Part shown: positions 1 to 64,000 of the stretch, in pieces
Layout: each line of letters opens with the position of its first letter
Numbering within the stretch: the first letter of the stretch is position 1
Origin: Paraphysomonas bandaiensis
Taxonomy: Eukaryota; Protista; Chrysophyceae
DNA: 64,000 nucleotides
Direction of reading: 5' to 3'
Assembly (NCBI GenBank): GCA_965644295.1
Contig: CBFFRP010000132.1
Coordinates: 124,001-188,000, forward strand
The notes under the pieces: generated by a model
What the model saw: the letters and a program-made list of their open reading frames with translations, nothing else
Database searches by the model: none
Told to the model about the DNA's origin: nothing
Translations under genes and position numbers: made by a program

Positions 1-215
1 AAGAATCAATAAATAAAGACATCTGTGATCAGAAATCGCGCCGAAATTGTTCGGGAAGATCCCTCTAAAAAGTCGGGCACCCATCTTTTCGTGGTGTTCT
101 GGGGGATCAGTACCAGTACCGAGATATTATTCCGGGAAACTTGAGCCGCATATAATATATATATATAGTCAACAGATGATATTGTTCTGCCCACTCATAT
201 AGACAAATAAATACT
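1..215. repeat. Dispersed repeat (family B), degenerate; related copies at about 43180-43275 (inverted) and about 43900-44040
   Basis: Shared blocks CCCTC..AAAGTCG, CATCTTTTCGTGGTGTTCTGGG, GAGATATT..TCCGGGAAACT and GAGCC.CATATA..TAGTCA.CAGAT are visible by eye. Confidence 0.7.
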
Positions 216-924
216 TGAATTTATTCAGGATTCAGGCGACAATAAAAATTGCAACCCCAAATTGGCACGTACAAGTCACAAACTGAATCTGGCTGTTATG
301 CTGTTCATTTCAAATATAGGCATTCAAGCTTGTGGTGGATACGTTGACAAATTTATGCCGCTAATTGCAAACTCTAAAGAATGATGGTAAGCTCCATAGG
401 CAGCTATTATTTGCCCCTATCTGCCCACACTTGCAATCATGTCAGTATGCTATCATATGTTATAAAGTTATTGTTGTGATTAGAGATTGAAGTCGATAAC
501 TGCTGTAATATTGTAGGTGAAGAACAAAATAGTTTTGCCAAAAATAGAAATGCATTAAGTTAGAAATATATATGTTTCTAGCGGTCAGGTTTTCTTCACA
601 AAAATGAACTATATGTAGTCATCATCTTCAAAAGCAAAATTGTCATCATCCCAGTCATCAAACAAATCAGGTAGTCCATCCCTCTTGTTTGAGAGACCAA
701 ATAAATCTATAAGTTGATGACCGAGATAAATTTCGCTGGCAAGGTGTATTTGGAGGGGTCAATATAAATTTCGCACCCCATATATGTATATAATGGAAGC
801 AAATTTATCCAATATCTGTTGCCCATTGAAGTAAGCCAGTACATAGGTAATGCCACTAGACCAACTAGGAAACAGTTTTATAAACATCGACTACAATATA
901 TATAATACATCAGTGCATTTTAGG

Positions 925-1050
925 TGTAGTAGTGAATGACTTATTATTAGCAATAATAGGCGTTTAAGAGACAGCGCTTAACTCTGAAATCCTACCATTT
1001 AACGCTACGAAAGCTGCTTGTGTGTCACCGCAAGCACCACGGTGTAACAT
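925..1050 (-). mobile_element. Truncated solo-LTR-like repeat (family A)
   Basis: Starts TGTAGTAGTGAATG (reverse complement of the family end ...CATTCACTACTACA). Matches 42607-42720 directly and 6940-7050 / 44360-44500 in inverted orientation. Confidence 0.65.
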
Positions 1051-1610
1051 CCACAAATAGTGATGATTATGGCTAATCAATTTTACATTTTTTTCTGTGA
1101 GTGTCTGCCGGTGTGGTCTGATTACCAGTCCACTTTATCGTAATTGGTGTGATACTCATTGGACCATCTTTATAAAACCAGTACTACTCTAGTCCTCTAG
1201 TGTGATGATATACCCCTAAAGGATATGTGGTATTGACTGGTGAACCTGAAAGAGAACAGACGAATGTAAGGAAGACACTAGTTAGATTCATAATTATAAT
1301 AATGCTTTCTTTATAAACCAAGCAAGTATAAAGTGTACATAGTACAAGGTTAACTTCAGTGATATGTACAACTCTACCGCAATACTACTTCTATTTCAAT
1401 ACACTTGGGCACCTACATGTGATAGTAGAATTCTGGTGATATATACGAAAAAAGGTCATATTATATAGTTTGCTAAAGCACTATAAAATTATTACACATA
1501 TCGGGTGTTCAGCTTCGCAACGCTGCGACTCATACTGACGATATTTTAATGCATGGTTCCATAAAAGACACGTGGGAGAGTACTGATGGTATTGGCAAAA
1601 CTTCTACTTT

Positions 1611-4190
1611 CTAATAGTCGTACAATTTCAAGAACATTGTCTTTAATTGGCGCGCTTCAAAAGCCACATTATGCGTTTCCGGATCGGGTGGGACTTCTCC
1701 ATTTCCAGTGTCAATATGAGGTCCCAGTGTTGTTGCGATATTCTTGCCTGCAGCTTCGGCTTTTTCCAAAAATTCTAATATTTCATTCATAGAGGAGTCC
1801 TACGAAAGTGTTAAGTCACATAGCCTAACTACTACAATTGGAGTAGTCGTACTTTGATAATAAGCATGTGCTTAGCCATATTTTCCGCAAGAGCCAGGAA
1901 ACATCTCTTCGCATAATACCACCTGTGGAGAAGATGCCAATGAACAAGGACTTTCAAAACAATTAATATTACGTGTCCATATGCAGCTTCTTGTCATACG
2001 GGTCCAACGACTGGATATAAAACGTCAATGCAAATGAGGGAGCAGACAATTGCAACTACCTTTATAATCCTGGATATACCAAACTCGAAATTCCCCTTGG
2101 CACAGTAGAGAGTTCCAATGACTAAGGCGAACTCAATATAAGTCGGTGGGTCCATACGAAAGATGTCAAGCACTTACCGAGGTTTACGATACAGAGGTGG
2201 AAGCATTGCTTCTCCGGGTCAGTAAAGCTCTGTCGCTCCTCCTCTTTCTCGATCTTCCGCATAAGCTCTTCTGCCTCCTCATTTTGCGATGTCATGATGT
2301 AGCTCACACAGAGATTAGCTACAAACAGATTACATAACAATTCGTCTTTCACAGCAGATGATAAAGGAGAAACAATATACCTAGGACTATAGCCGTCACG
2401 TCCAACACAGAATCCAACAATCGCTTCACGATTGGGTCGTAGTACCTGTGCATATCATTGTTATTTACACTTTATATAACAAAGGACACAGTTTCCACCT
2501 AATAGCATCCTTGAACTTTGTTTCCTGCATGAAAAAAACATGCGCCACGTTCAGCTTCCACACCTACAAATCGCCGTTAACCGTAATAATAATAACAGTG
2601 TAGTATTCGTAACACATAAATGTATGACTATACCTCATGTTCTGAACAGAACTCTGAGGACTGGAAAAAAAGCTTTTCGACCATGGGGTAGTTTTCTCTA
2701 TCCCAGTAAATGCGAGCCTACATCATCGTTAGTGCCGCATCAGAAATCATTACCACTCAAACTTACCTGTGCCATCAGCACTGGTATATACCGCTCCAAC
2801 TCATCATCATACTTCTTGAGGCAGGATTTAATCATCTCGTTGTCACGTGAAATGCGAGCGTCTTGGATTTGTTTCGTGAGTTTCCGGAGCTGGTCGATAT
2901 ACTTCGCTGAGAGCTCGTCCAGTTTCCTATATGCCTCCTCCGGTGCAGTAGGGACCATAATACAAGCGTCAAGGTAGTCATAAAGCTCCTGAGAAAGATA
3001 TTTATACGTCAAATGACTGTTTTCTGCCAAAAGTCCGGCCGCGACGTCGTAGTTCTGATATTTGCAATGCAGTAGCAACAAGTTTCCGAACGTCTCCGGG
3101 GGGTACGGAGGGTTGGATATCAAGTAAGTAAGCTTCTTAAAGGCACCAGTAGGGTCATCATCAGCGTAAATGAGTGCTTGGTTATGTAGTGTAACTGCAT
3201 CCAGTTCATCCTCACGACGCGGAGGCATATCTGTCATCGCCTCCTTCGCTGCATTCGTATCGCTTCCGACCTTAGCGGGCTCGCTACTCTTCATGTCATA
3301 CTCAATAGCTGCCTGAAAAAATGTAAGTTGTACACAGAGACACAGAGAGCGTTATGCCTTTAAATTGAAAGCTTCTATCAAACAGGTCTCTTTTAACACG
3401 GAGCTATTGCCGACCGAACGCACATCCATGCCTGCGAAATATGTCATTCGCATACAGTATACCATCACGGGTGCACACCATCAGTATTGCTTCCCACTGA
3501 CAGCTCAGGATGACTGCGAACGCCTTTCTCAATGATCTCTGCAATATGACGCAGCGCAGGTCCATACTGCTTCTAGAAGTGGCATCATTTGAGTGACCAG
3601 TAAATAATATAGCAACAAGTACAACCGACCTCTCTGTAATAACACAGCGCTATATTCAGTGCAAGATCAGGCTGGTATCCCATAGTATTAATAGCTTCCA
3701 TGTACTGGTTACGAGCACTCTCATAGTTCCCCTCTTTGTAGGCAATAGCTGCATTGTTAACGAGAACGTCGGGGTCATCTGGTAGACACTGGTCCAAGAG
3801 ACTCTTGCACGAAGTTAACTCATCCTGCTCGTATTTAATTATTGCTTGTAGCATAAGTATCCTCTGGCTGTACTGCTCATTGTCTACTCTGACTGCACTT
3901 CTCGTGGCCTCTGGATACATTGCAGCTTTATACAGTGACTGCGCGTAGTATATCCTGTACTCATCCACATCCGGACATATCCCCAGCAGCTGCTCATAGT
4001 AGTGCGCTGCTGATGCGAAGTCACCGATGTGGTAATGACAGTAAGCCAACAGCGACAGTGCAGCGCGGCTTCGAGGGAAATTCTGATACTCTATTAGCAA
4101 TATATCTATGGCATCGTTATACTGGTGATCCTTGATCGCCCCGTATATAGTTGACGTGTACTGTCCCAGTGGCAGCGCCTGGTTATCCAT
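1611..4190 (-). CDS. IFT70: Intraflagellar transport protein 70 (TTC30/fleer/DYF-1), TPR protein, multi-exon
   Basis: Exons encode GQYTSTIYGAI, SRAALSLLAYC, DMPPRREDELDAVTLHNQAL, PPETFGNLLLL, YIPVLMAQ, HLCIVNL-IGTLYCAKGNFEFGISRI and WYYAKRCFLAL. Joined by short introns; ATG at 4190, TAG at 1611. Confidence 0.93.
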
Positions 4191-4760
4191 TGTACCGACT
4201 GAGTTACTTCCTGTGTTCAAATATATCTCCACTCAACCGCTAATATATCAGCAGCAGAATCAACAACTATCTAACTGATATCACTTGACTGTACAGCGCT
4301 CTCCAGGCATGTATGTGTGCACATACACATACATCATACACAAGTCGGTATGTATGTATACACAGACACACCTGCTGCCTTCTTGTTGGTTACATACATG
4401 CACCCGTTGTAGAAACAACTCCATTTTTGAATTAGAACTGAAAACATCGTTACTCAGTGTTCACTCAAGAGCAGCAGCAAACTATGTATTGAATTTTGAC
4501 GAGAAAGAAGAAATAGTGTTCAGAAATCTAAAAAGTGCGGTTTTCCGCATCCTAGTGGCGTACAAAGCAAGAACACCAGAATTTTGCACGTACCAAAAGA
4601 TGATTCTTCTGATTTGGAAGAGTGGCATGGCATGGCATGGTGTAGGTGTGGGTGGGTGTATGTGTGAGATACATACAGCTGCTGTATACACTCATAACAT
4701 ACTCCTGTGATAGTTTGGCTACTACACTCTTAAGCGATATGACCGCCGCGAGATAACGAC

Positions 4761-6227
4761 ATGTCCTCTCAAAGTTCCACTGCTATCGATATAGAAAACA
4801 CCTACGTCCCTCCCGCTGAACAGGAGCAACACCAGTCATCATGCTGTTCGTGTGTTTCATCTGGTAAGAAGAGTGATGACTGGGAGAATAGAGGCCTCTA
4901 TGGTACGAGATGGAGCACTGTGCTTATGGTTCTCTTCTGGTTCGCATCTGTTGTAATTGAGTCTGTTGGTCTCGGGTGGACTCGAGTGCAGTGTGATTTA
5001 GGCAGCGATGACGACACAGTCGTGGAGGAGTGCATGCACAGCAGTGCGGTCTATAGGATATGCAGCACTGTGGTGGTGGTGCTGTCAGTTCAAGGGCTGT
5101 TCTCATTGGTGTATCTGCAGATCCATGATAGCTACTGGATTATTAAGATTTTATTTTGTGTTGGCGCGAGTGCAGGTCTTTTGGTTCCAGCAGCAGACTT
5201 CTTCGATGACTCAGCTTTTAAGAATATTGCTCGTATTGGGGGTTTCATTTTTATTATATTCCTACAAACTATTTTGCTGGATTTTGCGTACTACTGGAAG
5301 GAATCATGGTTGGACAGCTCCTCCATCGCTGGGAGAGTAACCAATGCAACAATGCGCGGTTCGGATCTTGCAGCATGCATGAAAAGCTTTTGGCTAGCCG
5401 CTCTTGCCATTTTCTCATTAGTATACATTGCAATCTTCGTTGTTGCGATGGCAGTGCTGTTATCATTTTTTGGCGGGTCTGACTGCAGCGATAACGAAAG
5501 CATCATTAGTATATCTTTGGTGATGATGGTAGCGGCGCTTGTTATACAATTGTTCCTCACCTCTAATGGTTCAATTATCGCATCGGGAATACTGGCATCT
5601 TACGGTATTAGTACTAACATATTTATACTTATATATCTTACTAAGACATATAACAGTGGCGTACTTGACGTATACAGCTGTATCTTTGAACCCTGACCGT
5701 GAGTGTAATCCAACGATAAGTACGGAAAAGGTGTACGGTGTTGGCCCAAAGGTAATTGGACTTGTCTTAGCGCTGTTGTCCATCACCTGGACTAGTGTTA
5801 TGGCATCTAGACGAATAGCATCAATTCTTGGTGCCGGGGGAATTACACAGTCTGGTTAGTCTAAATTAATATTGCACCATCTATTTCATGTCATCTAAAT
5901 TTAGGTGTCCTCAACGTTGTTTCCGGGTCTCACTCTGGTTCAAAATCGAGCAATGTTAAAGAAAACCTTAAATCTCAGCTCCGGGTGACAGTAATGAACT
6001 TCAACATGATTTTCATCCTGTTGAGCTTCTATATTGCGATGATTCTGACTAATTGGGGAACAATCGTTGCCGCTGATGATTCACACTCTACGCATGGAGG
6101 TAACATATCTATGTGGATGCAGGCAGTGGGGGCGTGGATTGCTATCAGTTTTTATATTGTCGGTCTACTAATTCCTCAGTTCCGTATACTCCCAAGGTCT
6201 GTATGGGACCTTCAGCCGAAGGCTTAA
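4761..6227 (+). CDS. SERINC/TMS1-family multi-pass membrane protein (3 exons)
   Basis: Motifs SAVYRI, ARIGGFIFIIFLQTILLDFAYYW, FYIAMILTNW and MWMQ. ORFs 4761, 5539 and 5985 are joined by GT-AG introns at about 5605-5657 and 5855-5904. Confidence 0.82.
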
Positions 6228-6776
6228 CTAGATTATGGCACATGTATAGTATCTTATTTAATTTGTAAATGTGAAAATGTATGAAATTTGGAGGATAAGG
6301 TGTTGTAAGTTTCGAAGAAGTGTAGTACGCAATCAAGAAAATTTGCTTTGATTTAATATTTGTTTCCTGGTAAATGGTCAAAAGGTTTTACTTTAACGCT
6401 TATTCGTTACACGTAAGCATGTCGTCATATCATGATAGGAATCCTAGTAGGGGTATGCAATCCTTTTTTCGCAGTGCCTCATTTGACAAAGGATAAAACA
6501 GTTTGGTTTCAAGTTGTATACCTAGTACTAAACGAGTTAGGGAAAATAAGAAGAGGGGGACTCTGTCTCTATACATATAGTCAACTTTACCTTATTTTAG
6601 TACATTGCTACCTTGGATCGTTGAGGTAAATTAAATCGTTAGAACAGATAGACAGATAGGTTACACTATGAATTACGTAATCGTTAATTGTAGACACAAT
6701 TGTGGCATTTCACATTAAGTATATTATTTGCATATTGTTAGAATTCTAGCACCAACCACGAAACCACTATCTTAAA

Positions 6777-7050
6777 TGTAGACGTCTTTGGGCCTTGACG
6801 AATAAACAGATAAACAGGCTACCGGGAATGGGCCCACCTCAAGGGCATCCGGGATATAGGACTCAGAGCCCTAAAGTCAGCAGATGTCAGATATATCAAA
6901 ATTTGAGTTTGAATTGAGATTTGAGCGATAGAGCGAAAATGGTTGCATCTTGGTGCTTGAGACGACGCACACGCACAAATAGTAAGATATCAGAGTTAAG
7001 CCTGAAACTTAAACGCCTATTATTGCTAATAATAAGACATTCACTACTAT
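6777..7050 (+). mobile_element. Solo-LTR-like repeat (family A)
   Basis: Begins TGTAGACGTCTTTGGGCCTTGACGAATAAACAG, identical to the start at 44155. Ends ...CATTCACTACTA. Family termini are TGTAG...CTACA. Confidence 0.7.
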
Positions 7051-7428
7051 AGCTATACAGATTTTGACTATGTATTACAGATTTTCCACATTGTAATTAA
7101 CGAACAATATAGTTCTATCTTATGAAGATATATATGGTTATCGCAAATCATTGAGTGATAGTCGATAGCCGACACTGCCAAACAGAGAAGAGCGAAGTGA
7201 TACTGACAATAATTCATTTGTTTGAATGATATAGGGTTTGTCCTATCTGTACGATTACTTCTATCTATGTCACCTAGGCATATTGCTAAAATTGTGATAC
7301 CTTTGATGCTTCAGCAGTTTCATTTGACTACGAATTCAAAACTCAAATAACAAAACATATTCTTGTATTGTGGTTCCTACGTTATTATAAAACACATGGA
7401 ATACAAATATAAATATGAAGAAATAATA

Positions 7429-10211
7429 TCAATAAGGAGGAATAGGCCTATGAGAATTCGGATCTAGCATCCTTGTTGGATGGGCTTCAGTGTTGAAAAC
7501 ATACTTCATCAAATCCATTTCGTTGTCAGGATCCTGCGCCAGGTAAAGATATTTCATAGTTTCAGCAAGAAAAAATGATTCCATGCGATTATCTACACCG
7601 GAGTGGGCGTTATTTACATCTCTTAGAGACCCATACCCCGCACCGAGCTTGCAATGCTTATCTATGGCGGTCCATATTTCCCATGCCCACTCTCTGTAAA
7701 TAGGATCTCCAGTTAACTGGTTCATAACAAAGAGGCTTTCGGCAGTTTCTGGACGCAGGATATAAAACGGGGCAGAGGTACGCGTGACCATATCACGTCC
7801 ATCCTGGAAAGTAACGAATTCCGGTGCAATACCCGTCGCAGTTCGGTGATACATCTCCCGGCAGGTATACATAAGGGCCTTTGCGACGGCGAGATCCCGC
7901 TGGGCCCGAGGTGAGTCTAGCCCTTGGGGATCAGTGTATGCCCCCAGCGTCATTGTTCCTGGCATGAAGCACACCAAGTGATCCATTTTCAAATTGTTGT
8001 GCCTGCCATCCCAATCAGAAAGAAAGGCCAAACCAGATGGCTTAGATGCCTTGAGTAGTGTGCCGATGACACCCTCGATCGCATTGTCATACATCTCGCG
8101 AAGCCAGTTCTCTTGCCGTCCTCCTTGCAGCCAAACTTTCAGGAGATACTCATAGAATGAGTCCCCCAACGCACCGAAAGTAACTGTTTTGTCGGTGAAC
8201 TGTCCATTCGAAATACTCACTTTAATAGGGAACAACCCGTGAGGTGGCTTCCGCTGATTCATAACTTGCAGGGCACGCATACTGGTCTTCTCGTACGAAG
8301 GATCCCCCGTGATATGCGATAGATATCGAAACTCCACTTGTAACGTGCCCAGCTCAGATCTGTTCATTACACAAGTTAGATTTTACAACGTACTGGTATT
8401 TAATTCTCACAGGATTGCTGAACCCCCAGACCATCCACTACTAGCATAGCCCGATGAAAGGTCAACTTGACTGCGAGGCAGACCGATCCCACCATCGAAG
8501 GCCCGGATCAGCCTATTACCAAGGTCTTTGGCCTTCTCTAGGAACACCTTGCTTCCAGAGAGGTCGTACGCTGATAGAAGTCCGCCTAGCTCCCTAATTG
8601 TGGTCTCAAACACAGACACTTTCCCAACCCTGGAGAAACTCAAGGATTGGCGCACCCATTCAGTCGCTTCATCAAACTCCTTCTTCATTCCCATCACCCT
8701 GAAAACGTGGGCAAAAGGTTACATGAATGCGTATTTATGGTAGACGCTATTCATACCAGAGAGTATCTAAAGAGTCCACTAGAGTGACTCCCATGCCACC
8801 CCAGGGGTCTCCTCCCGTCCTGGTTGCTGGTTTCAGTTCATCCCTACCCCATGCATGCTTGCGATATCCATCCCATGCTGTTGCCATACCTCGTTTTATC
8901 TCCTCTCTTCTGATCCTACCCTGTCGATCACTCTCTTCCCTCATCTCATCTGTCACCAATCGTCCTCCCACCCCATCCACTAAGGCTATTCCCACACCAG
9001 ATACACCTCGCCCTGGAGGAACCCGGGCAGGGAAAAAATACATCCCCTTCAAGCCAGACACAGCATCAAAAGTCTCCTTCTTTCCCATCGCCGAATCTGG
9101 GCCAGCGCTTACTGCGGAGGAGAAGTCGCTAAATTCAAATAACGCTAGCAACCCATCCCCTGCACCCTTGTTCCTATCGGCAGCGTGCATCATGGTGCGC
9201 ACTACTCTGTCCTCCTGCCCGGGATCTGGGTGCGCAACGGCGAAGTGGCTAATATTCCCATGTAGTGGATACTTACCTCCCCCGAACGACCCCACAACCA
9301 TAGCCCTCGCAGACTGCACGGTATGAGTTTGCAAGTCCGATCGGCCAACCACAGTACCATCAATGTACAGCTCAACCACCTGGCCAATTAGAGACACAGC
9401 CACATGATACCACTTGGTAGGCATAAGCTGAATCCCATTAGAGCTGACTTTATGACATCCGGACACTGTGTTGCCGAATTCAACATAGAGTTCATGATTG
9501 GATGTCTCCCACTCGTTAACATACATCGCAACACCGAATCTATCCGGTGTACCCTCACATCCAGAGTCCTTGTTTGTGAAGATTGTCCGCATATCTCCTT
9601 CCACTGCAAGGGGGTCGAGATATACCCAGGCGCCTATAACTAGGTTTGATGCATCAAGAGTGGAGGGGCCCTCAAATGCGACGTTGTCTCGTACGTGCAT
9701 AGACTGAGCGAGGTGGCGGGCATGTTCTGCGCCGGATATTGGGTGGGACTCTTCGGAGGTAACAGGCACACCATCGGGAATACTTTTCTGAATGTGTGGT
9801 TCCCCTTGGGGCATGCTAATCGGCTGAGCAGCTAACCCGGCACCAGACGTTAGCACTCCTTCCGATGACAGAGTGGGGTGATTATTACTATGCCGTAGCA
9901 GTCCCTGCATGAGCGGTGGAGTCATATTCAACCCACGGAGGTGCTGTGAACCCCATTTCATGACGACATTCTTTGTACCTGGAAGAGAGCTTTGAGAGGT
10001 CGACGATTGTCCCCCACTGTCAACAAACGACGACCCAAAGTATATTCCACTAATAAAAAACAGTAGCAGCACCGGAGAAAACAAAAGTAATGTCACAACG
10101 AGCGATCCTTCTACGAACTCATCATTAAACGTAAACACAGCTGCAATTTAAATCACCTTGATTCTTTTTACCGGACGAAGGCTTCGCACGAGGAAATATC
10201 GGCGGAGGCAT
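7429..10211 (-). CDS. GH47 alpha-1,2-mannosidase, type II membrane protein, with a LamG/ConA-like domain in the stem
   Basis: Motifs [84 protein letters not shown] and FNTEAHP. N-terminal TM segment. The start at 10211 is inferred from a short first exon. Confidence 0.92.
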
Positions 10212-10774
10212 AAGACTCACTAAAAGGCAATAGACTTCTACGCTTTACAAGTGAAAACTGACCACATAAACGACTCTGTTTAATTATCCTCACAAAAAAA
10301 TGAAAAGAAACTGCCACGATACGTGTCTACCACCTCCAGCGAATAGAATCAACTACGATGTGTTACTTCGAGCGGTCCAATCAAAACAATTGCAAAGGAA
10401 CTATTCTATGGTGCGATTGCCTCTCGCTCCATATACACTGTGCATGTATGTGCATATATATGACAGTTGCTTGCAAAGTCCCTGCTGCTACAGGACTATG
10501 AGTATACAATAGGAATACATAGTATACCACCGTATACCTTTACAATCAAACCACTGCTGTGAATACGGTGGATAATACAGACATACATACACGATTTCCA
10601 GCCGCAGATATTTTCAGTTTTATCACTAACGTCTGCTGGAGATACCTCGATTGACTGTTTTGCTGTGGTTCTCAAAAATGTGTACTTGGCGGAGAGTGTA
10701 TGTGTGATATGTATGTGAGTCAATCATCTGGACAATAGACAATTTAATTCTATTAAAGAGGAGTTATTATAGTC

Positions 10775-11325
10775 ATGGTAAGTACTTCAATTGGGGTTGA
10801 TTCATTTTGTGTTATGGTGTTTCCAGGCCGAGAAGAAAGAGAAAGCTGTCGAAGAGAAAACCACCCTTGCCCCTAAGGTTGGAGAGGGAGAGGAATATTT
10901 CGCTGTGGCACACATCTTTGCGTCATTCAATGACACTTTTGTGGTACGTGGAGAGTTAAAATTGTATTATTAGTTGATTTAATTAACACTAATAGCACAT
11001 CACTGATCTCTCTGGTCGCGAAACTCTCTGCCGTGTTACCGGTGGAATGAAGGTTAAGGCAGACCGTGACGAGGCATCCCCCTATGCTGCTATGCTTGCC
11101 GCTATGGATGCTGCTGCCCGCGCAAAGGAGCTTGGAGTTACTGCCATCCACGTTAAAATCAGGGCTACTGGTGGAAACAGAACCAAGACCCCTGGACCTG
11201 GTGCCCAGTCTGCCCTCCGTGCCTTGGCTCGTGCCGGTTTGAAAATTGGACGCATTGAAGATGTTACCCCTATTCCCACAGATTCCACCCGCCGCAAGGG
11301 CTCTCGCCGTGGTAGAAGACTTTAG
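10775..11325 (+). CDS. RPS14: 40S ribosomal protein S14 (uS11), 3 exons
   Basis: ATG|GTAAGT micro-exon, then [53 protein letters not shown] and RRGRRL*. Confidence 0.97.
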
Positions 11326-11776
11326 ATCTGCATTATGGCATGGTTTCTTTTGTCGTAGCCGTCTTGCTGTAATTACTAATAACTCCCTCAAATAGTCTGC
11401 ACGTCTTAAATCTTTATTACTACAGTAGAGCTAGTTGTAGTCCTTGGTGTGGTGTAATTTACAACTTCTTGTGTAGAATATAGTCATCAATAGACCTTAC
11501 TGAGATAAGATTCAAATTGGTACCTTCGTAGTACTTAGATTTTCCATTTCACTCAGAAACAAAGATGCAACTTCCACGTGCACTGCATAACTTATTAACA
11601 TGTACGTGCCGTAGAATCTCAAATGACACTTTTTATTTCCTGCTACTACTTATGTAATAGATTGTGGTTCATCTCACCAAAGCATTTTCCAGCTGTTTTA
11701 TATATATGACCAGCAGCAGAGTATCGAGAGGTTAAATTATTTACAATGTGAAGTCCATTACTAATATGTATACTAT

Positions 11777-12631
11777 CTATTTAAACATATGGCGGATAGT
11801 AAGGGACGTTCTCACACCTCTACATATCTCGTCCTCGCTGCCGACAGACTTAAAAATGAATTAGACATGACCAAACATACGATATGTATACGTTACCTGA
11901 TTAGCCCTTAAGAGATTCGGGAGGGCTCTACAATCATCTACAGGGCGTGCCACAATACCATGCATATAACATGAATAGGCTTCATTTGAGAAGAATAGAA
12001 TGCTCCGAGGCTTAAGTATGATATTAACAACTTCATCAGCTGCTGCTATTCCCAATTCCTCTGCCTTAAGGCGCGGACGGAAGCTCATCACAGCCGGAGA
12101 ACCCAAACTAATAATCACTACCTTGTCCAGATACAAAGGGCCATCAGTATGGTGCATTATTCCTTCGCCAGGTTGATACTCATTTATGAGAACATGATTT
12201 GGAGGGAAATCTGAGTCGAAAAAAGCATCACAAACAAATTCCGAAGCTAAACTTTGCAGCCATGCCGGAAGGTTGTCACCATTCGCATCCCGACATGAGT
12301 CCTCCGTGTCAGATGGAGGAATTCCACCCCAACACTGTAGTCGCCGTGTCTTCAACTGTTTCCACACGCCCGGTTTAAGACCAGATATCCGCACATACTC
12401 TAAGATTTTGTCTTCGGCCTCAGATGACAAGGCGTCCTCATAGTAACGTATATCTGGAATTTCTGCACTTATAGAAGGGACGTCTTTAACTATACCATTG
12501 AAACTATGCTCCTCACACTGACTCGACTCGCTTTCGTCTACATAATTAGCTGCAGGGGCATCATGCTCCTTAACACTGCTACCCTTCGATCTCTCCTTTT
12601 CCTGCTTAACAAATTGACGCCATATACTCAT
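11777..12631 (-). CDS. ALKBH6: AlkB-family 2OG-Fe(II) dioxygenase, ALKBH6-like (2 exons)
   Basis: RRLQCWGG, PNHVLINEYQPGEGIMHHTDGP (HxD), YMHGI; the last exon supplies RTSLTIR. Confidence 0.8.
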
Positions 12632-12983
12632 TTCAACTGCTCAATGAAAGGCAAATCCCCTTATCGACCAGCTTGGCGTTCATTTAGAGAGCAGTCGAGA
12701 GCGTGCAGGCGATGAGAGATGAAGTGGTCTCACTCTCATTGTATACTGTATATATATCTATATATGGCAACTCATGTACAACATCCACTGCGTTGTATTT
12801 TTACTGTATTTATCTGTATTTCAATGAAATTCGAAATCTGAAGTGATGAAATGAAGTGAAGTTACATACACACACATACATACCTCTATATGGAGAGAGT
12901 GGCTCATACATACTTATGTGTATGCCTATATAGACAGATACGTTCATAGATACTCCTCGCAGTGTCGTGTCCATTGAGTGCTC

Positions 12984-14299
12984 ATGGCTCTGGATGCGTT
13001 GAAAGTACCAGTGCACGTGGAGGTCCAGCTGCGTCCCCATAAAGAGAAGGACAGAGCCTTAGAGATAGCTGTGTCGGATATGTTCCGCGGAGTGCCTCTG
13101 CTGTCTGATGGGTTTATAGACATACCCCGTGACACAGACATCGCCTCAGATGTTAAGTATATCCGTGTGTGTGATCTAGGCGAGCAGGAGGTGTCTTACT
13201 GGAAGGCAGATCTCATATTTCATTTCTATAAGCTGATAGAGAGTCCACCAGAGAAGGATTATCTTGACGGTGAAGAGGAGCTTCCTGCGTGTGAGCAGTG
13301 GGAATTGCCGAACCGTTCGTTGTGTCTGTTATGGGATGCAATAGTATGTGATAATAGCATAAAGAGTCATTTACTTGGCTACGCCACTTCTGCAATGATA
13401 TTCACCAGTGCCGGTGTAAACAGTGATATTATTACTTGGAATCGCATGATCCTACTTCACGGACCTCCTGGGACTGGTAAGACTACTCTATGTAAAGCTT
13501 TAGCACAGAAAGTCTTTATCCGTAGTAGTTCGCACTTTACATCTGGAATACTGCTGGAGATAAATTCCCACTCACTTTTCTCGAGGTGGTTCTCCGAGTC
13601 CGGGAAGTTGGTAAGTGTACATATAAATGTATCAACGACACATGATCCTTATCGAATAGGTAATGAAACTCTTCAACCATATTGCTGAAATTGCTGACGA
13701 CCCCGATATGCTGGTTTGTGTACTAATCGATGAGGTCGAGAGCATCGCATCATCTCGCCAGGCAGTATCCAGCAGCGAACCAGGAGATGCGGTCAGAGTT
13801 GTTAATGCAGTACTTACCTCGCTTGACTCTCTCAAACGTCGTCCGAATGTGATGGTGTTGTGCACGAGCAACATGTTGACATCTATCGATTCTGCCTTCC
13901 TCGACCGTGTGGACTTACAGGTTAGTCTCGGACCTCCGGACCCAACAGCCCGATATCGTATACTTCACTCGTGTATTGCTGAGCTGGCTCAAAAGGGTGT
14001 CGTCCTCATGGACAGCACGATCACCAATGACCCTCCACTAAACTCAACTGAGGATAGTGATTCGAAGCTGTTGTGGAAGGTTGCGCAAGACTGTGAGGTA
14101 GGCATCCGCCGATTTTTTGACATTGTATGATAACTGCGAATTCGGTGCATCACAGGGTATGAGTGGTAGAGCGCTTAGGAAGCTCCCTCTTAAGGCACAC
14201 GCATTGTTTTTGCAAAGATCACAAGTGTCATTACATCAATTTTTATCAGCACTGTCACGTGCAGCTGTAGAACCATGTCGGTCGATTGCAGATATATAG
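12984..14299 (+). CDS. PCH2: Pachytene checkpoint AAA+ ATPase PCH2/TRIP13 (3 exons)
   Basis: WNRMILLHGPPGTGKT, EINSHSLFSRWFSESGKLV, VLIDEVES, RVVNAVLT, AFLDRVD and GMSGRALRKLP. Introns at 13611-13659 and 14098-14155. Confidence 0.93.
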
Positions 14300-14559
14300 C
14301 TGTGGTTACACTCATTGTATATTTACTTTGTTGGATATGAATTAATTAACTACTTAATATATATTCGTATTTTATGAACTCTGTTCTCTCGTCACTCAGA
14401 ATGTTAGATAAATGCGAGAAGTATATTATTCAGTTAGGAATGAAACTATGGCTTCTGCTGATTCATGCTGCGGTATAGTCACAATCGTGTATCAAAATAA
14501 TGCCATCAGTCGATTGAATAAATGGTAAGTTAACCATAGACTTAGTACTTAGCATAAGT

Positions 14560-15415
14560 ATACACATCTGCCTACTTGTATGTAAAACTAATGTTGATGT
14601 GCAGCTTTATCTTTGCGTCTAATACCATTTTTATGGGCCTAAGGCCTATTAATGATACGATTTGAGCTCTATCGTTATACTGATGATCAGCTGATACAAG
14701 ATTTATTCACAAGATTTATATAAAACATGATGAACCTTTCACGAGATCGAAGTAGTTTGTTTGAATTGGCCAGGTACATATAAATTACTATGGTATTATT
14801 TATCATGACAACAGATGGCTGATATATATACCAAGGATTTGTGTGGTCCAATATTTATTGAACAGTGGGAGCAAATCTTGCGGGAAAATTTAAGACTACT
14901 GAACAAATTATCGCAGAGGTACCCAAGAAGGTAAAGAGAGCTCGTCGTAACTATAGTTGGGTGTGAATGAATGGTGGGAGCTAGCTATATACTAGCAGAG
15001 TCATACGTCCACCAGTGTCCTATGAGGTTCGGTGGTTGCGTATCCGATAGCAATGTTTTTCACAAATTTAAATTTTAGAATGGTTAACTACAACAATTGA
15101 GTGGGAGTGTTGAGTTCTGCAATATGATATGATATGATATATATTGTGCAATTGAAGTGAGTTAATAGTGTGCAATAGGTGTAGTCAACCCATAGGTGTA
15201 ACGGGTGATTATAGTTACGAAGGTACAAAGGAATTAAATTCAGTTACTGATGTGTGACTTTATAATATATAGTATATAGAACTGACTGATGAGCATATGA
15301 TAAACAGATGTTGCTGAGAACAGATGATTTACCAGATGTGACATGAATATATATGTAGTGAAGTATTCAGATTAATAATTATAATTTCTTACTTGAAAGT
15401 GCATTGGTTTCAACA
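14560..15415 (+). mobile_element. Degraded 3' end of a Copia element (RNase H relic, PPT, 3' LTR 15108-15415)
   Basis: About 14808-14855 translates QQMADIYTKDLCGPIF (ADxxTK motif). GAGTGGGAG is followed by TGTTGA...TCAACA. Confidence 0.55.
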
Positions 15416-15742
15416 AGCAAGGTTAAAATTTACGTGTAGAGCAATGTTAACTTCAGTTAAATGTCCAATTCTAACACCCTTGTTCAATTGTAACTATAAT
15501 TTTACCTTACAAGCATATATAAGCAAAGTTTCTCACACCCACATAGTCACCACATTGCAATCACTAAATTGAAATGAACAAATTCTAACATTCACAACAA
15601 TATAGCTACTTCAACATCTCGTTAACTTCATGGAAAAAGTAACATCAAATATCCATTACCTCTAGATAAATAGAGATTTGCTTTAGTTTTCACTAAACTA
15701 ATAACACCACTTATAGTGCACACAATCGTAACCACATCTCTC

Positions 15743-18377
15743 TCATTTCAATAGGTCATCAGTGGTATCGGGGTACGTGTACACTGTAGAGCCTTGCTTG
15801 TACGTGTGTATAAGTTTAGTGGTAATAAACGCTATTCCAGAAAAACATAAAATCGGAACAATAATCACAAGAATTGATAGAGCATAGCGAACATCTAGAA
15901 CAAATCTGAAGCTTTTCCCTACCAAATCAGGAATACTCGCATCGAGACGTAGCCAGAATAAAGGCAACACTTTTTCGCCCATTACTTTAGGGGTAAATAT
16001 ATTGTAAGCACTGCACGGATAATGCAAGCCCGATGATGGACCGTAGCACAATGGGTCAGATGCATTGTACATTGAATAAAACAGTCCACACGTGGAGTCC
16101 AGAGACGGATTGCAATTGTACGTGTAGGTATTAACTTGATTTACGATGACGCCAGAAAGAGCGACCCCTGATGCCGGTTCAATGCTTACATGTCCTGCAT
16201 ACACAGAGTCCCCAAACTCAGTCCATGTACTGGTCGTAACAAGTTCTGGCTCAGCCAACAAATCGGCGTCATCAGAGTACCCTTCACGCGTACGGTAGAG
16301 ATTCACGCCAGTGGTGGATGCACTGGCACGCGCAGAATTGGAAGACTGCGAAAGTGAAGCTTCCTCAGATCCGTAGAAGAGAGGGGTACTCATAATAAGT
16401 GGACGACCACCCGCAGAATACGCAATGTTATTCATATTCTGGTAGGGTAATTCCCCGGCACGTTGTCTTAATTCCTTATCTGCAGTATCGGTGGCGAGGG
16501 TCAAGTCGGGTTTGAATTTATTCACCTCTACCCCGTCGATAAGGTGTGTCTTATCCCACTTGGTGCGCACAACGGTTCGGCTGTATAGGTTCCACATATC
16601 ATCTTCCTTTGACTCAGGTTCACCATCCGTAAGCTGGTAGTCCAGAAATCCCGATGTGACACCTCGTGGTTTGCGAATCACCATGTTGTATCCAGCAACA
16701 GGAGTTACGGAAGTGGTTCCGGCGGAAGGATTCGTCAGTCCAAGTTTGACTACTGAAGGGTCAGCCCACGGCATGTTCGGATAGGTGTACGTATTTGGTG
16801 TAAACCATTCCTTGTACTCCGTCTCACCCTTCCACACTTTTTGTCGAAAGCGATCCTCGCTATCTGCACACGCAGTATATACAACTGTCTCGGGGGAAGG
16901 TGTAATAAATTGTTCAGCTTCTGAATTAGAGTAAACGCGACGCGGTTGTGACAAACCACTGACCCATTGCATGCATCCTAACCCAGCGCCAGAAAGACTG
17001 AAAGCGCTCGACTGGAACGACGTCAGGCAGCAAGGCATATCAGTACTGCCATCTGCGCAAGTCTTGGATGAACCGGAATCTAGGGTAAGGATAGTTCCAA
17101 TTACAATCGCAACGCTGAATGGCTTGCAATCAACACCCTCTAAGTAACGCAGATCGTCTGCACGTTGCTCTGAAAGGCCCATTGCAACAAGGTCATCGCG
17201 CGAAGGAACCGTACCCACACATTCGACATCCCTCAACGCACTGACGCCGGAAGACATGTACGCCTGAGACACCTCCGAGATTGATGGACAGTAGGACACA
17301 TAACAGGCGTCCCGCATGTCTTGCGTAAGGTTACTTGACAGATCAATTATATAGTCAGTTGAGGGAGATGACCCACTGCTTACAGCAGCGCTGACCGCTA
17401 GTAGCCCGAGTAGTGAGGAAGGATGCCCCCAAAGCATCTCAGACACCGCAACATTGCGTACTAAAGAGGAGTACGCGCCAGTAGAAAGAGTGAAATCAGA
17501 GGATTCATTCGAAAGCTTCACGCCGTTGTCATATTTCGACAACCACGAGACCATACCGCCAGCTTTTGAAGTCTTGCTCACAACATTGTTACACACATTT
17601 TCGGGGTCACTTGCATTAACAGCATAGCAGCATCTGCAAGTAGCAGATGGGGATCCACGTTCAGACGAGGAGCATAAAGGTACTGACGCAGAACTGGAAA
17701 TTAGACCGATTTGTGTGGTCGTGCATGTCATGCCAAGAAGCAGAAGTCCTTCGTGTTGAGCACTTGCGAATGATGAGGAATATCCATAATTTTGAATATT
17801 AACTCTATCACTCAGCCGACATCCATCACATGAATTGGACAGCTTTTCGGAAAATTCATAGTACATGTTATAAGAAACAGTCCCTGCCGACTCCGAGAAA
17901 TCAACACCCTTCTTGATTGTATCCAATTTTACACCATAGGGGCCCATTTCGTGAATCTCCGCAGTATCACCGTTCAAAAATCCAATAGGATTAGATATAT
18001 TAAAGCTCCAGACGGTTACCATTTGAGGTGGAGTTTTCTTGAATTTATCTGTGGAAGGATGGCTATCTGAGCACACCTGACAATTATTCATGCGGTAGCC
18101 ATAAGTTAGTACAAAGCGCATGATGGTAGAATTTATGCAGCAGTACCTCTGTAACGGTTTCAATAGTTTCTTTGAGCTCTTCTGTGTACACAAAATATGT
18201 AACAATGAAAGCCAAAGCGACCACTGAGAGGAGACTGATTGCGGCTATTTGTCTGGCGATAGACCGCACGGGGGGTTTGTTGGCGAGTGTCTTCTCTATC
18301 TCCACACCACTCTGCTTCTCCTTCTCCTTCTCCCCCTCCTCCTTCTCCCCCCAAGCATAGTGCTTCGTCTCACACAT
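15743..18377 (-). CDS. CD36/scavenger-receptor class B-like protein, copy A (exons 18377-18147, 18076-15743)
   Basis: N- and C-terminal TM helices. CD36 motifs FNISNP..EMGPY, SIEPASG and LPLFW. Enlarged Cys-rich ectodomain. Confidence 0.8.
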
Positions 18378-21300
18378 GATATGTAGATATAGGCCTCTGT
18401 GATCAACTGATTATTATCCTCCACAGCTCACACTAATATCTGATGTGACCATAGATTGGGTTGGTTGTTGTTCTGATTGCAAGTCAATAACGCCCTTATT
18501 TTGGGGAATCCCAAGCACTGAATATATCTTGGAGACGATGATATCCTATGGACACATTGAGGGGGGAAGGTCGTGTGTGGTTCGTGTTGTGGGTGCAGTG
18601 TGTTGGTGTAATGCGGTATGGAGGCACTGTGTTCGTATGTGGGTCACTATAACGCACATTCATGCGTGTATACGGCCGGTATGGACACGCGGTAGGCATC
18701 CCTACACATCCATTGCACTCCAGCCTCCCCGTTTTTTGTCCCCCTAAATTCCCCCGTATATCCATATACAGTACCATGCTATATCTTGTCCCACATATTT
18801 TTTATCTTCCCCAGTGTACTCCCGTATACCGTCCGCTCCATCTATCCGTGAGGATACTGTCCGTTACCCAGCACTGACAGCCACCATCAGCCTCGCACGT
18901 TTTTTGAAACACGCAGGCCGGTGTGTGTATCTTATAGACACCCACACATCGTACAGCAGCAGCTGGTGTGCTTTGCATAGCACGGAATTCATTAAGCGTG
19001 ACATCGCAAGAAGTTGCTGGATTAAATTGTTCATAACGCTTACATTGGGAGAGGTCGAACACAATGGGTGAGAGTGAGAAGCAAGCACTGGAGACTGAGA
19101 AGGAGAAGGAGTACAACCAAACGAAAGTACATGTCAAAAGCCCTATTGTGAAGTACATCGGCATGGTTGTGCTCCTTTTCCTCATTGCTTTGGCGTTTAT
19201 TATTGCATATTTTGTCTATGACGATAACTTGAAGCACAGAATGGAGACTGTAACGGAGGTACGTAACGGAAAGAGAACTTCACAAGAAATTGTAACATGA
19301 CGATATTCTCCAGGTGTGCACGGATAGCCACCCCTCTGCCAGTACATTTAAAGATTCCATATCCCAAAACTTGAGAGTGAGGCCATTTAATATATCTAAT
19401 CCAATTGGATTTTTGAATGGTGATACTGCGGAGATTCACGAAATGGGCCCCTATGGTGTAAAATTAGATGCAATCAAGAAGGGTGTTGATTTCTCGGAGT
19501 CAGCAGGGACTGTTTCTTATAACATGTACTATGAATTTTCCGAAAAGCTGTCCAATTCATGTGATGGATGTCGGCTGAGTGATAGAGTTAATATTCAAAA
19601 TTATGGATATTCCTCATCATTCGCAAGTGCTCAACACGAAGGACTTCTGCTTCTTGGCATGACATGCACGACCACACAAATCGGTCTAATTTCCAGTTCT
19701 GCGTCAGTACCTTTATGCTCCTCGTCTGAACGTGGATCCCCATCTGCTACTTGCAGATGCTGCTATGCTGTTAATGCAAGTGACCCCGAAAATGTGTGTA
19801 ACAATGTTGTGAGCAAGACTTCAAAAGCTGGCGGTATGGTCTCGTGGTTGTCGAAATATGACAACGGCGTGAAGCTTTCGAATGAATCCTCTGATTTCAC
19901 TCTTTCTACTGGCGCGTACTCCTCTTTAGTACGCAATGTTGCGGTGTCTGAGATGCTTTGGGGGCATCCTTCCTCACTATCTGGGCTACTAGCGGTCAGC
20001 GCTGCTGTAAGCAGTGGGTCATCTCCCTCAACTGACTATATAATTGATCTGTCAAGTAACCTTACGCAAGACATGCGGGACGCCTGTTATGTGTCCTACT
20101 GTCCATCAATCTCAGAGGTGTCTCAGGCGTATATGTCTTCCGGCGTCAGTGCGTTGAGGGATGTGGAATGTGTGGGTACGGTTCCTTCGCGCGATGACCT
20201 TGTTGCAATGGGCCTTTCAGAGCAACGTGCAGACGATCTGCGTTACTTAGAGGGTGTTGATTGCAAGCCATTCAGCGTTGCGATTGTAATTGGAACTATC
20301 CTTACCCTAGATTCCGGTTCATCCAAGACTTGCGCAGATGGCAGTACTGATATGCCTTGCTGCTTGACGTCGTTCCAGTCGAGCGCTTTCAGTCTTTCTG
20401 GCGCTGGGTTAGGATGCTTGCAATATGTGAATGGTTTGTTACAACCGCGTCGCGTTTACTCTAATTCAGAAGCTGAACAGTTTATTACCCCCTCTCCTGA
20501 AGTTCAGGTCAGTATTGCAATTGTTTTGATTTATTTCCTTAACGGTCCTTGTTGTGCAGGCATATACTGCATGTGCAGATAGCGAGGATCGATTCCAACA
20601 GAAAGTGTGGAGGGGTGAGACAGAGTACAAGGAATGGTTTACACCAAATACGTACACCTATCCGAACATGCCGTGGGCTGACCCTTCAGTAGTCAAACTT
20701 GGACTGGCGAATCCTACCGCCGGAACCACTACAATCAGTGAGGTCGGAGGCTATATTCTTGGAATTCGCAAACCACGAGGTGTCACATCGGGATTTCTGG
20801 ACTACCAGCTTACGGATGGTGAACCTGAGTCAAAGGAAGATTACGTATGGATCACATATCGGCGCGGATCCGTTGCTACCCAGTGGGATAAGACACACCT
20901 TATCGACGGGGTAGAGGTGAATAAATTCAAACCCGACTTGACCCTCGCCACCGATACTGCAGATAAGGAATTAAGACAACGTGCCGGGGAATTACCCTAC
21001 CAGAATATGAAAAACGTCGCGTATTCTGCGGGTGGTCGTCCACTTATTATGAGCTTCCCTCTCTTCTACGGATCTGAGGAAGCTTCACTTTCGCAGTCTT
21101 CCAATTCTGCGCGTGCCAGTGCATCCACCACTGGCGTGAATCTCTACCGTACGCGTGAAGGGTACTCTGATGACGCCGATTTGTTGGCTGAGCCAGAACT
21201 TGTTACGACCAGTACATGGACTGAGTTTGGGGACTCTGTGTATGCAGGACATGTAAGCATTGAACCGGCATCAGGGGTCGCTCTTTCTGGCGACATCGTA

Positions 21301-21490
21301 AATCAAATTAATACCTACACGTACAATTGCAATCCGTCTCTGGACTCCACGTGTGGACTGTTTTATTCAATGTACAATGCATCTGACCCATTGTGCTACG
21401 GTCCATCATCGGGCTTGCATTATCCGTGCAGTGCTTACAATATATTTACCCCTAAAGTAATGGGAGAGAAAGTACATCCTCTGTACTGGC
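15960..21490. repeat. Large inverted duplication (arms about 15960-18005 and 19385-21490)
   Basis: The arms are reverse complements with long identical stretches. Confidence 0.95.
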
Positions 21491-21699
21491 TTCATGTTGA
21501 TACCAACATTCCTGATTTTGTCGGAAGAAGATTTAAATCTCTTCTGGATACAAGGTATGCCCTGTCTATTCTTGTGATTGTTGTTCCGATTTTATGTTTT
21601 TCTGGAATTTCTGTGATTGTATGGATGGTAATGTCGAGTACGAAACGGTATGCGCCGACCGCCTCAGATGATTGCCTTCCTTCGAATTCACACAAGTGA
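19064..21699 (+). CDS. CD36/scavenger-receptor class B-like protein, copy B (exons 19064-19258, 19314-20507, 20560-21699)
   Basis: Near-identical to copy A over about 2 kb, with the same motifs and one extra intron. Confidence 0.8.
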
Positions 21700-22287
21700 G
21701 CACGTTGTAGTTGCAGTCTAGTTTAGTAACTGATAACAGTTATTTTACTAGTTTCGATATTGTACACATACGGTGGTACGTATCACTCTGTATGTGTTAC
21801 ACTGAAAGTTTTTTTTCTTCACCTCTGTCGTAATACTAAAAACATAATTATTCTATAGTTTACATGTGAATAATCTTTAACAGTCACACTTGTTACAGGC
21901 GCTGTTCGTCAGTATATCACAATATCTCACATTTTACCACCTCTTTAAATTAATAAAAAATGTACGAAATGTAAATTCTATGATTCGAGTATCATTACTT
22001 CAGTTTTATCGACAGTTTATAGATGTGCTGCTATCACACATTTACTTATTATCATTTATATGAATCCCCACATTTATGTCAAAATATTATTAAAGGAGAG
22101 TGGTCCATGATCTGCCCATTTCCAATGTTGTAGGCTCTGCAATTATCTCTCATTTCCGATTCTTAGTCCGTTTCTTAGAAGCACAATATACAATATACTA
22201 TTATCTTAGAAATAGCAAACCTCAACACTCCACTTCTCAGTGTGAATAAAGAATTGATTAGTAATAGTAAAACAACAATGTTGTGAT

Positions 22288-22509
22288 TATTAGAGTGTAA
22301 GTAATGAACACGATAGAGTGAGAATTATGAATAACAATATAGAACATAACTATCATGCGCAACGGAATAGTTAGAAGTGTAACTGATAATGACGACGATA
22401 TGATGACGATCATGTATCTTTGACAGATACTCTCTGATTCAGTTCATGATATATTTCATTGAACATTATAACTCACAGATACAATCTTGTATTAAGCTGA
22501 ATCCTAATA
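22288..22509 (-). repeat. Putative 3' LTR of the old Copia with TATTAG...CTAATA termini
   Basis: Directly follows the PPT (GAGGGGGTG on the minus strand) and has a 6-bp terminal inverted repeat. The same TATT...AATA ends occur on the solo LTR at 42786-43079. Confidence 0.55.
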
Positions 22510-22919
22510 CACCCCCTCAATGAAATAAGGGTTAGGGTTGAGTGAGATTATGAAAGTCTGATTATTACATGAGTACGGTTGCGTACAGAAACTAGTTTAT
22601 GTAACGGGTTGAGTGAGAAAGTGATAAATATTCATGGACTTAGTGTGTGTTGTTCATACAGTGAATGGAAAGTTTTATGATGTAATGTATTCATGATCGT
22701 ACGTAAGTTGTATATTTAAATCACAAGTGGCTAGAAACAATGTAGCTACGAGTAGGGCAATGACTGCTGGCATCATGATGATCAATGGGTTGACAGTGGT
22801 AGTATGAGGGTAGATAACGTGGTTGCTGGTAAGCAAAAAGGCGCTTCTGTTACATCCTATGAGACTTAAAATTATAATAAAATTAATATTTTTTGTTGTC
22901 TCTAACCCTAATACCACAA

Positions 22920-23015
22920 ATAGAATGTTTCTTTAACATTTCTACTTAAATACTGTAAATACTCCTAAATTTCCCAAAATATCGTAAAATTCCCACGTTT
23001 GCATAATGTTTACTT
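22920..23015. mobile_element. Orphan terminus of the AAG...CTT DNA transposon family (direct-pair type end)
   Basis: TCCCACGTTTGCATAATGTTTACTT is 24/25 identical to the end at 34952-34976. A second TCCC motif lies 19 bp inward. Confidence 0.6.
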
Positions 23016-24085
23016 TCAGTGAAACGTAGATAATAGAGAGTAAAAACACACTGAGAGTAAAAACCAGTGTAGCAGTCACTAGTCAATAATAAACGAACTG
23101 CAGAGATGCCATATTGTGAGACCATCCTTCTAGTCCAGCATCATGTATTGAATAAAAGTAAAAAAAATGGTAAAAACTCCGTGTAACTCAAACTAGCCAT
23201 CTAGGTCGCTTGTGGCTTGGTAATTGTGATTTAGGTGTCTCTGAGGTTGTTGATCGCTTTCTGTTGTTGCTGGATGGGATGTCGAACCCAGTTCCCTCCA
23301 TCAATGTAGTTCGCAATATGTGAGGAAGTTAGTTTCTCCTAGTGGTTTCGTAAGGAGGTCGGCTAACATTGACTTTGTGGATATATGATCCACAGTCAAA
23401 ATGTTCTCCGCAATATGTTCTCGGGTGAAGTGATATCGAATCGCGATGTTTGTACGTCGATGATGAGTAGGATTGTAACATAATTGGACTGCACCTTTAT
23501 TATCGCACCAAATAGTTGTTGAGAATGGAAGTTTGAAACCAATTTCTGATAATAAAGAGCGTAGCCATAATGCTTCCTGAGCTGCTGACGATAAAGCCAT
23601 ATACTCAGCTTCAGTAGATGACAATGCCACAGTTGTCTGTAATCGAGATTGCCATGATATAAGACAATTACCTATGAAGAATGTAAAAGCTGTAGTGGAC
23701 CGTCGAGTGAGGTGACATCGTGCCCAATCGCTATCGCAGTATCTTGACAATAAGTCGGTGTGATCATGAAACCTGGTAAAGTGATTTCACCAGGTTTCAT
23801 ATATGGAAAAGTTTCATATAAGTGCTTATTTGAAGTCTGTATTAATATTAGTTATAACTTAGTTGTTGTATATTATCAATTATATATATTATTTTAAAAA
23901 TATTTTACTAAAATACTGTATTATATTGTTACTTCTCATATAAATCTACTGTATTACTACTTATGAAAATCTCACATCAACGTAACACTACTATATATAT
24001 ATTATGCACAGACAACACATACACGAAGTAATAAAATGCAGACACAATATCCCTGAATTAATTACGCTTCACCGAAAACGATATT

Positions 24086-25857
24086 TTATTTGAAGTAATT
24101 CTGCAACACTAAGTTCTCGTACAAAATATTCTTCTTTTCCGCATCATGTAATCGATGCAGTCGATCAGTTTGATCTTGCACTGTAGACATAAGCATAAAA
24201 GAATTTCGACCATCACTACAATGAACAGCTTGTTGAGGTGCAAGAGACACACCAGTATCATCACAAGCACCAAGAGAAGCAGTACGTGCCACAGGGATAG
24301 TAGGAGGTACAGGCGGTTCGGAAACACCAACAATAGATGCAGGCTGAGCAGAGGGATCGTGCTGTACAGGTGAGGGAGCCACTTCTCTGCTTGATACGAT
24401 CTGCTTCATCTCGTCTCTCAACTCCATACACATAGCCTGGGACTCTTTCAGTTGTTGCATCAACTCTTTGACGACAGCATCCTGGTGAAGGGGAGGGGGT
24501 GGATGAGGAATACCCCCATCCTGGTGGGTGGGAGGGGATGCATGAGAAATACTTCTATCCTCAATCGTGATTACTTCGTCATCATGGTACTTCCCCTGCA
24601 CAATAAAAGTCAAAAGTTAAATAAAATATCCAAAGCATAAAAGCAGACATTTCTTACGACTTTACTCCGCTTCGGTTTCTTAGAAGAGATCTTCTCGACC
24701 AGTTCCTGCGCCTTCTTCATGGCGCAGGCCTTCTTGCGCCGCCCACACACTTTTGGCACCACTATACTGTTGTCCGAATGAACTTTCTTGGTTCTCCGGC
24801 CAGCCCCCTTTCGCTTTCCTTCAGAGGGTTCCTGGTCCCAGCCATCCGTCTCAACAACAACAAATGACCCCGTTTCATCCTTGTTTGGTCCTCTCTCCGG
24901 GACATAGGTAAAGTCATGGATTTCAAACCAATTACCTAAGGAAGATATCAGTCTATCATGGTCCTCAAACTCCAGAGGAAGATATCTGTATTCCTTCTTA
25001 AACTTCGAGATCCCCTGTACGCGGAACCACTGTTCCATTGTGCCATCTGCTAACGGTAGAAGCATGGCATCATACCTTGGGGCAACGCACTTGGTCCGGA
25101 GTAAGCAGCCGACGTAAAATCTCTGGCCTCTACGGTCTTCGACGATTGCACGACTTATTGACAGGTTATCCAACCTCCTGTTATAATGAGCAGACAGCAA
25201 TATATAGTGATATAATAGCCCACACTTATCATGGACCTCGAGGTCAATGAATAATTTCAGCGGGGTGTTATTAGGATCACTCATAAATGGTTTGTGAACA
25301 AAACATTGCTCACACCCTGCTAACGTAACAGAGAGTGACTCTGACGAAGATTTGAAGAGTGCAACGAATGTAGATAGGTAATCTACGGCGGCCACGTCAC
25401 CGTTTCCGTCTGCTGTAGCAGCATTAGCAACCACATCAGTTGCTTCAGCAACTACATCAGTAGTATCAGTAACTACATCAGTTGCATCGGCAACTACATC
25501 AGTTGCAACATCAGCCACATCAGTTGCATCGGGAACTACATCAGCTGCAACATCAGCCACATCAGTTGCATCGGGAACTACATCATTTGCATCGGCAACT
25601 ACATCAGCTGCAACATCAGCCCCATGAGTGGCATCAGCAACAGAATCAGTTGCATCAGCAATCACATCATAGGGGACAACCTGAGAATCTTCATCAAAAA
25701 GTCCACGCACTTCTTCCTTGTCTACTGTGTGACACGGTTCACACAATAACTTTAGAGCCGAACATCCCTTCTCTGCGATTATAAATTGTGACCCACATCG
25801 TGAGCACTGATCAAAATCATCAGTGTCACTAGTAGAAGAATCTGAGTCACAGCTCAT
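24086..25857 (-). CDS. Transposon partner gene (exons 25857-24658, 24595-24086; about 569 aa): CxxC-CxxC N-terminus, acidic repeat, basic NLS-like stretch, coiled coils
   Basis: Two ORFs are joined in frame by a GT-AG intron (24657-24596). The gene lies inside the TIRs, divergent from the transposase. Confidence 0.7.
25425..25665 (-). repeat. Coding minisatellite (21/30-nt units) encoding DATDV(A/V)ADVV repeats
   Basis: Repeated GCAACTACATCAGTTGCATC-like units. Confidence 0.9.
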
Positions 25858-26339
25858 AGTTTACTATATTAATATTATATGGTCAATGCCAAATATATAT
25901 TAATATAGTAATATGGTCAACGTTGTGTGTATATGTATATATATAATGGTGTGTTAAGTTATGCATATATATTATGGTCATGATGTGCGTGTTGTAAGCA
26001 CTGCTCGTGCAGTGTGGTTGCGGTGTTGTGTGATGCACACCGCGTCCTCACCACACACTCATGACGCGTGTTCGATTCTCTTGTGGGGTGCTTTTGGTCA
26101 AATTCAAATTTTTTTTGTACGTGTTTTTCTATATGTTATGCTGCGCTTGATCTGTGGGGTGATCTGAGAGCATATTTGAAAATGCACTTCACTCACAATC
26201 ATTCATATCATCATTATTATCACACACACTACCACACTAACACAACACAGTAGCTCACAACACTAATAATAAGTTCTTCGAAGGTAATCACATTCAGTTC
26301 TTGTAAATCTCTGTATGCGCTGTACTGCCTCTCAACACC

Positions 26340-26750
26340 ATAGTGTATGTTACGCTTTGCCCTGGCTCATAATCTGCTCCGTATGGTTCAGCATGTGCAT
26401 GTGATGGCATCTGGTTCATACTTGTATATGTATGACTGTATATAGCGAATTAGAAATGCATCTAGCAGAGTGTGAGTCATTCTTTTGCCCCTGCACAAAC
26501 TCTGCAACCGGCAGCTGAACGGGGTTTCACTGCAGGATGTAGCTTGTGCTGAGCGATGGCAATGAATGTTCACTTGTATAATAGTGTATGTTACGCTTTG
26601 CCCTGGCACATATTCTGCTCCATATGGCCATATGGTTCAGCATGTGCATGTGATGGCATCGGTTTCATACCGTGTATGTATGGCAGTATAGCTAGAAAAG
26701 CATGTATTTTTGCACGTGGTGTGATTCACTTTTTTGCCCCTGCACGAATA
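26340..26750 (+). repeat. Imperfect tandem duplication (period about 240 bp) between the two transposon genes
   Basis: TAGTGTATGTTACGCTTTGCCCTGGC...GGTTCAGCATGTGCATGTGATGGCATC...TTTTGCCCCTGCAC occurs at about 26341 and 26582. Confidence 0.85.
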
Positions 26751-26784
26751 ATTCCTTACTTCTTGTATATATTATTATGTAGTT

Positions 26785-29700
26785 ATGAAAGAACCGTTAG
26801 CCCTCTTAAATACATACAGCTCTTCTTGCTGCTGTATCATGTGCATGATGACATGTGCATGTGACGGTTGCTACTTGTATCGCAACCGCGATCCAAGTGC
26901 AGCTTTGATAGCCAACCGGCTGCGCATAGTCTGTCTGGGAGAAATCCGTCGCCTCAATCGGGACGAGAAGAGGCTATACCTGCTTAACAAATTCCGCACC
27001 TTCCAGGTAAATTTAAATGTTGATTCAATATACATATTTCAATATTCAATAGTAATATCTCGTTTGTATTTAATAAGCAAACTTTTTTCAAACTTGGGAA
27101 AAATTTCTAAATTTGGGACTTTTTAAAAAATTCATCATGAAAACCTCATGTTTATTGATGATATAATTTAGACAGAGGTAATGTTATAGAAGTAAGTGTT
27201 ACTAAGTGTATGATATAGATATACTATATAGATATATGATATATGTATTATTATTATATAATATGAATACTCTTCTCTACTAATAACTATAATTTTCAAT
27301 TCTCTTCCTGTTACGTTTACCAATGAGTACAGGCGCAGCTCCAACCGCTCCTGTGTCTACCCAATCCGTATTTGGAACAACTTCGATATCCCACCTACCT
27401 GATGTATTCGTTTTCTTCTTTCCGGAGGGTTTTATTGCAGGTTTCAACTCTTTCTGCCTTATACCTCTGATAATTTCACCATCTATGAATTCTATATCAT
27501 ACCTACCATCTTTATATCCAATAACACTACCATTGAAATTATATATATTTCTAATTTTCTCACCAACGGCATATAGTTGCAAGTCATCACTACTACAACT
27601 ACTATCACTGGAATCAGATTCATATCTTTCTGAAGCCTGAGTTTTATCGACAACGACGCTATCCCTTGAGCTGCTGTAATTATCAACACAATCTTCTTCA
27701 TCACTGATATCTGAAAGCTGAATAGTCTTGTGTCGCTTCCTTAAATTTTTAATCCTCCTTCCCTTATTTTTTCGCCGACTTATCATACTACTCGCGGTTT
27801 CAAATTGGTTATCCACCTCTGCGGACGACATAGAATCCGTTTCTGGTCTACAACGTCTAGTGTTACTAGCTATGGTTTAGGCTCAGTGTCAATACCAATG
27901 GAAGAAGATGTCAAAAGACGATGAAGGTAAGAAGAACTGCGTGCCTTTCAAAGAGAAGCAGCCTATTGTTGAAGATTTGGTGTCCGATGATGTAGTAGAG
28001 GAGGAGTGGAAAGTGGGAAGAAGGGAGAATGTTCGCAATGTTCGCAGTGAGATACTGGATCAGCAGGAGAAGACGATTTTATCGTTGACGGAAATGGTGA
28101 GGCATCAACAGGAACAAATTGATGCCCTCATTGCCAAAGAACGAGTTCGCCCTGCCGATACTTCTAAGCCGAACTGCTCGCGAAAGAGGAGCGTTCATGA
28201 TGATGAAGATTCAATAACTTCCGAAGCCGACGAGGAGGACTACAGAAGTAAGAAGAATAAATCAAGACGACGAAAGAGGAGAACGAAGGGATTGAAGAAA
28301 TTTGTTGATGAAGGTACTCTTGTTATGCTTGCTCAACAAAATTCAGTAATTGATGATAACTGCAAAATGAAAAAAGAAATTAACCGTTTGCGTTTCTTGC
28401 AATCATAAGTATAATGAGTATTGTCTATTGTATTTTGCATGCAACAATAACAATAAAGTAATAAACTTGTTAAGAACCTAAAAACAGCTTGATAATATTA
28501 CCTTACTTTTATCAACATCCAAGCTGTTGTATATCCTTTTTTCATCTTAAAATATGTATAGTCAACTAGAAATCATTAATGAAAATATTTGGGAAAAATT
28601 TTTTCCCAAGTTTGAAAATAGTTTGCTTAATAGGTGCGGGTCACGACGTACAAGAAGTATAAGTTTAGCATTGTGGTGGGGGAGGGGGATAATATGCACC
28701 TAGTGTGCCGTATGGGGTTCTGTTGTGCGTATGCGGTGTCCCATTGGTACGTGGACAACTTAATTTGTCGACTAAAACGAAGGGACATGAACTCTCTGAC
28801 CGAGTTATCTACTAGCCCCCGGGCTATCCTATGTGAAGTATCGGACAAAAAGCTCATTGGGTTTGCGTCCAGATTTGGTATAAACTTAAATGTGGAACAG
28901 TTGGGTGCCCTCCGAATGTCAGATTCCGAACAGTCCGCTGTGTGTGCTGCGTGGATGACCTACTATTTTTCACTGGTGGGTGATCAAGTCCCCGACTCTG
29001 ACTCGGAGATTCACCTCGAGCCCATTCCTAAGAAGAATGTGTACTCGGAGTACCGCTTTGACATGGAACAGATTAGTGAGATACCACTTCAGCTTCAGAC
29101 ATTCCTGCAGATATGGAAGAAGATTTTCTCGTACGTCAAGGTTCGGAAATATAAGCAGAGTTGTGGGCATTGCAATACTTGTGCCATGCTTTCGGATAAG
29201 CGTCGCCAGTTCAGAGATCGAAGGGGGCGGGAGGAGATTACGAATCTTTACGCCCTACACCGTCTAAGTACTATGCAGGAACGCCGTCGGTACTACTCCA
29301 GACGACTTGAAGCACAGCTCCCCCCACAGTTAGTACTGTCCACCATTTCAGATGGTATGCAGCAAAATCATTGTATGCTTCCCTGGTTTGGACATAATAA
29401 GATGCCTGCCATCCACATCAAACAACACTTACAGGGTGTGTTGATGCATGGCAAAAATATGACAATATACAGGACTTTTGCCAATGTTGGTGGTGGTGCC
29501 AACCTTGCCATACATACATGGCTATTAAGTCTGGATGAGCTACACCAGAAGGGAGAGTTGCCAAAGGTCCTCTATCATCAGATTGATGGTGGTTCAGAGA
29601 ATGCTAACAAGGAAATGTATGCCATTTGTGAGCTGCTAGTAGCTTCCGGGCTTGTCGACAAGGTTGTCTTAACAAGACTTCCTGTCGGGCATACGCATGA

Positions 29701-31242
29701 AGACATTGATGCAAACTTTGCCCTTATATGGAGAATGCTGCGTGATGAATACATCTGTACTCCCTCGGAATTTTCTACTCTGATTTATAGAGCATTGAAG
29801 AAGAAAGTTGAAGTTTCAGTGATAGACTTATTTGTCCTACCTGATTATTGCAAGATTTTGGAAGGGTGCATTGATGTAGATATCGGCCGCTTCGCAAAGG
29901 AGGAGTGGACCCAACTGCAGTTCACGTTTGAGAGGGTGGTCACTCCTGCCGAGTTGACTGAACATCCTCTTGGCGTGAAGACATCATATCGGGCATATGC
30001 CTCAGAGGAATACATCGAAATTGTCGAGGACACTGACCAGCAGTCTCTCTGTGGCCTCGTTGCTCAACTTTGTGAAGTGGAGAGTTATCCTCTCCCTAGT
30101 GAAAAGCCCTTGAACTTCTTGAAGAATCTTCCAAGCGGTGACTTTTCCCCAGCCCCCTTCATAGCTGGATCTTTTGAGTTAACTTCAGCTCTGTGCAAGA
30201 AAATGATAGAACAATATTCAACGCATAAGCCGAAGGTGGCCGAGGAATGGAAAGAGTGGCTGGATATTTCTCCCAAGAGTAATAGTGCTCAAGATTTTGT
30301 CACCGAAATTGGTGGAATATTTATTCCACTAAGAGATGTCTTATTCAGTGGGACTGGAGTGTCCGATTTTGAAGTGGAATGCAAACATAGAGGAGTACGC
30401 GGAGGGCTATATGGATCCCATGCAGACGGAATTAGCAGGGTCAAGGCTACGGCTTGTGTTCTACACAACGAGAACAAAACTTCCGGCGCAAGGAAGATAC
30501 CCCCACGAGTTGTCGTCCGGAATTGTGATGGTTCTACACCCACCGATATGGTCGGAGTCTTGCCCAATGTATACCCCGGCAGAGAAGAGCAGCGTGCGGC
30601 GAGGAAGAAGACAAATGTTGAAAGAAAAGAAGCACGTGCAAAGAAGGCGAGGCTTGATGCCAGGAGGAGGGAGGAAGGCTGGGATTGTGGTGATATAATC
30701 GTCAATGACTCAGACGATAGTAATCAATCTGGTATGTTATTGTGTTGTAGATATTATATTATTATGCCATGTTTATATCTGTACAATATCAGGACAAGAG
30801 GTGGAGTCATCATCGTCTGATGACGATGGTAACCCCTCTATCACGTATTCTCCTGGGGACGAAATTGTTACTGTGACTAGGATGCGTGGTATTGTCCATG
30901 CTGTCAATGATGATGGTACCTATCATCTTGTTTACAAAAGCAAGAAGAGATGTGGTGCCACCAGGGAGGATAAGTCAGTGCGCTCCAAATACTTCTCGCT
31001 TGCATCTGGTATACTTTATATATATGCTTGTTTGTGTACTGTACCTAATATTGAATATAGCCCACCAGGATAATAAGCCTCATAATATTCCCTCCAGTAA
31101 AAGAGACAATATTCCGAGGTGGAGATATATCCAGGAACCCACTAAGGAGTGGGTAGACACAGGTGCAGTTGATTCTGCTTCTATTATTACTGGTAAAAAC
31201 GTACCAGAAGTTCAGTTGATTATCGCTTGTAAGTATAGATAG
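26785..31242 (+). CDS. Sola-like (DUF7869-type) DDD transposase, about 905 aa (exons 26785-27006, 28634-30731, 30793-31008, 31061-31242)
   Basis: VCxxxFCxxYxVS, CGHCNTC, ISDGMQQ (D1), QIDGGSEN (D2) and LPVGHTHEDIDANF (D3). Tudor-like C-terminus. All junctions are GT-AG and in frame; the start codon is uncertain. Confidence 0.8.
27280..27831 (-). CDS. Stand-alone homolog of the transposase C-terminal tail (acidic, Tudor-like and WVDTGAV..GKR motif)
   Basis: RWDIEVVPNTDWVDTGAVGAAPVLIGKR aligns with the host RWRYIQEPTKEWVDTGAVDSASIITGK. Open 183-aa ORF. Confidence 0.6.
   Translation of the reverse strand: MSSAEVDNQFETASSMISRRKNKGRRIKNLRKRHKTIQLSDISDEEDCVDNYSSSRDSVVVDKTQASERYESDSSDSSCSSDDLQLYAVGEKIRNIYNFNGSVIGYKDGRYDIEFIDGEIIRGIRQKELKPAIKPSGKKKTNTSGRWDIEVVPNTDWVDTGAVGAAPVLIGKRNRKRIENYSY
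27908..28408 (+). CDS. Coiled-coil/basic partner ORF of the nested element
   Basis: Open 166-aa ORF with a coiled coil, a basic stretch and a C-terminal helix. Same layout as the end of the 24086-25857 gene. Confidence 0.55.
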   Translation: MSKDDEGKKNCVPFKEKQPIVEDLVSDDVVEEEWKVGRRENVRNVRSEILDQQEKTILSLTEMVRHQQEQIDALIAKERVRPADTSKPNCSRKRSVHDDEDSITSEADEEDYRSKKNKSRRRKRRTKGLKKFVDEGTLVMLAQQNSVIDDNCKMKKEINRLRFLQS

Positions 31243-32079
31243 CACTTTGTAATATATATAATAGTGCTATCTATAGTATGCATGTATTAACCGTTACATT
31301 AACCGTTACATTCTCACTTTTTGGACCTGTAACTAATATAAAACTTATTAAATGTCTCCAAAAACATGTTCTCTTTACACCTACTACATTACTTATTGCA
31401 AAACATATAAAAAACACAACTTAAATCGACATTTTCAAAATTTCACCAGGTTTAGAGCGCTTCTCCAGGTTTGTTCATCACATCAACTTAATGTTATGTG
31501 GGATCCAGAATATATCAATCCTTGCTTAGCAGTGCCTTTGAGATACCTAAGAACATGTAACGCAGCATTACAGACAGATATTTATATTAGGCATGTCAGA
31601 AAATCTGACAAGAGTATTGCCTGCGTAGGCGATATCCGGTCGAGTGCATACTGCTAGATACATCAGGGAACCTATGAGCTCCTTGTAGGGGAAATTCTGA
31701 ACATAACTTTGATTCAACTCTGAAAGATGATTGTATTCATGTAAATCATAGTTGAAGGAAAGTAACATAGGTATTGACATCGGTTTAGAGTTGGACATAT
31801 TGAATTTGTCCAGTAGTTTGTTGACATCTGCTCCTGACTGAGAGTCGTATTATTCTATCAAATTCTTGATGGATGGAAATGCTCAAGTAATAATCTAAGA
31901 GTCCGAGATTTTTGTAATTTCGAACTTTTTGGATAAATGGTCTTTGAATTGTTGGATATCAGTGTCGGATGCAGATGCTATATAATAATATCATCCACAT
32001 ACATGGCTATTAGCATAATCCTGCTATTAATCTGCTTTTTGAATATACACGGGTCAGATATTAGTCTGGTGAAACCCAT

Positions 32080-33229
32080 TATGCAAAACTTAGGTTTTGA
32101 AGCCTAAGATCACTGAAAAGAAATGCGCTTGTTTGTCGAAACAAGAAAACAGAATGCTTATTTAACTTATCACAGCCAGATATACAAGCTCCCAAGTATC
32201 TCGCAACCTTAAGCTCCCAAAAGGTAGATCGATTAACTTAGCTATGATTAGTTAGATAAAAAGAGTGAGAAGAAGACAAGACAGACAGACCCCTAGTCAC
32301 AAGACTCCTCCTCATACACGGGACATTGAATACAACCACAACCGCACAATATGCTCACACATGTACTACACTACATACGATTCATATCCTACATCGATTA
32401 TAGTCAAAACGCCTTAAAATACGCCTCAATAGGTCTTTCCCCCAAAACCGCCGGTTTTCGAGTCCAAAAACCCAAAAAAAAACAATTTTAGATTGAGTCG
32501 CAAAAACCCAAGGTCCCCAAGTCTGGAGTCTTGTATTTTCGAGACTTATATAAAACACCAATTTGAACCACAAAAAACTCAAAATTGGCAGTATATTCGA
32601 ATCACCAAAAAACTTGCAATCTCTTTTCATGATGGCAATATAATCTCATTCCAACCGTTAAATGCATAATACATATCAACTGTGCACAATATTCACAGAG
32701 AATGTTACACATTCATACTTGTACCAAATTATCCCCCATGCCATCCTTACGCATCAGACCTAAGGGCTCTTATCAATTTGTGCACCGACCTGAGAAATTC
32801 TATGTTGAGTATCAGTGAGAAAATATTCGCATATCGGAGTCCGGAACGATGAGCAAGCACATAGAGCTGTTCAAAACCATCCAAAGACTTCTCATAATGA
32901 TGAATGAACTACGAATATCGCACATGCGGTACCATTCAATGCTTCCTAACCCAAAACGCTATGACACCGACTACCGTATGGATATAGGCGTAAACCAACG
33001 GGTAACAATCGCGTAGAATCAAAGAAAACGTGCGTTCGAGGGTAAATCCTATTATCTGCTGTCTTGCCCTCGTAATAATAATCTGTATCTTTTGTTGTCG
33101 TCATTCTCATACAAAACAAGAGCTACATATACCCTACATATAATTTATCGTTATTGCAACATAATTATCAATATTATACTGATGTCATTAAACGTGTTAA
33201 AGGGTGTTATAAAAGCCCACGGCTTTACA
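32080..33229. mobile_element. 1150-bp non-coding insertion, solo-LTR-like, 4-bp TSD CCAT
   Basis: CCAT at 32076-32079 and 33230-33233; ends ...TTTACA. Removal restores the RT frame NFMLV-MGFTRLISDPC. Confidence 0.7.
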
Positions 33230-33859
33230 CCATAACTAGCATAAAATTTGTACAGCACTTACACCTGTTAAGACCTGCTTGCTTTTTAGACCATAGATGC
33301 TTTTCATCAGTTTGAGGCCTTTTCCTTCAGGGATGTCCATACCAGGAGGGGGATGCATGTATATGTCCTCTTCGAGGTCAGGATTGATGCACGCAGCGGT
33401 GAAATCAAATTGGTGCAACTTGAGTCTCATAATGGTCGAAAAGGCAATAATTGTACGTAGTGATGTAGCCTTCGCGATGGGACTGTATGTATCATTATAA
33501 TCGATGCCTTGGATTTGAGTAAATCCCTGGGCGACCAGCCGAGCCTTGAACGTTATGTCCTTCTGCTTCCTTTCGATTTTAAAAATGAGTTCCCCTTTAT
33601 GGCTCGTGCTCCAGGTGGTTAAGCAGTATATTTCCAACATCCTTTCCTCTGGAGAGTGAATATTTCTTTGTTGATAGCATCAATCCACAGCTGTTTATAT
33701 TTACCTGAAATAGCATCTTGTACACTCTTTGGTGTATCGGTTAGCTCGTCAATGTCATTGCAATTACTAATAGCATGCATAACGATATCAGTGTTGTTTG
33801 CATGTAGTTTTGTTATGAGTGCTCAAGAGGTGTGGTTTATCGGATGAGGTGTTCATTGC

Positions 33860-34976
33860 TGTGTGGTGAGCACGCACACAGACAGACAGACACACACACA
33901 CACACATACATACATCAGAATGCTGCAGAGCTGATACCACTCTCAGATTACACTCTTACTGAGTGGCTCAGAGTTGCAGGCTTATAACTGCCTTCCAGGT
34001 AGGTCACATGTGTTTTCATGACAGTGTTTGGTCACGAGGCTGTAGCACAGAGCCTCATACAGTGGATTGAGGAGAGTGGACATGCACCTTCGGTCACTCT
34101 CCTTGGGGTTGCCAACAATACACCTACTGCTGGTATGTAGCACTATACACACGATCTCATATGCTTCAATTCATTTATGTATATGTCTACTTTACAATAT
34201 CAGAATGTTTGATTGCGTAGATTACATGATGCAGAAGAAAGGACTGCCACAACGGAAGCTTACTGCGTCAAAGGCATTTCATTTAAGCTTTTAACCTGCC
34301 GTAAGTAGCTAGAATAGCATGTCCTGTCTAATCCTAAATCTACTTGAAGAAAGAGTTGTCGGAAGAAAGAGATAGAGAGCTCTGAGAAGTTGCCTGCATG
34401 CATTGATGGGCATTCCAGCAGTCGTCAAGAGGAGGCATCACTCAGTGCTAGAACACAGCTTCGTCGAAAGATGAGACCTCCCCGTCGAAACCGAAGCAAA
34501 GATAGAAAGAAGAGCACGAAGAAGAGCAGGAAGAACTCCTACACAGAAAGTCTTCTTGTGGACACGTTCGTATGGCTTATATGAACGTGACAACTTCAAA
34601 GCTGAAGCCCAGCTCCTCGAGCTTCAGAACCGGAAGGAGAAGAACAAGGAATTCTGTAGAATGTTATTGAAATATAGAGATGAGTAGAGTGTGCATTGTA
34701 TGTTTATTGCTCTTCTTTTCAATAATTATGTGGTGTTATGTTTATACAATGACTAGCTAGAACTAGTTTGTAGCTCATTCACGTACATAGCAATCAAACG
34801 GTAAGTTGAGCCCATTTTTATACTGAAAATAATATTAATTTCCAATATTAGTCAATAATATATCAATATAAATGCAGAGAACTATTTATTAGCACTCTAG
34901 TAACTAGCTAGTTTTAACAAGGAATGTACGTCAAAAACGTGGGAATTTTTTTCCCACGTTTGCATATTGTTTACTT
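33860..34976 (+). mobile_element. Truncated member of the AAG...CTT family (hairpin-type end plus decayed coiled-coil ORF)
   Basis: Ends AAACGTGGGAATTTTTTTCCCACGTTTGCATATTGTTTACTT followed by ATT. Upstream K/R-rich coiled-coil relic at 34390-34685. The left boundary is not defined. Confidence 0.65.
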
Positions 34977-35620
34977 ATTGTGTGTGCGCGGCATCATGAT
35001 GTCTTAGGTTCACGCCACTCCCCTAGAAGTAGCGGCTGGCGCCGAAGATCCATTAACTGTATCGGGGTCTCGATCTGATTTGCTGGATTTATTTGTTGGG
35101 GTTTTCGATCGAGAATTACTACGTTTGAGACCAACTGCTTTGATTTCTATGTATTCTTCAGTGCACTTTTCGATGTCTGCAGCGTGAATGGGGTCGTCGA
35201 GCTGGATGAGTCGTGTAGTGTCACCGCTGTTGTCCACTAGACCACGGTACGCTGCAATTAGTCCTTTTCTGAGCTTTATTAGAGTCGTTACATATGTTAT
35301 GAGATATTTGAAACTATCTACCGTCCTGGAGGTCTCATTCACTCTGAAGATCTCATTTATCTCCTTAAATATCTCTTATCCGCTGGTGGAACACCTTCGT
35401 TGAAAAATACATGTCCTGAAATCACAAAGCCTCTCAATACGGGAACAAAATCGATAGCCCATAAAATATCCAGTCCAGCTATGCTGCAGTGGGCATGTAG
35501 GAGATATGGACATATGCCGCAGTGCACTCCCGATTCCTGCTGGGGGGAATCGCAACTGAAAGATGGCTGTGTGAGTGTGCCGTGCGGTGCTGTACTGCTA
35601 CGTAGATGTACTGCTGTATG

Positions 35621-35975
35621 CGAAGAGAAAAAATGTACGGATCACTCTACTGTCGTCAGTACTACAGGCTGGCAATGACACGGATCCAATACTCCCGTTG
35701 TTCTTTATCGGTCTACACTACAGGTAGGCAAAGAAACAAGTCTCTTGACAAATACTACAGAAATTGTTAGTGACAAGAAATTATGAGTCTCCCCTACAGT
35801 CATAATACTGTTCTCGTGTACTCATTCATATTTCTGTGTACATTCTAGACCGTATCCTACAGAGCTACAAATGCACTAAACTGAAAAATACAACCATCAG
35901 GGGAACAAAAATAACGACAGACGTTAACTCTTGTCACTCGCACTTTCTCGTACCAACGTATCACTTTGCTCTGCG
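35621..35975 (-). repeat. 3' LTR
   Basis: Direct repeat of 40365-40719, preceded on the minus strand by ACAGGGGTG (short PPT). Confidence 0.97.
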
Positions 35976-38900
35976 CACCCCTGTGGCATGTGTATTGTCT
36001 CCCACGATACCACATGACATATACCTGTACAGAGTACCTTGAAGGGGCTTTGTCAATGCATCTGCAAGCATCATCTTCGTCGGTAAGTGCTGCAAACGAA
36101 TATTTCCTGCCTTGTAATTCTCTCTGATGATCTCGCGCCTCACACGTAGATATTTCGATCGATACTTGCCACCACCTTTCATCACAAGCGATAAAGTTGA
36201 CGTGTTGTCTTGAAGTACCACAGGTGCGCCAATATCGTATCCTTGACCCTTGATGAAATCTGCACACTGTATCACCTGCATCATCATATCTGACAGTCCC
36301 ACCAATTCAGATTCTGTCGAGTCTTTCGTGACCATCCTTTGCTTCGAGGATTTGCACAGAACTGTCGCGCCACCTACCTTAACCACGAGTCCCGTATGTC
36401 CTTTGCCATCCTCATGACATGCGAATGCTGAATCGATATATCCAGTGACAGCCAGCTCCTTCCCCACACACAATACCAAGTTCTGTTCCCTAGTCGCATT
36501 GAGGTAGCGGGCTACTCTGTGAAGCTTTTCCATATCTGCCTGTGTAGGACTCTTCACTTTTGTACTCAGGTAAGCGATTGCAAGCAATATATCCGGTCTC
36601 ACTCTCTTAGCCAGGTATAATAATTGTGCCACCATCTTATGGAACTTTCTCCTCTCATTCTTGCTGATCAATTTAGTCGTAGTGCTCTTAAATAACGCAC
36701 CAGTAGCTGGTGATGCAGCATTCCCTGTTACACCGTGTTCCTGTAGAAAATTCTCTATGTATGACTTCATAGACACCGTGATCTCGCCGTTCTCTGCTAT
36801 TATTATATGCATGCCTAGGTAGGATAGATTTTTGTCATCGCTATACTTTACTTCCACAAAACGCTCCCTGAGCTCTTGTACAAGCTTCTTGGTATCTTCC
36901 TCCTTGTGTGACATAACCAGTAGGTCGTCGACAAACACTACCACTGTGCATGTGTGTCCATCAACCACTCTGTTCATTACACATGGGTCTACCTCATTAT
37001 GTTTGAACCCAATCAATCGCAGGAATCCAGTTATAGTTTCATACCACAATCTCGCGCTCTGTATGCATCCATATAATGCCTTGTCTAGTCGTACATACAG
37101 CTTGCCGCTCTCGTCCACGTAGGGCTTAACTTCCGGCGCTACCTTAGATAGTATCGTAGTTAGCATAGGCTCTAGCTCCATGATGACTTCCTCTCTTGTC
37201 ATCTCCGCATTTAAATACGCGCCTCCAATGTCCACCGTTGCTATATGCCGCTTCTCCTTGGCAGCAATTGCTAAGCACATCATGATCGATTGCATCGCTG
37301 CTGTTGGCGACGATGTGTCTGTATACAGCTTCCTGTCTTGCTGTGCCCCATTCGCCACTAGTCGAGCTTTTACTTTCTCAAAGCGACCCATGCCATCGTA
37401 CTTTGTCTTGAGGAACATTAGCGATCGGATTGTCTTCTTCAATTGCTTCTTTGACAACTGCTTCTTCTGCACCGGACTCATAGCCTTCTTCTCATGCAAT
37501 AGTTGCTTTAGCTCTGCAACAATGGCTTTATATGCTGTAGGTCCATACTCCTGCAATCCTTTCATAACACTTGTATGGTAGGCTCTATACTCCACCGGCT
37601 TAGACGACTGGATTCCAGAATCATCTCTCACTTGCTCTCCATGATCCTCACCGATGCTATTGTTTACCGGCACATTACGCTCACCGTCGTCATTGTCGTC
37701 ACCGTCGTCACCAACAAGCTGTGGAACATCTTCATCTTCATTCTCTGCTGAGTCGACTACATCTTCATGACTCGTTCGCGACTCTAGTTGTCGTTCGCCC
37801 TTCGCTGATTCTTCCAAGTAAGTCGAGTTATGATCCTCTTCATTAGACTCATGTCCCTCTGGCAGGTTCATCTTATCCTCCTCTCTATCCAGCCCATCTT
37901 TCGCATCAGTCTTCTGTAGCAATGGTGTCATATCGTCTCTTCCACTGCTATTATCACACGTCTTTGCTGCATTATTCATTGCGTCTATTATGAGCTGTGT
38001 TGTTCGCATCTTTACCCAGTTAGTTCTTCTAATTCTCTTCTGTGTCTTGATATTGAAGAATACCCAACTACCGTTAGCATTGCCAGTAGGATACAATGCT
38101 ATGCATGGCTCCGTACGATCCTGCTCGGCATTATTACTCCTCACCTTAGGATTGTAGCACTCCACGTAGTCTCCAAATGCCACATCTAGTTCTTTTCTGT
38201 AGTTCGGCTTTCTCCCAGTGAAAGCTACTCGTGGAGCGACGATGGAATGACTTGTCGATGGTCTTCTCAGATTCATGCGACTGTTCGCATATTTCACTAA
38301 GTCTTCCACGTTCGCATTAGGCAATTTCCACGGTAGACCTGCATTCACACTTCTTATGATCTCCTTCAGCCTTCTTATCTTGCTATCGACCCTATCCATA
38401 TGATCTCCAGCACCGCTGATGTCTATCTCCACCCCTGTAATCTTTCCTCGAAGTGGTTGAAATCCCGGCTGTGGATCCAGGTATGCTATCCTCGGTGTAA
38501 ATCCATGGCTGCGCAATAGACTCACTTGCTCTTGCAGAGCTAGTCCAAGATCGTCTGTTCTCTCACTCGGTAGTGCCGCCACCAAAGTTAGTCCAAGAGG
38601 CTCCGACAACGTGATCATGAAGGGTTGCTTCCTCACATAGAATAAGTCCGTATATAACCGCTGACTCTTTTGCTGCGACGCCTTCAATTCAATATCCACG
38701 TGTTGTCTGCGTACCTTCTTTTTGGTGTGTTTTCCTCTGATAGCCTCACACGGTTTGCCATATATATCGAACGACCTTCTGATATCATTTGCCGTCAGCT
38801 GCACCCCTGTGATGTTGCCGTCACTCACGAGGTTTATCGCATCTTGTTCTGAGTCAAAACCAGAATTGCGTATTAGTTCTCGAGCTTCTCTCGCCCTAGC

Positions 38901-40349
38901 AACTTCGCCTCTTGTGTATTTTTGTTCTTCCATGCTTGTTGATGTAACATTAACATTGCCTTCTGCCCAGTCTCTCATATCAGCTACATACATTTTGTTC
39001 CGCCTTCTGAACACTAGTTCTTTGTTTTGTAGATACACAGTGTACGATACACCCGGTTCATAAGCCACTGGATACATATCTTCCACATCGGCCTGGCATA
39101 ATACACTCACACGTAGGTCTTCAGCCGTCTTACACGTGAAGAAATGATCCAGCTCTCCCACGTTCGGTAGTTCTACGGCGTGTCCAGATAGACCGGCTAC
39201 CGTGCACTTTCTGCTTGCTGGCCTCACGTCCTTCAGCAACCACGGGTGTACAACTGATACGTCCGCCTGGTTGTCTAGAAGCACCTCGTACCACTCAAAA
39301 CGCTCACCGCTCGATGCATATGCGTTCATTGTTGTGACCGAGCACTGTTTTTCCTCCGGCTCTACATTATCGGGACAATCACTCAGTTTGTGTCCGGGCT
39401 CTCCACAACCCCAGCACACCATGGGTTTCCTCGGCCTATTACCGCGACGTCTCGGCTCCTGGTCATCATTGGCCTTCTGTTTTCTGTCCATTTCACTCGC
39501 ACGCCTTTGCTTGGTGGATTGTTCCTTCTGGCTGACAAATGCTACTCCACCATTCGATTTTGCTCCTCTCCTCGGGGTAAGATACTTCGATGCTTTAGTG
39601 TAGATATCGTTGACGTGCTCAGGTGGCTTCTGCGTGCCCATCATCAGATCATTTAGATAATTTGTCTTGAATTCCCCATAACGGGCATCATCCAATCCCC
39701 TAAAGAAATCCATGGCTATGTCCTCATCATCCATTCTCGGATTGTCGGCGTCATTGTACGCATCTAGTAGGAAATCGAATCTCTCCTTGTAGCCCACTAT
39801 GCTCTCGAAGGGACCTTGTTTTGCGTCTTGATATTTCTTCCTAGTCTCTGCACGGACGACCGCTTCGACATTTGAGCTCGTTGCTGACTTATGAGTCTCC
39901 TTTACAGCCAACCACAGCAGCAGAGGGTCCTTGGTCGAGTTGATTTTGTCGTATTCTGGTGTGAGCTTTATTGCGTCAATTGATTCATTGCTCAGATGAT
40001 TGTAGATGAATGCATAGAAAGCAGTCCGATTCGCCTTCATTTCATTAATCAATTTCGCCCTTGCCTTCCTGGCATCCTTCATATCTTCAGCGTTAAATCC
40101 GTGGGGGTCGTTTTTTAAGTTATATTCTGCAGGGTTTACACGCGGCGGTTCATAGTACTTGTCCAGTTCGATTAGCCTTGCCAGGTCTCCATATCTCTCC
40201 ATTCCCTCGGCCACAAGCTTCTGCTTGAACGTCGCCAAGTTGGTATTGGCACCATATTTCAGTATTGGCACAGACGTGGACGCACTGTTGCTCGCCGAAC
40301 CCCTAGCCCTTTGTTCAAATCGCTTCTGAAACTTCTTGTTGGATCTCAT
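35961..40349 (-). CDS. Copia Gag-Pol polyprotein (1462 aa): Gag, CCHC, PR, IN, RT, RNase H
   Basis: CWGCGEPGHKLSDC; LLDNQA; IN YTDLF / YLDPQ / HMDRVDSKIR; KARLVANG, DIGGAYL, KALYGC, FVDD; YIDSAF, STESEL, QDN, ADALTKPL. The IN-RT-RH order is that of Copia. Confidence 0.97.
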   Translation of the reverse strand: MRSNKKFQKRFEQRARGSASNSASTSVPILKYGANTNLATFKQKLVAEGMERYGDLARLIELDKYYEPPRVNPAEYNLKNDPHGFNAEDMKDARKARAKLINEMKANRTAFYAFIYNHLSNESIDAIKLTPEYDKINSTKDPLLLWLAVKETHKSATSSNVEAVVRAETRKKYQDAKQGPFESIVGYKERFDFLLDAYNDADNPRMDDEDIAMDFFRGLDDARYGEFKTNYLNDLMMGTQKPPEHVNDIYTKASKYLTPRRGAKSNGGVAFVSQKEQSTKQRRASEMDRKQKANDDQEPRRRGNRPRKPMVCWGCGEPGHKLSDCPDNVEPEEKQCSVTTMNAYASSGERFEWYEVLLDNQADVSVVHPWLLKDVRPASRKCTVAGLSGHAVELPNVGELDHFFTCKTAEDLRVSVLCQADVEDMYPVAYEPGVSYTVYLQNKELVFRRRNKMYVADMRDWAEGNVNVTSTSMEEQKYTRGEVARAREARELIRNSGFDSEQDAINLVSDGNITGVQLTANDIRRSFDIYGKPCEAIRGKHTKKKVRRQHVDIELKASQQKSQRLYTDLFYVRKQPFMITLSEPLGLTLVAALPSERTDDLGLALQEQVSLLRSHGFTPRIAYLDPQPGFQPLRGKITGVEIDISGAGDHMDRVDSKIRRLKEIIRSVNAGLPWKLPNANVEDLVKYANSRMNLRRPSTSHSIVAPRVAFTGRKPNYRKELDVAFGDYVECYNPKVRSNNAEQDRTEPCIALYPTGNANGSWVFFNIKTQKRIRRTNWVKMRTTQLIIDAMNNAAKTCDNSSGRDDMTPLLQKTDAKDGLDREEDKMNLPEGHESNEEDHNSTYLEESAKGERQLESRTSHEDVVDSAENEDEDVPQLVGDDGDDNDDGERNVPVNNSIGEDHGEQVRDDSGIQSSKPVEYRAYHTSVMKGLQEYGPTAYKAIVAELKQLLHEKKAMSPVQKKQLSKKQLKKTIRSLMFLKTKYDGMGRFEKVKARLVANGAQQDRKLYTDTSSPTAAMQSIMMCLAIAAKEKRHIATVDIGGAYLNAEMTREEVIMELEPMLTTILSKVAPEVKPYVDESGKLYVRLDKALYGCIQSARLWYETITGFLRLIGFKHNEVDPCVMNRVVDGHTCTVVVFVDDLLVMSHKEEDTKKLVQELRERFVEVKYSDDKNLSYLGMHIIIAENGEITVSMKSYIENFLQEHGVTGNAASPATGALFKSTTTKLISKNERRKFHKMVAQLLYLAKRVRPDILLAIAYLSTKVKSPTQADMEKLHRVARYLNATREQNLVLCVGKELAVTGYIDSAFACHEDGKGHTGLVVKVGGATVLCKSSKQRMVTKDSTESELVGLSDMMMQVIQCADFIKGQGYDIGAPVVLQDNTSTLSLVMKGGGKYRSKYLRVRREIIRENYKAGNIRLQHLPTKMMLADALTKPLQGTLYRYMSCGIVGDNTHATGVRRAK

Positions 40350-40351
40350 TC

Positions 40352-40364
40352 TAATTTCTTGTCA
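40352..40364 (-). other. Primer-binding-site position, complementary to LTR sequence 40515-40527 rather than a tRNA CCA end
   Basis: The minus strand reads TGACAAGAAATTA immediately after the 5' LTR. The LTR contains TAATTTCTTGTCA on the same strand. Confidence 0.8.
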
Positions 40365-40719
40365 CGAAGAGAAAAAATGTACGGATCACTCTACTGTCGT
40401 CAGTACTACAGGCTGGCAATGACACGGATCCAATACTCCCGTTGTTCTTTATCGGTCTACACTACAGGTAGGCAAAGAAACAAGTCTCTTGACAGATACT
40501 ACAGAAATTGTTAGTGACAAGAAATTATGAGTCTCCCCTACAGTCATAATACTGTTCTCGTGTACTCATTCATATTTCTGTGTACATTCTAGACCGTATC
40601 CTACAGAGCTACAAATGCACTAAACTGAAAAATACAACCATCAGGGGAACAAAAATAACGACAGACGTTAACTCTTGTCACTCGCACTTTCTCGTACCAA
40701 CGTATCACTTTGCTCTGCG
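40365..40719 (-). repeat. 5' LTR
   Basis: Direct repeat of 35621-35975, lying 15 nt upstream of the gag ATG. Confidence 0.97.
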
Positions 40720-40931
40720 GTATGTATATAGCTACACGGTATACTGGTATACAGTATACGTATACAGAGTGTATCCAGGCACAGGAGGCGAGGACAAATA
40801 TACGAGCAGTGAGCAGTGAGCACTGAGCAGTGAGCTCCGCTATGAGGATACACACCCAGCCGAGTGCCACAAGAGGCAGCATAGTACATATGAGATAAAT
40901 GACCCATCAACAGAGACTGTGATGTTAAAGT

Positions 40932-42173
40932 ATGGGTGTGTGTGGCTCTCATAAGCTGATTCCTGTGCTGGACGATGTCACTGATAGTGTGTTTCGGTCT
41001 CTGGATCTCAACACGAGTGACATCAATCGTCTATACGACACGTTTCAGTATATCGATCTCGATGAGTCCGGAAGCATAAGAAAAGATGAAATTTTTTCAT
41101 TCTTTCGAGTCGAGGCGACTCATCTGACTGAGCGCATATTCGACGTGCTCGACACACGCAAAAACAACACGTTAAATTTTCGTGATTTTGTGTGTGGTGT
41201 TTGGAACATGCTGTCGATGGATCCTGATTACTTGGGGGCCTATGTATTCTTTTTATTTGATACTGAGCAACGAGGAATACTGGATGGTGACCAAATCCGA
41301 GCTCTTGTTGAAGCAGTACATCGTAAATCATATGAGAGCAATCGCTCTGTGAAGCGAATAGTCGACCAGCTCCGAAAAAATCGCACTAAACTGAATATTG
41401 AGAAGTTCACTGAGTGGTCTCGATCTAATGTTGCTATATGTGCGCCGTTTATAACTTTACAGCACCGACTTCGTGGTACGATAGTTGGGCATAACTTCTG
41501 GAATGTATTAATGGAACGACGGCGTCGACATCCAGAACAAGGACATCCGCGGTATGTGGTGAACCTAATAAAATCCATGACCGGGGAGTATAATGAGAAG
41601 TCTGTAATGACAGAAATTTTATCCGAAGTTGGTGGTATTCGAAATGTTAGTGCTTCAGAACCAAAAGGGAAAATACAACTGAAGAAAAGTTCAAGCAAGG
41701 TTTCTCCTGAAGCCAACTATCACGATTCTTCATACATTGCTGATGAAGTAAATGAAAATGATTACAGTGATGCAGAACCCAATGTTGGAAAATATAATGA
41801 ACATGTGTTTAATGACTTTGAGGCGGATAATTCCGAATTTGTGTATCATGACTACAATCTATACGATGCAAACTATCATTTCCATGAGGATGTCACTGAG
41901 TACAATGCCCGCAATGAAGTTGATTGTGATGTGAAGAAATTTGATGCTCAAGATCAAAACAGTAAGTATCATCGCTCCAGTACTACTGCAAGCCTCCGTG
42001 ATGTCTCTGGATTTGAAGTGAAACCAATATCTACTGACCCTACCAACGCTGCATGTAAGTCCAATAAGGCTGTTCTTCCGCCTATTCAACTGCCACCTGA
42101 AGTTCCCGGTGCTCAAACTAGCAAGAGTAAGAAGAAGAAAAAGGGAAAGAAAAAGAATAAACGTTTTCCGTAG
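40932..42173 (+). CDS. EF-hand (calcineurin B/recoverin-like) protein with acidic tail and terminal basic patch
   Basis: MGVCGS (possible myristoylation/palmitoylation), DLDESGSIRKDE, DTRKNNTLNFRDF and DTEQRGILDGDQ. Intronless 413-aa ORF. Confidence 0.8.
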   Translation: MGVCGSHKLIPVLDDVTDSVFRSLDLNTSDINRLYDTFQYIDLDESGSIRKDEIFSFFRVEATHLTERIFDVLDTRKNNTLNFRDFVCGVWNMLSMDPDYLGAYVFFLFDTEQRGILDGDQIRALVEAVHRKSYESNRSVKRIVDQLRKNRTKLNIEKFTEWSRSNVAICAPFITLQHRLRGTIVGHNFWNVLMERRRRHPEQGHPRYVVNLIKSMTGEYNEKSVMTEILSEVGGIRNVSASEPKGKIQLKKSSSKVSPEANYHDSSYIADEVNENDYSDAEPNVGKYNEHVFNDFEADNSEFVYHDYNLYDANYHFHEDVTEYNARNEVDCDVKKFDAQDQNSKYHRSSTTASLRDVSGFEVKPISTDPTNAACKSNKAVLPPIQLPPEVPGAQTSKSKKKKKGKKKNKRFP

Positions 42174-42606
42174 AAGAATATATTGATTTTACAGTAGTTA
42201 GGCATGTTGTAGCAGTTGTATATTTTGTGAATATTCTCAGTTCTAACAAAGCGTATTTTTTTGGATCATTCGCCGCTCCGGTACGAATACTATACTAGTA
42301 TCCGTGTTGTCTCTGGGTTGACACGGAACCAATATATATAGGCCCTAAGACTTCAATCTGGCGAGTTCGCCGCATATCTCAGTTTTACATTGATTCTAAA
42401 TTTCTTCGGGGTGAGTGTCGTCCAATAATATTATAGTAGTAAGTATAGTGCTGTTTACTATACTAGATTTCCTATTGCCAAATGAGATTTGGAACTTATA
42501 CCAACCAGACAGCATATGTGAACCGGCTTCTCGTTTTAGACACACTGAAAAAGTGATTCACAAAGGACCAATCCTCACCCAAAATCGGCTGTGCACATGA
42601 AAGAGA

Positions 42607-44512
42607 AGTAGTGAATATCCTATTATTAGCAATTGGCGTTTATGAGTCGGAGCTTAACTCTGATATTCTACTATTTAACGCTACAATAGCTGCTTGTGCG
42701 TCACCGCAAGCACCAAGGTGAAATCACTTTCGCTGTATCACTCAAAGCAAACGCAGTGAGCAAGCAGATTGTTGATATACCTGACTATTGAGAAATGCTC
42801 ATTTTAAGCTAGATCACAGAGAGAATTTGTCGTAAGACTAGATAGATTTATTAATATCGTTTACACGAAGTTGTGATAACCAACACTAACTCATTATAAT
42901 CCCTGCATAATATCCTACATATGCGAACCTCTCATTACTGAACATATCTTGAACGATCAAACTATTTCAGTTTCTCAATATCATCACAGCATTTGTACAT
43001 CACTATATTTCACTGTATTCTCGTACATTGTCTTGAAGTGACATACTGAATATACTAGAATAAGATCCATATTCTAATACTGACATCTGCTGACTTCAGG
43101 ATTTAGAGTCCTTAAGGTGAACAACCCGGATGATTGACTTCAGCAGGCAGCCCAATACCCCAGATGCCCTTGAGCTAACTCTATATGCGGCTCACGTTAG
43201 TTTCCCGGAGAAATATCTCCGGTACTTATTTCCCAGAACACCACGAAAAGATGCGGGTCGACTTTGTTGAGGGCGCAATAAATCATCCCTTTGCTGCATT
43301 ACACAAATGATATTATCATGCTACCATTTGGGCTTTAACATGCTGCCTTATATCTCACTTTTTGTGTCACATTCAGCAGAAAAAAATTGGAGGGAGAGAA
43401 TTCTTCACACAATTAATATCTTCATAGTTAGTAATTTGCATATTTAAAACCTTTTCCGACCATCATCAAATATTTCACCAGGTGGATTTGGTATTACCTC
43501 GACTTATTTACACCATCTTGAAAATTTAAATTTCAAAGTAGCGTATTCTAATGGGATTGGAATTATTTGTAACGAATATTTGCTACAATAGTGATAATGT
43601 AGATATACTATGAATAAGTAGTGAATGTAAATTTATGTCTGTTTATAATATATATTATAATGTGACTCAGAGATAATTATTGTTATAAGCCAAGAAAACT
43701 GTTTATTTGATAGTCTGAGTTTAGACAGCTAACGCTACACTTACATTACATAATCAAATTCAAGTGTAGCGCTTCGACTCTTTTCATGTGTACCCCAGGG
43801 ATACTACTATTCTTACTGGCTCCGCAATCATATATTCAGAGGACTTACATGTTTCTCATTAGAGATGTCTGCGCCTCTACGATAGTCTTATGTTTCTATT
43901 TCATGCCCTCAACAAAGTCGGACTCACACCTGTTCATTGTGTTCTGGGGGATAAGTAGCGGAGATATTTCTCCGGGAAACTAACGTGAGCCCCATATATA
44001 TAGTCAGCAGATAATTTACTGCACACTCATAATAGCCAAATGCTTGTGTGATACAAGGGACATTAATTTAACGTGATCCCCATATATATAGTCAGTAGAT
44101 AATAATAGCCAAATGCTTGTGTGGTACAAGGGACATTAATTTAAGTGTCACTTGTGTAGACGTCTTTGGGCCTTGACGAATAAACAGGCGTCCGGGACAG
44201 AGCCCACCTGAAGGGTAACCGGGGTATTGGGCTGCATGCTGAAGTCAATCATTTGGGCAGTTCACCTTAAGGACTCTAAATCCTGAAGTCAGCAGATGTC
44301 AGGTATATCAACAATCGGCATGTTCTCTGCGTGTGCTTTGAGCGATAGAGCAAAAATGGTTGCATCTTGTTGCTTGCGGCGACGCACAAGCAGCTTTCAT
44401 CGCGTTAAATATTTAGGATATCAGAGTTAAGCACTAGTTAGTTATATTGCAAAACATAAATTTGTTTCGATCCTTAAACCCCTATTGCTGAAAGTAAGAC
44501 ATTCTCACTTCT
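42607..44512. repeat. Cluster of solo-LTR-like repeats: family A inverted (about 42607-43170), family B (about 43180-43275 inverted; about 43900-44143 with local tandem duplication), family A forward (44155-44512)
   Basis: Sequence matches to 1-215, 925-1050 and 6777-7050. Confidence 0.75.
42786..43079. mobile_element. 294-bp solo LTR with TATT...AATA ends and 5-bp TSD CTGAC, inserted into a family A copy
   Basis: CTGAC at 42781-42785 and 43080-43084. Removal restores GATATACCTGACATCTGCTGACTT, the reverse complement of about 44286-44309. Confidence 0.85.
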
Positions 44513-44819
44513 AGGTTATTGCGTAATTAACGTATAGGAGTAAGAGGAGCATATAAGGTAGATGATATTACGAATGTAGATATTGGTCTTGATTTGGTTG
44601 TGATGCATTATTTATAATGTCGAAAGGCAACAAATTTAGTCTACGAGCGATCTTAGTTAGAAAACAGAATAAAACATAGCTATCAGTGACCTTGAATCCC
44701 TGCAACATCTAGCCCATATAGATTACAAATAACTGGCATCTAATTATTCTATACAGATATAAAACATTCTACATTACTGGAGAGCAACATACATATCCCA
44801 CTTCGTGACTATTCGTGCT

Positions 44820-47800
44820 TTACATAATCGATCCTGTCTTCGGAACCTTCATCCCGGGCCATTTATCCTTCGGAATTTGTGATAAAAGTTCTTTTTTAAA
44901 TTCAGTCCAATCAGTATTGGAACCCAGCATTAAAATTAACTTCTCGTCCGGAGGATAAAGGACTGCTCGCTGTCGCACTCTATACAAAAGTCTGTCATCA
45001 ATATGAAACGTCTGCAGGTGCATTTTGTGAACACAAAGAATCTCACACACGGCATCAGCCGTTACAGTTCCTAAGCTGGTACCAGAGTCAGGTAATAGGA
45101 GAGCAGCCTCACCAAACAGTTGAGGCCAGTGTAATGTGGCAATATCCACAAACTTATTCGGTACAGGGCGACCGAGTTTCCTCATTTCTTCTTCTTCTTC
45201 TCTCCGACGCTCCTCTGCCGCCTTTTCTCTGGCAACTTGGACTTTGAGTTTTGCAATTTCAACGTCCATTGCCTCTCTTTCTTCCTCACAAGCGGTCATA
45301 TACTTCATATCCGGGTGAGATTTCCGGGCTTCTTCAGAACATGGCTGAATAGTATGTCGCAGGCGGTGATGGAAAGCGTACTTCTGATCATGAGTCAAAG
45401 CTGCATCCTCTATATCCGCCAGACGGCGTACAAGGTATTGAGTGGGATCAGGGCGCTTGGTGACTTTGCATATGCCTTTTAAGATAAAGTACACACACTC
45501 CGGCTCCGCCCCTTGCTTTAGAATCACGTCGCCCTGTGAATAATGTCGTAAAGTCGACATACGAGCTAATCTGACCATTTCCTGAGGAGTAAAAGTGCCA
45601 TCACCAAATGAACCGTTCGCAATTAGTAAATCCAGCTTCTTCATAAATTCCCTCTCAAAGTGAGAGCTCAAATACTTATCAAAGGCAGAGTAATGAATGA
45701 CCATTAATTCCGAAGGTTCTGAAACCTTGCATGACATGAAACTTCCAGGTTGGAGGGATCGAGGCAACGTAGTATTAAACTTATCGCTGCTGCTGTCATC
45801 CGACTTATGCATGAGAGTACCATCGATACTAAATTCTCTAACCTCGTTTTTCATATTTCCTTCTTCGGAACACATCCTCAGAAGTCTCTCAACAAATGGG
45901 CTGTGTTTGTGTCGAAATAGAAGTGGCATTTCGCCATACGATTCATGCAATCCCACAACCGATAAAACTTTAGTTTGTTGTCCACTTTCTAAGCGGAGCT
46001 GCAATTGACCTGAGAGGACAAGAACCATAGCATCTATAGGATCATCTTGATAGAATATAGTACTCTTTGATGTTACTGTGCGATACTCTACACATGCGGC
46101 AAGTTCTAATATTTCACTGCTCGGTATACCGCCTAACACAGGAAAAACGCTTAACTCCTCAGCAATGCATTTTATCTGCTCTTGGCTTCTAAGGGTAGGT
46201 AGAGTAATCAACGCTTCTTGGAGCGGACTCAAGCGAACAAACAACGTATCGAACAGGTGGCGCTTAAATCCATTGGCGTGCTTAAAATTCTCCAGGTAAA
46301 GTGTAGTTTGCGCAGCCTCCTCCTTTTTCTTCTTCGATATATATTGATTCTTCAAGTCTTTCAAGCCAGGAAACTGATGCTCCTTTATATCTACTCGCAA
46401 GGCCTTCACCTCGTTAAAGCCATCCGATATGGACTTTAAATTGGACTTATCATTTACAGAACAGTCTTCACCAGCTCCACCGGCAGAGAGAGAAGCAGCG
46501 ACACCGGTCATGCGCCTTGTGATGTTAGGTGTCGACTGATTACTCGTTAGACGTCTAGCCCCTGGCACAATAGTAGGTCGACCAGTGTGGGTCGCATGCT
46601 GCACAGCAGTATTTTTAGATGAATGCCCCTGGGCTTCTTTGATTTGATTATTGTGTTCCATTTCCTTCAATATATGACAGTGCGCTATGGCATCAATGTA
46701 TTGGCTATTGCGACGGTATGCAAGCACTAACATTTCTCGTACATATGTATTGTTAGGTGTGCACTCAACAGCAAACTGCAAGTCTTTTAGTCCTTTCTCA
46801 TCATCTCCAAGACGGAAGTAGGACATCGCTCTATTAAAGCGAGCAATTACTATATCATTGAGGTGCCGTCGAATTGAGTCTGGACTCAATTCCATTGCTT
46901 TCAGAGCTGCTGTAAAGTCTTTGATTGCAGAAAAAAACTTTCCTCTTTCATACTGAACAATGCCCCGGCACATTGTTGGTATATGGGACTGCTTACACAC
47001 CAGTATTGCTTTGTTAAATGCTTTAAAGGCAAGATTTAAATCTCCAGCTTGTTGGTGCTTTATCCCAATAACTAAGTGCTCCCTCTCACCCGACCCTATG
47101 CGCCTGTTCTCTAGGCTGACCAAAATAAGCTTAGCAGTACCGGGGTCAGGTTTTGCCGTTGAAGCCATATCACGTATCAATCTTCGTGCCTTCAAGCGCG
47201 CCTTTGCGCCGACAATGATGTTTCCAAATTGAAGGCCACCTGCTGATCGAAGAGCCGCAACAAGTCGCATTGAACCCCCTGTTCTCTTCCCCTCATCATC
47301 ATGAGAAAAATCCTCGGCAATTCCACGCCAATCTCTAATTACACTCAATTTCCCCGCAATCATTTCTTCTTCACTTTTGACACATCGTGACTTCTCTTCG
47401 GTAGTATGTGGTCTTATAGATCTAGGTGACACTGCATTACTCCCGTTACGACTCCCTGGACTTGAGTTGTTAGCTTCCGCAAGCGCACTCAACTTTCGTT
47501 TAGTATGCTTCAGCTCGTGCAAAAATCGCCGTCGGTTTCTTCCTGTTGCAAAATATCTTTGAGGTGCTGTCCATCGAACTGTTGTCGGAACATTCTTAAC
47601 ATCCAAATTTTCGTCTTTCCTTGTTGCGGTGGAATCCTGGGCATTGACAGCGTGTTATAATAAATATAGCACATATATAGTTGACTAATACCGTCAAAAC
47701 TCTTTTGACAGCATCCAGCTCAAGAGTTCCAGTTTCATCTATTACCGAATCTACAACAGCGTACACCTATTGAACCCAAAACAGTCGATGAATTTTACCG

Positions 47801-49452
47801 ACCTTCTTTAACTTTTGCTTTATTAGTGTTCCACGGTTTATCGTGCTGATGATCGACATGTCCTGGACCAAATTTATGTTGAGTGTGGAGAACCTTCCAG
47901 CAAGCCATTGCAGCACGCTTATTCAATCCCCCGACAGATGTGGGCTTTGTCATGTCAGGCCGTGGTTTTTCTACAAACGGTAAAATATCAGATCCGAACA
48001 TGGTAGCCTCAGTTCCGTCGGATGCCACAGAGCCCTCTCCTGTGCATGGTACAAATACGTTTAGCTGTGACAACGACGTGTTTCCAACAACTCACCTATT
48101 ACATTGTTGATTTTCAATTTGGGGCGAGTCGATTCATCCATAATATTACATGAATCAGATCGATAGAAGCTACACCAACACGTTACAAAAAAATAGTAAG
48201 CAGTGGTCATACTTTTTAAGTTGGGCAACACGCCGTGTCGGGCGATCAAACGAGTCACTGTCCTCCTCCGTGGCAAGATTTGCCTGCTTTGACCGACTGC
48301 CTCCACTGCATACACAACAAACATAAGGGATGTACAAACACAGTCAAATTGTCGACGCACATATCCTCCTCAGAATCACTGTCACGAGCGTGGTGTCCGC
48401 TCTCACTATCCTTAAGAATGCTCTTGATTATCATCTTGTCCAGAGTTTGCCTCTCCTTAATATCGTTGTGTTTCGATGCCCACGAGTGTTGATACCGTGA
48501 TGTCGTGTAATTGCGTTTCCTTAGATTCTTCATATGCAATGCTCGTAGCTCCACAATACTCTCCGGGTGAAGTTCTGCCCCAGTGCTGCAGTCAATTGGA
48601 TCTACATCGTACACCCCTGACGTCCTTCCCAAGGAATCCTCAGGGTTAATGCTGTCGTCTTCATCATCATCATCTTCTTCATCATCATCATCGCTTTCCT
48701 GCAACCGCCGATGTTGCGGTGCTCTCTCATCTTCAAATATATTTAAATGAGGATACTTTATATTTTTGTGCTTTTTCCTGAGAGTGTCATACGCAGTTTC
48801 TACTGCTGCTCTTCTGTGCAGCAGATCAACAACAGCGGAAAAGAATTCATGAGGCGTAACTGGATTTGTGAGGAGAACATCATAACCACCCATAGAAAGC
48901 AGATGATTTTTTATATCTTCATCAGTGTGTTCTGGTACCAATATGACAACAGGAATACTTGGTAGACGTCTGGTCTCCTCACTCTTTGCCCTTTTATTCA
49001 ACACCTCCAGGAGTTTTAAAGTTGTATGATCCAGGTCTGCGGCCAACTACACCCATACAAAGTATTATGTAAACCTTAATTTTAACAGTTATACTAACAA
49101 TATCAATTCCGCAACTGTCTGTCCTCGCAGCATCCTTGTGAAGAGCCCTGTCAAATGTATTAACACAACACAGAACCACATGCAAGCGCACACACCTAGT
49201 TGCATCCTTTAACTCGGTAGCCACATATAGTTTGTTTAGTTCCAAACGAACAGCCTTCCCCATATTCAAGCTGTAGTAATACAGTGTAAACATTATATTA
49301 ATGGATACATAAGACCGTTACCTATTTTTATCTCTCGAATACAGCAGCATTGTGGACTTGTGCACCACTCCTAGTCTTCGCAAATACTCTAGTTCGAAAA
49401 CCATATCTGCTTTAGTGATGGAGGTCGCTGATTCGCTGTCCGACACGTGCAT
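44820..49452 (-). CDS. Large multi-exon protein: receiver-like domain, acidic linker, TPRs and two cNMP-binding (CAP/Crp-type) domains
   Basis: ORFs 48255-49046, 47795-48073 and 44820-47606 can be spliced in frame through short GT-AG introns. TPRs (RGIVQYERGKF..AIKDF; FNRAMSYFRLG) and cNMP folds (IFYQDD..VLSG..YGE; ILKQG..ILKG..FGE). Confidence 0.7.
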
Positions 49453-49933
49453 TTCAATCCTTTATAAGTACAGGCGTTTCAACTTAGGGGAAATATAGTT
49501 TCAGAACAGATCTAACAGCATCATCATGTGGACTGTCTCCTAACCACTCTGTCACTGGGATTATAGTTATAGTTGGCACGATATCTCTGTGTGCTGCTGC
49601 TGTCTTCAGTCCTGCTCGTGTGAGAAGTGAAGTCCGCTCAGCTGAACTGAAGAAGTAAGTTACAACGAAGGAGCGAATTCAGTGCTTGTCTGTACATACA
49701 TTTAGGTATACAGCAGTATTCTAGTAATACATATACTGTATATGGATTGGAATACAATGTAGTGCTGTGTGCTGTATGAATACCGCTGTATATGGTGCGT
49801 ATGCACATCCCCACTTACATGCCTCTGCACTGCTGCTCTGCCTGCATGTGAGTGAGTGACAAGACTATCAAAGGCAATTAGACAGACTATTACCTATTGC
49901 CCTGTGAATAGCCGCAGCATTGATATTTGCAGT

Positions 49934-50715
49934 ATGTCCGAGCTTTATTATTCAGAAGGTGCGTTCATATCACGTTCTGTTTTTCTAGCATATGTAATTC
50001 GATTGTTTCAGATACTCCACAGAGAATATACTGGGATCGTAAATATTATTCTTCATTTGAGGAGCAAGTCGAAGCGTTGCACGGGTCTAGCACTCTATAC
50101 ATTGGAAACCTGTCATTTTTTACTTCTGAGCTACAAATTCATGAAACGTTTTCAAGGGTGGGCCCTGTCAAGCGCATTATTATGGGGTTGAATAGGGAGA
50201 GTAAAACACCGTGTGGATTTTGTTTTGTTGAGTATTATACGCATGAACATGCACGTGAATGTCTGAAGTTCATCAATGGTACAATGTGTGATGACCGAAA
50301 AATTCGCTGTGAACTCGATGGGGGGTTTAAACAAGGTCGTCAGTTTGGGCGCGGTGTATCCGGTGGACAAATTCGTGACGAAAGGCGGACGGACATAGAT
50401 CTTGGGCGTGGGGGGGTGTTGAAGCAGGACCCTGCACCTGTACTCGGAAAGAGAAGGACAGGCGATAGAGATGGGGGTCACCAATCCTACCGTGAGAGAG
50501 ATGACAGAAGACGTTCTGATAATCAAGGTCAAGTGGATGCTTTTGGACGTGACAGAGAAAGAACCACGAGCGACCATGTGGATGGTGGCTCAACAAGTAC
50601 AATGGATATTGGAAATACTTCCGATTACGCACAAGAACGCGAGGACGGTGACAGACCTCTGAAAAATCCTCGATTCAGAGAAGAAAAAGACGATGAGCAT
50701 GACGACGAAGACTAG
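49934..50715 (+). CDS. NCBP2: Nuclear cap-binding protein subunit 2 (CBP20), 2 exons
   Basis: SSTLYIGNLSFFTSE, KRIIMGLN, TPCGFCFVEYY and GRQFGRGVSGGQIRDE. Intron 49959-50011. Confidence 0.95.
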
Positions 50716-52056
50716 TTGTTACTTGTGTGTATTTAATACGCTTCTGATGTTGTCGGAATTGTGGACTAAGTACTAAACGTATATACTTTTGCCTCTCATA
50801 AAGTTGAATGGCTTCACTATAGTCTGACAAGTTTTGGTAGCACGCAATTCACAGAAATGTTTAGTAGTCAACTGCTTGAGGCACATTCGTTCTATTTCTT
50901 GGTTACCTTCACTTGTTCTGAAAACGAACTGTTCATATTTAATTGTGTAGTAAAACACCACACCGCAAAAGGGTATCATGACAGAGAAATTGGAGTATGA
51001 ACTATTTGTTCTCTCAGTTCCTCAGTGCGGAAGTTAAAAAGTATATGTAGTTTAGTGCATCTAGCAGTACTTCGTATAGCTGTATGTCGTAATCTTAGAT
51101 CTGCAATAGTAATAACGTTGAATAAGTATATGGCAACTGTATATGAGTAACAGAAATAGCATAAAGTAAGAGTACCAAACTATAATATATTTTTATTATG
51201 ACAATTTAATCGAGTATGGATAGGGACTTCACTACCAATTTCAAAGAATTATACTTGCTCGTATGAAGCCCTCAATGATGCTCTGTATAGCTGGTATCAC
51301 CAGTAAGATATAGCGGTATCTCTATTCCCTTAAGACGTTTCTCTAGGCCCGGTAGATGGGTATCTTGCATTTAGTCCGTATAGCTTTATGTGTAGCTTTG
51401 GACCATTGTTGCATCGCGAGTATCTCATGTCACTAGAACCAAGCCCTCTAGTTCAGTACTAGCATATGATCCACGTAAATGTATTTTAAAATTATATCAC
51501 CAAAGAGTGTTTCGTCTAATAATCAGAGGTGGTACCATGTCCAGTATTGTCTTCAGTTGCACGTATCCGTGGTTAATGCTGATAAATTTCCGTGCACGAA
51601 ACGTATAGACAACTATATAAGGCAGTTGTGCGATGAACACGCATCATTATCTGTTGTATATACCTTGAGGAAGGCACAGCATCGGAATTACTACTAGAGT
51701 CGTAGCACAGACGACCAGAAGCACCATCATGTCCCTCAAGCAGCAGTTCCATAACTGGAAGAGACAAAAACACCACATCTTAAATTATCGCTAAATTCTG
51801 CTGCTGATATATAAAAAACGACATTTTTCTTATTTTCAGTGCCAAGAATAATACCACCAAAATTTCCCTTTAGTTCCTATTCTTATTGTTGTGCTCGCAG
51901 TACTGCACCAGTTACAGTACTGGCACTGTATACAGTATACAGCAGTACATGAGCATGCATGAGAGAACTGAGATTACACTGAGATCAAGAACTCACAGTC
52001 ATTACGAACAGAAGCCGATGAAATGTGAAGTAGTATTGAAATAATTACTATCGCCG

Positions 52057-55000
52057 ATGTCCCACTTAGAGTTGCAGAATTGGTACTGGCTGCCTGATAA
52101 TGAGGTCAGACATCTGCATATGTGTGGATGATACATAGCTGTAGACATGATATATATATGAAGCCATACACTATCCTTGTGAAATTTCTCATCTCTTTTA
52201 TTAGGAACACATTCTCCCTGCTTTTCTTATTGATGTTTCTTCTGTTGGAGCCACGTTTCGCCTTGAGAATGGAAAGGTATGCTTGTCTGTTGTGGTCGTA
52301 GGGTTAAAGTGACTAGTGCTCGCGCAGGAGATTCGCCGAAGTGGGGATCAACTCAAAGGCATTCAATTACTGGATAGCCAATGTCTTGATTCGTCAATAT
52401 CGAACCTTATAGAACTTCACAATTTATCAGAGAATGCTGTATTGCATATTCTGAGGTGTCGGTTCCAGGAAGACCTGATATATACGTTCGTATCCAGTAT
52501 TCTTGTGGCCGTAAACCCCTTTCGGAGTCTACCTATATATGATATTGAAACTATAGACCGTTATCGCAATGTTCAAGACAAGAAAAACCTACCACCCCAC
52601 ATATTTAGAACAGCGGATGAAGCATACAACGCCCTGGTGCGTAACTATACATCTCAGTCTATTGTCATAAGTGGGGAATCGGGTGCGGGAAAAACCGAGT
52701 CTATTAAGCTAATACTGAAGTATATTGCCCACATATCGCGTCGTGGTGATAACAGCAATATTGAGGACCATATTCTTAAGGCTAATCCTGTAATGGAGGC
52801 CTTTGGGAATGCAAAGACTGCCCGTAACAACAACAGGTAGTTAGCCTCACCATTCGATAACTTCCAATTCACTGATGCACAAAAAATAGCTCCAGGTTTG
52901 GCAAGTTAATCACCTTGCGCTTTTCAGGTGGATCAATCGACGAAGCGGGTATTGTCAGGTTCGTGTGTTCGAATGTCACCCTGTTTTCTGGCTCTTACAT
53001 GTGTTGATGTACCAGCTACTTGCTGGAGAAGTGTCGTGTGGTGAGTCACCAGCCGGGAGAACGTAACTACCACATATTTTATCAGCTTCTCGCTGCGATA
53101 GATGAAGATCCTGATTTTGCAAATTGTCTTGGGATCTCCAATCCACGCGTTGACTTCCATTACGTGCGTAGAGATGAGATCGGGTCTGTGAGGGGAGTAA
53201 ACGAACTTGAGGCCTTCACTGAAGTGCAACAAGCTATGGAGGCAAGTCTGATTTAGCTATCATAGACCTGGTGTGATGTCATGTTGTATAGGTTCTTGGT
53301 ATAGACAATGCCCAGCGTTACAGTATTAGCAGAGTAGTTGCTGGCGTGCTGCTACTGGGGAATATAGGTGACACCCCATGTAGACTTTTCTTGTTACCAT
53401 AATTTTTTGATCAGAGTTCTACCCCGCTACAACCTCTGGTGATGCCGCTGCAAAAATCAGCAACCTAAGTGACCTTGAGGTGATCTGCAACCTCTTAGGC
53501 CTTAATTTGCGGGAAATGCAACGCTGTCTCACCTCTCGGAACTTTGGTGTGAGGAGCATCGTCACTTGCATGTTTACTGTAGCCCAGGTATGAATTCGCC
53601 ATGTTTGTTCAATTGTGTAAAACATTGATGTGGATGTTTGTGACCTGTAGGCTGCTGATGCCCGAGATGCATTTGCGAAGAAGCTGTATGCCATCCTGTT
53701 CGATTGGCTAATTGCTGTTATCAATGACAGTCTCAAGTCAAAGGTAAGATAAATCACTCGACATCACGGTATCTGATAAATCTATAGAGTTCGAAAAAGT
53801 CTTCTGTATTTATTGCAGTACTTGATATTTTTGGCTTTGAAGCATTTGAACACAACAGGCAAGAGAAATTTACGATTTTTTTTTAAAATAAGACTTAACA
53901 ACATTCATAGCTTTGAGCAGCTACTGATCAACTATTGCAATGAGAAGTTGCAATTTCATTTTAACAATCATATATTTTTGTAAGTGTGACTGATATAATT
54001 TTGCATAGTTTTGCTCTGATATTTGTCGCTAGAATGGAGCAGACTGAGTATGCACGGGAGGGAGTCGATGTTGATGTGATAACGGTAACCATTGTGGGCT
54101 GTGAGATATGAAATAATGATGAAGTCTTGCAGTATATTGACAACAGTATGGCGCTTGACCTGTTGGAAACGCGGCATACTGGCATACTGTCAATGATTGA
54201 CGAAGAAATTAACATGCCTAAGGGAACTGATGAGACTCTTTTGAACAAAGTGTTCAAGACACATGGAAAGCACGAGAACTTGAAAAAGTAAAGTTGCTCA
54301 TCGTTATTGCCTATGTTTTAATTGCTTGTAGGCCATCTCCGAAAGGCGACCCTCAATTTCGGAATAAATTCATTGTGTCTCATTATGCTGGTGATGTTTC
54401 TTACAGTGTTGTGGGATTTCTGGACAAAAACAAGGTTACTTTACAAAAACAATCATGCGGTGGTCAATTATTTATGCCTTTCTGTAGGATGCAGTGTCGA
54501 TAGACCTCGTCAATATCGGTTTGTTGTCAACCGACCCCTTTGTACAAGGCTTGTTTGCGGTATTGTGGATGTATGTCATTTGTTGCGCGGTAACATTGTT
54601 CAATGGTAGGCTGAGGGGGGTGATATGTGCGTGGGCAGCAGTAGAAGTAGGTCTGCTTCACAAGGAGCACAAAAGAAAACACTGGGTGGGCAATTCAAGG
54701 CCCAACTGAACTCGCTGATTGAGACTCTTAATCAAACTGAGCCGCACTTTGTAAGATGTATGAAATCTAACATGCAAAAGCTTGGAAACTCATTCGACAG
54801 CAAAGTAATGCTTACTCAATTGAGGTATTCCGGATTGATAGAAGTATGTCGAATAAGACAAAATGGGTTTCCCAATAGAATAACCCACGAGCGGTTCATG
54901 AAATCTTATTGGATGTTTTGCCCGTCGGCAAGGACTCTAGCTGAGTTGGTAAAGGCTATGGAGGTGGAAGGGTATTTCACTCCAGATCAGTACTTTATTG

Positions 55001-56633
55001 GTACAACGAAAGTTTTCCTCAAGTACGAAACAGGACTACTTTTGGAGCAAGCTCGAAACTGGGCTGCCGGGGAGAGTGCAACTAAGTTCCAGCGAATTAT
55101 TAGGGGGTGGCTCTGTCGTAGGCGGCTTCAGAAGATAAGAAAGGCTCTAAAACATTTAAAGCGCGCTATTCCGACCCACGATAAATTTGCCATCGAAGAT
55201 GCAGTTGCGATGTCAAACAAGTTCCTTCCTAACAGAGGATTGCACATTGGTATTGTGATGGAGGCTAGGGCGATGCTAAATCGCATGAATGAAGAGGAGC
55301 ATGCGGTAGCAATGCTTGAAAATGCAATGCAGCATATGGACTTGGAGTTGTTAGAGAATGCGGTTCGCCATGCACGTGGCATGAAGCCCCCACTTTCCAG
55401 CCCACTTGTCAGGGACTGCATGAATGCAGTGAAGCAAGTGAAGTCGAATATACATTCCATGGTTTCAGACTACAACCGCAATAACTCAAGTCAGCCATCC
55501 AGCCGTGGTACTTCCCCTCCCCCCCCTCCACCTCCCCGCCCCCCTAGCCAAAATACCACAGCAACGCATCTCCCGCAGAACTCTAGCCATCCGTCCGGCT
55601 CAGGTGTGACATCTGTCCCACCTCCCCCGCTACCATCGAAACATTCCCCTCCGCCAATGCCAGCTGGATCCAATGGACCAAATTCTTCCGAATCACGGTC
55701 CTGGGGTGGTTCATCACAAACAAACTCGCATCCCGACCCTCCTCCACAACAACCACATGTAGATCACAATGTATCACAGCATCAACCGTCAGATACCTCA
55801 CAGAACACTTGGAACCACGTGGAAGCGCAGCCACCATCTTTTGTATCAGTGGCATCTCGCGCGAAGGCATTCGAGACGAAGACTGTCCGACCACCACATG
55901 TCAAGACCACACGTCCTGACTTTTCGTACCATCCTCCCCTTTTCTCACCTTCCGCTGACGATGCGCCCCCTCCTCCACCACCTCCCCCGCCTAGACGGGG
56001 CATTGCCAGACAGGAATCGAGGTCCATGTCTCCGCCGAGGTCTGGGCGCATGATTCAGCCATCTACCCCAAGGGCATATTCTCCACCGCCTGCGTTGGAG
56101 ACGCAAGACTTTTTTGAGCAGTATAACGAGCCGCTTCCACCCCCAAGACAGTCTGGTGTTAGAACATCTCTTTTGACTCGACAGCTTTCCAAAGAAGAAA
56201 TATCCACCATGTCAATGCTTCATTCATTGATTGCGGATCTTGTTGATCGTTCCGCACTAGAGACAGGCATCACTGACGATGACATTTTACCGTTAGAAAA
56301 TATGCTCAGAGAGCTCTCCGACTGCGGTAGTTCAACAACTCAGCAAATGTCGGACCTCATGATGGCGAAGGAAGAGTTATCGAGAGCCAAGAAACAATTA
56401 GCTTTACAACGCACCCTCCAGAGTGTGAAGCCGCAAACTCCGCAGTGGAAAATTCGAAATCTGCTAAACCAGGCTACTCAATTGGGAATGGAAAATTACG
56501 GAGGTAAATAATTCATCCCTGAATGTAAACTGAGCTGATGGTTTCTTTCGGATGTGTAGGTGTGCTTCATATAAAGAAACTTCTTAAAGAGAAGGAAAGG
56601 AAAGAAAAGCGACCCAGTGTTAACATTAGATAG
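52057..56633 (+). CDS. Myosin heavy chain: motor, one IQ, helical and proline-rich tail; intron-rich
   Basis: [75 protein letters not shown] and [11 protein letters not shown]. Confidence 0.92.
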
Positions 56634-57350
56634 AACAGTTTATTAGGATACGTGCACCAGCTGTTGCTATTGTTGGCATGGATGAGAGCAGCGCAATTGT
56701 ATTCCGTAATTTTTGTATGTGAAGTACTTATCAATAAGTATCTAATCGGAAATGTATTCGGCATATTCCTTAACTAAGTCATCGTGAAGCTACAACTTTA
56801 GCGTATTTTCTCTATCCGAATGAATGAGTGGAAGAATACAGAAGTGGTTAACTGTATTATGAGAACTAATGTCATGATAGCAATCATAGTACTGAAACTG
56901 AAATATATTGACCTTATAAGAACGCGATATCTAAGATTGTATGGAAGTGTTTGGTAGTTGAGACAATATGAATTTAGCGATTGACAGTGAAAGACAAGTT
57001 TATTATAGATCATAAGTTTATTATATGATACTATATGTTTCTAACTTATATTATCAGCATAGAGTGAAAGTATTGTTCAGTTATTTCATTTTCTAACATT
57101 GAATGTATGGGGTATAATAGGGTATAGCTTATCTCCCCACAGAACCGCTTTCATTCAAACAAGCAGTGGTCCCCATACTCTTAATTACGAACGACGACAA
57201 CCAAAAGGTGAGAGAAATGAAGCAGATCAAACTTAAAGGGGTAAACTAACTTTGCTGGAGGTCTTACCCAAAGCGGCCCCTATACCGGTATAGCCCGTTA
57301 GAGGTACACGAACTCAGGGCCTGGTAACCATGAATGGCCCATTATTGGTA

Positions 57351-57910
57351 GTCCAGTTCCCGGCAATTATAATGGCTTTAATGAAAAATGTCCTGGCAAT
57401 TATAATAGCCGTTAATGGCTATTAATACCTACTAACTTAGAGTAGATAATACCGCTCATAATAGATAGTGTTGTGCTCCCTTAATTACTAATTTTTAATT
57501 AAATAGCACACTACGAATTGTAACTACTTCTCGCTCTCTACTGGCACATCAGGATCTTCTCGCAGGGCTTCATGGAGGTTGTAAGCATCCCACAACATGT
57601 AATCGGAAATAGCAACAATTCTAGACGATATGGATTCATGTTTCTACTCTTAGGTGTGATAACCAACTTTGCACGACTAATCCATGAAGCCCTGCAAGAA
57701 GATCCTGATGTGCCAGTAGAGAGCGAGAAGTAGTTAACATTTGTAGTCTGCTATATTTAACTAAAAATTAGTAATTAAGGGAGCACAACACTATCTATTA
57801 TATGAGTGGTGCTATCTACTTTATGTTAGTATGTATTAATGGCCGTTAATGGCCATTATAATTGCCGGGACATTTTTCATTAAAGTCATTATAATTGCCG
57901 GGAACTGGAC
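57351..57910. mobile_element. 560-bp foldback/MITE with about 225-bp TIRs, flanked by TA
   Basis: GTCCAGTTCCCGGCAATTATAATG... versus ...CATTATAATTGCCGGGAACTGGAC. TA at 57349-57350 and 57911-57912. Internal repeats of GGCAATTATAAT. Confidence 0.9.
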
Positions 57911-58379
57911 TAAGAGCCTCTCAACAACATTTGATTGTGCTTCAATGTGAAGCAAGCAGCGAACATGTTTTACTTTTATTGATTATAAATCTGCATATGC
58001 AATTGTGAGACCGATGATTTATTACATTACAAAATACAGAAATTTAGTACTTTTGACTTGGCCACGGTAATGAAAAGCAAAACCCAGTACGTATACAATC
58101 TTCTATATATATATAAAAATAGCTCTATCGATTACACTCAAAACGTAATGAACCTGTGATAGCAGGCAAAGCAAACACCTTTATTTATGCACAGAGAGTA
58201 CTGTCCTAATATATGAACAATGCAGTATGACAAATCACCTTCATATCATAGAAAGCAACAGAGATAATAACTCCAAGAATACAGTACATGCAATACAAGA
58301 GAGAAAGACAAAACTAAAACTATGGTTTTAATAACATAATATAAATATTAATGTTGTGGAGTTGCTCAGAAGGGAATTT

Positions 58380-60050
58380 TTACTTTTTTTCAATCTTTGC
58401 ACATACAGCTTTTAGCTTTCGTAATAACGAATCAATTTTGAAGGGAATCAAACCTTGGTCGCAAAGGGCTCTAAGTTCCCAGTGAAGCGAGTTCATAAAA
58501 TTAACCATCTTATCTTCTAAATAAATGACATCGATAGTCTCTATTGAGTTTCGTGTGCTGCTCTGCTGCGATAGGGACGATTCTGCTTGTCCCCACTCTT
58601 CAGGGTCTACCGCCAGAGCCTTGCACCCCATCGTTCTAATATCAATAGCAGCCTGTCCATTTCTGTGAAGTAGGAGCTCTTCCTCCAGCCACACCACACA
58701 GTGTTTACCACATGACGAACGTGTACAACTGAGTCTCGTTTTCTCTGTATGATAGGTATCTTTTCTTGAACTCAGGTCATCCTCGGAGTAGGCAACTTCA
58801 CATCGTTGGCAAGCGACATGGAACAGAAGCGGATTACTCTCAACCAGTCGAAGAATGCGCACAAAGTAACGTAGCCCTTCAGTCTCGGAGTTGGTGAGAA
58901 AATCTACGAATGTGCAAGGGTCAAAACATATGGCTTCAGCAACGAAAAAGAAAAACATGCACAAGGAGTTGGCGAAACGGTCCATCGAAAAGACCCTCTC
59001 AAAATCATTGGACAGAGTGTTGGCTGTATCAATCAATCTTGTATTACCACTTTCAGAAGCCTTGTGGTTTGTCAAGCCACAAACGACGCGACACTCTTCT
59101 ACCGCCAGCAGGGTACGGATAAGCTCTTTGTCGGTTCCACAAAGAGACCGAACGAGCCCAAGTGCGCCACGTGCAGAGAGAATGCTGTCCAGCATCACGA
59201 CAACACGTGTACTCCCAGTTTTCACATTCTCAAAAGAATCACCCCGCAATGGGGCTTCATTAATGAAGTCCTGTTTGACTCCCGCGGAATCTACTTTTGC
59301 GGGCGATAGGTTCGAAATAAGATTGAGAGTTATCTCGGCGTTTCGAAGCAGGAGGTTGCAAAGCATACTGAAGAAGGCCGGTCCGACGTTATAACGCAAT
59401 GCAATTGATTCCACAAGTGCACACCCTTCATACTGCGCACTGCACGGCCAATCAAATAGCAGCCCAATGGGGTGAAGGCTGTTTACAGCAGAGTAAAAAG
59501 AATCCAGAAGATCTACAGCAATACAAGTCGTATCTTGTATCTGATATATAATATCCACCGCATCTATAATTTTGAGCAAATTAGAAGAATATCCACAAAT
59601 ACTTGGCATGTTCATTAACAAATAGTCATAGGCGAAGTGAATGAATGTTGGAAAAGATTCCGTACTCGTGGGAGACCGACTGACCTGCTTGAGAATATCA
59701 ACCAGCAAAGACAATTGAAAAAATGATAATGCATTCACAGGTGTGTAATGTATGAAAACTACAGCTCTAGAATCGTATATCCAACGCAGTAATACTATTG
59801 TCTTTGATATCTCTTCATCAGCGATGGACACCTCAGCAGCGCTCTGGCTGCGGCCTATCAATCTCTCCGGATGAGAGAGCTGTCTGGATACCTTCAAACA
59901 CTTTATACAAAGCCGGATGCAGCTGAACAAAGCTGAGTTTCCTGAAAGGGTTTCAGGTGTCAGGCACTCGTATAGTTTGCTTCTGAAGAGATGCACAGAA
60001 CAGTCTGAGCGGAATAACTCATACAGGTCACCATGCGCGTCCATTACCAC
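58380..60050 (-). CDS. Lines (LINS1)-like protein
   Basis: C-terminal FDPCTFVDFLTNSETEGLRYFVRIL and LRALCDQGLIPFKIDSLLRKL resemble the Lines_C domain. 556-aa ORF; the start is uncertain. Confidence 0.6.
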   Translation of the reverse strand: MVMDAHGDLYELFRSDCSVHLFRSKLYECLTPETLSGNSALFSCIRLCIKCLKVSRQLSHPERLIGRSQSAAEVSIADEEISKTIVLLRWIYDSRAVVFIHYTPVNALSFFQLSLLVDILKQVSRSPTSTESFPTFIHFAYDYLLMNMPSICGYSSNLLKIIDAVDIIYQIQDTTCIAVDLLDSFYSAVNSLHPIGLLFDWPCSAQYEGCALVESIALRYNVGPAFFSMLCNLLLRNAEITLNLISNLSPAKVDSAGVKQDFINEAPLRGDSFENVKTGSTRVVVMLDSILSARGALGLVRSLCGTDKELIRTLLAVEECRVVCGLTNHKASESGNTRLIDTANTLSNDFERVFSMDRFANSLCMFFFFVAEAICFDPCTFVDFLTNSETEGLRYFVRILRLVESNPLLFHVACQRCEVAYSEDDLSSRKDTYHTEKTRLSCTRSSCGKHCVVWLEEELLLHRNGQAAIDIRTMGCKALAVDPEEWGQAESSLSQQSSTRNSIETIDVIYLEDKMVNFMNSLHWELRALCDQGLIPFKIDSLLRKLKAVCAKIEKK

Positions 60051-60654
60051 AATTAGAGGGGGGGCATCTACGGCCCAGGAGATTTTATTCTTGTGGCTTT
60101 GTGAATTGTGAGTTATCGCTGATGCCTCTCATTGTCCAGTTAGCCGATACAACATGCTCATACAGCACACCAACAGCCAACAGCACTGTGTGCTGTGCAT
60201 TGCGTATGGACATGCATCTATATGCTGCCAATAAAATACCAACACACGCTAATCATATCATCGTATTCCTCCAGGAAGAGATCTTATTGAATAAATGATT
60301 GTATGGGAATACCGTGGAATACAGTTCAATACAATAAAATTATTGGTGAAAATTTTATATGAAGATATACACACTGCTGTAGACGTACTCCGTACTGTAC
60401 ATACGAGTGTGTACTCTGCGTAGGTCTTGTATTCTAATTCTCCCCCTTCAGCCTGCCCGCTGATCGCTCATGTAAACTATACTGAACTTCTACGTGTTGA
60501 CTACTTGCATCCATGCCCATGTCCACTCCTTGGATCACTGAGCGACATACATGTGCTTGAAAGCAGCCACTGAATTATCATCTGCGTGTTTAATTTAAAG
60601 CGCTATTGACTTCGCTCCTCTACAGATAATAGACACGGACTGCCCCTCTCTGAC

Positions 60655-63600
60655 ATGGGAGATGATATTACTGTGCGGGTGAGGTCTGCTTCAGACCCCT
60701 CGAGAATAACTACTGCTGTTGTCAAGACGGAATTTTCTTGGGCGCAATTGAGAGATGCGTTGTGCTCAGAGCTGCACGTCGATAACTCCTCTGACGTGTA
60801 TTTCGTATTGTTAGATGAAGACGGCAAGGTATCCAGCCCAACAATATCTGAGGATAAAAGATTTTGGTCGATGTATCACAAGAAATATCAGGTGTATGAG
60901 AATATGGTGTTCGAGATGAATTATAGGCACACTCGACTAGATACTCTTCCCAAAAGTAGTACGGTGGTCAATGGCAGTTCAACACAACATCAGTCCAGAG
61001 TGATCAATGTTCATTCCGCAAGTGCGTCTGGAGATATTTCAGCTCTGAAAAAGCTTATCGAAGAAGGGGCCCATATAAATGCCCGTGATAAGACCTCATC
61101 TACCCCACTTCATGTCGCTTCACAGAATGGCCACTTGGATATTGTTCGCTTCCTCGTTGCTGAGAAATCATTTAAAAATAACAAGAACTCTGCGGGCATG
61201 ACTCCACTGCTATGTGCTGCTGCTAATGGCCACTTAGAAATAGTAAAGTATTTAATTTCAGAGCGTGTGTTTACGTTTGTTGTAGATGAAGAGGGCAACA
61301 GTGCTCTGCATCTGGCAGCGAAACATGGACACACATGTGTAGTTGACTGGCTGCTGGAGCATAGTAGTGTAGACAAAGATCTTCGTAACCATCGCGGAGA
61401 AACTTATAGCGATGTTTTTTCTCAAGCAAGTGGGTCCAATGGCTTACGAGCTCGTCACACGAGGCCTCCCACCATGGACTGCAGTGCTCATGACAGCAGA
61501 GTAGATAACTGTCCTGATACCACAGCTCTCTGTCGACTGCTTGGGTATGGGCGAGGTGATACACTCTCAGTGTCAATTAACTTGTCATGGGGCTGGGAGG
61601 ACCTTTGCTTTACGGTGTTATTAGCGTTTGGGTTGGCTGCTTTTCCTATTTCTCAGAAGGGAACTGATGAAAGGGATGAATATGTGAGTAGACACTCTCG
61701 GCTTGTGGATTACGTGGTACTGATTGAAGAGGATGGGGATGAGGGAAGCGGGCACATAACCGATATGAGGAAATTTACAAAAATATACAGGAAGATATAT
61801 CAGCTGGGAACCGATATGTGTTTCTTGTTTTGTCTTAACAGACAGGAGCTTGACAGACATCTCATTGTGGATAGGACGATGTCAGCCGAGGATTCCACTG
61901 TCTCATCTGATGAAGAAAATCCGGAGGTACGCAGCAGTAGAGTACCCTCAATATCGATGGAGGATTCTCAGTCCAAAGTAGGGGTAAGCCATTTAGAAAT
62001 TAGTCACAAATGCTTGGAGCTAACTGTCTATGGTGCAGCCTTCTGTTGTCGTGGACACTATAATGTCGGCAGGGAAGACTGCTATACCTCCATTGACAGC
62101 CGAGGTTAATTCAATGGTTGGGTCAGGTACTCGTAGTAAGCTGTAACTCGAGCTATTGTTGATATTTTATCATATCACAGACGCAAGCACTGGGTTTCTT
62201 GAGCTTGAGTTGGAGGACGATAGCGGATATACCAGCTTTGCTCCACCTGCTCCAGGGCCTAGATCTCCACATATTCCTGTTAACGCTTACGGGTTAGTAT
62301 TGCTGAAGTGCCTGTGTTTGTGGACTCATTTGTTACAGTGACAGCGGGAGCATGCACGGTATTCTTAATATTGATGATGAGCTTAGATTAGCGTGCAGCG
62401 CGGGACAACTGGAGAAGTCTAAGAACCTCATCACCCGTGGTGCTGCTGTTAACTCACGTGACGTTCATATGATGACACCCCTTCACCATGCTGCAGAAGG
62501 TGGTCATCGAAAGCTTTGTCAACTGTTAGTGGCAGAAAAGGCCTTCAAAAATAACAGAGATAAAAGGGGGCGTACGCCCCTTCACTGCGCATCGGCTGCT
62601 GGGCACCTTGAAGTAGTCCGATATCTTGTAGGCGAGAAAGCCTTTGCTTTTGTACTAGATGAAGGGGGAAACAATGCCCTACATCTCGCAGCTTCAAATG
62701 GTCATGTAGATGTCGTCGATTGGCTGTTGAAGCATTGTGATATTGACTCTGAAGCACAAAATGCTTCTGGATACACTTACGTGGAGCTTCTCCCGGAGTC
62801 GTGTCGCTCTTACGCGGAGTTGCATAGTATGTCTGGTTCACCGTCGTCTTCAGCTCACGGAAACCAATTGACTTTGGACTCTTCGAAATTGCTACATCCT
62901 AAAGATGAGGTTCTTCTTGAAAATATTAAGTCCGCTAATCGATCCGAAGGATTTGTATCCGCGTCACTTTCACACAGCGATGGTGCTGAGATAGCGAAAA
63001 TAGCTGAAAAGGAGTATGCTATTCTCTCTGATAGCAGACACCGCAGGTCGTATCAGTCGAGTAGAAACCTTGAGACGGATGTTTCTCGTTCAAGCACCAC
63101 AGGCACTGAGAAAGCAAAAATTAGAGAGGCGAACAACGTTTATAACACAGACGCAATGCTGGCAGCGTGCTACAACGGCGACTTCGATGTGGCGACCCAG
63201 CTTCTACCTCAGTCAGACCCTAATGGGGTTCATGTATCCAGTCTGTCTGCTTTGCACCTGACATGTCATCTAGGTAACAGCGAGTTTGCAGAAAAGCTTA
63301 TCCGTGCTGGAGCGTCGGTCAATGTGCGTGATCGTCGTGGGTTTACTCCACTGCATTTAGCCTGCCAAGGAGAACATCTGGATGTTATTGAGACATTATT
63401 GCAGCATCATGCTGCTTTCGAGGGCGACGACCAGGGTCTGAACCCTTTGCACCATGCAGCGCTGAGCAGAGATGACTCTGTTCTGAAACTCCTACTTTCT
63501 CATGGAGGACAAGTAGACGAGATTGACAATTCAGGCAATTCCGTGTTCCACTATATTGTTGAATCCAGGAACCACTCCCTTGTGCTATGGGTTGCTGAAA

Positions 63601-64000
63601 ACTTTGCTGTTGATATATATGCAGCCAATTTAAATGGAATATCGGCGTATGATATTGCTCGAAATAATGGCATGACTGATATATGCACCACTTTGGTGGA
63701 AATACATGAACATAAGAAGCAGGAGAAACAGAAGCGTGCGAATGCGAAAAAGCTGCTCTGTCTGTGTACCCTCAGGGAGTGGGAATCTGCAGCTGAGGTC
63801 ATGGATAAGAATGTTGACTATGCCGCTAAAGACGAGGACGGAATGCAAGCGATTCATTTGTGTGCCGCTGGAGGAAGCGTTTCGTGTTTAGAAAAGTTAA
63901 TTGAGCATGGTGTTGATATTAATAGTGTGGACAGTGCTGGAAAAACTGCTGCAATGCATGGATGTAGACACGGGCATTTGGGTGTCGTGTCCTGTCTTGT
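60655..64000 (+). CDS. Large ankyrin-repeat protein, multi-exon, runs off the window end
   Basis: Many TPLH/ALH..A..GH repeats at 61000-61410, 62380-62780 and 63150-64000. Open frame from about 62340 to the window end; short introns at 61980-62340. Confidence 0.85.

Follow-up and report, generated by a model that had tools for sequence, protein, structure and literature searches.

Organization of the locus

The window analyzed here is a 64,000-nucleotide stretch of the genome of Paraphysomonas bandaiensis, a single-celled stramenopile. It contains two complete elements of a DNA transposon family, one nested within the other, and two further ends of the same family (Table 1). The terminal inverted repeats (TIRs) read AAGTCGGTGTGATCATGAAACCTGG... 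and ...CCAGGTTTGTTCATCACATCAACTT in the outer element and AAGCAAACT(T/A)TTTTCAAACTTGGGAAAAA in the nested one, with AAT on either flank of each. At the site of the outer element, 11 paralogous Copia copies read ...CTGAC AAT GTTATG..., and at the site of the nested element the sister copy L074 reads ...gtattt AAT aggtgc.... The single AAT in these uninterrupted sister sequences indicates that the boundaries and the 3-bp target site duplications (TSDs) of both elements are exact. The original prediction of two complete elements that start with AAG, end with CTT and duplicate AAT (23752 to 31489 and 27075 to 28628) was confirmed by TIR reading and by these empty sites.

Genome-wide, the ends of the outer element had at least 40 matches on the left and at least 40 on the right, and the nested element had at least six copies with 100% identity over 200 nt. 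The identical copies, the intact open reading frames (ORFs) and a nested insertion that spared the splice sites indicate a young family that is active in this genome; the outer element is a genuine cut-and-paste DNA transposon with recent activity. Its history would begin with the jump of this autonomous element into a Copia pol gene. In a later step, a non-autonomous relative of 1.55 kb, a member of a sister subfamily, would have entered intron 1 of the outer transposase gene.

The nested element is non-autonomous. Its 183-aa ORF matches residues 855-959 of the homologue P0016 (blastp, E = 3e-15), and the ORF has no catalytic domain; DUF7869 was not found in it with Pfam. The 166-aa ORF may weakly resemble the C-terminal third of the partner proteins, the blastp match to L205_662 being not significant (E = 0.11 over 111 aa). 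The expectation that each complete element carries a transposase-type gene and a divergent partner gene was borne out for the outer element and failed for the nested one, which has no catalytic gene.

Table 1. Features of the outer and nested elements and of the additional ends, in window coordinates.
Feature	Position	Strand	Remarks
Fourth end	22987-23015	-	AAGTAAAC subfamily; direct-pair type; then TCA
TSD of outer element, left copy	23749-23751		AAT
Outer autonomous element	23752-31489	+	7738 bp; ~6181 bp minus nested insert; within Copia pol gene
Left terminus, outer element	23752-23800	+	AAG start; inverted pair of AACCTGGT at positions 19 and 38
Partner (helper) gene	24086-25857	-	Divergent from transposase; ORFs 24610-25857 (415 aa) and 24086-24613 (175 aa)
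Partner BAH-like domain	24853-25410	-	
Partner 7-aa acidic repeats	25375-25689	-	
Tandem repeats	26340-26750		~249-bp unit; between the two divergent genes; copy number unlike sister copy L074
Transposase exon 1	26785-27007	+	Cys-rich N-terminus, MKEPLALL...FRTFQ; GT next at 27008
Transposase intron 1	27008-28631	+	~70 nt originally, 1624 nt now; GT and AG intact
TSD of nested element	27072-27074 and 28629-28631		AAT
Nested non-autonomous element	27075-28628	-	1554 bp; AAGCAAAC subfamily; inverted relative to outer host element
Nested ORF, 183 aa	27280-27831	-	Transposase C-terminal module only: Tudor-like domain and W.DTGAV...GKRNRKR tail
Nested ORF, 166 aa	27908-28408	+	Acidic stretch, coiled coil, basic stretch, C-terminal helix
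Transposase exon 2	28632-30731	+	DDD catalytic core, DUF7869
Candidate catalytic D codons (exon 2)	29351-29353; 29585-29587; 29702-29704 or 29708-29710	+	
Transposase intron 2	30732-30792	+	
Transposase exons 3-4 (approximate)	30793-31242	+	Tudor-like domain and WVDTGAV...GK tail
Right terminus, outer element	31437-31489	-	CTT end; direct pair AAACCTGG, 18 and 37 from tip, 19-bp spacing
TSD of outer element, right copy	31490-31492		AAT
Third end	34948-34976	-	AAGTAAAC subfamily; inverted-pair type; then ATT; decayed, truncated copy

Termini and target site duplications

Three end subfamilies (AAGTCGGTG, AAGCAAAC and AAGTAAAC) were recognized in the window, in agreement with the predicted minimum of three, and the third end, expected at 34976 and followed by ATT, was recovered there. 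The two ends were asymmetric in five of five elements: one carried a directly repeated 8-9-bp motif with a spacing of exactly 19 bp and the other an inverted pair of this motif. As putative binding sites, these subterminal motifs would tell the two ends apart.

Perfect 3-bp TSDs were found for 11 of 14 end pairs elsewhere in the genome (TTA, AAT, ATA, AAA, TTG, TTT, TTA, AAG, ATT, GTA and CTT); three pairs were without a matching 3-bp duplication, and TTAA fits one of them. The central TSD base was A or T in 56 of 60 ends (93%) compared with a background of 60%, and the commonest flanks were TTA and TAA (14 of 60 ends). The TSD is conserved only in its length of 3 bp and its central A/T, i.e. 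NWN. This survey upheld the proposed length, but not AAT/ATT as the duplication of the family, which is refuted by the varied 3-bp TSDs in this genome and by CTG, ATA and TTT in other organisms. The transposase would make cuts staggered by 3 bp at weakly palindromic AC/NWN/GT targets.

Transposase gene and protein

P0016 and P0006, two homologues without introns, served as tblastn queries to place exon 1, and P0016 to place exons 3-4, in each case together with splice context; each exon was analyzed separately. Intron 1 owes its present length to the nested element. Residues 259-416 of the exon-2 ORF match Pfam DUF7869 (PF25273) with 102.3 bits (E = 3.4e-29; gathering score 26 bits). There were 23 DUF7869 matches above the cut-off in the genome, and 289 transposase homologues were scored, with DUF7869 in all of those listed. 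The DG..Q, D..SEN and GHTHEDID motifs described earlier are present as SDGMQQN, IDGGSEN and GHTHEDID (D at 29351, 29585, 29702 and 29708), and their residues proved invariant (D131, D248 and D250) or nearly invariant (D209) in 65 homologues.

A structure model of the core (pLDDT 89.5) placed the conserved D residues at the canonical positions of an RNase H-like fold: on strand 1, at a position following strand 4, and at the beginning of the helix that follows strand 5. In the fold search, each of the 17 matches with Z of at least 8 was an integrase or a DDE transposase (overall range Z 9.7-8.0); among them were integrases, Mos1 and Metnase (Z 8.9-9.7) as well as TnsB and IstA. As modeled, the transposase follows the canonical DDE/D arrangement and, like mariner, lacks an insertion domain.

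Partner gene

The two partner ORFs are probably joined across a short intron. The encoded protein comprises, in order, an acidic N-terminus, a CxxC...CxxCH motif, acidic repeats, a BAH-like domain, a basic stretch, a coiled coil and a conserved C-terminal motif ending in FK. A partner recognized by its coiled coil had been predicted; the coiled coil is present, accompanied by a zinc-ribbon-like N-terminus and the BAH-like domain. Pfam detected neither BAH nor Myb in the partner of the window, and Foldseek returned no match for the domain in the PDB. The domain was modeled with a pLDDT of 91.7, and a VIA-align fold search placed BAH rows at the top, at Z 5-6.1 (ORC1 6.1, ASH1L and DNMT1 5.9), below Z 8, where the tool advises caution. 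By this model the central domain would have the fold of a chromatin-reading BAH domain, a weak match at Z ~6.

The partner gene shows conservation beyond this genome, in elements from at least three other organisms; homologues were detected in L083 (E = 7e-23; C-terminus 6e-5), L079 (4e-35) and L204 (2e-30). It lies convergent and downstream of the transposase in other organisms and divergent from it in the outer element of the window. An exhaustive HMMER search recovered 93 relatives among 1.84 billion representatives, and a word-indexed homologue search only two proteins.

The family resembles PIF/Harbinger in its two-gene design, a transposase with a helper that has DNA- or chromatin-binding features, and in a 3-bp TSD with a central A/T. 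It differs in an unrelated transposase family, in TSDs not confined to TWA and, in the window subfamily, in a BAH-like fold of the partner as opposed to Myb/SANT. By analogy, the same mode of action, with the helper recruiting the transposase, is likely, and the partner would act as the Myb-like protein does in PIF/Harbinger. The features of this putative helper are the zinc-ribbon-like motif, the BAH-like domain, a nuclear-localization-like basic stretch, the coiled coil and the conserved C-terminal helix. Together with the Tudor-like tail of the transposase itself, the partner may bring the transposase to DNA ends or chromatin, or hold it there. Complex prediction for the transposase core and the C-terminal 136 residues of the partner gave a score of 0.00, which counts neither for nor against this proposal. 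Compact, with two proteins and clearly asymmetric ends, the family makes a good case for examining how helper and chromatin-reader modules guide a DDE/D transposase.

Relatives in other organisms

Related elements with AAG termini and 3-bp TSDs were found on metagenome contigs, with the duplications CTG (L083), ATA (L204) and TTT (L205/L206). L207 has AAG-type TIRs with flanks TTA and TTT, one base different, and a TIR search found no clear ends in L079-L082 and L208. Among Atlas clusters with DUF7869, Arthropoda was the commonest phylum, which is also that of the Sola1 reference; in one arthropod cluster, 11% of the members also match PF07592.

Placement among described transposons

The Sola1 group of the Sola superfamily reportedly goes back to Bao, Jurka and Kapitonov in 2009, with Sola1-1_AP as the reference. 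The comparison used printed references, for Sola2 from the supplement of PMC3627910 and for the cores of Sola1, Sola2, Sola3 and Zator from that of PMC3985635. By eye, the transposase motifs agree better with Sola1 than with Sola2, Sola3, Zator or ISAzo13. The Sola1-1_AP core GKRGSNEIGTCLL / SDNCGGQNRN / GHT corresponds to GGGANLAIHTWLL / IDGGSENANK / GHT in the window transposase (by eye; PMC3985635 supplement), and approximately one third of the residues match from helix 1 to the second aspartate. Like Sola1, the family has a DDD transposase (700-1000 aa) in which the first aspartate is preceded by a CxxC motif and a long helix. The motifs are similar at helix 1, at the second aspartate (D-x-x-G-x-[QE]-N-x-N) and at the GHT ahead of the third aspartate, and an element size of ~5-6 kb and an A/T-rich target are shared as well.

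In contrast, the TSD is 4 bp (AWWT) in Sola1 (PMC3845634, PMC3627910) and 3 bp (NWN) in the family described here. Sola1 termini begin GGACCG..., whereas those of the window family are of the AAG...CTT type (AAGTCG..., AAGCAAAC... or AAGTAAAC...), and the group-specific termini of insect Sola1, e.g. GGACCGTTTATTTTG (PMC3845634), are absent. The family further differs in its conserved second gene, its asymmetric subterminal motif pairs and the Tudor-like tail of its transposase. The original description of the transposase as Sola-like holds for the motif resemblance to Sola1, as judged by eye, and so does the described departure from the 4-bp TSD rule of Sola. A literature search yielded nothing relevant on Sola1 with 3-bp TSDs or in stramenopiles.

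The elements form a coherent two-gene DNA transposon lineage with AAG...CTT termini and 3-bp TSDs. From sequence comparison, the family appears to be a widespread, undescribed protist clade of DUF7869 with the partner gene as a constant component, whose nearest described kin is Sola1, a kinship assessed visually on a printed alignment. The explanation as a whole, comprising the outer and nested history, the proposed helper and a protist DUF7869 clade nearest Sola1, is in our judgment probable. A possibly undescribed lineage had been proposed; the data fit, at most, an undescribed variant or clade and not a new kind of element. DNA transposon classification uses the transposase family, the TSD length and the termini, and here a Sola1-like transposase is combined with a 3-bp TSD, new termini and a conserved second gene. 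Because of this combination, repeat annotators of protist genomes would misfile or miss such elements. A more far-reaching interpretation, possible yet doubtful, is an undescribed superfamily-level clade of eukaryotic DDD transposons that occurs widely among marine and freshwater protists and combines AAG termini, NWN TSDs, ends told apart by direct versus inverted pairs of binding motifs and an obligatory helper. In such a clade the BAH-like domain and the Tudor-like tail would anchor the transposition complex at chromatin marks and thereby steer integration.

Alternatively, the family could be a deep branch of Zator, with the 3-bp TSD as a known Zator trait and a transposase derived from bacterial TP36/ISAzo13 (PF07592). 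The 3-bp TSD is present in the window elements and in the genome, the nearest folds are mariner and integrases, and the compact DDE/D core without an insertion domain is likewise shared. The co-matches in the arthropod Atlas cluster leave room for a Zator/TP36 link; we know of no partner gene described for Zator. At the second aspartate, DGGSEN resembles DGGPDEN of Zator-1_HM (PMC3985635 supplement) and DGGGSN of the ISAzo13 consensus. The third catalytic residue, however, is D in GHTHEDID as opposed to E in SKWNKIEHR of Zator/ISAzo13, and the motifs at helix 1 and GHT are closer to Sola1 than to Zator. Furthermore, hhalign of 65 family members against 31 ISAzo13 transposases, as whole proteins and as cut-out cores, gave a probability of 0.6%, the alignment being sensible in topology yet not significant. 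Three family members matched neither PF07592 in Pfam nor any family in NCBIfam, ISAzo13 included (E up to 1 or 10), and the PF07592 profile had no match in this genome or in 14 control genomes. A place within Zator is considered unlikely.

An independent superfamily-level lineage, linked to Sola1 or Zator only through the DDE/D fold, is more improbable still. Its appeal lies in the family's own hallmarks (AAG termini, NWN TSD, asymmetric ends and BAH-like partner), in a significant sequence link only to the anonymous DUF7869 and to no named transposase family, and in the literature searched, where no mention of DUF7869 was found. The resemblance to the Sola1 reference over the same core region argues against it, as does the frequency of DUF7869 in arthropods, where Sola1 was defined. 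Finally, there is next to no chance that the family is of the PIF/Harbinger type (two genes, a 3-bp TWA TSD and a Myb-like partner): two genes, a 3-bp TSD, the prevalence of TTA and TAA flanks and a sub-threshold Myb match (E = 0.028) in the L205 partner of the AAGCAAAC subfamily would suit it, but the partner of the window subfamily is without a Myb domain, the TSDs include CTG, GTA, AAG and TTG, and the transposase, as originally predicted, differs from that of PIF/Harbinger, membership being ruled out at the transposase-family level since it matches neither DDE_Tnp_4 nor Plant_tran (Pfam, E up to 1) and belongs instead to DUF7869.

Element boundaries and target-site duplications

The window is eukaryotic and transposon-rich, with a G+C content of ~42% and several Copia-type retrotransposons, and the pol gene of a Copia is the host site disrupted by the autonomous outer element. 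This element begins with AAGTCGGTGTGATCATGAAACCTGG, ends with CCAGGTTTGTTCATCACATCAACTT and carries AAT at either side, while 11 other Copia copies are intact at the corresponding site (...CTGAC AAT GTTATG...) with a single AAT. This fixes the outer boundaries and the 3-bp duplication exactly. AAT was also found at both flanks of the nested element, and L074, a near-identical sister of the outer element located on a different contig of the same genome, lacks the nested element and has a single AAT at that site (...gtattt AAT aggtgc...). Both AAT duplications of the original prediction were thus confirmed, and the ATT following a third end was read as claimed. A fourth end belongs to the same subfamily as the third, and the element body lies on its left side. 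It is not the mate of the end at 34976; both face the same way.

Features of the element family in the window and on related contigs
Feature	Position	Strand	Length	Details
Fourth end	22987-23015			AAGTAAAC-type, direct-pair type; then TCA
Outer element	23752-31489			termini compared: 23752-23800, 31437-31489
Partner gene	24086-25857	minus		two ORFs; divergent from transposase
Tandem repeats	26340-26750			units of ~249 bp
Transposase exon 1	26785-27007			encodes Cys-rich N-terminus
Intron 1	27008-28631			~70 nt before nested insertion
Nested element	27075-28628			inverted in intron 1; TIR AAGCAAACT.TTTTCAAACTTGGGAAAAA; termini compared: 27075-27125, 28580-28628
Transposase exon 2	28632-30731			catalytic core
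Intron 2	30732-30792
Last transposase exons	to 31242			encode Tudor-like domain and W.DTGAV...GK tail
Third end	34948-34976			AAGTAAACAATATGCAAACGTGGGAAAAA; then ATT
L083 element			5249 bp	tip AAGTCGAGTCGAC...; duplication CTG; termini compared
L204 element			~6.26 kb	tip AAGTCGAACCGACC...; duplication ATA; termini compared
L205 and L206 element			5844 bp	tip AAGCAAACAATACGCAAACGTGGGAAAA; duplication TTT; one element in two samples; L205 termini compared

AAT/ATT had been proposed as the duplication of the whole family, and this did not hold across the genome. The left and right ends of the outer element each have at least 40 genome matches, several of them 100% identical, and a perfect 3-bp duplication was present in 11 of 14 adjacent left/right end pairs, with varied triplets (TTA, AAT, ATA, AAA, TTG, TTT, TTA, AAG, ATT, GTA, and CTT). 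TTAA, in place of a 3-bp duplication, fits one of the 14 pairs. The central base of the triplet was A or T in 93% of 60 unique ends compared to a background of 60%, and TTA and TAA were the most frequent triplets (14 of 60 ends). Outside the triplet, A and C were favoured at these ends (C in 48% at position -4, A in 50% at position -5), and the flanks of the 60 family ends in the host genome describe the target as a weak palindrome, AC|NWN|GT.

The nested element is non-autonomous. The transposase-type gene predicted for it was not recovered; similarity of its 183-aa ORF to the transposases is confined to their Tudor-like domain and tail (E 3e-15). A second ORF, of 166 aa, is only weakly similar to the C-terminal, coiled-coil third of the partner proteins (E 0.11). 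Over the 200 nt compared, at least six copies of the nested element share 100% identity, and its insertion left the GT and AG of intron 1 intact.

Transposase and catalytic core

The transposase gene is split by introns, and its exons were each examined separately. The sole Pfam match of the exon-2 ORF was DUF7869 (E 3.4e-29). Across 65 aligned homologues, D131, D248, and D250 were invariant and D209 nearly so, the conserved Asp residues being those of the SDGM, IDGGSEN, and GHTHEDID motifs. An AlphaFold model of the core was confident (pLDDT 89.5); in it, the conserved D residues map to strand 1, the end of strand 4, and the beginning of the helix that follows strand 5. In a fold search, all 17 solved chains at Z >= 8 were retroviral integrases or DDE transposases, led by SIV integrase (9.7), PFV integrase (9.6), Mos1 (9.2), and Metnase (8.9), followed by TnsB and IstA; Foldseek agreed weakly with these matches. 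The transposase belongs to the compact DDE/D type, its spacing being D-39/41-D, and has no insertion domain. The host genome contains at least 23 DUF7869 matches, several of them in long ORFs (1149, 907, 890, and 874 aa) that belong to divergent subfamilies, suggesting several potentially active lineages.

Superfamily placement

The motifs that the original prediction likened to Sola were confirmed in the sequence. Among the catalytic cores printed in the supplement of PMC3985635 (Sola1-1_AP, Sola2-1_HM, Sola3-1_HM, Zator-1_HM, and two ISAzo13 proteins), Sola1 was the best fit to the window protein by eye, with GKRGSNEIGTCLL, SDNCGGQNRN, and ERGHT in Sola1-1_AP compared to GGGANLAIHTWLL, IDGGSENANK, and VGHT. 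Sola membership itself fails on duplication length and termini; Sola1 and Sola2 make 4-bp AWWT duplications (PMC3845634; PMC3627910), in contrast to the 3 bp of the window family.

The DGG motif of the window protein also resembles DGGPDEN of Zator and DGGGSN of ISAzo13 among these printed cores. Kinship to bacterial TP36/ISAzo13 is what defines Zator, and it was tested directly. ISAzo13 genes were collected across bacterial genomes using the SKWNKIEHR motif, and 31 were aligned into a profile. The hhalign comparison of the family profile with these 31 gave a probability of 0.6%, for whole proteins and cut-out cores alike, and the core alignment nonetheless paired the correct motifs. PF07592 (ISAzo13) had no match in the Pfam, NCBIfam, or genome scans. 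In one arthropod DUF7869 cluster of the ESM Atlas (133 members), 11% of members match PF07592 too, which hints at a remote relationship between the DUF7869 and TP36 families. Arthropods are where DUF7869 Atlas clusters are most frequent and are the source of the Sola1 reference. The clade is thus best described as a DUF7869 lineage that, judged by eye from motifs, lies nearest to Sola1; a remote link to Zator is less likely.

Related elements in other organisms

The exon-2 ORF has hundreds of metagenome homologues, all with DUF7869 and none named, and a literature search found no paper describing the family. Complete elements were identified on the contigs of four such homologues (L083, L204, L205, and L206). 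Their termini and duplication length are shared with the window elements, and AAG...CTT tips with a 3-bp duplication therefore characterise the lineage. The L205/L206 TIR is close to that of the nested element and to the third and fourth window ends.

Partner gene

The two partner ORFs are probably joined across a short intron; the ORF of a partner paralogue reads through the junction. The partner is homologous to the second genes of the metagenome elements L083 (E 7e-23; C-terminus 6e-5), L079 (E 4e-35), and L204 (E 2e-30), while that of L205 is a more remote relative with the RTKC..PRYD core in common. The L205 partner (L205:6105-8093, minus; AAGCAAAC subfamily) retains an RCNRPRYD core and has a Myb-like stretch below threshold (PF22980, E 0.028), which the window partner lacks. 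The predicted divergent orientation holds for the outer element, whereas the partner is downstream of the transposase and convergent in L083, L079, L204, and L205; gene order is thus not fixed.

When the central domain was used for an exhaustive HMMER search, only 93 representatives were recovered among 1.84 billion proteins; the family is rare and element-specific. The model of this domain was confident (pLDDT 91.7). Foldseek returned no match to it, and with a wider aligner BAH domains filled most of the top rows at middling Z (ORC1 6.1, ASH1L 5.9, and DNMT1 5.9, with further rows for MET1, EBS, TNRC18, AIPP3, ZMET2, Rsc2, and Sir3), a lead towards a BAH-like domain. The description as a coiled-coil protein was correct and incomplete, as the partner also contains, at its N-terminus, a CxxC...CxxCH motif, along with 7-aa acidic repeats, a basic stretch, and a C-terminal motif that ends in FK and is conserved between organisms.

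The ~249-bp tandem repeats lie between the two divergent genes of the outer element. Units are more numerous in L074 than in the window, and the repeat is therefore a minisatellite of variable copy number, located in the presumed promoter region.

Asymmetric termini and proposed mechanism

The two ends differed in the same way in five of five complete elements, two of them from the window and three from other organisms. An 8-9-bp motif is present as a direct pair at one terminus (positions ~18-22 and 37-41, spaced by exactly 19 bp) and recurs as an inverted pair at the opposite terminus. The motif varies by subfamily (AAACCTGG, TTGGGAA, AAACCAGGC). The constant geometry despite differing motifs argues for putative protein-binding sites that tell the two ends apart. 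These subterminal motifs would be bound by the DDD transposase, which would excise the element and then integrate it with 3-bp staggered cuts. By analogy with PIF/Harbinger, the partner may serve as a helper of the transposase, possibly through chromatin contacts of its own BAH-like domain and the Tudor-like tail of the transposase.

Additional observations

At ~108-1845, L074 is interrupted by an unrelated 1.7-kb TIR element (TAGACTAAACCATAGTCTG...CAGACTATGGTTTAATCTA); ATT is apparently duplicated at its flanks, which would make this another family generating 3-bp duplications. In the window, two long ORFs at 15743-18205 (minus) and 19314-21699 (plus) encode near-identical Ser/Cys-rich proteins with a hydrophobic stretch at the C-terminus. 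They form an inverted duplication, the second copy of which is split into two ORFs.
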